Part shown: piece after piece, positions 1 to 64,000 of the stretch
Numbering within the stretch: the stretch's first letter is position 1
How the letters are laid out: each line of letters starts with the position of its first letter
Origin: Epithemia pelagica
Taxonomy: Eukaryota > Protista > Bacillariophyta
DNA: 64,000 nt
NCBI GenBank assembly: GCA_946965045.2
Contig: OX337238.1
Location: 930,001-994,000, forward strand
Reading direction: 5' to 3'
The notes under the pieces: generated by a model
Database searches by the model: none
What the model was told of the DNA's origin: nothing
Seen by the model: the letters and a program-made list of their open reading frames with translations, nothing else
Translations under genes and position numbers: made by a program

Positions 1-1677
1 TTTGATCCTCACGTTACTCCAAGCGAAGCGCTCGGTGCTCGAATTGTGAAGGGCTATTTTGCGGCAACGGCTCTCAAGGCTGTAAGCACTGCCGACGTCA
101 TCAGTATGATAGCAGGAGAGGGAGATGAACGTCGACGGCCTATTGTTGTGCATATTGATGAGCACGGTCAATACGCTAGCCAGTGTGCAGAATATTTAAA
201 ACAGTCAAGTGGCGGGGATGGCGACGAGAACAAGGTCTTCATCGAACAAGGTCGACAAAGAATTGTCAAAATGGTCGATGAGTTGGTTGCTATTGCCACC
301 ACTCAAGTCGCAAACCGACACCTGACACTCGTTGTTGTGTTGTCCGGAACGTCCTTTGGAGACGTCTCACCAAAACGCAACTCTATGTACCAACTCTTTC
401 CGTTGAAGCTTCCTGTGCTCAATCCCCAGATGTGCCGTGAACTTGCATCTGACAGCATCGATTCACAGATTGCGCGTGTTAAAGCGAGAAATCTAAATAT
501 CGAATTGCCTGACAAAGCAACTACAGTCAATTCGCCACTGTTCAAGGTAGCATTGGCTGATACAGGCGGGTTGCCCGGTTGGGTTGTGGAACTGGGAAGA
601 TTGGGGTGTAATCCAAATGTTTGGAAGCCAGAAAACTACGTCAGTTCAATCCACGATGCTGTCAAGCGATACCTTAAGAAACCAAACCCCGAACAGGTAG
701 CAATATCAGTGTTGGTTGGATTTGCGCGCCCCCCACTCATGTTGTCGTCGGAATTACTCGGTGGGGATGCCCAAACCTCGGGAAACAAAAGGAAGCGTGA
801 TGCATGGACAGTACAAGATGCTTCCGACAGCGGCAGTGTCAATGTCGTTGAAAGCACAACGGAAAAGTCCATAGAAATCAGAATTCCAGCAGCTGTGATG
901 GCGTCGTACGCATCGTACGAGAATGTAAGTGTCCCATGCGATATTCCGACGTTATGTTGTGCCGTATCCAAAATGGATGCTTGGACATGGCAACGATTCG
1001 AATCTGCGCATATCTGCTACCTAGCAGCGGTGCTTCATGCCATTGCTGAAACAAAAGAGCAGTTCTGGACTCGCAAAGGTCACACGGTGACACTTTCAAA
1101 TGTTCTCGTTGGCGTTTCGCCCTCCAACCATCAGAGTCTTAAGAAGGTGTTCACTCCGCAAGATTCGTTCGATGCATTAGATATCATCAAGGATAAAGAG
1201 CAATGCATTCGAAGAGCAAATGCAAGGTCAAAGGTGCACGGAGTTGACACGAAAGACTTGGACCACATGCACCAGGCCCTGGATGGTACACCGATCATTG
1301 ATGCTTATGTCAATTTGAAGCTTCGTGATGAAGGAACCTTGGCTGCAGCCGCTGCTTCAAGTGCAGCCGCTGCAACAGTGGATGAAACTACGACTCTCTT
1401 CGTCCAGTACAAGCATAGCAAATTGGAGTCAGATGCACAGGTAAAAGTTTCTGAAATGAATGAAACAGTCACGAAATTGGAGACCTATTTATCGGGACCA
1501 GGCAAGTGGAGCGGGCGTCCTTGGATCTTCCTATGGGTCACCAACCGCGCCATCGTCGACGATGCAACAACTCCTCATCCAAATTTGCTCTGGGTTGGGA
1601 AGGATAAGCTGATAGACCATGCTCCCTTGATTGGAAGACGTGGCCTGATTCCTAAGGAGGAAGAGCGAAGTGATTAA
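1..1677 (+). CDS. Crinkler/RHS-like P-loop NTPase + restriction-endonuclease-fold protein, 5'-truncated by the window edge
   Basis: Frame 1 is open from base 1 to TAA at 1675-1677, with no introns. Walker-B-like IVVHIDEHG, sensor-like LVVVLSGT, WQRFE motif, and a PD-(D/E)xK-like core HQALDGTPIIDAY...LFVQYKHSK. Walker A would lie upstream of the window. Confidence 0.65.
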   Translation, partial: FDPHVTPSEALGARIVKGYFAATALKAVSTADVISMIAGEGDERRRPIVVHIDEHGQYASQCAEYLKQSSGGDGDENKVFIEQGRQRIVKMVDELVAIATTQVANRHLTLVVVLSGTSFGDVSPKRNSMYQLFPLKLPVLNPQMCRELASDSIDSQIARVKARNLNIELPDKATTVNSPLFKVALADTGGLPGWVVELGRLGCNPNVWKPENYVSSIHDAVKRYLKKPNPEQVAISVLVGFARPPLMLSSELLGGDAQTSGNKRKRDAWTVQDASDSGSVNVVESTTEKSIEIRIPAAVMASYASYENVSVPCDIPTLCCAVSKMDAWTWQRFESAHICYLAAVLHAIAETKEQFWTRKGHTVTLSNVLVGVSPSNHQSLKKVFTPQDSFDALDIIKDKEQCIRRANARSKVHGVDTKDLDHMHQALDGTPIIDAYVNLKLRDEGTLAAAAASSAAAATVDETTTLFVQYKHSKLESDAQVKVSEMNETVTKLETYLSGPGKWSGRPWIFLWVTNRAIVDDATTPHPNLLWVGKDKLIDHAPLIGRRGLIPKEEERSD

Positions 1678-1748
1678 GATTAACGTTCAAGTGTTTACCG
1701 TTGAAGTTCGGCCCAATCGATCAGGGCCAATACTAGCTGCTGCTGCTG

Positions 1749-1919
1749 CTACTCCTTGGCATTGTGGGTATCGCTCGGCGAAGAAATGACCAGAGCCACC
1801 AGTGCCAACACAGTGCGAGCATATCCCATTAGATTGGGAATGTACATGAGAACCGGCCACGAAGAAGAACTAGTGGAATTCCTCTTCCGGCTAGTTGGGT
1901 GCTTGTTGTCCGTGGCCAT
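1749..1919 (-). pseudogene. 5' fragment of phosphatidylinositol synthase (CDP-alcohol phosphatidyltransferase family)
   Basis: MATDNK...WPVLMYIPNLMGYARTVLALVALV matches the conserved PIS N-terminus (LYxPNxxGYxR). It ends at a TAG inside a CAG run (TAG CAG CAG CAG CAG). The catalytic D-x-x-D-G-x-x-A-R motif is absent and the sequence runs into the 3' end of the convergent ORF at 1677. Confidence 0.65.
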
Positions 1920-2152
1920 GGTGCGTGAGATGATGATTTTTGAGCATTTGGGATCGGCTGCTCCATTCCTATTACTCCTATATAGTCTTATTGCGATCTT
2001 GGAGTAATCCTCATACATTTGGACTCCTAGCAGCTCCTAGGGAGTCGATAGTGCGACTAAAAGATACCCAGAGACATAGACACGGCCATCTTTGGAGTCA
2101 TTCATCCATCACAAAAGTCTGTGCTGGAGCGGGAGACCATACGAAACAGGCA

Positions 2153-3329
2153 ATGACATTGCAAGTGCAAGCATCTCAGTCAGGCCTTGTCTTTTCCGAC
2201 AGTGGCAACAACAACAGCCAGGTACCAGCAGGATGGAAGATTAATGACTGGCCTTCTCTATTGGGTGGATGGCGTTGTGGACATGCGTCGGTTGTGGTAG
2301 ATCCTCCTTAACTCAAGGACCACAGCCACGAGGCACAGACGGTCGTTCTCCTGGGAGGACATAATCCAAGTCAAGGCCCTATGAATTCTGTTCTGGTATT
2401 GAATTTGTCAGACGAACACAAACAGTGGCGCGCAGGACCAACCATGAACAGCAACAGAGGCTCTCCTGCAGCTGTGGTGTGCAACCGAGGAGTGTACGTC
2501 ATGGGAGGAAACAATGGATTTTTCAGGCTTGGACAGCATCGAACGGATGGATGTTCAAGACTTGTTGCAAACAACGTTATCGACGAACAACAACACTACT
2601 ACTTCAGGGCATTGGACGACGTTGAATTGTCGATTGTCTACTATACGAAATGGATGTTCAGCAGTTGCTGTTCACGATCGATACATTGTAGTCATGGGTG
2701 GACACAATATGGATGAACACGATGGAAGCTTTGTGTCGTCCGTCGATATGATCGATACGGCCACACGAAACAACAACCATACAGTCATTTCCGGACCATC
2801 CATGACGATTGCTCGTGGATATTTTGCAAGTGCTGTCGTTGGTCATTGCATCTATGTTGTTGGAGGCCCCGATATGCTTTCGGATGAGCTCACCTCGGTG
2901 GAGGTTTCGGAGTTTCAGGATCCTTTGGAGACCACAGAGACTGCAGTAGCAGTAGGACAAGTCTTTCCCTCCTCGTGTGCTTGGACAACTCACATGGATC
3001 TCAAGCTTTCGGACCCACAGATGGACCAGCATGCCGTTGTAGCTCTGGGATCCTGTCTGTTGGTTACTTCCGCCAACGCGCAAGCCTCTGTTCAAGTCAT
3101 GGATACATCTCGTAAGCAGCATGTGTGGAACCTGCCACTGTTCCAACAGGAACGGTTTGGCTGCACTGAAGTGGCATTTTCGAATGGCATTGCCATGATT
3201 AGCGGATTACAAGTTGATTCTTGTGAGACACTCTCTTTGATGGACAAGAACACATGGTGTTTTCGTCGACTGTTGGAGATGGTGTCCAACGGACGCGGTA
3301 TCGAATGCAAACACATGTATATCAAATAA
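2153..3329 (+). pseudogene. Kelch-repeat protein pseudogene
   Basis: GG-containing Kelch blades homologous to the genes at 15080 and 41135 (LLGGWRCGHASVVV, LDSIER, WTTLNCRLS). In-frame TAA at 2309-2311 and a +1 frameshift near 2531 (AGG CTT G GAC AGC ATC GAA). Confidence 0.85.
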
Positions 3330-3369
3330 TCTTCCCCAATTTATACCCTGGACCTCCTTGACGAGCGAC

Positions 3370-3700
3370 AGCCACAATTCGTGACGAAAGCAAATGAGAA
3401 AATGAACGCCACACATGCGTTACACATGTCCTCCGTGCGGTTGTGTTATGGAGTGGTTGCCTTACATTTTGACCAATCAAGATCATACCAATCGTTCGAA
3501 TAGTTCATGCCAACTCAAGTAGAATCAAAATGTTGCAAAAGGCTTTCCAGGAGGCTCTTGCGGCTTCTGTTCGCTATATAGATTGTTGCCGTCGTTTTCT
3601 TGTACCCAGGAGGCCGTACTGGCACAATTTTCGTTGATGATTCGTACTAGTACTCCATATTCGGGGCTTTTTACGTAGGGAACGGGTTTGCAACCATTAC
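3370..3700 (-). mobile_element. Possible decayed DNA-transposase fragment
   Basis: One minus frame reads ...DWSKCKATTP*HNRTEDMCNACVAF with several in-frame stops. The W...R.ED.C..C..F pattern resembles my recollection of Sola-like transposases. No terminal repeats seen. Confidence 0.2.
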
Positions 3701-4208
3701 ACACATGGGAAACGTCCTAGCGCTTGTGGATAGTTGGGTTTGATATTGGTGCGTCGCCCGCGTCTCTTTCTCCTTTGTTCATCTTCGTCGGTAGCTCAAA
3801 CAAGATTATATTGTGAGCTACTCCAACTGCAGGTTGAGGTACTCGTGGATCGGATTCGGATTCGTAGAACTGGTAGCCTCTATTCGAAACTGAGGAGTCG
3901 CGTAAGAGACGCAGACAGAACAAATGAAAATTGTCCCGACCGCGGAGTTTTTCATTCCATGTTCCGTGTTCCGTGTCGTAATCCGTAATCCCGTGCCTGT
4001 ATGGTTTTTATTATAGTGTAGAAGATATACACACATCAAATTGAAGAACCCAACCTTATATTATTGCCCATTCCACCAGATTAGTATAGCCCATCCAATA
4101 TTTGCGTCATCACCAATCACGCTACGAAAACAAAACGAAGCAAGATCACATTCACATCTCACATCGAGGCTTCGGTACCGAGGGAATTACGAAATACCTC
4201 CATGGGAG

Positions 4209-7200
4209 ATGGGATCTCTGGAATGGATTTCACTTGATGGAATCGCTCAATGTGGGGATGGAACTACAGCGAGTCTGTATCAGGATTGGTCAATTTTGGA
4301 AGAGAGGAATCGGCCATCGCCACACAGCTATCTGCTTGTTTTTCTTGGTGGCGGTGCCTGCAGCACCGAAGAAGAATGCAATGAAGTATGGAAAAGTGAT
4401 CCATTCCGACTGTCGTCCAACTACGCTCCAAACCGAATTACTGGGCAAACCATCCTATCGAACGATCTGAGCATCAACCCTTCCATGTACCAGTTCGGCA
4501 AAATTGCAACGTATTACTGTTCTCAAGATCTATATCTCGGATCTGGCGTTATGGAAAGTGGACTTATACGTGACGGAGAACGGCATTTTCAAGGAGTACT
4601 TGACTATTTTGTTCGACAACTTCAAGTACAATCTGAACCATCGACTGTCGCGCAACTAGTTGTTGTTGGTCAGTCGGCCGGTGGCATTGGGGTATTAAAT
4701 CATTTGGACCAGATTCGTCAAGTGGCAGCAACGGTAGGGGCTCAAGAGCTCAAGGTCATTGCCGATTCTTCATTGATCAGCGACCAGTACTCCTTGCCTC
4801 GGAATCCCCATTTCTTGGACTACGCCATTCACCCCCTCTGTAATCAGACTTGGAATTTCATGCACAAAGACTTGACATCACTTCCATGTTGTGCATCGAC
4901 GCATTGTCTGAGTCGACAGGGCATCTTTCTTCCTGCATCACCTCAAGAACAGACAGTGGAAGAATCGTTTCTTTTGTTAGATTCGACACACGATGCCATA
5001 GCTCTTTTGGAAGCAATGAAAGAATACAGGTCTACCAGTGGTGCAAGCATCAGCGATCATCTGGAACGATACAGTGCGGTAGGGGAGATTGCGGGATCTC
5101 GCATTCGAGCGACGGAAGAAACTGTTTTATGGGATCTCTTGGGCAATCCAGATTCGTGTGCTTCTTCTTCCTCTTTTCGAAGCATGACAACGGAAACTGT
5201 CCAGCCGGATGTTCTACCGCAATTGGCTTGGGAAATGCCTTCCTGTCTGATTCATGGGTTCATATTCCCCTCATTGGAACTCCAACATCTGAGTTGTATG
5301 GATTACGGAAATGACAAAATGCTGGACGGAGTAGGTCACTCCGAGCACCTGCGAGAGGTTTGTCGAGAAAGTGGTGCCGGTCGAACGGGTACTGTGGGAG
5401 ACCTAGGCATGACACTGTGGTTCGACATTGATACTTGGGAACGTGCGTCTGTGAATGGAACGTCCATCAAGGACACTATTGAAACATTTATTTCCGGAGG
5501 TGGCGTTCCCTCAATCCTAGGTGGCGACAGTGGTGAAACTGTGGGTGTGTTGCTAGACGATTGTGCCGGTCCCAACTGCGTTGTGGACAATATACAGCAT
5601 GCCTGTCAGTCCCTTTTGGAACTGGAGAACACGTACCATGAAGTCAACCAAGCACTGAGAATAATCTGGTTCATATATATTGGGTTAATAGTGCTTCTGG
5701 GCATTTTACTTCAGACCAACTGGGAAGGTTCCTTCGTGTCCAGACTGCTTGGTTCCTGGTCTACCACGGCATCGCGGTTTATCCAAGCAGTGTTTCTGGG
5801 TCAGCCGAAAGATAAAAAGTCTGTCGTGACGGGGGTTCGAATGGCTAATTTGTCCGTTAAGCTCAAGTCAACCGGTCGAACGCTTGTCAAGAATGTTACC
5901 ATCGATCTCAAACCAGGAAGTGTGAACGGGCTCTTGGGACGATCTGGTTCTGGAAAATCGACATTGGTATGTCCCTTTCCGCCAAGAGTATGAAAATGAC
6001 GATGTCGGTTCCATTCCCCTTACTTCACGACGTTCGCTGTGCTTTCCTTGTCTTTTTGTTTCTTTTCATTTCACGTAACACAGTTGGGGGCCATCAGTGG
6101 GCAAACAAGTACCGGTGTTGAACTTGATTCCGAAAGTGATATCAAACTGAACATTGATGGAACCACGTACCTCCGTCAGCACGATCTTGTGACCATGGAG
6201 AATTTGACACCATCACTATACCTTGAAACATGCTCCGCACTATACGGTGCGGATCCGGCACAGTTGGAGCAAGTTCAACGGTTTGTTCAGCCATTCTTTC
6301 CCAGGGAGGAGGCAGACATCGAAGACGAGGAGGACTATGACGGAACCGAAACGACTGAGTTCAGCGTCCCCCGTGATCCATCGACCCGCCATAGTCCGAA
6401 TGGTCCTCAGTCAGTGAAGATGAAGGACGAAGAGGAACAAGGATCATCATCTCTAACGTTTGAAAAGAGCTTGTTCTTTGATGAGGATCCAACAGAGGCT
6501 GCTGGCCTTTCTAGTGGGGTACGTGCCTCGACTTTGACTGGGGGAAATAAGGATCAAAAGAAAAGTACAATGCCTACCCATGGACCATTTGAGAACAGCA
6601 AAATAATAAATTGCAGTGGAGGGCAAAGGCGCGTCTTAGCTGTGGCTGCAGCACTCTTGACGGACCCGTCAGTTTTATTGCTCGATGAGGTAAGTCCATT
6701 GTGTTCCTTGACACATTGTCGTCGCAATCTCCTCTCAATCCTTCTTTGACTACAGCCCCTTTCCGGTTTGGACAGTGTCGCGTGTGAGCAGCTGATGGAA
6801 TTGCTGCAAATGGTAGCAAATGAGCAGGAAAGAACAATCTTGGTGACTCTTCATCAACCATCTGATACGATTCTTGGGTACCTCCACGAAGTAGTGGTGC
6901 TGAAACAGGGTAAAGTCGTACTGGATGAGAACATGGAAGTGATACAAAATGCTCTCGCAATCAATGGAAACAATCGGTTGGGGTCCTCAGAATTGATCCA
7001 CCGAGTTGTGAAGTACGGAAAGGTATCAAGATCTATAGATGACTGCATTGCCCATTGTAGAGAGGAACGGGAGGCTTCAACACATTCCTTGGCCCTTCCT
7101 CGTGAGTGCATGACTCCGCTAAAAGACAAGCGACACCCACTCGCTCAAGTCATGGCCTTGGGGCGGAGACTTCGACTCAACTATGGCTTCAATTACGCCG

Positions 7201-8033
7201 ATTTGGTCGCCTTGCCTGTCTGTTTTTCCATTTTGGCCTTTTCCCTCAACTTTGATCCTGATGCGCCCACAACTATCTTTATGGGATGCATGGTCATGTT
7301 CTTCATTCCCATTGTATTGTTTCAGCACCATCTGCATCTCAGCTGGGACATTTGGCGGACGCATCGATGGGAACTAGATGATCGCCGAATCTCCATTGCC
7401 TCTTTCCAAATCGCATCTGTTGCCTTTTCCCTTGCTATGCCACTCCTCGCCATTGCCGGCTCTCTAGCCATGGTGTACAGCATATTGGGCTGGGATTGGG
7501 CCTCGTATCCCAATCAGGCTCTCTTCGGTTTGGTCTTTTTGATTGTCATTATCAAGTTCGGTCGCACCTTGATTTTACTCCGCAATGGGAACTATACTAC
7601 TTTCATGAGGATCTACTTGTTGTGTATTTTCCTCTTTGTGGTATTTGGTGGACTCGTGAGTACACCAAATCAAGCTCCGGAGAGTTTGCGGTGGCTCTTT
7701 GGGCTTTCTTTTGCATTTTGGGCCTTTTCGGGCATTTTAACATCGCAATTCGAACACAATGGTCAAATTGGTGAGGAGCCCTGCATGAGCTTTGCCTCTT
7801 GTGTGGTGTCGGATGGCAATTTTTTGGCCGCACAGTCTGGATTTTGGCCCTTTTCCAACACGCGTCGTGCCTTGAATGTCTTGTCGTCGTTGTATGTGGT
7901 CTTTTTGGTATCAGAGTATATGTTGCTACGATATTGCCGTGCGCAATTTCTCGATCCGAGCAGTGTCCAAAAACTGGATAAGCGAAGAACTGCAACTCGG
8001 AAACAGAGTCAACTATCTTTTCCGAGAGTATGA
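4209..8033 (+). CDS. Pectin-acetylesterase/Notum-family carboxylesterase fused to a half-size ABCG transporter (about 1213 aa, 3 exons)
   Basis: Exons 4209-5966, 6084-6689, 6756-8033; both introns are GT-AG, phase 0. Esterase: QCGDGT, FLGGGAC, YCSQD, GQSAGG (Ser), LDSTHD (Asp), PSCLIH (His). Then TM LRIIWFIYIGLIVLLGILL. NBD: GRSGSGKST, CSGGQRR, VLLLDEPLSGLD, TLHQP. Then a hydrophobic ABC2-type TMD. The start codon is uncertain because the frame is open back to 4041. Confidence 0.85.
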
Positions 8034-10410
8034 AAACGTAAACTCGAAGCCCACGTAACTTGATGGAGTGGTTTGATCATTATCTTTGAGGTACTTGGGG
8101 TGCCTCTACTTGGCCGTTCGGTCGTGTGGAATCCAGACAATAATGCCCGTCTTGTTGTTGATAGGAGATGGGAGGATATTTTCTTCTCCTCGTGACTTCC
8201 CTTTCCCTGCCGTAAGTCAAAGGAAGGAAGAGCCAAAAACGATAGATGCGTCCCTTTGCCTTAACCCAGCTTTGCACCATCTCCATTCTCCATCTCCAAT
8301 AGCAAATCCGAGAAAGCGAAGAAATTCGATGCGATCGTGATGGATCGTGGAGTTTAACACGTACTCGGAACTCGGAAGCTCTAAAATCTCAGGCTTAACT
8401 AAAATCTTATCTCTCTTTCTTAAGTAGTCTCGAATCAACTTTTTTAAATATAGTGGGCTTATATATGGAGGCTATTGGCGTTGGCGAGCTCATCTAAAGC
8501 CCCTCGCCAGTCGCTCTTTCAGTTTTCGTTTCGGAGAACAGCCTAAGTAGCCACTTCTTACTACTTCTTTGATTTGGACGATTTTTCAGTGAGGCAACTC
8601 TTCGAAAACAACATACTCTCGTAGTATCCGAACAAAATACAACGGTGAGTAAAACTACGTAGCTCCTGGTACATTCCTACCATACTTTAGACCTCATAGT
8701 AGGTTGGCATCCACAAGACGATACCTTTGCTACCTATCTTTCTTTTCCTATGTGGTCCAACCTCCAACACGTCTAAGTACTCCTAGAGGAATATGGCTGG
8801 CATTTGCAGATGGCCGTAAGAAATGAACTTACAACGTGGGATTATCATTGAGTGTGATTCAAACAGCAATCAAACAAGAATGGGACGACAAACTTGGCTA
8901 GAATAGACCTGGCTAGTGGCAAAGAAGAATAGACCCAACGAAAAGACATCCTATTAGCGCAGTGGACCATACACACACAAAACAAGAAATGCTGGTTCTA
9001 TGACACTGCCTTGCGACAATCAAAACAATTCTAGCTCTAAACAAGGCGTATCATTGTACGAGGACCAACTCAAGCACTACCACCACCAGGAGCATCCCAA
9101 CTGGAGGGAGCCCGGTGCCACCGAGGGAAGAGGCCCATTCCAGGATGCACCACAAGTGGGACAATGACTGGCATCCAATAGAGTGGCATCTTGTTGAAAA
9201 ATAATTGAGGAGCTGTTGGATGGAGTTGTATTCGTGGTGGTGGTACTTGTCGTCGTGGCCATGCTTATTGGCAAACGCAAGAGACTCCACAAATGGCGAC
9301 AATGGGCCATGCTTGGAAGGTTCTTGTTTGGTCAGCCGTTATAGGCGTGAATGACAACATGGAAGACAACATGTTGTTGTTGTGGTTGGTGTTGGGTGTG
9401 TTGTTGTATGTCGATGTGGAAAAAATCTCGTGCAGGTCCCTTCTTAAAATAGAGAATGAATTAGATATAGCTACTAGAAAGCACATATAACACAATGTAT
9501 GTCACTACTGCTTTTGTGCTTACTGTTGCTCCATACTTGCGAAAAGAAGGCCTCTGTTTTGTCTTTTAATCGTTGATTGTTGTGTGCTAACGTGCCAAAC
9601 CAAGCTGTTTTGGAGTGGTAAGCTATCTTAAGCTGCACTTCTCCCACCACATCCACCACTTCATATCGCTTTTAATACTGCTGAAGGAGAATAGGAAGCA
9701 GTATCAGGGCGTGAGAAAGTGTAATGGACAAGAAGGAGCAAAAACGGAGCAGCACAGTCAACATTGAAGAAAAGCCACGTAGCATCTCAGATGAACGACT
9801 TCATCTCTACCAATCCTTCGATTTTCCCCACGAAACTTAAAAATCGTGTATATTGCATACATTTTGCGACACGCACAAAGCTTCGACCTCTATCAGTGTC
9901 CTCGTCTGATGAACGGTGGTATCCAAAGCGGAGCGTCATGGCGAGGTTGTGATTTTATTATCTAGCTTAACCATGCAGTACGTGAAATGAAAAATGTGAG
10001 AAAAGTTGTATTTCAGTCATGAAGTACACTTACTTTCATAGTGCAGAGTTGTATTTTTGGTATGGGTTTGCGCAACTGAGAGGGCAACTTTTAGTTGTAC
10101 GGCATACTCTCGCAACTATAAGCTAGAGGCACACTATGAAGTACGAAGACATACTCCTGATGGGACTGACTGGACTGATGCATACTCCTGCATCCACTAT
10201 AATACTACGCGATTCGAGACCCAGTCAAGAAGAATACTACTGCAGTTGTATTTTTGCGTTATTCGAAATATATATAGGAGTATTATGATTACAAAAGTTT
10301 GCTACCTGTGTATGTTACGAATGCGAGGTTCACAAGATTGAAGATTGGTCACAGACGAGAAAGACGATCAAGGTCCCTCACATATTTCATACTCCTTGGT
10401 TCTTTTTCTA

Positions 10411-13400
10411 ATGGCTTTGGATTGGAGTTTGTTACCTGGTGTAGCCCAGTGTGGCGATGGAACACCAGTCGGCGTTTACCAAGACGGGGATTGGTTCAGA
10501 GGCGATTCACCACGGGAACACTCGGTTTTGCCTTCTGCTACTAAAACGGAAACAACGTCAAAGCAAACGTATGAAAGAAACTATCTCCTTGTTTTCCTTG
10601 GTTCCGGCGCCTGTATCACACAAGATTAATGCAAAGACACTCTAACAAACAAGCCACATTCAGTTTCGTCTAACCATGTTCCCACACAAATTCGCGGCGA
10701 CGCCATTTTGTCCAATGATCCGCAAATCAATCCAACCCTCGACCAGCATATCAAACTTGCCACCTATTACTGCTCACAAGACTTTTATCTGGGATCAGGT
10801 GTTCGCGTCAATGGCATTCTCCGAGATGGCGATGCCTACTTTCAAGGTGTCCTGGATTACTTTGTCAAACAACACGAAGAATGGCTCTCTGTTTCACAAC
10901 AAGACGAAGAACCAGAAATGGGACAGTTGGTAGTGGCGGGCATTTCCGATGCAGGAAGTCTCGGAGTGTTGAATCATTTGAATGCCATTTGACAAGTGGC
11001 CGCGACTCTTGGTGCACGAGAACTAAAAATCATGGTCGATTCGTCCTTACTCAGCGACGACCATGACGTTGCCTCCCTGACTGATGAGGTTGGATTGATT
11101 GTGGACACCGATCGACACCCCCTTTGCGACACGGCCGCTTTTTCCATGCACGAGTCGTTGACGTCCCTCCCATGTTGCTTGTCCACACACTGTCTTGCTC
11201 GCCATGGAAGCTTCCTCCCCCCTTCACCACCACCAACATCACAGCCAATTGCTGTTCCGGACGAATCCTTTCTCTTGCTCGATTCCACCTATAATGCAGT
11301 AGCAATCCTCGTGTCTTTGGATACCTACCGAAACAAGGGTATTAGTGCGATAAGTGCACAGGCAGAGCAATACAGTGCGGTTGGGGAAATTACCGGGTCT
11401 CGAATTCGAGCAACACAAGAAACCATGTACTGGGACCTTTTGGGTACTCGCTATTCTCCTTCTTCCACAACAGTCTACCCAACCGCAACCAATAGCTCAC
11501 AAGACAGCTCACAAGAATGGCCTAAGTTGGCCTGGGTTATGCCATCATGTTTGACTCATAGTTTCATTCTGCCATCATTGGAGCTTGAACATCTCGAATG
11601 TCAGCAATATACCTCATCAGGTGATATACAATATGATGACGAGGAACACAAACAGTACCATAACATGGAAGTTTGTCGAGACACGGGTGTCGGCATGACT
11701 GGCAAAATCGGTGATTTGGGCGTGACCTTGTGGTTGGATATCAACACCTGGAACTATGCCTCAGTGAATGGTACATCGGTAAAGGACACTGTTGGTCGCT
11801 TTGTATCTTCGAATGGCGTCTCCGCACTGCTTCCCGACAACGAATCTGTAGGACTATTGATGGATGACTGTGCAGGTCCCAATTGTGTCACTGATAACCA
11901 ACCACATGCCTGTCAACCTCTCTTGGAACTCGAGAATACTTATCATGAAGTCAATTTTTCCTTGAGAGCGATATGGTTTTGATATTTGGGATTCATTGTG
12001 CTGTTGGGTATCTTGCTTCGGACGACCTGGGGAGGCATTCTAGTTTCCAAACTATTACGGCCTTTGGCATCTTCGGCAAAGGTGGTCCGAAGCAGGACAA
12101 AGCAAATGACATCCAGTTGTTACGCCAAAGAGACACCCACTGTAGAACATTTACCAGGTGTGAGAATGACAGACTTGACTGTCAGGCTCAAGTCGTCTGG
12201 GAGAACCATCTTGGATAAAGTGAAACTCGATTTGAAACCAGGGACGGTCAATGGGATTGTTGGAAGATCAGGATCGGGAAAGTCCACGGTGGTAAGTGTT
12301 CTGCTGAGAAGCGGACTAGTAGACGACCATTCCAGTTTCTGTGGGTGACTCATGTGTGTTGTCGTTGCTACATTGCTTTGGTCCAGCTTGGTGCTATTAG
12401 CGGACAATCAAGTCCTGGCATTGTCCTGGACCCCGATTGCGATATTAAAATCAACATTGACGGAACGACATATCTGCGACAGCATGACTTGGTGGCCTTG
12501 GACAATTTGACACCGGCCTTGTATTTGGAAACATGCGCCGCCATTTACGGTGCGAACCAAACGTAGCTCGCGGAGGTTCAAAACTTTGTTCGTCCCTTCT
12601 TTCGGACCAAAAAGAGCGATTCGTGGAGTATCGTAGATAAGGATGATCATGGCATCCTCCGACAACAAGAGAATGATGAAACTTTGTCGTCGACAATTTC
12701 TGCGGCGCAAGCGTCATCAAATGTGACAGCGGAAAAGGATCAGGGCGATGGAATGGACGCTGAATGTGGGGATGCAATGCCTCCAATGGAACTGAAACGG
12801 AGGATTCTTCGGACAGTTTCGGGTGCCACAGAACCTACAGCACAGTTTTCCGAAACCAGTGTTTTACCATCGTCACAACGTGACACCTCAACAAAGCAGA
12901 ATGGAGTGGAATCGATGACGACGATAGATTCCTGCCAGACGAATCATGAACCATTTGAAACAAATAAAATTACCATGTGTAGCGGAGGACAGCGCCGTGT
13001 GTTGGCGGTAGCAGCAGCATTGTTGACAAATCCCTCCGTCATGCTTCTGGATGAGGTACGTTGTTTTTGTACTTTTTACTGTGATAAACTCGGAACCACA
13101 TCATCTCATTGTTTCGCTGTAGCCTCTTTCTGGTTTGGACAGTGTCGCATGCGAGCAACTCATGGAGTTATTGCATATTGTTGGTAAACGGCGAGATTGC
13201 ACCATCTTGGTCACCTTACATCAACCCTCGGATGCTATTCTAGGGTATCTAAACAAGATTGTTGTAATGATGCAAGGCGAAGTGGTCTTTGATGAATACA
13301 CAGAGGTAGTCCAATCTGCGTTGGCCATGGATAAATACCGTACAAGAAGACTTTCTGAGTTTGTCCATGGTGTCGTGAAAGATGGCATTGTATCCCAAAC

Positions 13401-14382
13401 CATGGAGTTACATCTCATTCAGTCTCGAGAACAATGGAGCGGTGCCACGGCGCTTGGTGACGACGAAACATCAAAGGGGACATCGACGATGGCTATTCCC
13501 ACGGAACACGAGAAGCGTCATCCTCTGGCCCAAGTTATGCCATTGGGACGTCGGTTTCGACTCAATTATGGATTCAACTATGCCGATCTTGTCACCTTGC
13601 CTGTGTGTTTTTCCATTTTGGCCTTTTCCTTGGGCTTTGATGCAGACGCGCCCGTCAATATCTATATGGGATGTGTTGTCATGTTCCTTGTCCCCATTCT
13701 CCTTTTTCAGCATCATTTGCATTTGAGCTGGGACATGTGGCGGACGCATCGTTGGGAATTGGACGATCGTCGAATCTTTGTGTCGTCCTTCCAAATTGCC
13801 TCTGTGGCCTTTTCCCTGTCCATGCCTCTCATTGCGACTGTGAGTTCCCTGGCTTTGGTCTATGCCATTTTGGGATGGGATTGGGCCTCCTTTCCCAATC
13901 AGACCTTGTTTGGTGTTTTGTTTCTCGTCGTGATTATGACCTTTGGTCGAAGTTTGATTCTGGCCTGTAATGGGAATTACACCATTTTCATGAGGGTCTA
14001 TCTGATTTGTATCTTTTTATTTGTTGTATTTGGTGGCTTCATGAGCACTCCCGATCAAGCTCCTGAAAGTGCGAAATGGTTGTTTGGTTTGTCCTTTGCC
14101 TTTTGGGGCTTTTCGGCCATTGTGACTTCCCAATTTGAACACAATGGTCGAATTGGGGAACAGGATGCCTGTTTGAGCTTTGCTTCCTGTGTGGTGTTTG
14201 ATGGAAACTTTTTGTCGGCCCAATCGGGCTTTTGGCCCTTTTCCAACACGGACCGAGCCCTCAAGGTTTTGTCGTGTATTTATGTCACGTTTTTGACTCT
14301 GGAATATGTGCTATTGCGATACCGTCGAGCGCAATTCCTGGACCCGAGTAGCTTGAAACAGTTGGACAAGCAACCAAAGTAG
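10411..14382 (+). pseudogene. Second esterase-ABCG fusion copy, carrying four in-frame stop codons
   Basis: Collinear with 4209-8033 and with the same intron positions (12292-12386, 13056-13122). In-frame stops at 10627-10629 (TAA), 10990-10992 (TGA), 11980-11982 (TGA) and 12564-12566 (TAG), with no frameshift. The nucleophile motif is altered to GISDAGS. Confidence 0.85.
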
Positions 14383-15079
14383 CAAGCAGCAACATGAACA
14401 CGTCAAAGACAGCCAGAACTGACAAGTGTGGCTGTCATGTCTGGCATTCGACGCAGGAATGACGGGCTCTTTTCGGGTTGTGGACTCTGTCGAGCCGAAC
14501 CAAACGATGGGACTCGTGTAGAATCACGAATCACGACTATTTTGTTTTGTCTCCCAAATAGGATGGACTTGGTGCAACGATCAAGGCAATTTTGTAAAGG
14601 ATCAGACAACAACACGAAGACTCGAAAGCCTATTACTCCTATACTCCTATTGTTTCCATTTCACGGCATGACTTCCATCTCATTTTGGCGCCTCTCGTTC
14701 TCCAGGGCGCCGGGCGACTCTAAGTGGCGCTTCCGGTCGCCAGGCAGGTGACGTATCCACTCGCAGATCGACTCCCGCCCGCGCGCACTGGGTCCACGTT
14801 CGTTTCGCCTTTCGCTCTATCATCACAAATCACTTTTGTCCACAAATCCACAAATCCACAAATCGCATTGGGACGAGAATCATCGACACGATGGAGGAGC
14901 GCTTCACTCATGGAACATTGGACATTTTATGACAGTATGTGATCGACAACGGATGATAACGTGTGGTATCCACGGCGGAGATGGATTTCGACTCCGCTGG
15001 ACAGGCCACGGCGTGTTTCGCATCAACCAACTGTGGAGAGCACACACTTTTTTGTGTTCCACCAAATTATCAAAGGACC

Positions 15080-17433
15080 ATGCAAAAACAAGTGGAACTG
15101 TCGAAGCTTGTCTTTCTTGACACTGACAAGGATGAAGAGCCACAATGGAAGTCTGACTCGTTGCCGCCTCTTTTGGGTGGATGGCGTTGTTTTCATGCAT
15201 CAGTTGTTGTGAAGGACAAGCAAACCGATCAACAGATAGTTGTTGTCATTGGCGGAGAAAAATCAAGTCGTCAAACAAATTCGGTTTTGTTGATGAATGT
15301 GGAAAAAGACAAGAAACAGTGGAAAGAAGCACCAAACCTGAATCAAAAACGAAGTGGACATGCTGCAGTCGTTTGTAATGGCTTTGTCTATGTTTTTGGA
15401 GGACACAGTGGAAGTTCACGTTTGGATTCAATCGAACGAATTGATGTTGATGATTTGTTGGAAACAACGTGTACGACTAACAACAAGAAACAATGGACAA
15501 CATTGAACTGTTGCTTGTCCACTGCAAGAAATGGATGTGCTGCTGCTGTGGTACATGATCGATTTATTGTGGTCGCCGGTGGATACAATGGAAGCGACGA
15601 CTTGTCGTCAATTGATATCATTGACACCGCTTCGCAAAATCAACCCATTGTCATTGCCGGACCTTCCATGAAGGTCGCTCGACATTCCTGTGCAATGGCT
15701 GTTGTTGACCGTCGCATCTTTGTCGTTGGTGGTGAGAATGGAAGTCCATTAAACTCTGTTGAATATTTGGAATTCGACGCAGCCTCTAAAGAGAATAATG
15801 AGCCTGCCGGTTTCACATTTCCTTCGTCAACGGAATGGATGATTCACAAGAATCTTGTTCTTTCTGTCCAGCGGTTCCGACATGCTATTGTTACAGTTGG
15901 GTCTTGTTTAATTGTGGCTGGTGGTCTTAGCCAAAAAAATTTGAAGTCCGTAGAAGTATTGGATACGGAGCGCAATGTTGTGTTCAACCTACCTGATATG
16001 ACTACCGCACGGAACGGTCCAAGCATGGTGTCCATGCCGGACGGAATTGTTGTCATTGGTGGACACAAGTTGGATTCCAATGAGATGCTTCCATTGATTG
16101 ACCTGCAGGATCACATCAAGGTACGACGTCTGTTGTGGTGCGATTTATTTTGGAATTGCATGGTCCTGGACAAATTGGTTTGGTGCATTGTCGTGCCGCC
16201 TCTTACGATGACGTTGATTGTTGTCTTTTCTACAGAACATGTGTAAAAACATAGAAAAACTCAACTGTACGATTGTACCTTCTCATCCGGAGTCCGATAA
16301 TGAGCAGGTTTTGAAAGAAGCTATTGAGGCAGAGTCGGTCCTTCCACTGATGCAGTCCTTGCGTGACCTCGACGACAAGTTCCGGTCCGTGCATAAACTG
16401 AAGGAGGTAATTGACCAACTCCAAAAGGTTTTGAAGGAGACGAACGGTTTCAAGGCGCGTATTCCAGTTGCGATCCAAAAGTTGAAAGACCTTGTTCACC
16501 TTGGTGGGTACAGTTTGGAATCTTGTGAGACATTTGAATTGATTGACAAGAAGAAACAGATCAAGGTAAGGTTAGGACTTTTGCTGCAGTGTGATTTGAT
16601 CTGTTTACAGGGATGTGAACAAACTGTCGATTGGTCTTCTACTGTCTCACGGTGATTGTGTCTTATCTTGAATACAGAGCATGTATTCATGTCGTGCCGA
16701 GCTAGATACAAAGATACAAAAACTCATTCGTGCGATTGAACGTGGGCATAAAGAGCGTCGCAATGTCAGTGCACTGGAAGAGGCCATCGAGGCGAAATCC
16801 TTGCTACCTCTTATGGAATGGCTTCGTGATCACGACGAAAAGTTCCGCTCTGTGCAAGAGCTTGAAGAAAATATTAACCAACTGGAAGGAGAACTGCAGG
16901 AGATTGACGTTCTAGAGGGATATCTTCCAATTGCTCGGAAGATTGAAGCATTGGAAAAGCTTGTTGCCAAGAATAAGAAGTTGGAAGATGAAAGGAACCA
17001 TGCTGGACAGAATTCAGAGGATGAATCGGAATCTGGCTGGGTGATAGAAAATGAAACACTTTCAGTGTCTGGCCACGCAACGGTTGAGCTCTCTGGTGGT
17101 TGCGATGGTCCCAAAGATGGATTCATCTCTGGTAGTTACGATGGTCCCAAAGATGGATTCATCTCTGGTATTTACTATGGTCCCAAAGATGGATTCATCT
17201 CTGGTAGTTACGATGGTCCCAAAGATGGATTCATCTCTGGTAGTTACGATGGTCCCAAAGATGGATTCATCTCTGGTATTTACTATGGTCCCAAAGATGG
17301 ATTCATCTCTGGTAGTTACGAAGGTCCCAAAGATGGATTCATCGCTGGTGGCTACGATGGTCCCAAAGATGGATTTGTCAAAGTAGAATATGAGGATGGA
17401 ATTCAAGAGCATGATGCTCACGGAACCCGTTGA
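15080..17433 (+). CDS. Kelch beta-propeller protein with two coiled-coil exons and a C-terminal 12-aa repeat
   Basis: Exons 15080-16120, 16236-16565, 16678-17433, with phase-0 GT-AG introns. About six GG-type Kelch blades. The ATG at 15080 was chosen because MQK(Q/E)V is conserved in the paralog. Confidence 0.85.
17104..17376 (+). repeat. 36-bp coding tandem repeat, about 7.6 copies (DGPKDGFISGSY)
   Basis: Unit GATGGTCCCAAAGATGGATTCATCTCTGGTAGTTAC repeated head to tail with no spacers. Confidence 0.97.
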
Positions 17434-18047
17434 TCGACTTGAGAATCCGGTTCTCTAAAGGAGAATGAGTTCCATTTCGTAATGTATCTTTTATGGACGA
17501 TTACCATTTATTCGTAGCGTCTATATCCATACTTATAGTACACTGCTAGAAATCCGCTTGTTCAATCTGCTGTAGAAGAACCAAACTCGAACCGAGATGG
17601 AAAAGGTCCTCTGGCTCTAAACCCTTTCTTGGTCTCGCGATTCAATGAAACTCAATGCCGGATCGCACATCCACTCTCATACTATACGCTACCATTGTCA
17701 TCATTCCACCTGTACACCAGTCATTGCGCCACAACGTCGTGGGAATCCATTAGTATTAGAGATCCTTGTAAACAGACGACTCTGGAACCGCTACCACAAA
17801 CTCGTTGCCGACAAGAATGCCCTTGTGTGGCGCACAAATGTACGCCCGTACACGTCGGTCCCACAACGTCACTGCCTCAGCAAGGCCAAGGATCCGCCAT
17901 CCTCCATTCACTACGACACTTGCGCGCGCAAGATCCAATCCTGGTCGACAGACACAAGAGACCCAACCGCCTGCATACGACCGTTGACACATATACTGCG
18001 AGAAAGTGTCGCTTCCCAACCAACACGCCGAGTGGTGGCACACTGCG

Positions 18048-20000
18048 TCACACGGAGCGTTGCAAGGGTTTCATAAAATCCACAACTTGTGGCACAGATG
18101 CATCTTCTTCTTCTTCTGCTTGTGGGCCGTCTGGTGGTTGTGGGACGGGTCGCAACCACTGGTCCACCACCGTACGATAGTCGAGGCGTGTCACGGCCGC
18201 TTCGCAATCATTGATTCCATAGGCCAATACCAATTCTTGTTGTGCGGCATGGTATTCCAATCCCGATGCAAATTGAATCACTTCGGCATTGGTGGGGTGC
18301 CACACCGAGGGCACGACAAATTCCGGCGAGAGAGTTGCGAGACGATGGGGCGGTGTGGCCGAAATGGTGTAAAAGGCATGGGTATAATGATGGCCAAAGC
18401 GGGCATAGGGATTCGCCTCGCGATCGGGAGGACGATGAAAATGAGCCACACCCAAGTATTCGTTCCGGTCCGGTAAATATACCATAAAGGCATTGGTTCC
18501 ATGGACATGAGATTTCTCCGTTGCCGCCTTTTTCTTCTTTTTCTTGTTCTTGTCATTTGGTAGAGCGTTGGACAAGCGACGAGGAACGTTTGGAGATTGT
18601 TGTTGTTGTTGTTGTTGTTGTTGATGGGGTGTGGTATCGACTGTCTCCACCGTCATGGGATCCACCCACGTGACCGCTTGCAACGGCTCTTGATTGTCAC
18701 TTGTTCTTCTTGTTGTAGTCGGAGACGTTGTGAGGAGTGCCATGTTGCGTCCACAACAAAAGGAGGTGGTTTCCGACGCTCGAATCGTGGCGCGCAAGGT
18801 CCTTGTCGTTGTTATTGTCGTTGTCCATTCCAAATGAAGTGGATTCAAGACTTGGGCATCGTATCCAAACAATTTGCCTTCGCGGTACGAGATCCACAAT
18901 TGACTGTCGTGGACAAACAATCGAGCATCGTCCAAGGAGGGTAAATGATACAGGCCACCTTGTGTTTGTGGCCGCAAAAAGCGTTTGCCCCCCGGTTTGC
19001 CATAGGTGGGAGCATCGAGATGGAGGTAAATGGTGGCTTGCGCCACGGTTTGAAAAGTGTCGGTCAACAACAAGAGGAGGGTGCGTACGGTATCCGGTTT
19101 GGTTTGATTGGGATTCCACTGAAACTCTTGGATTTGAGCGGGAGAATCCTTCCACAAACATTGCGAATTGGTCATGCACACGGTGGCAATCCATTGGATT
19201 CGATTCTTTGCATTCTTCTGGTTGTTGTGGTTGTGGTGGTTGGGTTGGTCGAGGGGCAATTGATGGTGGGGTGCCACGTCGTGTTGATAGCGCTCCACGG
19301 AGACTAGGGAAGGATTGGTGCCATCGGCAAAGGGCCATGTGGTTCTTGTGGTTGTCGTGTTGGCACGCCATTCGGTTTGATGGACACAGAGTTTGTGCGT
19401 CGAATGGGTGGGCACGAGTTGGGGCCATTGGCCATAGAGGTAGGGAACCCGTGTCAAAAAGTCGGGCGCCGTGGCCAAGTCTTGTTGCACGTCATAATAT
19501 CGATGGGGCGGATACCGTCGAAATTGACAACTGTCAATCGTGGCATGGGTGGTGGATGCTGCTTGTTGTTGTTGTTGTGGTGGAAGTGGCGGTGAACGTG
19601 GAGACAATGGTGGTCGAGGCACCGAGGCGGTCCACGCATCTTGTTGTTGGTGGTGTCGAAGGGTCGTTGTCGTGGTGGTTCCGGCCAACACGACTCTCCA
19701 CGCGTACAAACCGTACACGAGGACGAGACAAAAGGCTGTCAGACAGATCAAGACATGGATCCACCAACTTTGACAGATTCTTTCCACTAGTGGTCGTTGT
19801 TGCGGAGATTTGGCGCGTCGAAAAGCATGACGCGAAACGGAGGATGACGATGATGGTTGTGCCATTGTCCGAATCGTTGGGTGGTTGGTGGCCGCTGTGG
19901 AGGAATGACTACTACTCAATGCTGGTGTTGGTGCAGAAGCAGTAGTGCCTCGCACGGCCGATGAGACCAGCGCCGAAAAGGTGGTCATGCGTCGTGCCAT
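18048..20000 (-). CDS. Type II membrane protein with a five-bladed beta-propeller glycoside hydrolase/transferase-like domain (GH130/GT91-like)
   Basis: Single long ORF. N-terminal TM WWIHVLICLTAFCLVLVYGLYAW, a low-complexity stem, then GTNPSLV, LDDARLF, HGTN, LGVAHF, YTHAFY, IQFASGL, LAYGINDC. First in-frame ATG at 20000. Confidence 0.6.
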   Translation of the reverse strand: MARRMTTFSALVSSAVRGTTASAPTPALSSSHSSTAATNHPTIRTMAQPSSSSSVSRHAFRRAKSPQQRPLVERICQSWWIHVLICLTAFCLVLVYGLYAWRVVLAGTTTTTTLRHHQQQDAWTASVPRPPLSPRSPPLPPQQQQQAASTTHATIDSCQFRRYPPHRYYDVQQDLATAPDFLTRVPYLYGQWPQLVPTHSTHKLCVHQTEWRANTTTTRTTWPFADGTNPSLVSVERYQHDVAPHHQLPLDQPNHHNHNNQKNAKNRIQWIATVCMTNSQCLWKDSPAQIQEFQWNPNQTKPDTVRTLLLLLTDTFQTVAQATIYLHLDAPTYGKPGGKRFLRPQTQGGLYHLPSLDDARLFVHDSQLWISYREGKLFGYDAQVLNPLHLEWTTTITTTRTLRATIRASETTSFCCGRNMALLTTSPTTTRRTSDNQEPLQAVTWVDPMTVETVDTTPHQQQQQQQQQSPNVPRRLSNALPNDKNKKKKKKAATEKSHVHGTNAFMVYLPDRNEYLGVAHFHRPPDREANPYARFGHHYTHAFYTISATPPHRLATLSPEFVVPSVWHPTNAEVIQFASGLEYHAAQQELVLAYGINDCEAAVTRLDYRTVVDQWLRPVPQPPDGPQAEEEEDASVPQVVDFMKPLQRSV

Positions 20001-20775
20001 GGTGACTGGTTGTTCTCTTGTTGTTCGCAGATTCGACGATCCACGAGAGACGACCCCACAATGCCACAATCACGATCGTGGGTGTGTTTTGTGACTCGAA
20101 GAGTGACCCGGGTCCCCCAAAATCGACCAATTCCCCCCATTGTGATGGCAAAAATTGAGAGGATCCGAACGCCAGCCGCTCTTCCTAAGTACTCGAATAC
20201 GGAGTAGGTTCGTTGGATTCAATCTCCCGCCATGCGACTGAGAGATTGTATACCGAGTCGTGGATTGCTGTTCTCGCACGTGCTTCACCGAATCTTGTGG
20301 AGGCATTCGTGGCGCGCCAAGCGGATCTTGAAAAAGTTACTTAGACCATCCCTCGCCCTAAATGACCTCTGGCGAGCATTTTGTTAGGAGCCACCAGACA
20401 GCGGGTAACGTCTTGCTTGGGCTATCTTCTCTAACAAATTGACGTACTTACATCTAATTCTTTTATTCCTTCTCATATTTTTCGTTTGCACCTCCGTGGC
20501 TGTTGTTGTCGTCTCCCTAATGTAGATGTAGGCTACAAGTGGAGGAGGACAAAATCTTTTTTCAAACTCATCAGACTGTGTGTAAATCTTGTTGTTGTTG
20601 TTGTTGTTGTTGTTCCAGTGGCATCAACATTCATCGCAGGGATTTGGATTTGGGCCTTTGTTTGGGAATATCAAACACAAGAGAGGGTGCACATCCATCA
20701 CATTGAGAGTACCCCTGTCCCACTCTTCCACCAATTACGCTCCCTACTAGTACATCAGCATTCATCATCATCATC

Positions 20776-23610
20776 ATGACCACCACTGCAACGACTCGTG
20801 TCCCAACCACAACCACCTCTCCGGCGTCTGTCCTCAAGGAGCCCCTGACGGCCTCCACCACCAAACCACAGCACAAGACGACGTCTTCCATGTTTTCCTC
20901 ATCACCTTCCTTTTATTGGTCTACACCAGCCTCCAACCAGGTCATGGATGAATTTCTCTGTCATTCTCATACCAGTGCCCGTGAAGATGCCTCGGCCGCC
21001 ATGACAGAATTGTGGACCACGATTTGGAATCAAACGGAACGCTTGTCCACCTCTTGTCATTCCGATAATACTGAGGGCCGGATGGAGTCGTGGTACGATC
21101 CTTCGCACTTGATGTTGTTGTGTGGTAGCGATACCACAACCACAACAACTCGTCCCGAATTGATGGCGCATCCCCACAAGGATGCAGCCGCACCACAGCA
21201 ATCCGAGGGTGAACCCCGCCAGGGACCTCCTTCTTCGGCAAGCAACCACCACAACCACAAGAAGACGGATTCCATCCTGGCCTCTTGTTCCGATATGGAA
21301 TTTTGGAATGACTTGTTGGTGGAACCCCCCGTCACTGTCAATACAACTACTACGACTACGACTCAATTGACCAAGAATGCCGTCTTGACAGCCTTTACCA
21401 CTGCCATGGTTCCACCGCAGGACTACCCATCATCATCATCATCCACATCTTCGCCGCCCTCCTCGAATGCTCCCAACCCCCATGCTGCTGTTGCTGATGT
21501 TGTTGCTGCCACCAACACGGACCACACCCAAAAGAAGGAGGAGGAGGAGGAGAGTGTGCCAGAGGAGGAGGAAGAGGCCGTCGTCCCCACCACCACCACC
21601 CCCCAATTGTCACCCTCCACGGAACCCTCTCCAGTCGTTGTGGACCCGACCATCACGACCACGGAACCGGTTCCATCCTCCTCTGAACCCGATGCACTCC
21701 AACGCCCGACTCTAGAAGAAGCACCAGCAAGCGGTGAGGAGTCTTTGAAAGACAACAACAAGGTCGAACCCGTACAGCCACCACAAGGTCCAACGATTAC
21801 TTCTGCAACTTCTCCTACTCCTATTCCTACCGTGTTGCCCTACGATGAACTCGAGGACCATCATCAAGAAGCACCCACCATTATGCCCTACGATGAACTC
21901 GAAGAGGATCCCGTCCTGTCCGTCACGGGGAGCATGGACCCTCAGGTCGATGCTGCTACTGCCGGAACCGTGCCGAGTGACAAGAGCACGACCATGGAGC
22001 AGGATCCTGTGCCAGAAACGCAAGACAAGGACGACGATAAGAACAATCGTGTGGATTCTTCCTCCATGGAACCGGAAACCACGCCGTCTGGCTTGGTCCA
22101 CGGTTCGGTCGATTTGGGGACCCATGCCGAGCCGGCAAAGGAGACGGGTGCGGTCGACACCACTACTACTACCACAACGACGACAAGTGTGGTTCCCCTC
22201 AGTGACTCGTTGCTCGATCCAGCCTGGTGTGATTGGAGGCAGCACCAACTGCCCGGAGATTTGTTGGAAGCACAGCAACAACCAAAAGTCACTCGTGACA
22301 TTCCATTGGTAGACCAGGAAACGAACGAGCCTGTCCCGGAAACAGAGGCAACTCTCTCCCCCAACAGGATCAGTCGCAGTAGTAGTAAGGACCTTGCGGA
22401 TGCGGTTCCACCCAGTCTACAAGGGACACCGACATCCCAGGCCTCCTCCTCCTCCTCGGTAGTGGATAATGGCAACAACACTGTGTGGCAGCCCTCTCGT
22501 CACCACGACAGCAAAATGGATCAATTGGCACAAGAATTGGAAAATATTGGAACGGAACCTCATCGACAGCTTTCCCTCCAAGAAACCTTTCATTCATGGA
22601 GCAAAGAAATGGAAAGGGACGATGATGATGAGGACGAAGAGGATGAGGATGAGGACAATGTGAAGGTAGAACATACTGAGGATGACGAGGATCCCCATTA
22701 CTTGCAAAAAGCCTGGCAAACATTGCAGCAACAAGCCAGCGAGGACGACGAGGACAGCGACGACGAAGAAGAAGAGGAACCAGACGAGGCGGATCCACAA
22801 ACCATGTTGTTCACCGATCGCTTTCCATCCGAGGATAATTCCGCGTCGATTGCCTTTGAGTATTCGGCGACAACCACCAACACGGTGTCACCGTGTGAAA
22901 GTGATCTCAGCATATGGGAATTGGCCACCATTCAACAACAACAACAGCACTACCAACAACATCCCTATGAACCTCAAACGTATGCACCACCCAAGGACGA
23001 CCCGACGGACGGGGCGGCCGCTGCTGTGGCCATGGTTGTGCCATCACCTCAAGTACAAGAACGACAATTGTCTCCCTCTCCGCAGCAACAACAAGATTTG
23101 GCTGCCCGGAGTATTCAATTGTGGTGGCATCGAATGCGACATCGCATCAAAACGCGCATGGCAGCCGCTCGCATCCTACAACGCACCTTTCGATCCGAAC
23201 GGAACAAAGCCGCCGCGCTTGCGAACAGTGCCAGTAAGGAACACGAGGATGCAACAACGTCGGCAACTCTCCCAATCCCACCCACACCCACGAATGCTGT
23301 TTCAGATACAGCGTTAGATGTCGTCCTTCCATCTAGCGATCAGGCACAGGAGCATCCTGAAGACGAACAAGATGAGGAGCAGACGAGACGGGGTGATGCT
23401 GCCAGGGTGATTGTGAACACCATACGTAGGTACCGTGATCAGCAACGCCATGAGGAAGAACGGAGATCGAACGCTGCCAAGGTGATTGTGCGTGCCATGT
23501 CTCGCTTCCGGGCCAGACGCTTGTTGGAGGAAATGGATTCGGTTTTGTTCCTTTCGCAATCGTCCGCATGGAATAGTCATTCCGAAGAACCACCCTTGGG
23601 AGTTTTGTAA
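20776..23610 (+). CDS. Low-complexity acidic/Thr-rich protein with C-terminal IQ-like motifs (944 aa)
   Basis: Long uninterrupted ORF. IQ-like segments AARSIQLWWHRMR, AARILQRTFR, AARVIVNTIRRYR, AAKVIVRAMSRFR. Confidence 0.75.
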   Translation: MTTTATTRVPTTTTSPASVLKEPLTASTTKPQHKTTSSMFSSSPSFYWSTPASNQVMDEFLCHSHTSAREDASAAMTELWTTIWNQTERLSTSCHSDNTEGRMESWYDPSHLMLLCGSDTTTTTTRPELMAHPHKDAAAPQQSEGEPRQGPPSSASNHHNHKKTDSILASCSDMEFWNDLLVEPPVTVNTTTTTTTQLTKNAVLTAFTTAMVPPQDYPSSSSSTSSPPSSNAPNPHAAVADVVAATNTDHTQKKEEEEESVPEEEEEAVVPTTTTPQLSPSTEPSPVVVDPTITTTEPVPSSSEPDALQRPTLEEAPASGEESLKDNNKVEPVQPPQGPTITSATSPTPIPTVLPYDELEDHHQEAPTIMPYDELEEDPVLSVTGSMDPQVDAATAGTVPSDKSTTMEQDPVPETQDKDDDKNNRVDSSSMEPETTPSGLVHGSVDLGTHAEPAKETGAVDTTTTTTTTTSVVPLSDSLLDPAWCDWRQHQLPGDLLEAQQQPKVTRDIPLVDQETNEPVPETEATLSPNRISRSSSKDLADAVPPSLQGTPTSQASSSSSVVDNGNNTVWQPSRHHDSKMDQLAQELENIGTEPHRQLSLQETFHSWSKEMERDDDDEDEEDEDEDNVKVEHTEDDEDPHYLQKAWQTLQQQASEDDEDSDDEEEEEPDEADPQTMLFTDRFPSEDNSASIAFEYSATTTNTVSPCESDLSIWELATIQQQQQHYQQHPYEPQTYAPPKDDPTDGAAAAVAMVVPSPQVQERQLSPSPQQQQDLAARSIQLWWHRMRHRIKTRMAAARILQRTFRSERNKAAALANSASKEHEDATTSATLPIPPTPTNAVSDTALDVVLPSSDQAQEHPEDEQDEEQTRRGDAARVIVNTIRRYRDQQRHEEERRSNAAKVIVRAMSRFRARRLLEEMDSVLFLSQSSAWNSHSEEPPLGVL

Positions 23611-23866
23611 TGAACATATTGGGCCCACCGTCGTCGAGAGTGAACAAAGACTTGAGACGAATTGTGTTTGTACTGTTCCAATGGTGTGTGGACGACACGA
23701 CTACGTTCATGACCTATTCTTACATAAATCTATTCTTTAACTGCCAGAAAAATATTGTCTCGTGTTCCAACATGATGCCATTGACAGAAATCTATTTTCT
23801 TTTCAGTACTAAGGAAAGTAGCGTATTTACATGGTTATACTTCGTTATCAACTCTCGAAGTCCACA

Positions 23867-26800
23867 CTATACAAACTTGTCCTTTCCATCTTCAACGGTT
23901 GGAGACTCTGCTTGTTGGACCAAATCCCGGAGTGCTCTAGCACTTTCCGGCCCAGTCGCATCAACAAGGTCAGCAAACATTCCTTCTGCCTGCAACAGAT
24001 CTGCAGGCCTTCCAATTTCAGCCGCATGTCCATCGGCCATTACAAGGACCAAGTCATAATCCATGATTGTATGTAGTCGGTGTGCAATTGTGAGCAGCGT
24101 TGTGTTTTGAAAACGTGTTCTCAGCATGTGTTGGATGAACGCATCGGTTTCTCCTGTTTGGTGCAAGGAAAAGATCCCGAATGTGAGCAATGTGTACGGT
24201 GACAAAACCTCACAACCCAACCCAACCGTGTCGTTACGTACCATCTACACTTGCTGTAGCTTCGTCAAGTACCAAAACCTTCGGCTTGCTGAGAAGGGCT
24301 CGTGCAAGATTCAACAACTGACGTTCACCGACACTAAAGTTGGATCCTCCTTCTTCGACCGTCATTTGAAGAATTTCAGAAGAGTCGGACGGCTGGGCCA
24401 TTCGTACTGCTCTCAATGCCTCCAGTACATCTTCATCACTGCTTTGTCCAAATGGGTCGATGCATTCCCTTAGAATCGTCCCTGTAAGGAAAGGATCTTG
24501 TGGAATAATAGCCATGCCATTTGTGCGTCCTCGAACATCCGAAAGACCCAGTTGCCCAAGATCTGTTCCATCGAGAAGAATACGACCTGACTCAATCTCA
24601 ACTAAGCGGAAAATAGCAACCTGCGCGTCGTAACGATGAGATGAAATAATCGTTAGTCGAACGTATCAACCAAGCTCTAGCGAGCGTCGAATGTGCCTTA
24701 CCGTCAAAGAACTTTTGCCTGCGCCTGTCCTTCCAACGACTCCACAGGACTTTCCAGCAGGTACGGAGAACGTGAGATTGTTTAACGCAAGAGGTAAACC
24801 TTCACGATATCTGAGACAAACATTCTCAAAGACAATTTGTCCATGTTCCGGCCACTCTGGGGCAGGAAGGAAGCGTTCTTCGGTTTTCATTGCTTTTTCG
24901 GCGGGAATTTCAGTCATGGCGTCCACACGTTCAATTGCCGTAATGGCGGATTCGGCTTCTCCAAAGAAATCAATCAGAAAACCCAAGGAGACGGTAAAGT
25001 TGGACGACCAAATAATGAGGAGCCCAACCAACCCTGGTTCAATGCGAAGAACATCGTTCAAACAGACCACCAGAGTAGTTGAAACCAGAACCACCGTGGC
25101 ACCCAAGCTTTCGATGCGCACTCCCAACCATCTTTGAGCAGTGACATAGTTTAACAGTGCGGCACTGTTGGTATCTGCGGCCTCGCGAAACCGGTCCAAG
25201 AAGGTCTGTTCCCTGTTGAAGACTCTTATGGATGCAGCACCATCCAACACTGCGAAAGAAGTGAGGAATTGGTCACAACAATAAGCACGCAAAGAACTCA
25301 TTCGACGTACCCTCCGTGACCATTGCTTGTACCGGTGACCGTGACATTGCATCCAAACGTTGAAGATCGACGCCGGATCTTCGATAGTGCAAAAGAATCA
25401 TAAGGTAGATGGTCGTGACTGGAAACAAACAGAGCAGCATCCATGGAAGAATGGAGCTCATCACTATAATCCCTGCGAAAAACCAGCTTAGCGCAATAAG
25501 CAAAATCGACATGGCTTCTGTTAAAACAATATCCACGACTTCAATGTCATATGTAAAACGATTGAGGACCCGCCCCATGGGCGTTGTTTCAAAATACGAT
25601 AAAGGAGCCTTCAACACACTTTCCTAAAACAACAAGAACAAATGTCAGATATCACACGCAATCACCACGAATCCTTTCGCATATGTAGACCTACCAACAT
25701 CGCCGAAAAGACTTTTTTGGCAGCTCGAGATCCTCCGGTGACAGCCCAGCTTGATCTCAAGTTTGTGGCAATCACTGACAGAACAATCAGGACCGAAAGC
25801 ACTTTGAGGTATTCATATTGCGCCGAGAACCCATCCGTTTGGGGTGCATAGGTTTTACCAAAAACATCAACCGGTTCTTCAGCACCGCTCGTCCATCGAG
25901 CAATCCAATACTCGACGGCGACGTAAAGAAAACGATCCAAAATGAGACACACAAGGATAATGGACAAAAAATAGGCACCACCGGCATATTTGAACCATAA
26001 CAACCAGGTTTTCAGATTGGAAAGTCCATATTCGCGTTGCTCTACCGTCATGATCTCGTGCATTCGTTTCGACCCTCCTCTCTTTTCGTCGTTGCCCCCT
26101 TGACTGGGGAGTCCATCTTGTCCCTCCATTTCGGTATCCTCTTGAACCGATGCTCTCATGTGGTCTACAGCAATTTTGGTTTTCAGGTCGTCCTCCTCCG
26201 GTTCAAACTGACCCAGTTCACTCCAGGACCCCAAGAATTTGTTTTTGCCATCCACAATCACGAGAATTCGGTCCACCATGTTCAAAAAGTGCGACGAATG
26301 AGTTACCAGCACCACAGCGCTGTTGGCAAAAAGCGCCTGTTTTCCACGAATCAATCGATCAAACACTAATTTTGACGTTGTGGCATCCAAGGCCGACAAG
26401 GGATCGTCGCACAACACGACATCGGGACATGAATAGGCGGCTCGCGCCAAGGACACGCGTTGCTTTTGACCTACACAGAGTATAGTTAGTAGTAGCACAG
26501 TGACATTGCAGGCGTGAGATCACAACCGTATCAGCTGGTTGCACCTGTACATGCATACTCACCTCCCGACAGAGTCACTCCTCGTTCTCCAATTTGGGTC
26601 AGATCCTGGGCGGCTCCCAATTGTTCGACATCGGATCGGAGACAACAGGCATCGAGGACTCGTTCGTATCGATCTTGATCAAAGTCGAGACCAAACAAGA
26701 TATTTTCACGAAAGGTGGTATTGAGAATAAAGGGTGTTTGTGGTACATAGGCAATGGTTCCCTGAAATTGGACCCTCGTTTGGTCCGACAGGGGTGCCAC

Positions 26801-28570
26801 TTCTTTGATAATCCCCGACACAAGAGTAGTCTTGCCACTCGCCACGGGGCCACAGACGGCCAACACTTCACCTTTGTGCAATGAGAAATTGAATTCATCC
26901 ACCGAAAACGTGTTGGCTGCAGCGGTGGATGTGGTTACGGTACCGTCCTTGGTATTCGATGCCACCTCGTCAAGCACAGACCCTTGTCGAAAGCCTGCCT
27001 TTTCCAATGTCAATGCCGGTTCCTTGGAAGATAGTTCCCCTGTCATATTGTCGTTGTCATTGGGTTGGTTGTTGTTGTTTTGGGAGTTACTACCAGTGTT
27101 GGCGACGCCCTTGGAGCCCGGTTCTTTTGCCTCTGCCTCTCTTTGTTGTTCCTCCTGCTGTTCGTCTCGATTGTAATCCGTTTCTCTTCCAAGGTAGGCC
27201 GCCACCCGATCCAAGGCCGACAAGGCTTGCGCGGCCTTACCCAAGAACCGGGCCGCATAATTAATGGGAAACCGAAGGGCCGAAAACAAGAGAAGAACCG
27301 AAAAGGTTTTGCTGGCGGTCAAGATATGATCTTCACTGGTGAGGGTGTAGACGGCAAAGGTGGCCACGGTCGCCAAAAGGGGTGAAATGACGGTAATGGT
27401 CAGGGTGGAGGCCCAAACCGCCATTTCCTTGCGCAACAAGACGAGTTCGGCCTGTCGATAGTGAGAGACCTTGTCGTAAAATTGGTCTTCGTAATTGTTG
27501 AGTTTGGCCACCTTGATGCCTTGCAACATGCTGTTGGTCAAACCGACCCGATCGTCCGTCCGTTTGACACGCAATTGTCGAATCTGCAGCATTTTGGCCG
27601 TCACCATGGAGGCCAATGGCAAAAAGGCCACCAAGACGGCAATGCCCACCAAGGTGACGGGGCCCATGACGAGAATCAAAAAGAGTGTCACCAAGGAAAC
27701 CGAGAGTGGCAAGGACCATATCAAATGCCCTTCTTGAGCTGCTTCAAATATTTTTTGGGTATCGACTGCCACCAGTGTTGAGGTTTCCCCCGAGGTCAAT
27801 CCGGTGCGCCCCCGTGGTGTCAAATGCAAGACGTGTTGGTAAATGACATTGACAAGGGTATTGCGCATCAAGACACCACTTTTCATGGCCAAATGACGAT
27901 GTCGATGATTGGCAATGGCATTGAGGGACAAGACGAGGAAAATCCCCACCGCCAGGGGCAATCCCTCCGACACAACGCGTTCCGACGGATGGTCTTCCAA
28001 CACTTGCAAGAGTCGTCGAACCAATAAGGGATTGGTGGATTGACACAAGACTGTGATGAGTTGCCAGAGGCCGGCCGGAACATAGAAATGTCGAATCATG
28101 GGCCACAAGGTATACAAAACGCGTTCTTTGGCCTGATCACTGTGATAAATATCGCTGCGTTGAACGTAAACGAACAAAAGTCAGTCCAGACGAGAGACGG
28201 TTGGACCGTGTGTGAGTCTTTATATGGTTGGACTCGTTCTCCTTGCACCATCGCATGCCGAGACGTACCGGAATTGTTGCGCCAAGTATTTGGATTTCAT
28301 GCAATGAGGGACAGGAAACAAATCTTCTTGTTCGAGCCGAGTTCCATCCTTGTGTTGCAACACACCCTTGGACAAGAGAGGTGACAAATACGAATAGGTC
28401 CAATTGGAAAAGAGACGATATGGCCACGAAATATCGGTACGGTCTTCGGGCCATGTCTCGTGTCGCAGTTTCTTGGTTGTTGCTTCTCCTTCCTTGTGAT
28501 TGCCATTATTCTTGGTGGGGACGTCACCACTGCCTTCATCGGCTGGTACCATTTCCTTGGTCGAACACAT
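23867..28570 (-). CDS. ABCC (MRP-type) full-size ABC transporter, 7 exons, about 1398 aa
   Basis: Exons 28570-28269, 28154-26563, 26470-25695, 25623-25311, 25249-24702, 24620-24242, 24153-23867 sum to 4197 nt in frame, all with GT-AG introns. NBD1: [29 protein letters not shown]2: [30 protein letters not shown]. Confidence 0.93.
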
Positions 28571-29118
28571 CTTCAGTGTGGGTTATGTGGCTTCCAATTC
28601 TACGGTTGCTTTCACTTTTCAGTTGGTATCAGTGTGGGTCTCGATCAAGACCGACAAAGGGAAGCGCGATGTCGGATTTCGTGCTTGGAACAGAACATGC
28701 TCTCTTGGAGCGATCTGTCTGGTCGTTTCTGGGTGTGGCTATTACAGGACCGACGACGATGATGCTGATGCTTGTCTCAACGTCAGGAACCTTTTCGAAC
28801 AAAAGCTCGGGCGTGTTTCGACTTTCTCGCGACGAATTGTTGTGACTCGAAGAAAAAGAGAAATAATCAGGCTATTTTGGATCATTTAATTTTTTAATAT
28901 AAAATTTGGGAGCATTTTAAAAGGCTAGAACCACTATGTCTCGGTTGACGTGAAACTCACTCCTACTCTATCTCCTCCACCCTCGTCTCGGGGAAGAACG
29001 CTTGACGAATCAATTGTGTTCCAAATTATAGTTTAAGAGAAATATATATATAAATGAATAAATGCATAGCAAGGATGGAGTGTGTTGGTGTTCTCTGCCT
29101 GCGCCGCCTGATATATGA

Positions 29119-32100
29119 TTAGACCATGGTCCCGGATCCTCCAGCCGTTGCGGGGGGAGGTCGGAATTGGTTCCATCGTCGATCGGCTTCACTCAAGGCA
29201 TGATTATTATTCGGTAGGTTCGTCGTCGTCGTCGTCGTCGTCGTGTTCCAGGAAGGGTCCGCCATCATGAGTCGTTCGTGTTCTTCGGCACTCCAGATTC
29301 CCGCGGCGGCGGCGGCGGCGGACGACGACGAGGATGACGTATGAGGGGAACGCAACAATCCTTGATTGACATTGGGAGTTTGGACGGTCAAAAGCATCCC
29401 ATTATTACACCGAGAGGGAGATGACCCCGCGGACGACAAGGAAGACCAGGCATAGAGTCCTCGTCGTGGACGATGTTTTGGTATATGGGAAGGAACCAAG
29501 ACCAAGCGCGGTCGTGCATACAAGGTCATGAACGCCAAAAACTGATCCAATGTGATTCCCATGGGTTCTCTTTGGTCAGTCGCCACCACATTCCACAATC
29601 GATCAAAGGTGGGTTCCGTCATCATATTACATCGTGTCACATATTGCCACAATTGGTCTCGTGATACACGGCCCTGACCTTCCTTGTCCAATCGGGCAAA
29701 TACCTTACCCAAAACGACTGGATCCAGCAAAGGCCACTCGCTGTGGTCATCGTGAAATACCGAACTGGAATGACTCCGACTGCTACTGTTACTTCGACAA
29801 CTGTGATTCCGGCGATGGCTGGAACCCAAGGACGACGAACGTTTCTGGAGTTCCTTCAGGTCGTGTTGGATCCAAAGAACAGCAACAGCGACAATCGTCA
29901 AGCCTCCCAGGACCAAAACAACCTTCCAACCAGGGCGAATCCGCGGTTCTTTTGAGTTGGTAGATGGCCATGTCGTGGTGGCACAGGGCGACTCTGGTGT
30001 GCACTCGGGTCCCATGGTCACAGGGTTCAGAACCTGATTGTCTTGTTGCACTTGTTTCAAGTGGGCGATAAATTCTTCTTCCGTAACGGCATGTGCCGTG
30101 AGAGTATAGCTTTCTACCAGGGACTGTTGGGAATAGGGGGGAAAGGGAGCGTTCCGAATATGGTATTCTCCCCGTGCCGTCATGGTTCCTGAAGTGGCAT
30201 TGTATGACTCGACATGCGTCCATTCCCACCATGCAGTGTTGACTGTGGCGCCATCATTCCCGTGACTCTTTTTCTTCTTGTGGTGACCATGTGGTGAGGG
30301 TTGTTGTGGTTTGTTCGTCACGACCATGGCGAGGGTGTGTTCGTCTTGTGGCACAATGGTTCCCGTTGGTCGCCGTTGCGTTGCGCATCGCTGCCCTGCG
30401 AACACGTTGTTGCTCCAAGTTTGGGAGAGATCAAACATGCCATGGAGGAAAAGCAGCTGGACCGATTGGTCTTGTGGTGTATTTTTGGTCGACTTTGTGC
30501 TTGTCTTTTTCCACGATACGGAAAGGCCGACGGTGTCACCAACATCAGTCCATCCATGAATGCCACACGATGCTGCATCCGGGATAGTATTGGATGCGTG
30601 ATGGGGCAAGGGTGCAGTACAAAACGAGGACTGACTCGCGTCAATAGGCCGATACACACGATACCACGTATCCATAAAGTAATGATGAAAGAAGGTTCGA
30701 TTCCACAAGACCGTCACGTCTTGCCGTGGATAAGGAACGGCCCATCCTGGTTGTACGTGAGACGAGGAAAAGTGAGGTTCAGCAGGATGACCCTCACTAT
30801 CCCAAAAGTCCATGGTGCCGACCCAATAGCCACGAGAGTCCTCCCAGACAGGAGCTGGAGTTGGATGAGGATGATAAGACGAGAAGGCCATGGATTTTGA
30901 AACCGCGCGGCGATGGCCATGGTTGGACGCTGTCGTGGAATTGTTCGTGTTGTACGGAACAACTCCAACATCTGGTTTCGTCACCTGTGGTCCTTCATGA
31001 CACCGATGAAGAACCGCACGTCCTTCGAGTGGTTGAGGTGGTCGAGAGGTACTGCCGGTTTGAGGGGATGCCACAGTGACACGACCGCATGTGCTTGTAG
31101 TTGCATTGTCGACTTCGTTCTCCAAAACAGTATGCTGTGCGGCACACAGAATAAGATATTCCAAACGCGCCAATTGCTCTGAGGAAACCACCATGGGTTG
31201 ATCCACAACCGTCCAATGAACTCGCTCCGTACATGGCGGGGAAGTGAAACTACCCTTGTACGTGTACACACCAAAATTGTGCACGGGAGGCAGTGCATAA
31301 ACATCAGGCATCCAACAATTGCGCAATTCCTCCGAATCAGTTTCGGTCGCAGCCATGACATGCTTGTTGGTCACATCCGGAAATACGAGTTGGTGTACGG
31401 GGTAGGGATACGGTGCATCGAGGGGAGCACATTGGCGTTGCGACATGGTAGAGGGAGAGGGACCGCTACAATGCTGAGCCACTTGTTCTTGTTCCTTGGT
31501 AGCCTCGGCTTCCCATCCTCGCAAAAACCATTCAAATTGGACATGGTCCTTCTTCTTGTTTGTAGATGTCGTATCCGCGGTAATCATCATGGCCCACATG
31601 ACGTAGGGGGCATCCGCGGGCGGCGAGCTGGAATCGTCCGTCACATTCGAACGGTCCGAAACCCGTCGATGCAACACTTGCAATTCGGCTGGGAAAAATC
31701 CCGACTTTCCAATCCCCTGTCCTTCCAAGGCATGTTCGGAATAGGATTGAACGTGCAATTCCACAGCTTCCCACCAGATTGAGGGAGAGGAAGGGTCGTG
31801 CTCTTGCGAATCTTGACTTGAATCACCATGGGGAGGGACAGTCATTCGGCCCATATGACACGTGGCCTTTGGTTTGCGATGAACGTGGACGCCTATAGAA
31901 TAAAGAGAAGAGAACGAACCAGATCCGTTTGAGATTGCCGAAAACCAACAGAAAAGGCAAGCAAACAAGACAACCGAATTGTCAGAGACGGCTCCACACA
32001 AAAATTGCTCTGTTTTCTGTCAAACGTACCATAATTTGTGACACGAAATTCCAAATCATTCCAGTGACAAGTCCCTAATTCATAGTCATAGGACGACATG

Positions 32101-32441
32101 TCCGTATCACATTCAGAAGGGGTAATGGAAATGGGAGACTGTCCATAGCCACTCCATCCTTGCGTTCCACCACACTGATTCTCCTTCCACCACCACCACG
32201 ACGTATCGTCCTTTTCCTTGTGGTCCTCTTTGGGAGTATTCTCGCTGTTTGGATTCAAGACCAAGTGCGGCCAGTGCAAAGGACCCAAACCACCGACATG
32301 ATCGTAATACGTAATCCAAGTATTGCGATCAGCGGATTCGCCCACCACCGCCATTGTTCCAGATACCATTAGTAACAGCCAGGGTCCCACTAGACGGAAC
32401 CAGCTCCTGCTCGCTTGTCCGGTACAAGAAGACTGACTCAT
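29119..32441 (-). CDS. Alpha-carbonic-anhydrase-like membrane protein with an unknown middle domain, one TM helix and degenerate EF-hand-like motifs (about 1061 aa)
   Basis: Exons 32441-32030 and 31892-29119. Signal-like N-terminus. CA motifs GPLHW, GQSPI, ELHVQSYSEH, AELQVLH, YTYKGSFTSPPCTERVHW. TM VVLVLGGLTIVAVAVLWI. EF-like LDKEGQGRVSRDQL. Confidence 0.8.
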
Positions 32442-32936
32442 GATGCTTCCGTCTTTGAGCCACAGAAACACTATCAACACGCACACAGAACAAACTGTCT
32501 CCGATTGTTGCTTTCAGAATCAAAGGTCTAGGTAGTTGCCTGATGCGTCTCTTGTACTTCGGGGCGCTTCCACCCTTTTACTATAAACACTACTGCAATT
32601 TGCAATGTTGGATTCCTACGATTCCTTCACTTCAAGTGCGGCTTTTGGTTGACAAGCATGAACCGTCCGCAACCACAGCTGGTCTCCATCAATCTCAGAA
32701 ATTCCTGTTCGATTTGGTGCAGACAAAAGGTCGGAGTACTTCCTAGCGCTTAAATCAGGTCGCCTTAAAATAAGATCCGTCTGGGTCATTCCAACTCAAA
32801 ATAATCGATATAAATGCGACTACAAAAATCTTGAGCGTAGAGAAAGGCTAGAACGCCGGCGCGAAGAGACGAGGGCCATTCAGTAACAGCGTTATAAACG
32901 CGACTAAAAAGCCAACGGGACCAACGTACACCTACC

Positions 32937-33234
32937 TTTGTCTTCGTCATGATACCAGCCGTCTTGGTCGAGCGGTACGACGCTCAGCGGTCTGTGGCCG
33001 GATTCTGGTCTCTCCTGCGAGGGTCCAGGGTTCGATTCCCCACGATCGTGCTTTGTTGGGTTGGAAGGACCACTTGTACAGGGTCCGGAAAAATGGTCGT
33101 CTGTGTGTGGCCCCCGTCACCAGAGGGCTGTTCCCCCGCGTCGAAATGGCGCCAGGGCAGTCGGTCGAGTATGTCCTGCGGGACTGCCACGGCAGCTGAA
33201 ATAGACTATCACTTTTTTTTGTCTTCGTCATGAT
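32937..33234 (+). mobile_element. Candidate tRNA-derived SINE with a 17-bp target-site duplication
   Basis: Perfect direct repeats TTTGTCTTCGTCATGAT at 32937-32953 and 33218-33234. A-box TGGTCGAGCGG at 32965-32975 lies within a D-arm (GTCG/CGAC stem). B-box GGTTCGATTCC at 33029-33039. T8 run at 33213-33220. Confidence 0.7.
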
Positions 33235-33812
33235 GGCGCACCCATTCGCATCATGTTCCCGCGAGTGGAACACACTCACATCGGACGAGATGATGCGTCG
33301 GCTCCGCGCACTCCTCTCACCGGCCAATGGAGTACTGGATCCGTTGAAACGATCCACTGTCACATGGTCACAAGAACCTTCCTAGGAAGGTAGGTTTGCC
33401 GTGTTGACACGTCGGTCTGGCTCGTGGACAACCCCCTTCGGCATTCGTTGGGTGTGCCGTTGGAACGGGTCGTCCCAACTAATCCATCCATCCATCAACT
33501 CTTGTTTCTCCGACAGCCGCTTCCTGGACGACCGAGCAAGGAAACAGTCTGCTCTTTGGCACTGTCAAGAGAACATACCAAGGTCTCAGCTAGAATAAAC
33601 GTCTACTAGGAGAAAGAATGATCTAGTTTATAGGTTTTAATGTCAGGACTGGCAACCCCAGAAAGTGTACACGGTCGGAAAGAGTGCAGATGTTTTAGGG
33701 ACGGGACGCTGTAGAGACAAGGCAATGACAAACACATTTGGAGCACTTGGGTTTCTGTGGGATTCGTCTCGCTTTGTACTATTTGAATGAATACGTCCTG
33801 TCAAGGCGATAG

Positions 33813-35012
33813 TTATTGAGGACAGGATAGGGTTTGTCGGATATCTCCATAACGGGAGTGGTGGTGCGAGGCCGTGTCGTCACCACTGTGTTCTGTGCTG
33901 GTCGGAGGGTAGTACCGAGTGGAGTGGGGTGAAAAACTGGAACAGGATTGTACTTGTGGTGCATCGGGTGGCGAATCGTTGTATGTGGTGAGCCGCCCAC
34001 TCCACAAGGAAGGAGGAGTCGGAGAGGGCGACAGCGAGGACGTTGCCGGGTGGAGGTAACCGGATGGCTCTGGTCGGTCTGTACTAGGGACCGACACAAT
34101 GGAATTGTTCTCTGGGTCAGCCACCTCCTCGCTATTGCCATTGTCTGTTTCTTGATCTTCTTCTTCTTCTTCTTCGTCGTCGTCATCATCTTCGGACGAT
34201 GGCCACGTTGAAAGAGATGTTGGTGCTGTCAGTTGCACATTTTCCAGATATCGTTGCACCGACTCGGTTCGTGTCAGGCCTGGAAGCATGACGAGGCTAC
34301 TATCTCCACTATCCAACGGTTGCGGATGACGGGTGTGTTGTTGCTGCTGCTGGGCAAAGGAAAGGACACTTTCCGACGAGAATTCCACCGTATCGTCCAT
34401 ATCAAAGGCAGGATTGCGAACCAGTTCCATCTCATCGTAGGGAATCCGAGTCACTTGTCGAGTCCGTGGTCTTACGGTTCCGCGACGTTCGTACGATGTT
34501 GAGTCCCACGACGAGAAGGCAGGGTTTGTTCCATTGTCGCGGTGCGAGGTGGTGGATGACGAGTACGATGGCGGTGCAGGAAGTGACAGCAGTGACTCGT
34601 CCTCCACGGGTCGCTCGTCTCCCGCGCCCAATTTCGTGGGGCTTCGGGAAATGTGTTGGTGATGTTGTTGTTGTTGCTGCTGCTGCTGAACGATATCATT
34701 CATGGCGTTGACAATCAACATGGATTGAAACGTCTCCATGACTTCATCCCAAAAGGCTGGATGCACAATTTCGTCTTGATCACCATTTTCATCCGTCACC
34801 ACAAGCGTTGGACTTTGTAAACAAAACGAACCGTCGGATGACAAACTAGTTCCGAACATGGTCGTTGTTGTGGCATGACCGTGTTGCTGATCCGTCCCAG
34901 TGGCCTCGTCGTCCTCCTCGTCATCCCGAAGTACCAATATCACCCCTTCCGACCAAGGACAACGCATGCCCTCGTCCTCGCCAGCAGATGATGGTTTGCG
35001 AGCGTTTGTCAT
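33813..35012 (-). CDS. Hypothetical low-complexity protein (399 aa)
   Basis: ATG-initiated ORF with the Q/S/T/acidic tracts typical of genes in this window. No domain recognised. Confidence 0.6.
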   Translation of the reverse strand: MTNARKPSSAGEDEGMRCPWSEGVILVLRDDEEDDEATGTDQQHGHATTTTMFGTSLSSDGSFCLQSPTLVVTDENGDQDEIVHPAFWDEVMETFQSMLIVNAMNDIVQQQQQQQQHHQHISRSPTKLGAGDERPVEDESLLSLPAPPSYSSSTTSHRDNGTNPAFSSWDSTSYERRGTVRPRTRQVTRIPYDEMELVRNPAFDMDDTVEFSSESVLSFAQQQQQHTRHPQPLDSGDSSLVMLPGLTRTESVQRYLENVQLTAPTSLSTWPSSEDDDDDEEEEEEDQETDNGNSEEVADPENNSIVSVPSTDRPEPSGYLHPATSSLSPSPTPPSLWSGRLTTYNDSPPDAPQVQSCSSFSPHSTRYYPPTSTEHSGDDTASHHHSRYGDIRQTLSCPQ

Positions 35013-36504
35013 GTTGTTGTTGTTGTCAAAACTTGATGATGCTTTTTATTTGTGTGTGTGGAAAGGGGGTTGCTTCAATGAATGATAAGAGACGACGGAA
35101 ACCTTTGACTTCCTTGACCCCTTCTCTTCTTTATTTGGACGAGCGGTCGGTATCAAACGGAAGGGAACTTTATCAAAATGTGAGGAAATCCACCGGCTTC
35201 CGTTGGATGCACACGACGGTTGGATAAGATCAAAATTTGTCGTGGCAGACATCAACGCTTCTATGTACCGTGAAGTGCGCGCTGACCGCGCACCGTAACG
35301 CAGCACACCTGTTGACAAAGCACGTGTTGTTTGTGCGTTGAATGGAATTCACGGACGACCGGACGTTGCCTAGACGTTAACGACTTGGTACTAACTATGG
35401 AGCGCGCGATAGAGTGGTCGTGGTCGTGATCGCGACCGCGGTCGCAGGAGATTGTATGCACAGCTATCAGCTAGAGGAGTACAAATCCACAGTTCTCCAT
35501 TCCACGACATTGACACTCTCACTGGTGTCCACCACAACTGGTATCAACCAAGACAATGGATAGATGAGCGCCCAGCGGATGAGATGTCGTTTTTAGTGGT
35601 AGCAGCTGCTACAACTAGGAGGCTCGTGCGGTAACAGAGCGAAACGAAATGTTGGTGCACCAGCAAAGGTATCGAGAGCAAAAGGGGATATGGGCTTAAT
35701 GGTGGTGCTGAACGATGAAATGAATCGAAACAGATGAGTGTAGCTCTCCCAGTTTGATGTTTCTGTGAGCCCGGGAATCCGGTGAAAAGTCTCCTGTCGA
35801 AAGCATCATGGCTGCTCAATGCTCAATTAATGACTCTGCGATCTTTGCGGATTGCTCAGTTGAGCTACGGTTTCGGAATGATGCATCCACTGATGGGAGT
35901 CTCTCGACCTCAAGGGTCCTCGATCGAGTCCTCGACCTCAAGATCAAATTTGCCGTGCGCAATGCCCGCAGCAAAAAATGAGACAGCTCTGATTTTTTGT
36001 ATCGGTGACACTCTGTGAAGGATAGACACGTAGTATTACAGTCAGTCTTGTTTCTGCGAGCATGCATGCTTATCGAATCACTTATGATACAAGACCAAAA
36101 TATCCCGAATTTTAAGGTCTAATTAATGTCACGCGCGTCGACTCATCGCTGTGAATAAACTTGGCGAATGCTCACTTGATTACTTATTTTGGGTCGCCCC
36201 AAATGAGGGATACATGCAACCGTACAACGTCCTTTTCTCGCTGGGCACACATATGAAATCGACCATCTCAGACTTATACTCAAGCAACAATCGGCTGAAA
36301 GCTACAATTCATCCCTGTTTCTCTTGGAGTGGCTCGTATCTTTGAGATTCTTATTGAGAATTCCAACCGGTTTGCAGGCCGCGAAGGAGTACAGATTAGA
36401 TGTTTACATTATGTTGTTGGGATGATAAAGTACCATTGTCCCCTTTTCCCTTGCTCGAAAACTAAACACGCAAGAGGTGGTGGTTCTAAGAAAGAACGGC
36501 AACT

Positions 36505-39500
36505 ATGGACCACCACCAGACGTCATCGATCACCAAGATGATGGCCAGTCTCTCACAGAGAAGCATGGATAGCTCGTTGCCTCAACTCGAGAGTTCAGTT
36601 GCCGATAGTACGGAAGCTTCCGTTGTTCCAATACCTAAAGAGGATGACTCCTACTATGATCGAAACGATTGTCGTGTCCACAACAACTGGGTCAACAAAA
36701 TGCAAACCCAGTCAAGAAGGCAAGACGTTGCGTACAATAACTTGAACGACGGCAACATGGCTCCTGTCGATAACAAAAACAAAAAGACGCGCAGAGGAGC
36801 TTTCGATTCGTGTAGTTCATCATCTTTTGAAGAGGTTCATCAACATAAACAACAACAAAGCCTTCCGGATTCCAGCTCAAATGAAATCTCCGAGTCGCAA
36901 GAGTCCTCTGTCTACGTGGATCGCCACTCATTTCCTTTCGACAAAAATTCCATCAAGTTCATTACGGAGCTTGAGATAACAAATACACAGTCTCCAGCGC
37001 TGCCGAGTCGTTCTCCTCAATCTCCTGAAGCAGAGAGAACACCTTCCGAGGCAAACAACCCGCAAGGGAAGGCCAATCCTTCCCTGTCCCTTCCAAATAT
37101 CAACTCTACGAAGCCCTGCAGCTCAGCACAAAAGGAAGCAGAAAATTCAGCTACAAGTGACAGCTTGAGAAGTAGCGATGACTATTGGTCTCTAGCGGAA
37201 CAAGCAAACGCCAGTATCAGAGGAAGCCTGAAGCGAAAGGAGGACAACGACAGATTGTGGGCACAACGAAGAGATTGCAGCTCTACTACTTCTACCATAA
37301 GCTCCAAGCCCCTGAAACAAACCAAAAATGCATTTACCCCGCCGGTCGACCTCACGAAAGAGACAATCAGTTCCGCCGCGTCATTCTATGCCATCAAACA
37401 AACAACTACCGATGTCACGACTTCGACAATAACCACCACTACCACACATACCTCAACAAATACGAGAAAGTGCAAGTTACCGCTACCGAAAAGCCCTTCG
37501 AGAAACTCAAATGAAGAACGTCTCAGAAAGCTCATGGACGAGGAGAAAAACCGTCAATCCGAAACGGAATCAGACTTGTCAGAACTTCTGCGTTTGGTGA
37601 ATGAGTTGCAGATGGAGCAGGTAGAAGAGGAACAAGGTCGTCAAAAAGAGACAGAATGCGCTTTATCCGAGCTAATGCAAATGGTCCATTCACTACAAGA
37701 CGATGATCAAATGGAGCCTTTGTCCCACCAACTGGAAGCCGTGGTAGAGGAAGGAAGTGACGAAGAGGACACGTCGGTCAATGATAAGACTGAAACGAAC
37801 CTATTGACTGCCGCAGGTCAAATTATTTCCGGTCTGATACAGGGTGAACGAAAGCCACAGTCAGACTCTGACGTTACGGGCAATGTCAACCAGAGGAGGC
37901 TCAATCTCCGATCCTCGCAAAAGAAGCCGTCTGCTTCTGGACGTAGTAGTACTTGCAGCGATGGCGCAGAAAAGAAAACAGAGAACGGCGAAATCAGCGA
38001 AGAAAGCTTTCCACCCAGACCGAATCGGAGACTGGCGCAGACTTCGTCAAAGCTTTCATCCACAACTGGTGAAAGTTCAAACATATATAGAGAGAAGCGT
38101 TTGCAAGGTGAAGATAATGGTTCGATTCCGACAGGGTTAGACTGGTCTCAAGAAAACACTCTGGCCGAGCATGATGTTTTGTCTGATGTTGCAAAGGAAC
38201 TGGGTGACTTTGATAAGTGTGGACTCTTGGGATTCAATTATGCATCAGACTTCATTCTCCAACTGGGTTTGCCTCCCGAATTGAAGCAGCTTCCTGAAAG
38301 TGCAACCGACATCACAGAGCCACCCGCAGAAATAACTATACCAGCATTCCACAACACCAACACCAATACCCACACCAGTACCAGCAAAGAGGGCTCCGCC
38401 GCCGATGAGGTGACTAGGATGTGTGGGGAGAGTTCAACGGGCGAAGAGCATCAAGCGACTGATCAGTTAATGATGAAGAAATCCGCGAGCAACGATCCCA
38501 TTCCAAGTGACGAAATGGACGAAAAGTCGATTGACAACAAATACAGTTCAGATTGGGAAGGTATAAAAGAAATAATGGAGAAATACAAAATTCCATCACC
38601 ACCCATGGAGAGCACCGACTTGAAGGACGCAAACACGCCACGTGACGAAAGCTTGAACTTGCACAAAGACGAACGACTTCTCGACGTCAGTGTCAGTGCG
38701 AGCTGGGAGAAAACGGATGGAAAGTGTGCAAGCGTCCAAGAGCATTCATCTCAATTGAAGGAAGCTCTGGCGGAGGACAATAAATGCATCGCAAATGACG
38801 ACATGAAGAGTGGTGAGTCGTCAGCACACAAGAAGCTACTTGATTATATAAAGAAACGTCAGCAACCCTCTGGAGATGACAAGGAGAGTGTCACTGATAT
38901 CCGCATGCAATCAAGCGATGTTACAGGTACCAATGACGCTCCTGGTGAACAAGAAGAGTCTTCGATTGCTCCTCAGAATCAACCGCTGGGTTCGTTGTCC
39001 ACCGATGGCATGGAACTGACAAAACTGATTGAAGTTTTGAATGAGGAAGTCTCTACTGCTAGTCGATGTCACAAAAATCACAATGACGAATGGACAAAAG
39101 AACCACAAGAAAACGAAAAGGCTGGTCTTGATATGCAAAATGAAAAACAAGAGAAAACACCAAGTGTGATAGTTGAGACGGTTTTAAGTGACTCCTTTTC
39201 GGTTTCAGACGACAGCAAAAATGACACCAAGCGAAATGAAAGCAAAAGATGGCTTTTCAATGCCCAGAGCAGTGAGAACCACAAAGACAAGGAAGAGCAC
39301 CAAAGGCCCACAACGACAAAAGACTCTACCCAACCAAGCAAACATATCGTGCAAGACGATAGTATCCGCGGTGAAAGTGGTCACCAAGGAGGATATCACA
39401 GACGTCTGATGCTTTTCAACCGACGCCATGACCGTGTCTTGAAGCCACGGTGTAGTCGTCATGGCCTTTCTCATGTCTGGATACCCCCGCAAGACTTTTC

Positions 39501-39666
39501 GGCCACCCTCAAGCGATTTTCTCGCTTCAGCGCGTGCCTGAGCACCTTGTGCGAACAAGTCTTGGCCGTTAGCGACGACCTATGTTCGACTACTGCGAAG
39601 ATCAAGTCCATGGGGAAACCCAAACAGACGCGCGGTGCCCAACAGACACAAAAGCATCTGAAATGA
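36505..39666 (+). CDS. Hypothetical S/E/T-rich, largely disordered protein with a short coiled coil (1053 aa)
   Basis: Long uninterrupted ORF containing a tandem helical repeat (ETESDLSELLRLVNELQ / ETECALSELMQMVHSLQ). No domain recognised. Confidence 0.75.
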   Translation: MDHHQTSSITKMMASLSQRSMDSSLPQLESSVADSTEASVVPIPKEDDSYYDRNDCRVHNNWVNKMQTQSRRQDVAYNNLNDGNMAPVDNKNKKTRRGAFDSCSSSSFEEVHQHKQQQSLPDSSSNEISESQESSVYVDRHSFPFDKNSIKFITELEITNTQSPALPSRSPQSPEAERTPSEANNPQGKANPSLSLPNINSTKPCSSAQKEAENSATSDSLRSSDDYWSLAEQANASIRGSLKRKEDNDRLWAQRRDCSSTTSTISSKPLKQTKNAFTPPVDLTKETISSAASFYAIKQTTTDVTTSTITTTTTHTSTNTRKCKLPLPKSPSRNSNEERLRKLMDEEKNRQSETESDLSELLRLVNELQMEQVEEEQGRQKETECALSELMQMVHSLQDDDQMEPLSHQLEAVVEEGSDEEDTSVNDKTETNLLTAAGQIISGLIQGERKPQSDSDVTGNVNQRRLNLRSSQKKPSASGRSSTCSDGAEKKTENGEISEESFPPRPNRRLAQTSSKLSSTTGESSNIYREKRLQGEDNGSIPTGLDWSQENTLAEHDVLSDVAKELGDFDKCGLLGFNYASDFILQLGLPPELKQLPESATDITEPPAEITIPAFHNTNTNTHTSTSKEGSAADEVTRMCGESSTGEEHQATDQLMMKKSASNDPIPSDEMDEKSIDNKYSSDWEGIKEIMEKYKIPSPPMESTDLKDANTPRDESLNLHKDERLLDVSVSASWEKTDGKCASVQEHSSQLKEALAEDNKCIANDDMKSGESSAHKKLLDYIKKRQQPSGDDKESVTDIRMQSSDVTGTNDAPGEQEESSIAPQNQPLGSLSTDGMELTKLIEVLNEEVSTASRCHKNHNDEWTKEPQENEKAGLDMQNEKQEKTPSVIVETVLSDSFSVSDDSKNDTKRNESKRWLFNAQSSENHKDKEEHQRPTTTKDSTQPSKHIVQDDSIRGESGHQGGYHRRLMLFNRRHDRVLKPRCSRHGLSHVWIPPQDFSATLKRFSRFSACLSTLCEQVLAVSDDLCSTTAKIKSMGKPKQTRGAQQTQKHLK

Positions 39667-41134
39667 TGATAGCGTGAAGATGGTCCACTATTTTCGATAC
39701 ACTTAAAACTAACAGTAGACGTAAGGCTTTTCTTAGAGAGTATGAACAAGCTTCAGGGAATAGTTGCAGTCTCTACTTGTAGTAGACAATCTTTCCTCGT
39801 TCTCTGTGGAGTTTGACGGACATGAAGATTTTGATCACCGTTGAATGAATATTGGAATCCAAGAGGCGGAGATGAAGCAAAATTGGTATCGGCCCTACTG
39901 CTACCAGCAAAACCATGGACCACCGTGCAAAGGAATTATGACAGCTGTAGTTGTTCTGACAGTTGTAGTTGTTATGGTGGTTCTTGTCTTGGGGAGGAAT
40001 GGACGAATGGTTATCTGCTGGTCAGAGTTCCCATCAGCAAGACTCTTGTTAAGAATAGGGGCCACACGAGCCACAAACTGTGACACATTCAAGCAAGTCG
40101 TTGGAACCCCACTCCAAGGAAGCACAGACAACGACGGTGGTTGCAATCCTTGTTGTGTGGTCTGTGGTTAATGTGGTTGACCACAGTGGAAATACTCGAA
40201 TCGATGCCGCCACCAAAAAGTGGCTCGTGCGGATGGATGAGTCTTTCTTCTGTGGTGGATGTAATGCAAATCAATCCTGCGGATACAAGAAACCATTCCT
40301 CGTCACTCCACAAAGATTGCAGTGCTTTTGCAATCGAGAGAGGGAGAACAAGGAGTAGTGGTGGTACTATGGCGGTGGTGGTCGTCGTCGGCGGCGTCAT
40401 CGTTGCACAGTTGCCTGGTGGTCAAGGTTGCTCTGCCTGTGGTTGTGGTACCGTTCTTTCCAGAATATAGACCAATGAAGGTAATCAGCAACGGTTACAG
40501 GCTTCGACCAAACAGTCCGTCCCGTCGACATCGCAGTTCTCATTTCAAATTTTTGTCAATCAACGCGACCCCTTGATTCCATTGAGCAGCGACCATAGAA
40601 AACAACATGACAAGCGTGTCCCAAATTCAATGCTTCGTGGGGTACGCCATTGTCAATTGTCAATTGTCACACGCACTGTTATATCACATGTGGTTCCTGT
40701 GGGCAAACGGACCGCGGGCGGTCAAGCAAAGGCGGAGGCTTCCAACGCCGGCCACGGCATATGATCACTCGCAGCACATCTGTTTTGCGCGCGCGATCAT
40801 GATGTTTCCCGCCACTAAGAGTGAGAGCGATTCTTCTTATTCTTGATGAGTGTGTGATCTCTTTTTGGAATGACCAAGTCTTGACATCAAGAGCGAGTAC
40901 CAACAAACTAAACAACAGACACGATGCGTTGACCCATCAAAGAAGGATTATGTACATGTGAAAGCCACAACGGAGATGGAAGATGGAAATCATCTACGGG
41001 TCAACGAATGGTTCGTGCAGAGATGAGCCAAGATTTTGTCGCCTCCATTGCCATCTGGCTGTGTTTCACATCAAAAGCTGAGATTTCAACACGACTCTCT
41101 TCGACACACTTTTTGTATTGCACCAAAGTAGCAA

Positions 41135-42713
41135 ATGACCATGCAAAAAGAAGTGAAATTGCCCAAGCTTGTCTTCCTTGACACTGACAACAATGAAGAA
41201 CCACAATGGAAGTCAGACTCGTTGCCGCCTCTTTTGGGTGGAGGGCGTTGGTTTCATGCAACGGTTGTTGTGAAGGACAAGGAAAACGAACAGCAGATAG
41301 TTGTTGTCATTGGGGGATATAAATCAAGTGGTGAAACCGATTCGGTTTTGTTGACGAATTTGGGTAAGGACAAGAAGGAATGCAAAGAAGGACCAAACCT
41401 GAATATAAAACGACATGGACAGGCTGCAGTCGTTTGCAATGGCGCTGCTTACGTGTTGGGAGGATACGATGGCAGTTCACATTTGGATTCAATAGAACGC
41501 ATTGATGTTGATGATTTGTTGGAAACAACGTGTACGACCAACAACAAGAAACAGTGGACGACATTGAACTGCCGTTTGTCGACTAAAAGGGCCGGATGTG
41601 CCGCTGCTGTGGTACACGATCGATTTATTGTGGTCGCCGGTGGATCCAATGCAAGTTCCTTCTTGTCGTCAATTAATATCATTGATACGGTAGTGAAAAC
41701 TCAACACACTGTCATTGCTGGACCGTCCATGAAGGTCGCTCGACATTCCTGTTCAATGGCTGTCGTTGACCGTCGCATCTTTGTCGTTGGTGGACGCAAG
41801 GGAAAATCCGAAGAAGTAGACTCTGTTGAATATTTGGAATTCAACGAAGCTTCTCACGAGAATAATGAACCTGCCGGTTTCATATTTCCTTCGTCAACGG
41901 AATGGACGACTCACAAGGATCTTGTTCTTTCTGTCCCGCGGCGCCAACATGCTATTGTTACAGTTGGGTCTTGTTTAATTGTGGCTGGTGGTCTTAGCCC
42001 AAATAGGGTGAAGTCCGTAGAAGTATTGGATACGGAGCGCAATGTTGTGTTCAACCTACCTGATATGACTACCGCACGGAACGGTCCAAGCATGGTGTCC
42101 ATGCCGAACGGAATTGTTGTCATTGGTGGGCAAAATGTGGATTCCTGCGAAATGCTCCCATTGATTGACATGAAGGAACACATCAAGGTACGCCGTCTGT
42201 GGCACTATGGTTTTGTGTATTACTGCGAGGTACTGCGAGCAAATTTGTTGTGGACATGTCGTGTTGTCGCTTACCATGATTTTGGGATTGTCTTGTCTAC
42301 AGAGCATGTATTCATGTCGTGCCGAGCTGGATACAAAGATACAAACACTCATCCGTGCGATTGAACGTGGGCATAACGAACGTCGCAATGTCCATGCCCT
42401 GGAAGAGGCCATCGAGGCAAAATCCTTGCTTCCTCTTATGGAATGGCTTCGTGATCACGACGAAAAGTTCCGCTCTGTGCAAGAGCTTGAAGAAAATATT
42501 GACCAACTTGATGGAGAGTTGCATGAGATTGACATTCTCGAGGGATGCCTTCCAATTGCTCGGAAGATTGAAGCATTAGAAGAGTTTGTTGCCAAGAATA
42601 AGAAAGTGAAATATGAAAGGAACCACGCTGGTCAGAATTCAGAGGATGAATCGGAATCTGGTTTGGTGACAGGAAACGGAACACTGCCAGTGTCTGGCCG
42701 CAACCCTGCCTGA
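41135..42713 (+). CDS. Kelch beta-propeller protein with one coiled-coil exon; paralog of 15080-17433
   Basis: Exons 41135-42187 and 42303-42713 (intron GTACGC...CTACAG). High similarity to the 15080 gene, including 3' flanking sequence. Confidence 0.85.
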
Positions 42714-44915
42714 AATCTCTTGTTGCTACGATGCCCCCGAAGACGGAATTTTCATGCTGGAAGATATGATTGTTGAACTCAAGAGCATGATAGTCCATCT
42801 TTCTGATTGTGTTCGTTTGCTTGAGAATCCGGTGCTCAGAAAAAACGAGACTTAGTTCCATTCCGTGATTATCCTTTTATGACCAATTACCACTTACTTA
42901 TCCTTAGTAATGTCTTACATGAAGAAGGTACCCCTTTTCCCGTCACTGGCATCTCTAATACATTGACAAGTCCATTGCCAGGATGCCTGATCGTAAATCC
43001 AAGTTCATCCTTCCGCCTCTACAGACAAACCATCCGTCAATCCCTCCATTTGTTGCACATCCTAATGGTAAGCACAATCACTTTGGTTCCATTCAGGAGT
43101 ATGAACCATTTCTATAGATGAATTGGGTCGACGAGTCACGGGGTCGGTGGATGGACAAGCGAACGGAGAATGGAACCAGTATGACAGATGTCTCCATTGA
43201 CTGTGGTTGGAGAGCTGACCTGTTGTGCATCTTTCTGCACCCTTTCAATCCATGGCCAAATCCCAAATTCAGATCTATTCTAGAACTACTCCTCTAGAGG
43301 AGTATGGGAATAAGCATAGCACTCCTATTACTCTTATGAGATCACCACACACGACGACGAGCAGACGATCACGAAACAGCGTTGACGACACAACGGCAAA
43401 AACGACGCAACACGCAATCCAAGCATGACCTTGCTTCAGTTCTTCTTCTAGAGTGATCAGCAAAGTTTGTTGTCCACTGGATTGCTCCCACTGCAACCAC
43501 AATCATGGCGACCACAGCCTCGCAAACAATTTCGTCGAAGTCGTGATTCGTCGGGAGGTGGAAGCAACCGTAGCAATAGCAACAAATCAGGAGTGAAGCG
43601 TATGGCCGAATGGGAGTAGTATTGGTCGTCATCCAGGACGAGGGGGGAAGGAGAATATGATTCGAATTGGTCGTCTCCACGGCCACAGCAATGCGTCCAC
43701 AGAGCATAGGCACAAACCCTATCGTAAAAAAGACCTCATCCACTCGTCGGTAACACCAAACAACAGAAACGCAGAGAAGATCTACGCTCTCCACCTTGTT
43801 GTGCGATCTGGAAGTCAACCCAGAATCTCGGGAATGCTGACCTCATTTTTTCATAAATGGATGTTTCAGATGGTGAGTCACCGACGTAATGTGTCCGACG
43901 ACGACACGCACCAAAATTTTGTTCTTGCAAAGATTTCTAGCAGGTTACCTTTCCCGTCCAGATCTCTGGGGCCCTTTGATCCGTTGTTCCACTGGACTTG
44001 CCTTCTGCGAGCATGAAAGCTGTGTTTTTCCAAAAAGTTACTCCAGGAGTCCTATAAAAAGATTTGGTACGTTCGTCACGCGCGCCACCTTGTTCTCGCC
44101 ACCTCGCGATCTTGTGTCGAGCAATTCCACATGGACAGGCACAGCAACACGGGTCTTGTTTGGCGGGTGGTTGAGGTGCAGGTTTCGGGACAACGACCAA
44201 AATTCATACGAGGTCTTCCTATCTATGCGAACCATCACCGATAAACATGCGTGTGATTGTGATTCTTGTGTACAGCTTGTGAGAGAATAGTAATATCGAG
44301 CGATCTGAGTTCCATTGGCATCGAAAGACAAGATAGATTTATCGTATTGAATCTTGTCTATTCAATGACAGCCGATCAGAAGTATTGTTTGTTCACATGG
44401 GTTTGTGAGGAGGACCGTTCGAGCACCAACGTTTGTCACGCTTAAGTTAATGGGATGGGTATGCGTTGGCGAGTTTGGTGATCGTACTACTACAAAATAT
44501 TCAGTATGTGATCGAGGGTTATTTCGCCAGAGGCTGTTGGTTCGATAGACTTAGAGCCGGCGCGCGCAATGAATGGAAAGATTTTTGGTAGAATAATTAG
44601 AGGTATCACGATCGTGTAGCGCCGCTCAATATCTCTCATATTTTACGTTGGATCCGTACTGTTTCGGGCAGTCCTCGTACTTCCACCGGTGGCAAAACCT
44701 GTGCTCATTGTCGATCGTCCCAATCGCTTCCAGACACTTTCTCCATCTCACCGAAAGATCCAACAACGAGTGCATAGAAGTATAGTTTGTGCTATTGCTA
44801 TTGCTTTCACGCTGTATTTTTGTCCAAACACAAGCAAATCAAAGCAACAGAAATTTTTGGCGTGTGAGTCGTTTGTACGCTTCCCTAGTGAGTTTCGTTT
44901 GGGGGACAAAACAAC

Positions 44916-47900
44916 ATGGAGACGGCGGTAGCCGAAGTGGAAGCTGCAATGGCGCCTCAGGCTTCATCCGTGGTGTCGGAACCCGAAACCATGACGACGG
45001 AACCGACTTCTCCGACGACGGTTGCTAGCCCAGAATCCTCTTCTGAAAAGGGAACGACGCCCACAGAAGAAGAAACCCCAACCGCATCGGTCAATGAGAA
45101 AGCAATCGAGGATACGACTGCACCAACACCCGAAACCGCATTGGAAACACCTCCACCTCCCGTAAGCGGCGAAGCACCTTTAACAGAAACATCGGCGATG
45201 ACCGAAGAGCCAACGGTTACCGCTGCGGCCGATGACACTCCTACGTTGGCGGAACAGACGGAAGCAGACCCCGAACCTGCGGAGGAACCTGTAGAGGAAC
45301 CTGCCCCGGTGGTGGAGACGTCGCCATCAGCGACGGATGTAGCCGCGGCGGTGGTCGAAGACGGAGTTCGTAGCTTGAAAGAACAGTGCATGGCTGAATT
45401 GCGGTATTGGTCTACGTTGTTGCAAGAACAGAAAAGTGGTGAGGAACCAGAGAAAGATGAGGAAGAAATGGAAGATATCAAGCCTCTCCCCTCAGAGGGC
45501 GACCTTTTGTTTCTCTCTCCCAGCAACAAAACAACGGACAAGGAGAAGAACGCAGAAATCATGCAACAGATCTCAACTGGGACCTCGATTCAAGTACGCC
45601 GTTCACCTGATGACAAAGGTAAGGAGTCAAAGCGCAAAATCAATCCAACCTTGTCATCTTCCACGTCCATTGCCACCGGCCGTTCGTACGCAACCGGACG
45701 GTCATCGGTCGGCCGTCGCACGGTTGCGACTAACTTCACGACACCCACAAAGAAGACTACCGCATCATATGTGACCATTACTGGTCTTTTGAACTGGGAC
45801 AACGAATCGACTCACCAGGACGACAATGATGTTCCCAAAACGCTTTCTGGAGAAGCTCATTCGGCGTTTAAAAGTCCTACCGCGATGGCGGCAAGAAGAC
45901 TTGGCTCATGGAAGCAAAGGTCCTTCGATGAAGATGATGAGCCTGAAGATAAGGTAGAGTACTGGTGGGAACATCTCGAGAGCGATCCTCGCGGTGCGCC
46001 TACCCACGACGAAGCCGAGAACGGTTGCATCGTTTGGGGCTGCAATGCTCCTCTCACCAAGAAACATTCTCTCGGAGCGAACAGCTTCACGGAAGAACCC
46101 TATGTCGGATTCCGATCATCACCGACGCCACGCGGTCCTCGTTTTGTGGACATTTATGCCGCTGCGATTCAATGTGCCTGGCGTCGTCACCACGCCGAGT
46201 CGAAATACAACCGTATGCGTCGGGCTGCCCCGGTGATTCAGCGATCGTGGCGGTTCCGTTTCGGTTTAAAGAAACTGGTGACCCAGTACCGAACAGAGCA
46301 CATGCGCAAGTCGGCGGGACGTCATTCGCGTCTGGCAGCCAGTAAGAAACGAATCGAACTGCTTGTTCAGAAACAACGAGAGGAGGAAGAAGAAATCCGC
46401 GAAGCTATTCGCGAGGAAATTGAAGAACGAGCTGAAGAATTGCGAAACCAAAAAGAAAAAGAAGCAGCACTGCTCCGAATTCAGAAGGAAAAGGAAGCAG
46501 AAGAGTTCCGTAAACAAAAAGAACGTGAAGCTGAAGAATTCAGAAGGAAAACAGAGCTTGAAATCGAACAGTTCCGCATGGAAAAGGAGCTGGAAGCTGA
46601 GGAGATTCGTAAGCAAAAGGCAAAGGAAGCACAGGATGACATATCTAGAGTGCTGAGCACCGCCAGTGCTGAGATCAAGGACTTTCCCATCACCTCCGGA
46701 ATTTTGGCGAACCCCGAAGTCGATCCCTCGAAGGGGGATTGTGCCGTCACTTCTTCGGTGTTGGACTTTTTCCGAGTGGCGTTTTGCGACCCTGCAAGCA
46801 CTGATAAATCCCTTGACGCATCTCTGTTCGATAAAGGTATCGAATCATTCAAGCCCCTCTTGTCACAGTCTCACGAAGAAGAGGGAGACAAGCAAAAGGA
46901 CGAAAAGATACCTGATCAGACAAAAGATGAGCCACCCGTGGATACTGATCAAAAACTGGATAAGGCAATTGCAGAAGATGATAAGCCCGAGGCCGATACA
47001 GCCGAAGGAGAACAGAAAGAAGAATCCATGTGTGTCGTGCCTGAACAAGAAGCCAGCACCGATGAAGACCCAAGATACCAGACACTCTGCGAGTCGTCCA
47101 TTGATGTTGGCCCGGGACAGCCTGAGCAAGAAGAAGAAAAGCACACTCCTAGTGAAGACAAGAAAGAGGTTGACCAAGGCGCTGAGAAAGCCGGCGACGA
47201 CTCTGAGGAAGCAGGACAGTCGGAGCAAGAAGAGAAGCCGGCTGCTAGCGAAGACAAGAACGAGATCAAGGTTGACCAAGTCGATGAGAACACTGGTGAC
47301 GACTCTGAGCAAGAAGAAAAGCCGGCTGCTAGCGAAGACGAGAACGAGATCAAGGTTGACCAAGTCGATGAGAACACTGGTGACGACTCTGAGCAAGAAG
47401 AAAAGCCGGCTGCTAGCGAAGACAAGAACGAGATCATGGTTGACCAAGTCGATGAGAACACTGGTGACGACTCTGAGCAAGAAGAAAAGCCGGCTGCTAG
47501 CGAAGACAAGAACGAGATCAAGGTTGACCAAGTCGATGAGAACACCGGTGACGACTCTGAGCAAGAAGAAAAGCAGACTGTTGTTAGCGAAGACAAGAAC
47601 GAGACCAAGGTTGACCAAGTCGATGAGAAGACCGGTGACGACTCCGATGAGGCAGATGAAGGAGTCGCTCAGAAGAAAGAAGAGACAGCTGTAGATAGTG
47701 TAATTCTTGACGGCGAACAAGTCGTGAAAGAAGCCGATGTCACCACGACCAACATCGCAGGTGATGCAGCCACCGCTGAACCTGATGTTGCCGAAAAAGA
47801 ACAAGACAATGAAGGGGCTGAAGCGGGCAACTCAGCTGTTGATGCAGAACAAGATGTCGTTCCTTCCAACTCCCACAGCTTCACTTTTTTCCCCTGCTGT

Positions 47901-50327
47901 GCGAAAATGGGAGGACAAGACGAGGTTCCTTTCGACGAATCAAAATCGTTTGACATGAAAGAAACTCTCGCCGGAAACGGCGAGAGTCTTCTTGATCAAG
48001 TCGCCTCGGCGGAAGAAGCTATCGATGAGAACGCCGATGCTATCAAGACTGAACCACCTGTGAAGGAGACAGAACCTAAGGAGGTCGAATCGTCTGACGC
48101 TGCCATCAAACCTGATCAACCAGCTGAGGAAACAGAAACTAAGGAGGTCGAATCACCCACAGAGGAAAGTAACATGGAAGCAAAAAATCAGCTGGACCAA
48201 TCGGAAGAAAAGAAAGCGCTCGAGTCTGAGGATAAAATCGTGAAACCGGCGAGTCGAGAAGAGTTTCCTTTCGATGAAACAAAATCAAAAGACCTGACTT
48301 CAGGAGAGAAAGAAGACATCGATTTATCGAACGAAACCAATGGAAAACCGGACACTGTGGCAAGTGGAGTTACAACTGCACCCATCACCAAGGTGTGGAG
48401 AGTTGAGGACGAACCAACTCCATCTACCACCAACAATGTACTGCCTTGGAGAGTTGAGGACAAGGTTCTGCCATGGAGAGTTGAGGACGAACCAGCTCCA
48501 TCAGTTGTCAACAAGGTACTACCGTGGAGAGTTGAGGACGAACCAGCCAAGTCGACGACTAAGGTATGGAGAATCGAGGAAACTCTGTCTCCCAAGGAAG
48601 CCAAAGTGGAATCGACAACTGAGAAGAAGGATGGATCATTGAAGGTCCAGGAACCACTACAGCCGGAAAATGCCGAGAAGACCCAGGTCGATCAATCATC
48701 ATCTGGACAGGAGAACAAACAATCAGAAGCCCTGACGCTGACAAAGGAGGAGGAAAACGAGGATGCCACAGGAAAGGATAGCGAAGCAGTGGTTAAGGAC
48801 TCAGACGATCCGGTGACCAAAGATGAAGACGTCGTTGCCGTCGATGACACCAAATCAGAATCTGTTGTGGTGCCTGTTGCAACAACTCCTCGTACGTTTA
48901 ATTTCTTTTCTTGCTGGGGAACACAAGATGTTGTCGCTGATGCCCCACGATCCCTAATTGACGAGGTAGCCTCGGGCGTGGTGGGAGAAAGTGAGGTTCC
49001 TGCCCCAACTCAAACCGAACAGACTCAGTCTCTGGTGAAAGACGATGGAGAACAGCATGAAATGTCTAAACAAACTGACGAACCCAAGGAACCTGAGGAC
49101 AAAATGCCTGATGCTCCCGTCGAAATGGACAAAGAAGAATCTCTCTGTGAGAAGCCATTTGATGTCCCAGAAACAAAGCCTGCGTACGAAGACCTCTCAG
49201 TTCCGGTTGCCATTAAACACGACGACTCTACAGAAGCTGGACAAGAGTCGATAGAAGTGGCCATCAGCCACGCCACTCAGTCAATCGATAAGAACGATTC
49301 CGCAGGAAATGAAAAGGCTGGAAAAGAGCAAGAGGAGGATGAGGATGTGTGTCTCGACAGATTCAGCAGTAGAGAAGCTCTTCAAAAAGAGATTGTGTTT
49401 GAAGATGGCGGATCCAACATGGGCGAAAACATGCGCCAAAACACAAATTCTCTGCAATCTGACGAAAACGAGGATGCGGAGCGATTTAGCAGCAGTGCAG
49501 CTCTTGCAAATGCGATATTCCAGCAACTTGACTACCATGAGCAAGAAAAACAAGCACAACCAACAGTTGCAACGGAATCTTCCACAACGAAAGCGGAGCC
49601 CGCCACCGAAACTCCACAGGTCACGTCCAAGGAGTCAACCAAGACCGGAAGTGAGCAGGATGACCAGCTCGATGGGGATCATGATGATGATGTTCTCGAA
49701 AGTGGTACTTCCTCGGGTGATGGACAAGAATCGAATGCAGTCACATTGCAAGAATCAGATGCGTTCACCGCGATCCCGAGTGATTCCCGTAGTTTCACAA
49801 TGTTTAACTGTTGTGCCAACAAGATGGAAGATCATTGCGACATTCCGATCGAGGAATCCAAGTCGATCTTGTGCGAAGAGAAAGCTGGCAGTGACAACAA
49901 TGAACAAGAGAAGAAACATGTTGTTATCGAAAACCGGCCATCTCCTGTAAGCGTGGAAACTGATCATGTCGTTGGTGGTCCCATCAGTCCCATCAGTCCC
50001 ATCAAACAACAAAACTCGACCGACCAAAAGTTGGTCGAGCTGGAGCACAGGTTGATTCGATTGAGGAAACAAAAGTGCTTCGACGAATTGCTTGGCTTTG
50101 CAAACAGGGGCAAGAAGGTTTGGCTCAAGAATGGAAAATCAAGGTCAAAGAAAAGCAAAAAGATAGCCGCATCGAAACCACGAGCGGCGAGACCCACAGG
50201 TGGACGCAGCCCTCCGACTGTTGTGGCAAAAACTGAACAAAAGAACCAGGACGACAACAAGTCTTTTGAAGTGGACACTTTAGTCACGGGAAGTATCAAT
50301 TCCGTGTTGGCAGGTGAGACCCCGTAA
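44916..50327 (+). CDS. Very acidic 1803-aa protein with IQ motifs, a coiled coil and internal repeats
   Basis: Single ORF. IQ motifs AAAIQCAWRRH and APVIQRSWRFR, an E/K/R-rich coiled coil and a 28-aa tandem repeat. Confidence 0.85.
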   Translation: METAVAEVEAAMAPQASSVVSEPETMTTEPTSPTTVASPESSSEKGTTPTEEETPTASVNEKAIEDTTAPTPETALETPPPPVSGEAPLTETSAMTEEPTVTAAADDTPTLAEQTEADPEPAEEPVEEPAPVVETSPSATDVAAAVVEDGVRSLKEQCMAELRYWSTLLQEQKSGEEPEKDEEEMEDIKPLPSEGDLLFLSPSNKTTDKEKNAEIMQQISTGTSIQVRRSPDDKGKESKRKINPTLSSSTSIATGRSYATGRSSVGRRTVATNFTTPTKKTTASYVTITGLLNWDNESTHQDDNDVPKTLSGEAHSAFKSPTAMAARRLGSWKQRSFDEDDEPEDKVEYWWEHLESDPRGAPTHDEAENGCIVWGCNAPLTKKHSLGANSFTEEPYVGFRSSPTPRGPRFVDIYAAAIQCAWRRHHAESKYNRMRRAAPVIQRSWRFRFGLKKLVTQYRTEHMRKSAGRHSRLAASKKRIELLVQKQREEEEEIREAIREEIEERAEELRNQKEKEAALLRIQKEKEAEEFRKQKEREAEEFRRKTELEIEQFRMEKELEAEEIRKQKAKEAQDDISRVLSTASAEIKDFPITSGILANPEVDPSKGDCAVTSSVLDFFRVAFCDPASTDKSLDASLFDKGIESFKPLLSQSHEEEGDKQKDEKIPDQTKDEPPVDTDQKLDKAIAEDDKPEADTAEGEQKEESMCVVPEQEASTDEDPRYQTLCESSIDVGPGQPEQEEEKHTPSEDKKEVDQGAEKAGDDSEEAGQSEQEEKPAASEDKNEIKVDQVDENTGDDSEQEEKPAASEDENEIKVDQVDENTGDDSEQEEKPAASEDKNEIMVDQVDENTGDDSEQEEKPAASEDKNEIKVDQVDENTGDDSEQEEKQTVVSEDKNETKVDQVDEKTGDDSDEADEGVAQKKEETAVDSVILDGEQVVKEADVTTTNIAGDAATAEPDVAEKEQDNEGAEAGNSAVDAEQDVVPSNSHSFTFFPCCAKMGGQDEVPFDESKSFDMKETLAGNGESLLDQVASAEEAIDENADAIKTEPPVKETEPKEVESSDAAIKPDQPAEETETKEVESPTEESNMEAKNQLDQSEEKKALESEDKIVKPASREEFPFDETKSKDLTSGEKEDIDLSNETNGKPDTVASGVTTAPITKVWRVEDEPTPSTTNNVLPWRVEDKVLPWRVEDEPAPSVVNKVLPWRVEDEPAKSTTKVWRIEETLSPKEAKVESTTEKKDGSLKVQEPLQPENAEKTQVDQSSSGQENKQSEALTLTKEEENEDATGKDSEAVVKDSDDPVTKDEDVVAVDDTKSESVVVPVATTPRTFNFFSCWGTQDVVADAPRSLIDEVASGVVGESEVPAPTQTEQTQSLVKDDGEQHEMSKQTDEPKEPEDKMPDAPVEMDKEESLCEKPFDVPETKPAYEDLSVPVAIKHDDSTEAGQESIEVAISHATQSIDKNDSAGNEKAGKEQEEDEDVCLDRFSSREALQKEIVFEDGGSNMGENMRQNTNSLQSDENEDAERFSSSAALANAIFQQLDYHEQEKQAQPTVATESSTTKAEPATETPQVTSKESTKTGSEQDDQLDGDHDDDVLESGTSSGDGQESNAVTLQESDAFTAIPSDSRSFTMFNCCANKMEDHCDIPIEESKSILCEEKAGSDNNEQEKKHVVIENRPSPVSVETDHVVGGPISPISPIKQQNSTDQKLVELEHRLIRLRKQKCFDELLGFANRGKKVWLKNGKSRSKKSKKIAASKPRAARPTGGRSPPTVVAKTEQKNQDDNKSFEVDTLVTGSINSVLAGETP
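47223..47645 (+). repeat. 84-bp coding tandem repeat, 5 copies (EQEEKPAASEDKNEIKVDQVDENTGDDS)
   Basis: Units start at 47223, 47307, 47391, 47475 and 47559 (the fifth has one extra codon). A degenerate copy lies just upstream, near 47125. Confidence 0.95.
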
Positions 50328-50874
50328 AGATTCGCACATTTCCATATCAACAATGATGGACTGGATTTTGATGGTTGAAGAAGAGAGTCCGAATGAATCA
50401 CGCTCCCTTTATATTACCATCTCTTTTTTATAACGTGTTTGTGTGGTGAAGTGAAGGTACAAACTCTGTGTATTATTATTATTAGCAAACAAGAATTATT
50501 TTCGAACTCTTCTATCTTCATTGTGTGCGTCAACTTAGGAACCAAGGACCACAACACTGGTTCTTCTTGAACCATCAATGTGTGTCAGGGAATCTTCCAT
50601 GCAAGCGTGGAGAAAGCGTTCCTCCACCTTCAGCTAGTACTCAAGTGGAGGGGATGATGAACGTTGAGATGGTTATGATCGGGCTTGAGATGTGTCATCT
50701 TCCACCATACTAGTAGGAGTACGAAAATAGACAAAGAGCTATGCTGGCTACCACTCCAACAGGCCTTATCCTAGTCCACGCGGAAGCAAAAACGTCTTGC
50801 CGGCGGCGGGCAACAATTTTTCAGTGTCCCAATGACAATGACGACCGTACAACACACAAAACACGAGAGAGCGA

Positions 50875-52137
50875 ATGGCCTTATTCCGTATGTCGAGGTT
50901 GGCGGTCCCTAAACATTCCTCCGTGGTCCCCATTGTTCAGCTTTTGGTTGTGGTTTTCCTAAGTTCCTGCATCATATTTGAGGTCACAGCTACCGGTCGT
51001 TTCGACGGTCATCGGAAGCACATCCAATCCTCGCGCAAGGCCTCATTGTCGTCCTTCTCCTCTTCCTTGGCGTTTCTCGTGCATCAACCACGGACAGCCT
51101 TGTCGTTGCAAGAGCAACTTCGTCACCTTGATTCTGAAGGAGTAAAACTATACAGCAACAACGACAGCGCAATGTGGATGAAGAAACATCATTCTCCCTC
51201 TGCCGAGCGCAACAAGGAACCCATCTGGAAGATCTTACAGGATTGTGTTCTCCCGAAACTCCTGCCTCCATCCTCTTCGATTTCTGATCCTTCCACTAAC
51301 AGTGCATTGAATGATGAGAAGAAGCCATTGTTAAGGATATTAGAAGTCGCCGCTGGATCGGGAGTCCACACTGTCTACTTTTCAAGTCGCTTGTTTGAAT
51401 ATCTCCAACATCAAAAACAACAATCCATCGAGGAAACTAAAAGCAGTAATGAGGATGACCAAGATGGAATGTTCTTGTGGCAGTCGACAGATCCGGAGCA
51501 GTCCTCCAGAGAATCGCAAGAAGCCTACATGGAAGATGAGTTGGTTCCATTCTCAAACAGTGGTGATGATGGAACCACAGTGCAACAGGAGCAAGCCATG
51601 CGTCTCTTGCGTCAATGCGTCTCCCCCACACCATTCAGTTTGACCTTGTCATCGGAAGGGATTCAAGAAGAGGACACCCGAACCAAGGTCTTGGCCGGGT
51701 CCTGGAATTTGATTGTCAACATTAACATGGTTCACATCTCTCCCTGGTCGGCCACACAAGGCCTCATGGTATTGGCTCGAGAAGCACTTGTACCAGGTGG
51801 GATCCTCTATCTCTATGGGCCCTACCACGTCAAGGAAACTCCCACAGCACCGTCCAACTTGTAAGTACGCAGGATTTGACTTGGCAATGTTTCTGTCGCG
51901 AACCGATGGTCGGGGGTGGCATTCGTTTGGACCAACCAATAATCCTCACAGATTCTTCCATTCTCGGTATTCTCTCGACCTAGAAAATTTGATGAGTTTC
52001 TCCGAGCAAAAGATCCTGGTTTCGGCCTTCGAAATCTCGAAGATGTCGTTGCCTTGGCCAAGCAAAACGAACTGGAATTAATCCAAACCATCGCCATGCC
52101 CGCCAACAATTTGAGTGTTATATTCCAACGACGGTGA
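50875..52137 (+). CDS. METTL26: DUF938 / methyltransferase-like 26 family SAM-dependent methyltransferase
   Basis: Exons 50875-51860 and 51984-52137. Motifs RNKEPI, LEVAAGSGVH, WQSTD, NINMVHISPW, LYGPY, SNLKFDEFLR, GLRNLEDV, MPANNL. Confidence 0.85.
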
Positions 52138-52372
52138 GAATAAGACTGCAAAATTCGGCTAGTCGGTATTCTGAAGCTGTTTTGGAAGTACGTCCGCGAC
52201 AACATCGGTCTTGCTTGGATCCAATCTTCCTCAGACGTGTTCACTGCGCATCTTTGTGTCAGCGAAACTTCGATGTGCAGAAAAGGCCGAACCTACTCTG
52301 ACACTTGTGGAGACCACAATTGATCTGCTACGCATAAATTCATCTGATTCCATTTCATGAATTACTTAAAAT

Positions 52373-55021
52373 TTAGTCGAAACGTCTTTTGTAGTGTAGT
52401 GGTCCAAACGGAGACGGGGCAGAACGTGAACCAAGAGACGCAGCTGGAACAATGCCTCCCATTGTTGGGTCTGAACTGTTGCTCGAATCTGTGGAATATG
52501 ACGAAAACGAAATGTCTCCGTCGTCAACAAGCAGAGGTTCAAAAGCACTGTCATCATCGTCATCGTAATCGTCGTGGGAGTCTACAGAATCATCGCCGTC
52601 ATCGTCTTCCATCATGGCATCTAGCGCGCGCTCATCTGATTTCGAGAGAATACCGCTGCTGCTGCGGCTGCTAAAGCTCAATGGAGAAGAAAACGCCGAT
52701 TCATCGCCATCTGCTTCGTCGTCCGTCTCGTCATACGAGTCGTCCACGAGGCGGTGACGGTGCTGATCCCGGTGGTGCCATCTCATAGAGTCAATTGGAT
52801 TGTCTTCTTCATCATCCGCATCAGAACCATCATCAAGCTCGTGCGAAGTATTGCGTAGACTATAGTCGTCATCGTCATGTTCGTCCTCAGTTCCTGAATG
52901 AGAATGTCCATCCGTGTCGGAGTGCGAAATACCATCCGTTTCCCAATGGGAATCCGTATGTTCATCCGTTTCCGAATATATGTGGTCGTCATCGTCCGTC
53001 TGGGAATTGTTAGCGTGGTCCAGATCTCCAATTTCCTTGTCCACTCCGTCTTCGTCGTCATCCTCATCCTCTTCATCGTCGCCAAAGAAACGCGGTTCCG
53101 TTGGTCCACCAATCCCTCCTACCAAGCCAACTTCAATACCGATCTCATGTGCAATGGCACTGAAGAAATAAAGACCATCCCATCCAGCATCCATACTCAT
53201 AGCATTTGAGAGTCTACCCATGTCCCATTTATCTTCCTCATTCATTCTCTCGTCTTGCGACGTGCTTTCTTCGTCTAAATCCTCTTCGTCATAGGACAAA
53301 CTGTAGACCTGACCAACGTAGACTTCATGTACGTTGACCCGCTGATGATCACTACTCCGAACGCGGCTCTTATCTTTCTTCTGTTTGTTTTCCTTCTTTT
53401 TACTGGGTGCTCGTTTTGGCTGCTTCTTATCAAGCAATTCATCCAAACAGTTCCGTTTCCGCAAGATTACCATTCGCTGTGTGCGTTCAACGTCACGACG
53501 TTGATCTCGCATCGCTTCGTCTTCTACAACGCCTTCCTCTGCACCGGCATTGTTGTTCTTTGTGGATGTGATATTCCTCTCTAGAGTGTTCATGGTAGCA
53601 GCTCCTCCGTCACCGAGGCGAAGCACGGACATGGACCGCGCAATCTTGAGAAAGATTTTGATCACTTGTTCTTCTGCTTGCGTCCACTTGAATGGCCATC
53701 TTGCACCTTGAACTCCCAGCATGATATCTTTCTGATTTTGTTGGATGTAATCCTCAAAATGAGATGCCAACTGTAACTGTTTCGTCGATGAATCCGAGGA
53801 CCTGTCGCTAGAAGTTGAATATTCAACATAGAGCAGTTCTGTAGTGGGGTGATCCAAGTCCGTCTGAGATCCCAGCTTCAAGTCATTCTCTGTTACATCA
53901 CATGTTGTTGTTTCGCTCTGAGATTCACTCTCGAGCTCCTTTCCATGCGATGTGATACGGTGATGATCTTTGGTGGAAATGGCAGTTCCGCGTGTCGCTG
54001 GTTCACCGTCATGATCATCATCTCCAAACGACATGCAACTATAACGTGCCAGCTCATTCATGCAATCCTGAGTATTGTCATTACCACAAAAGTCGTCCAG
54101 GCGGTATTCATTGAAAGCGCTCCAGTCACGCTGTATCTCTTTGAAATGCTCTTGAGACGACGCGTCCGCCAATTGCTTGACAGGTCGATCTTCCAGGAAC
54201 ATACTGTTGCTGTTTTGTGCCAGAGTTGCAATGGAGCTTGTCTTTATTTCCTGATCATGCGGACCATCTTTAATGGTAATTGGACTTGAATTAGAGGCTC
54301 GATCCTTGCTTGTGCTCTTTACTATCAGACCATGGTCAAAGAGGTGTTCCTTGTCCCGAATGCGCAGATCCAGTAAACTCAAATCTTCTTCATTGTCTTC
54401 TTTGCGGGCCACGGTACGTTTGCGTTCCTCCACTTGGGGTTCGTCGTTTTGTTTCATGGAACGAGTGCCCTTCTTTTGTGCTTTTGCTGCTCCACGTTCA
54501 CTCCAATAGGCCGGGCCTTCCGAACGACCTCCTTCCTCCGGCATGTCCAACAGCAGGAGGGGAGGGGTCTTGGAAGCATGAGTGCCTGTTGTTGTTGCGG
54601 TTGCTTCCCCTGCAAGTTCTGGTCGTCGTCTTGCAACCATGGACCTGTTGCTTTGAAACAGAATACTGTTGGACTCATGTTTCAAAATGTCATACAAGAC
54701 TTGTGAGAAGCGCATTTGACGACGCATGGCCACTGCCAGGTTGATGAGAACTGTAGCAGTCGCAATGGGGGAATGAACCAATAAACTCTGAAGTTGCATC
54801 ATGTCTTGTTGCTGCTGCGGACCAATACTAAGCATCTGATGATTTGTAGAGTCGTCCAAACCAAGCACGGCTCCAGGAACGGGTGGCGTGGGGGCCGAAT
54901 GGACCAGAGTTCTGGTCAGAATGGTGTCTGGAATAGCTGCTTCCTCTTCTTCGTCTTCTTCGCTTGTGGAGCTCGAGCTTTCACTTTGAGAATAGGTCCA
55001 GAAGCATGGGTCGTGATGTGG

Positions 55022-55064
<43 letters not shown>

Positions 55065-56434
55065 GGGGACTCATTATCATCCTCGTTTACCGCACTGCTG
55101 CTGAGGGTACTGTGGGAGATTCTTTCTTCTGCTTCCGAGGAGGAGGAGGACGACGACGTGGTGGTATCCGGACTATGGTTTCGAATCAAACTCAGCAGAG
55201 TTGCCATGACACTGGCTTGTCCCGGTTGTTGGTGTTGGTGTTGGTGGTGATTTCTTTGGCTCCACGTCTCATTCTCTACAGCCGGACGACTGCTGCTGCT
55301 CACTGGTTCTTGTGGTTGTTGTTGCTGGTGGTACGAGGAACGTGATGGAATGGACGGAGTGGTGGTACTCGTCAAAGTGTGCTTCGGTTGGGTTCCCCCG
55401 GGTGGTTGGTACTCGTTGTTGTTGCTGTTGGTGGTGGTGGTCGGAGACGGCGTGGCCAGCAACTGATCCGGTGTCAAGAGCTCCCAGGAGGGTGGTGGTG
55501 GCTCCTGTTCGGCTTGTTGTGGTTGGGTATGGTGCCATACCAGAGTCGTGCTGGTCGAAGTGGTTTCCGGTGATGACGACTCTCGGGTGTTGGTGGTTTC
55601 TTCTGCTTGTGGTTGTGCATCCTCCTCCGGTTGGACAGGTGTCGTTTCTGGATCCAACGGCACAGCTTCGTCCGGCAGGGTGGCGGACTCGGGTCGTTCT
55701 TTCTCCTTGTCTTGTTGCTGTGGTTGTGGTGGTGGGCGTGACCCAGTCTTGTTCTTGTTGTTGTTCTTGTTGTCGTATGGTAGATCCTCCGAGCCAATAC
55801 TACTGCCTGGATACTGCAGTATCTTGTGCAAGTCCAACGGTTGAAGGAGTGGTGGAGGAGGAGATGTCGTTGTTGTGTGTTTTCGGTTCTTTTTCAACAG
55901 ACTGGGACTCATGAGTTTCATGCGTCGAGCCGGCAAAGGAAGAATAGGAGCTGGTACAGTCTCTGTTTTGCTGGTTGGCACCACGGCCGATTCGACACTT
56001 TCTCGGGAGGATTCGATTCCTTGCAGTTGCTCGGACCGTGGCTCGCTTACGGGTTCTCGTCGTTCGTTGTTGTTGTCGTCTTCCAGAGATTCTTCGTCAT
56101 TGTCTTGTGCTTCCACGGCATCCTCTCGTTGTTCCTGTTCCAGTTCCTGATGCATTTCTTGCAACACTTGTCGACGAATGGCGGCTTCATCCACGGGAAC
56201 CGATGTCAGGCGCAACAAGGCCGCTGTGGTCAACATTCCGTTTGTCGCATTGCCACTTCTACGATTGGGAGCAGTAGCACTACCAGCGGCACCAAGTTGT
56301 TGCAGTTGTTGTTGTTGTTGATTTCGTTCGAGCAAGCGACGCGGAGCTTTGCGATTGGTGCGACAAATGGACAATAACGAGGGCCTTGTTGTCGTCTCGT
56401 GTCCACCCGGAGACGACAGTTCTCGACGATCCAT
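52373..56434 (-). CDS. Hypothetical low-complexity protein with polyQ and an acidic C-terminus (about 1353 aa)
   Basis: Long uninterrupted ORF; first ATG at 56434. No globular domain recognised. Confidence 0.75.
55021..55062. repeat. (GTT)14 microsatellite encoding polyQ on the minus strand
   Basis: Directly visible perfect trinucleotide run. Confidence 0.95.
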
Positions 56435-57717
56435 AGTGACTGACACGACCACCTACTCACTCTTGCAATTGTGTGGATTGGGTTTGGTTCCTAGACGGTC
56501 GACTACCACCTACGATGTGCTCTCGCTCTCTCCGAGATGGAAACACGCCGGTCCTTTCCACCACACCACAACTTTACGACCTTGACCTTGTCCAATGTTG
56601 TTGTTGTTGATGATGATTGTTTCTGCGCATTCACACCAACCAAACCATACGAGAGATGACAGCAGAGGAGGAGCATCCTATCAACACAGAATCACCCAGC
56701 CGAAATGGATTTGTTATTTGATGAAAGCGGCGGAGGAGACCAACGGATCGATTGGGGAAGGGCATAAGTGTTTCAACGGATCTCTCGTGTAGATAACTCT
56801 TAGCTCCCATCGCTATACTTAAATAATCGCCATCCAGCCTGGGTCATTCTATTTGACTTCTATATGTGCCAAATATTTCTAAGTATCTTTGTAGTTTGCT
56901 GTACAAGAACCATCTAAGTATGCATATCTCGCTGCTCCCCCCAAATGCCTCTAACAAATCACTCGCAGGATGTCGCCAAGCCGAAACCTACTTAGAAGGC
57001 TGCCCCCCAACGACTCGCAAAAAAGTGTCACACGTGTGAACGGAACCTCGCGACAACGGCGAACGGCGTGCGCACGTTGTGGTTGTGTGGCGCGTGTCAC
57101 TCTGAGGAAACCAGTACGGCCCTCCGAATCCGCGCCTCGCCTACCCGACCCAAAAGTGTACGACAGTACACCACAATCCAACGACAATCCATAGCGCGGT
57201 AAACGCTCACTCTTGGCAACCACACCACCCGAGACACAAAAAATTTTGGTACAGAGAAAGAGCGAGAGAAGACGAGTGAAACAAGAGAGCGAGGAGAGAG
57301 AGAGAACAAAACATCCAAACAACAACAAATCATCCACAACATCACTCATTCAACAGCTTGTCGAGGGGTGGTGGTATTCCTGCCGCTGCGGATGAATCAA
57401 AGAGGCACTTTGTGAAGAATATCATCCAAGAGCACTTTGGGAATCCATCCATCCATCCATCCAAACAGCAACGAGCTTTTTGGTTGTCTGAATGGTGGCA
57501 TCGAAGAGACAATCTATCCGCACTACAACATCATCGATCGACCCATACATACATACATCTATAACAGATACACTGTGTGAATCGTTGTGGGTGTGGCAGA
57601 TTTTGGCAGCCGTTCCCAAAAGCTTGTTGTTCCCATCTCGACACTGAAATTGAATCGGTCTTGTTGTTGGTTGTTGTTGGGGCGTTGGAACCACCACAAC
57701 CACACCTGCCGCTCATC

Positions 57718-60700
57718 ATGCCCGAACCACGACGCTCCCATCGTCGTCGTCCTCATCAAATCCAAAGTCGCCCTTCAGGATCCTCCTCCTTGTCATCCGC
57801 ATCGTCCTCGTCTTCCTCCTCTTCTTCTTCTTCTTCTTCTTCCTCCTCCTCTTCTTCCCAGTCATCGTCTGGCTCGACCTTGTCAAGTCGTCCTCCCAGT
57901 CGCAGCCACAACCACACGGGAGGAGGAGGAACCGGCCGGGTGGTCCGCAAAACGACTCCTTCCCAGGGTCGTTCCAAAAGAAGACCAAGGAGCAGTCTGA
58001 TGCAATCTCCCAGTGGAGGTACCACCACCACCACAAGCAGTGTCGCCACGCCGCCCCCTCCTGCCGCCCGGAAAAAAGAAGGAGCTCCTCCTTCTGCCAC
58101 AACCACAACAACGACGACAACAAGACCCGAACCAGCAACCACTACGACTAGTACTAGTACGAGTGCCGAAGCAACAGGAGGATGGATGATGAGCATGTGG
58201 TCGGGGTGGAATTCTCCTCCTTCCTCCTCGGCCACTGCCCCTGCCACGACCGAGAAGACAACAACGACGACATTTCCTGTAGGAGCAGCAGTGACCAAAA
58301 CACCATCGTCCTCCAAAAAACCAACCAAGCCATCCAAACAACAACCCCAAGTACCACGGCACCGACGACGACGACCAGGACAATCTCATCAGGCAACCAC
58401 CGACGCCAATAATAAAAAGAAACCACCCTTGCCCACCACCATTGCCTATCCCCACAAACAACAACAACAACAGGATACCGAGGACCGCACGTCTCGGCCC
58501 ACCGTATCGGTGGTGAAATCGGTCTCTCCCAAGACGACAACAACAAGAACAACGACAAGTGGAACCCCTCCAAGCACCACCACCAAGGCGGTTCCTCCTA
58601 CCAATACAGTATTGACACGCAAAGGAAAACCACGCTTGTCGTCGTCGTGTTCCTCGTATTTTCAAGAATGGACCTTGGATGCCGGTGTCCTGAAACAGCA
58701 ATTTAGTTTTTCCGTCGGCCATCATCCAGAGGAGGTACAAGACTATTCCCGTGCCATGGCAGGGGGTGATTCGCAGACGCTCGAGTACGACAATGACGAA
58801 GATGCCTTTGAAGATATTTTGGAATTGGGAGAAGATTTTGACAATGTTCAAGCCTTTTACGAAGCCTATCACAATCAAAAACAGGCCCTTCAACAACGGC
58901 TCTTGTTGCCGCCGCCGCAAGGCAGTACGAAATCGAAACCGGGTCGTACCGGGGGACCGCCACTGTTGCAGGAGGAAAACCAGGGTGATGAAACCAGCCA
59001 TGGCATTCGCGAACCAGCTCCCGACTCGCCACCCTCTGCGGCGGCATCCCCGTCCTCCTACATGGCAGCAGCGGCGGCGGCCAAGAAACAACAACAACAA
59101 GCGACCGGAGGAATGTGTACGCCAACCTTTTGCTCCCCCACCTCGGTCATGTACTCGACCATGTCACCCCCACGATCCTCGTCAACTAACCAACAACGAC
59201 AAGATTTGGACCCTTTGGAAAGGGTCAGTGAACCACCCCTGTACAATCCCTTGTCGGCAATCATCTCCAAACGCTTGTTTGGTCGTTCCGGAAATGACGA
59301 CCAAGACGACGACGACCAGCTCGAAGAATCCTCCATTCTCACGGGAGACAGCAAACGCAAGCGGAAACGGGGGAGTGACAGTGCAACCCAACAACAACAA
59401 CCACAGTCATCTCTTTCGCAACGAGCCATGCGCCAACAGTACCAAACACCACCACAAGTACGTCCACCTCCTCCTCCACGTGATTTGGAAAAGGAAGCCA
59501 CCTTGGCATTTTCCAGTCCCACCTCCATGGCGGCCCGTCGATTGGGCAAACGAGGAAACTTGTGGGCCCATCGACCATCCCATCCAGATCAGCAACACCA
59601 ACACCAACAACTCTTGTCGTTTGCCTCAATGGAAGGAGAAGACGCACCCACACGAGCCACGATTCACTGCACGGTGCCCAAACGACGGTTGCCCCCTCCG
59701 CAGACACCGCCCAACCCCAAAATTTTTGAACAAATGAATCAAGTCTTGCAAGTCACACCGACCAACCCACTGGTCGATGAAGCCAATGCCGCCGAATTGC
59801 GAAAACGCCGACAAGAACGAGAACGTCTCAAGAAACAACACGAGGCCTTGATGGCACGGATGCGAGAGGATCCCAAGGCGGCTCCCCGTCTCGTAAGTTT
59901 GGTACAACCGCAAATTCGTCGGTATTTGGCCCAAACCAAGTACCAACGACAGCGGTCCAGCGCACGATGCATTCAAAAGCAGTACCGCAAGTATCGCCAC
60001 ATTCAACGGCAACGACAAATTCATTGTGAGCGACTAAAACGGATTGCGGCCATTGCCTCACGACAAGCCCTGGAACAACATCGCCATCAACACACCTGGA
60101 CCATGACGACCATGGAGCGGAGGTACCACGCCGCGGATATCATTGGAAGAAACGTGTTGCGCTATTACAGACACACGGTACGGGCGCGACAAATGGCCTT
60201 TTGGAACGAACGACAACGGGCTGTCGGGGCCTTTGAGGAACAACAACAAGATTGGGCGGCATCGTTGATTGCTCAAGCGTGGTTGGATAGCCGAGACCGA
60301 AGAACACGCCAAGCTTTGATGTACATTCAACAACGCTGGGCAGCGCGGGTTATTTTCCGTGTCATGTGCCGTTTCCACGTCATGAATCGAGCCAGAAAAC
60401 AACAGCTGGCATTCCATCAATGGATGGCGCAACAGAGATATTTTGCGGCGCTGGTGATTCAACGAGTCATGCGATATTACCACCATCGCCAGAACATGAA
60501 ACGCCAGACTGCTGCGGCCCTCATAGCTCGAGCCTGGCGACAGCAACGGTCACGACAAATCTTGAATCGCAGAGTTCGCCTGGGACGGTATCGACGCCGT
60601 GGGGCGGCGGCCAAAACCATCTATCGAGCATTTGTCCACAATCACGCGCAAAATGTGTTGCAGCGCCGTGTGCAAGAACGCAGGGCTTCCTTTGTCATCA

Positions 60701-62151
60701 CTCGCGCCTTTTATCGCTTCTACTTCGTGCGTGCTCTCAAACCTCTTTTGATGGAACATAAGATCCAACGACAAGAAGTACTTGACGATGCGGCTCGGGT
60801 TGTGACGAGGACCATTTCAAAACATGCGATGAGTCGTAAGATTGCCAAGCGTCAACAACAAGACAGAGAAAACGCAGCGGCAATCATGATCCAGCGTGCA
60901 TTTTCTCGTTTCTTTTTCCTTCGATCAATGGAACGAAAGATTGAATTCTCCAAGCAACGTCGAGAACGTGCACGCCACGAGGCGGCAATTGTTATCACTC
61001 GCGCGGTGTGTCACATGTCCTTCCACAAACGGTTTGATCGCAAAATCAAGGATCGCAAGCAGCGAGAAGAACAACGACGCAAAGAAGCGGCCGTGATTCT
61101 GTCTCGGGCCATGAGGCACTTTTACTTCTTGAGTTACCTTGACCGCAAGACGGCCCCTCGCAGACAACAACGCGAACAGAAAGAGCATACATCCGGACGA
61201 GTTATCCTGCGTTTCCTCTCTACAATCCACTTTCGAAAAACAGTGGAACGGAGAATTGCCATTCGTCGGGAGCAACGGAGACAGCATCGAGCTTCTGAGA
61301 TGATGGTGGAGGGGACTTGTACTTCAAAGTTATTTCAGCACGTCTTGGAGCGCAAATGGACTCGAGCAAACCCCAAACAACGTGCCTCTGCGCGGATCAT
61401 TACTAGAGCCTTTGCTCAGCATCGATTTCGTCGGGTGCTTGAGCGAAGAATTGCGGAACGTGAAAGACGAAAGAGACAGGCTGCCGCCTCTGTAATCACT
61501 CGCGTGTTTGTCCATGTTCGATCTCAACGCATCCTCGACGGCAAAATTGCTCAACGAAAGCAACAGCACTTGGAACAGTCTTCGGCCCTCGTTATTACTC
61601 GTGCATTTGCTTGTTTACGCTTTCGTCGGATCTTGTCCCGTAAGATTGAGCATCGCAGAGAAGGTCAAATCAAAAAATTCCAGTCGGACGTGGAGGCTGC
61701 TGCCGCCGAGATTATTTTTCGAGCGTTGTCGTACCACTATGCTCGTACGAATGTGATTCGTCGATTGCAGAGAAAGAAACATGCTCGAGAACAGTTGGCG
61801 GCCCGAATGATGGAGCGGATGAAGAAACTGCAACGAGATTTGTTCCAATTGCCACAAGAGGGCCAAAACGACACACATACAGAGTACGAACAAAAACAAG
61901 GACGTGAAGGCGAAGAAAAGACAACCCCGCTCTCATCTCAATTACATCAACAAAACTTTTCCTTGTTTGCTTCTGAACGTCTCAGGCAATTTCAGATGGA
62001 AAGCAAACGTCAAGATCAGGTTCGGTCGAGTGCCAAGGAGAGATTTCGAACTGGCGTCCGCCGCAAAACACGCATGATCTTGCAACGACACAGGCAACGG
62101 CAGCAACGAAAGCAGCCTCCTATTGCATCTTCTCAACCCACCAATGAGTAA
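57718..62151 (+). CDS. Low-complexity protein with a long C-terminal array of IQ-like repeats
   Basis: Single ORF; first ATG at 57718. About 20 IQ/IT-type motifs, e.g. VQPQIRRY, CIQKQYR, AAIMIQRAF, ARIITRAF, ALVITRAF. Confidence 0.85.
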   Translation: MPEPRRSHRRRPHQIQSRPSGSSSLSSASSSSSSSSSSSSSSSSSSSQSSSGSTLSSRPPSRSHNHTGGGGTGRVVRKTTPSQGRSKRRPRSSLMQSPSGGTTTTTSSVATPPPPAARKKEGAPPSATTTTTTTTRPEPATTTTSTSTSAEATGGWMMSMWSGWNSPPSSSATAPATTEKTTTTTFPVGAAVTKTPSSSKKPTKPSKQQPQVPRHRRRRPGQSHQATTDANNKKKPPLPTTIAYPHKQQQQQDTEDRTSRPTVSVVKSVSPKTTTTRTTTSGTPPSTTTKAVPPTNTVLTRKGKPRLSSSCSSYFQEWTLDAGVLKQQFSFSVGHHPEEVQDYSRAMAGGDSQTLEYDNDEDAFEDILELGEDFDNVQAFYEAYHNQKQALQQRLLLPPPQGSTKSKPGRTGGPPLLQEENQGDETSHGIREPAPDSPPSAAASPSSYMAAAAAAKKQQQQATGGMCTPTFCSPTSVMYSTMSPPRSSSTNQQRQDLDPLERVSEPPLYNPLSAIISKRLFGRSGNDDQDDDDQLEESSILTGDSKRKRKRGSDSATQQQQPQSSLSQRAMRQQYQTPPQVRPPPPPRDLEKEATLAFSSPTSMAARRLGKRGNLWAHRPSHPDQQHQHQQLLSFASMEGEDAPTRATIHCTVPKRRLPPPQTPPNPKIFEQMNQVLQVTPTNPLVDEANAAELRKRRQERERLKKQHEALMARMREDPKAAPRLVSLVQPQIRRYLAQTKYQRQRSSARCIQKQYRKYRHIQRQRQIHCERLKRIAAIASRQALEQHRHQHTWTMTTMERRYHAADIIGRNVLRYYRHTVRARQMAFWNERQRAVGAFEEQQQDWAASLIAQAWLDSRDRRTRQALMYIQQRWAARVIFRVMCRFHVMNRARKQQLAFHQWMAQQRYFAALVIQRVMRYYHHRQNMKRQTAAALIARAWRQQRSRQILNRRVRLGRYRRRGAAAKTIYRAFVHNHAQNVLQRRVQERRASFVITRAFYRFYFVRALKPLLMEHKIQRQEVLDDAARVVTRTISKHAMSRKIAKRQQQDRENAAAIMIQRAFSRFFFLRSMERKIEFSKQRRERARHEAAIVITRAVCHMSFHKRFDRKIKDRKQREEQRRKEAAVILSRAMRHFYFLSYLDRKTAPRRQQREQKEHTSGRVILRFLSTIHFRKTVERRIAIRREQRRQHRASEMMVEGTCTSKLFQHVLERKWTRANPKQRASARIITRAFAQHRFRRVLERRIAERERRKRQAAASVITRVFVHVRSQRILDGKIAQRKQQHLEQSSALVITRAFACLRFRRILSRKIEHRREGQIKKFQSDVEAAAAEIIFRALSYHYARTNVIRRLQRKKHAREQLAARMMERMKKLQRDLFQLPQEGQNDTHTEYEQKQGREGEEKTTPLSSQLHQQNFSLFASERLRQFQMESKRQDQVRSSAKERFRTGVRRKTRMILQRHRQRQQRKQPPIASSQPTNE

Positions 62152-62348
62152 AAAGACTCGAAATTTCTGTTCTTATAGCAATGTATGTAGTATCTTAACT
62201 TAAGGTTTGGTGGATCGTTTCTTTTTTCTTGTTTTTTGGATTCACTTTGACTAATAATCTAAGTATAGCACAAGATGGATTCTAACCCGAACTGGGTATT
62301 AGTTCGACGTGAATCTTTGCATGAGGAGGACTCGGACGTGCACATTCT

Positions 62349-64000
62349 TTACCGTCGCAACGACTGCAACAAGGAGAGTGCCGCAGAACTATTGCCTGCA
62401 CGCAGATTACAGTACAAGAGTGCCCGACGAGACACGGACCGATTCGCCCACGGATCTTCCGCAACAACGGAGAAGTGATTCCCAACAGTGGTAGTTGCTG
62501 CAGTTGTATTTTGCGATGGAAACACTCCTCCTCCTCCAGAGGAATTGCCGATACCGGTAGTTGTAGGTGTCGCCGCCACGGCACCACTAACGGTCAAGGC
62601 ATCCTCCATGGCTTGGGCCGACATGGCCAACTGTTTAGCCACTGTCATATTCTGAGGCCCTCCCAAGGTCGCAGTTACAACACTGGTGGTTGCTCGTACC
62701 AAGGTCTGAGCCCGCGCCAAACGCCGTTTGCCCAACCGGGACACCGCCGCTGTTTCAATCGTCACACCCGCCAGATCGGACGCCAATCGATCCAACCAGG
62801 CATTATTGTTGCCATTGTTTTCCGATGGCATGACCTGAGACTGGACGTTGTTGTTGTTGTTGTTGTGGACCAAATACTTCATGGCTTGTGGAGCATCCCC
62901 CAAACAACAGGCCGCTTCTGCTGCGTACATACGCGCTGTGGCATACCGACGCGAACGGAGACTTTCTCCCAAATTATTTGTGGTCGAAGACGTAGAAGGA
63001 GACGACGACAAAGTTTGACTGTCACTCCTCGGAGGAGATTCACCGTTTGGGAGAATAGATTGGGCAAGATCCAAGGCGCGGTCGTATTCTCGGTTCAGCA
63101 GGCATAGATAAGCCAAGGATAAGCGAGCTGCTTCTTGGACATTCTCCGACATGGCAGCATCGACATCCTTCTTCTCAGGGAACAATGACCCATCCACAAG
63201 GTGTTCCAAGGCCCAGCGGGCTCGTTTCAATGGGTGTCGCGAAAACCACTCCAAATCTTGGGCACTGGCCAACTCGGGCAACGCCTTGTCCTCAGCCGGA
63301 ACGTCGATGGAGATTTCACCGTCCAACGACGGACCAATCACCAACCCTCGAGGCTCTCTGTTCCCAAAGTAGAGGACCAACAAAACCATACATACATACG
63401 AACAGACAAGGGTGAGACACACTTTCGCAGGATACCATCGCTGAGAATGCCTGGAATAATACCTACCCTTCGACACGAATGGCCCTTGCATTGTAGGGAT
63501 CCGTCGCATCTCCCATGGATGTTTGTTGCTGCTGTTGTTGTTGATGGTAAATGCCCAAACACGCTTCGGCCAATCGCAACCACAGGAGCAGCGTCCGACC
63601 ATGGCCCAACGTACTCATGGTATTGTTGTTGTCACCTTGAGTCTGCTGTTTTTGTTCTTGCCGGAGGCAAATGGCAAAACACTGATAGGAGGCTTCAAAT
63701 TTGCGGGCTTGCATGGCACAAAGAGCAGCATTCCAAATGGTGGACAAGGTTTGGACCGGCGCCGCAGTTCCATCGGAGCCAAACAAGACGTGAGAAGGAG
63801 TTTGCTGTTGCTGCAACTTGGGTCGGACGAAAATGGTCTTGGCCAAGACATGCCAGGCCAAGTATTGTTTATGATGAGTCTGATAAATCAAGGCCAAATT
63901 ATTGGCATGAATGTCCTGATAATAATCGTCCTTGCCGTTGTTGTTGTTGTTGTTGCTTGTTTTGCCAGTGGCAACCACAGAAGTCGTGGTGGTAGTATCC
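62349..64000 (-). CDS. CNOT10: CCR4-NOT complex subunit 10 (TPR protein), 5'-truncated by the window edge
   Basis: Exons 64000-63467 and 63357-62349 (intron GTAGGT...AACAG). CNOT10-like LWLRLAEAC, LAYLCL, MYAAEA, and a C-terminal LLYCNLRAGNSSAAL. Confidence 0.75.

What the first reader, a model, noticed from the sequence alone, without database searches (positions are those of the whole stretch)
4209..8033. Pectin-acetylesterase/Notum hydrolase fused in one polypeptide to an ABCG half-transporter
Seen: one spliced frame joins a complete esterase (GGG oxyanion loop, GQSAG serine, Asp, PSCLxH histidine), a TM helix, an intact ABCG NBD and a TMD. The same architecture recurs in the neighbouring copy, so it is not a chance read-through. 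Established: PAE/Notum enzymes remove O-acetyl or O-acyl groups extracellularly; ABCG half-transporters dimerise and export lipids or wall precursors; N-terminal ectodomains occur in ABCGs such as yeast Adp1. I do not know of a described catalytic esterase ectodomain on an ABCG. Inference: a coupled export-and-deacylate (or deacylate-and-import) machine for acylated glycans or lipids at the cell surface, for example mucilage or adhesive. No clear signal peptide follows the chosen ATG, so the true N-terminus is unresolved.
Basis: partly seen in the sequence, partly recalled or inferred. Interest (0 to 1): 0.78.

Follow-up and report, generated by a model that had tools for sequence, protein, structure and literature searches.

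The report
Esterase-headed ABCG transporter gene, diatom
This is a real, intact and transcribed diatom gene that joins a Notum/pectin-acetylesterase-type enzyme to an ABCG membrane pump in one protein; it belongs to a widespread family I found no paper on, and its neighbouring copy is a broken pseudogene.

Summary
Window 4209-8033 (+) is a three-exon gene (4209-5966, 6084-6689, 6756-8033; 1,213 codons, no stops).

- **One reading frame:** the esterase, the extra TM helix and the Walker A motif all lie in one uninterrupted ORF, so the fusion needs no splicing.
- **Transcription:** a metatranscriptome contig shows intron 1 spliced exactly as predicted.
- **Head domain:** PAE/Notum fold, with Ser156, Asp186 and His349 conserved across the family.
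- **Tail domain:** a divergent but clear ABCG NBD plus TMD, with every ABC motif intact.
the neighbouring copy (10411-14382) is collinear but has four in-frame stops and a disrupted nucleophile elbow. It is a pseudogene.
- **Family:** at least 25 sequence clusters share the PAE-TM-ABC architecture. They include Seminavis, Fragilariopsis, Amphora, Skeletonema, MMETSP transcripts and a Lithocolla transcript. One genomic homologue is a single intronless 1,108-codon ORF.
- **Topology:** most homologues carry signal peptides, which argues the esterase is extracytosolic. This copy and its closest relatives show none, so its N-terminus stays unresolved.
- **Literature:** six searches found no paper on the fusion. 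Databases hold members under generic names.
- **Earlier notes:** the scan had already noted this family on other pieces of the same genome, where the checked pair was broken. This window's copy 1 is the only lesion-free copy I saw.

Coupling of export to deacylation is inference only.

The parts
4209..5966 (+). Copy 1 exon 1 (586 codons): esterase ectodomain, TM0, linker and the NBD up to Walker A, all in one ORF
   Evidence: Pfam PAE 1.2e-21. Notum by sequence 5e-10, by family profile 1.8e-34 and by fold.
4347..4355 (+). GGG oxyanion-loop motif
   Evidence: GG-G.C is conserved across the family.
4668..4682 (+). GQSAG nucleophile elbow (Ser156 at 4674-4676)
   Evidence: Aligned to Notum GSSAG. 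The Ser is invariant in 31 family members.
4764..4766 (+). Catalytic Asp186 (ADS motif)
   Evidence: Aligned to Notum ADSG. Invariant in the family.
5253..5255 (+). Catalytic His349 (PSCLIH motif)
   Evidence: Conserved in at least 90% of the family. Residue-level alignment to the Notum His was not obtained.
5661..5723 (+). TM0, an extra membrane helix between the esterase and the NBD (IIWFIYIGLIVLLGILLQTNW)
   Evidence: Helix 481-502 in the model. Basic residues follow it on the NBD side.
5937..5963 (+). Walker A (GRSGSGKST)
5967..6083 (+). Intron 1 (GTATGT..ACACAG, 117 nt)
   Evidence: Metatranscriptome contig X1 record 2 joins 5965/5966 to 6083/6084 with no mismatches.
6084..6689 (+). Copy 1 exon 2: NBD core with Q-loop 6165-6185, a long acidic insert, signature CSGGQ 6612-6626 and Walker B 6672-6689
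6690..6755 (+). Intron 2 (GTAAGT..CTACAG, 66 nt), predicted
   Evidence: Splice consensus and the continuity LLLDE|PLSGLDS. The same position is used in copy 2. No RNA contig crosses it.
6756..8033 (+). Copy 1 exon 3: D-loop, H-loop (TLHQPS 6846-6863), ABCG transmembrane domain, stop TGA 8031-8033
   Evidence: Family profile against PDB: ABCG1 over its full length, E 8e-20, and all top hits are ABCG/PDR. The Foldseek top 50 are all ABCG. Best NCBIfam hit is TIGR00955.
10411..12291 (+). Copy 2 exon 1 (pseudogene): in-frame stops TAA 10627-10629, TGA 10990-10992, TGA 11980-11982; GSG replaces GGG; GISDAG replaces GISAG
12387..13055 (+). Copy 2 exon 2 (pseudogene): in-frame TAG 12564-12566
13123..14382 (+). 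Copy 2 exon 3: an open ABCG TMD reading frame, 68% identical to copy 1

Best explanation
What it is. Window 4209-8033 encodes one 1,213-residue membrane protein of a diatom. From the N-terminus it has a disulfide-rich Notum/pectin-acetylesterase-fold serine hydrolase (Ser156-Asp186-His349), one extra transmembrane helix (TM0), an ABCG-type nucleotide-binding domain and an ABCG-type six-helix membrane domain. It belongs to a eukaryotic family, mainly diatoms, with this same architecture.

Likely working. TM0 puts the esterase on the extracytosolic face, either the cell surface or the lumen of a secretory or vacuolar compartment, while the NBD stays cytosolic. Two chains pair as in other ABCG half-transporters. 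ATP hydrolysis moves an O-acylated amphipathic cargo out of the cytosolic leaflet. The tethered esterase, sitting over the exit, then removes the acyl group. Alternatively it works on acyl esters in the immediate surroundings.

Shown: the architecture, intact motifs, both folds, splicing of intron 1, and family breadth.

Inferred: the topology of this particular copy, dimerisation, coupling of the two activities, and the substrate.

The neighbouring copy (10411-14382) is a pseudogene.
For: - One ORF spans esterase, TM0 and Walker A.
- The three exons have no stops and canonical splice sites.
- An RNA contig splices intron 1 exactly. RNA contigs also lie on the esterase (4968-5227) and on the 3' end (7880-8014).
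- PAE is above the Pfam cut-off. Notum is the best match by sequence and by fold (TMt 0.65-0.71; model pLDDT 78, pTM 0.78).
- Ser and Asp are invariant, and His is conserved in at least 90% of 31 members, together with 7 invariant cysteines.
- The C-terminal part is of ABCG type, and every ABC motif is conserved.
- At least 16 full-length representatives at 50% clustering align across the whole of exon 1. More distant ones have the same Pfam architecture.
- Named members come from Seminavis, Fragilariopsis, Amphora and Skeletonema. There are complete MMETSP transcripts and a complete Lithocolla transcript.
- One genomic homologue is an intronless 1,108-codon ORF.
- Most homologues have signal peptides. 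TM0 is followed by basic residues. Some relatives add a PHM/DBH-like copper monooxygenase, a secretory-pathway enzyme type, in front of the esterase.
Against: - This copy, its three paralogues and the intronless homologue P0006 show no signal peptide. A crude scan found no upstream signal-peptide exon. How about 480 residues would cross the membrane is therefore unexplained here.
- No single RNA contig bridges the esterase and the NBD in this species, and intron 2 lacks RNA support.
- The four other copies seen in this genome carry lesions, so selection on the family may be relaxed in this species.
- ABC2_membrane is below the Pfam cut-off for this copy (21.1 against 26.9), and TIGR00955 is far below its cut-off.
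- Nothing here bears on substrate or coupling. The catalytic His was not aligned residue by residue to Notum.
Confidence: 0.55

Rival explanations
1. Co-localisation without coupling. The esterase de-acetylates extracellular or luminal polymers (EPS, wall or frustule glycans), as plant pectin acetylesterases do. The ABCG part serves only as a membrane anchor, or exports an unrelated cargo.
For: The Pfam family is PAE/CE13, whose plant members act on polysaccharides (established knowledge). The ectodomain is rich in disulfides and sequons, like secreted wall enzymes.
Against: A full, motif-perfect ATPase and TMD is conserved together with the esterase across 25-35% identity. That is costly for a mere anchor. 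Some relatives stack a second small-molecule-type enzyme, a PHM/DBH-like monooxygenase, on the same ectodomain.
Confidence: 0.22
2. In this SP-less subclade the esterase stays on the cytosolic side, or the protein has another topology. It would then trim the cargo before export (deacylate, then pump).
For: No signal peptide is visible in copy 1, copy 2, L001, L002 or the intronless P0006.
Against: TM0 is a strong 21-residue hydrophobic helix lying between the esterase and an NBD that must be cytosolic. The invariant cysteines and the signal peptides of most relatives point to an oxidising compartment.
Confidence: 0.1
3. Copy 1 is itself on the way to decay or is functionless in this species, like its paralogues. 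The intact frame would only reflect a recent loss of constraint.
For: Copy 2 has four stops. L001 has a frameshift. L002 lacks the catalytic His and has a fragmentary TMD. An earlier follow-up in this genome called another pair broken.
Against: There are 1,213 codons without a lesion. All catalytic and ABC motifs are intact. The gene is transcribed and correctly spliced in an environmental sample.
Confidence: 0.1
4. Gene-model artefact: two adjacent genes (a secreted esterase and an ABCG) wrongly joined.
For: No RNA contig in this species spans 5228-5924.
Against: There is no stop, start context or intergenic space between them. One ORF runs from the esterase through TM0 into Walker A. An NBD starting at exon 2 would lack Walker A. 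Complete fused transcripts and an intronless fused ORF exist elsewhere.
Confidence: 0.03

Closest known systems
Notum (palmitoleoyl-protein carboxylesterase) and plant pectin acetylesterases (Pfam PF03283, CAZy CE13)
   Same: Alpha/beta-hydrolase fold. GxSxG serine, DS aspartate and SCxxH histidine. The C-terminal D-x-C-x-x-P-x-C cysteine motif. Extracellular and disulfide-rich.
   Different: Known members are soluble secreted enzymes. Here the domain has large insertions, is only 16-18% identical to Notum, and is tethered through a TM helix to an ABC transporter. The substrate class, acetylated glycan or fatty-acylated molecule, is unknown.
ABCG half-transporters (ABCG1, ABCG2, ABCG5/8, AtABCG25/16; White/EPP family TC 3.A.1.204)
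   Same: NBD-then-TMD order, HQPS H-loop, and ABC2-type membrane domain. The family profile aligns to the whole ABCG1 C-terminal half, and the fold search returns only ABCG/PDR proteins.
   Different: Highly divergent: 14-17% identity, and below the Pfam and TIGRFAM cut-offs for this copy. It has an extra N-terminal TM helix and a catalytic ectodomain. Copy 1 also has a 60-80-residue acidic insert in the NBD.
Yeast Adp1 (ABCG with an N-terminal EGF-like ectodomain and an extra TM helix); from my own knowledge, not tested here
   Same: The overall plan: ectodomain, TM helix, NBD, ABCG TMD.
   Different: The Adp1 ectodomain is a non-catalytic EGF-like module. Here it is a hydrolase with a conserved triad. 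No EGF domains were found.
Peptidase-containing ABC transporters (PCATs: bacteriocin exporters with a C39 peptidase domain); from my own knowledge
   Same: The principle of an enzyme fused to an ABC exporter that processes its cargo.
   Different: The peptidase is cytosolic and acts before transport. The ABC fold class differs, and the systems are bacterial. Here the enzyme would act on the far (trans) side.

Membership tests
PAE/Notum esterases (PF03283, CE13) | Significant match to the family profile above the curated cut-off | tested here: met
   PAE 77.7 bits against a cut-off of 26.6, E 1.2e-21, covering profile positions 22-202 of 355. The family profile against Notum gives E 1.8e-34.
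PAE/Notum esterases (PF03283, CE13) | Alpha/beta-hydrolase fold like Notum | tested here: met
   AlphaFold model pLDDT 78.4, pTM 0.78. The Foldseek top 50 are all Notum, E about 1e-14, TM about 0.7 normalised on Notum.
PAE/Notum esterases (PF03283, CE13) | Ser-Asp-His catalytic triad | tested here: met
   Ser156 and Asp186 align to the Notum GSSAG and ADSG motifs. Ser and Asp are invariant and His349 is conserved in at least 90% of 31 family members. The His was not aligned residue by residue to Notum.
PAE/Notum esterases (PF03283, CE13) | Esterase activity on O-acetyl or O-acyl substrates | not testable with these tools
   Needs an enzyme assay with an S156A control.
ABCG half-transporters | Reverse domain order (NBD before TMD) with a complete set of ABC motifs | tested here: met
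   Walker A, Q-loop, CSGGQ, Walker B, D-loop and the HQPS H-loop are present in order and conserved in the family.
ABCG half-transporters | ABC2-type (type V) membrane domain | tested here: met
   Pfam ABC2_membrane is sub-threshold for this copy (21.1 against 26.9) but above it in homologues. The family profile matches ABCG1 residues 245-675, E 8e-20. The Foldseek top 50 are all ABCG/PDR.
ABCG half-transporters | Score above the curated cut-off of the White/EPP subfamily model TIGR00955 | tested here: not met
   It is the best NCBIfam hit, but scores 57.8 bits (exon 3) and 106-112 bits (full-length homologues) against a cut-off of 736. This is a divergent ABCG-like clade, not a White/EPP orthologue.
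ABCG half-transporters | Functional homo- or heterodimer | not testable with these tools
   No multimer prediction of the joined protein was run (the joined step was left out).
Adp1-like ABCG with ectodomain | Extra TM helix between an N-terminal extracytosolic domain and the NBD | tested here: met
   TM0 at 5661-5723, present in all family members.
Adp1-like ABCG with ectodomain | EGF-like repeats in the ectodomain | tested here: not met
   No EGF family appears in any Pfam scan. The ectodomain is PAE.

The most novel reading that the evidence does not exclude
A previously undescribed class of eukaryotic ABC exporter carries its own catalytic ectodomain and processes its cargo on the far side of the membrane. 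The cargo would be exported in an acyl-protected form and de-protected at the exit. Some relatives add a copper monooxygenase module, which would make a membrane-bound export-and-tailoring assembly line.
Probability: 0.3. Interest if true: 0.8.

Novelty: new variant of a known kind. Interest (0 to 1): 0.55.

Why it matters
ABC exporters with a catalytic domain on the trans side of the membrane are, to my knowledge, not described. If the esterase acts on what the pump delivers, this would be a new way of coupling transport to chemical activation or maturation at a cell surface or inside a vesicle.

The family sits in diatoms, which are major primary producers, so its cargo could bear on exuded lipids, signalling molecules or surface polymers. 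It is large and conserved enough to test: it occurs in culturable diatoms such as Seminavis, Fragilariopsis, Skeletonema and Amphora. This window holds the only lesion-free copy I saw in this genome, next to a dated example of its decay.

Tried and rejected
- **Alternative genetic code for copy 2's stops:** rejected. All three stop types occur, and copy 1 has none in 1,213 codons.
- **RIP-like mutation:** not fitting. One of the four nonsense changes needs a transversion and another needs two changes.
- **Upstream signal-peptide exon:** a crude scan (ATG, a hydrophobic stretch, a GT donor and an in-frame YAG acceptor within 1.2 kb) found nothing for copy 1, L001 or L002, and only one weak candidate for copy 2.
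- **ESM Atlas feature search with exon 1:** no usable hit.
- **Word-index search with the 650-aa ORF:** only 7 hits, because of the length filter.
- **Literature:** six full-text searches found nothing on the fusion. They combined PAE, pectinacetylesterase, esterase domain, ABCG, diatom and Adp1. The two papers I opened were irrelevant.
- **Variants in RNA/DNA contigs:** 5 synonymous and 6 non-synonymous, too few to say anything about selection.
- **Repeat between the copies:** no second copy lies inside the window.
Full report
**1. What is in the sequence**

The window is eukaryotic, with short GT..AG introns and about 48% GC. On the + strand a single ORF (4041-5993) runs from the ATG at 4209 through an esterase domain and a 21-residue hydrophobic helix (5661-5723). 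It continues through a linker into an ABC Walker A motif (GRSGSGKST, 5937-5963) and ends at a GTATGT donor at 5967. Joining the esterase to the transporter therefore needs no splicing.

Exon 2 (6084-6689) carries the Q-loop, a long acidic insert, the signature CSGGQ and Walker B (VLLLDE). Exon 3 (6756-8033) starts with the D-loop (PLSGLDS) and the ABCG-typical H-loop (TLHQPS), and continues into the membrane domain. The three exons give 586+202+425 codons with no stop.

I never built the joined protein.

**2. Transcription**

Only one RNA run held part of the stretch, a metatranscriptome coded X1.

- One of its contigs joins 5965/5966 to 6083/6084 with no mismatches. This is exactly the predicted intron 1.
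- Other contigs lie on the esterase (4968-5227) and on the 3' end (7880-8014).
- No contig bridges 5228-5924, and none crosses intron 2.

Both halves are thus expressed in the same sample and intron 1 is confirmed. A single full-length mRNA in this species is not directly shown.

**3. The head domain**

- Pfam PAE matches at 77.7 bits (cut-off 26.6) over the N-terminal half of the profile.
- The best solved relatives are Notum. The query's GQSAG aligns to Notum's GSSAG, and its ADS to Notum's ADSG.
- A profile of 31 family members hits Notum at E 1.8e-34. It also weakly picks up the shared C-terminal D-x-C-x-x-P-x-C motif.
- An AlphaFold model built from that alignment (pLDDT 78.4, pTM 0.78) returns only Notum structures as its top 50 fold matches, with TM about 0.7 on Notum.
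- In the family alignment Ser156 and Asp186 are invariant, His349 is conserved in at least 90%, and seven cysteines are invariant.

**4. The tail**

For this copy alone Pfam ABC2_membrane is below threshold (21.1 against 26.9). Three other results settle the type:

- A profile of 17 family C-termini matches ABCG1 over residues 245-675 (E 8e-20). The next 26 hits are all ABCG or PDR proteins.
- The AlphaFold model of exon 3 (pLDDT 81) returns only ABCG2, ABCG1, ABCG25, ABCG16, ABCG5/8 and Pdr5.
- The best NCBIfam model is TIGR00955 (White/EPP), but far below its cut-off.

This is a divergent ABCG-type half-transporter, not an orthologue of a known ABCG. All ABC motifs are conserved across the family.

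**5. The neighbouring copy**

Copy 2 (10411-12291, 12387-13055, 13123-14382) is collinear with copy 1 and has introns at the same two positions. Amino-acid identity is 52%, 44% and 68% for the three exons.

It has four in-frame stops where copy 1 has sense codons:

| Stop | Coordinates | Residue in copy 1 |
|---|---|---|
| TAA | 10627-10629 | Glu |
| TGA | 10990-10992 | Arg |
| TGA | 11980-11982 | Ile |
| TAG | 12564-12566 | Gln |

It also has GSG in place of GGG, and a one-residue insertion in the nucleophile elbow: GISDAG against the family's GISAG. There are no frameshifts.

The divergence is old, so this copy was probably functional for a long time and died recently.

**6. Other copies in the same genome**

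The window's ORF, P0002 and P0004 all come from one ENA assembly.

- The L001 copy is complete apart from a 1-nt frameshift in an A5 run, which could be real or a homopolymer error.
- The L002 copy lacks the catalytic His and has a fragmentary membrane domain. It sits head to head with another esterase fragment, beside a LINE-like element.

The scan's earlier notes on other pieces of this genome describe the same family. A follow-up called one head-to-head pair broken but still transcribed, which agrees with what I saw in L002. Copy 1 of this window is the only lesion-free copy I met.

**7. The family**

An exhaustive HMMER search with exon 1 found 679 representatives. At least 16 of them, 1,010-1,554 aa long, align from the start of the esterase to Walker A at 30-35% identity.

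- **Architecture:** Pfam shows PAE + ABC_tran (+ ABC2_membrane) in all those tested. The same holds for more distant hits: P0080, P0112, P0131, P0143, P0057, P0064, P0082 and P0202.
- **Named members:** at least four full-length Seminavis robusta proteins (annotated 'ATP-binding protein', 'transporter G family member', 'Lantibiotic transport ATP-binding protein SrtF'). Also Fragilariopsis cylindrus OEU07413.1 ('hypothetical protein'), Amphora coffeiformis, Skeletonema marinoi and S. dohrnii.
- **Transcripts:** complete MMETSP transcripts, and a complete transcript from the nucleariid amoeba Lithocolla globosa.
- **Intronless homologue:** P0006 is a single 1,108-codon ORF on a genomic contig of another assembly.

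The fusion is therefore a genuine, widespread architecture.

**8. Topology**

Most homologues start with a clear signal peptide directly before the first strand of the esterase. TM0 is followed by basic residues (net about +3, against about 0 before it). The ectodomain has 15 cysteines and two N-glycosylation sequons.

Two relatives place a PHM/DBH-like copper monooxygenase in front of the esterase. By established knowledge, that is a luminal, secretory-pathway type of enzyme. All of this puts the esterase outside the cytosol and the NBD inside.

However, copy 1, copy 2, L001, L002 and the intronless P0006 all begin right at the mature domain (M-x-LDW... or MSFVFNYL...) with no signal peptide. 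A crude exon scan found none upstream. In other members (P0152, P0016) a Met at this position is internal, downstream of a signal peptide, so the ATG at 4209 need not be the start. The N-terminus of this subclade remains unexplained.

**9. How it probably works**

I commit to the following model. The chain is inserted with the esterase extracytosolic and pairs into an ABCG dimer. It uses ATP to expel an O-acylated amphipathic cargo, and the tethered esterase removes the acyl group at or near the exit.

The conserved co-occurrence of a fully competent ATPase/TMD with a fully competent triad at 25-35% identity argues that both activities matter. The monooxygenase-bearing relatives hint at tailoring of small molecules rather than polymers.

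Coupling, substrate, compartment and dimerisation are all inference. The main rival is an anchored polysaccharide de-acetylase with no coupling to transport.

**10. Novelty**

Six full-text searches and two opened papers gave no description of a PAE/Notum-ABCG fusion. Public databases hold members only under generic automatic names. I class the gene as a new variant of a known kind: an ABCG half-transporter with an ectodomain, as in yeast Adp1 (my own knowledge), but with a catalytic one.

The family is widespread but, as far as I could find, uncharacterised.

Noticed in passing
Proteins P0023 and P0200 (relatives, not in the window): Two family members of about 1,550-1,570 aa carry a PHM/DBH-like copper monooxygenase (Cu2_monooxygen + Cu2_monoox_C) in front of the PAE-TM-ABCG unit. 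That puts two enzyme modules on one transporter.
   Followed up: partly
L004:3001-6327 (assembly ERZ26692762): Homologue P0006 is a single intronless 1,108-codon ORF holding the whole esterase-ABCG fusion. It also lacks a signal peptide or any in-frame upstream ATG.
   Followed up: yes
L001:10001-14278 (same assembly as the window, contig ctg1340l): A further paralogue is complete except for a 1-nt frameshift in an A5 run near L001:11425. This may be a real lesion or a homopolymer assembly error.
   Followed up: partly
L002:8070-14438 (same assembly, contig ctg1330l): A head-to-head pair of esterase-ABCG remnants lies next to a LINE-like element (RVT_1 + Exo_endo_phos). The forward copy has Asn in place of the catalytic His, and its membrane domain is fragmentary.
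   Followed up: partly
window 8525-9500: The spacer between the two copies has 4- to 20-fold higher contig depth in the DNA runs than the flanks, with many variant contigs. It looks like a repeat present elsewhere in the genome. No second copy lies in this window.
   Followed up: partly
window 2514-3329 (+): The upstream neighbour is a Kelch-repeat protein ORF of 271 aa.
   Followed up: no
window 6300-6560 (+): Copy 1 has an acidic, low-complexity insert of about 60-80 residues between the Q-loop and the ABC signature. Most homologues lack it, and copy 2 has a different, even longer one.
   Followed up: no
window 7935: A T>C variant (Cys>Arg at codon 394 of exon 3) appears in part of the DNA contigs and in two other runs. 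Copy 2 has Arg at this position.
   Followed up: no
window 24261-24341 (-): A short match to the ABC signature/Walker B region lies on the minus strand. It is probably an unrelated ABC gene.
   Followed up: no
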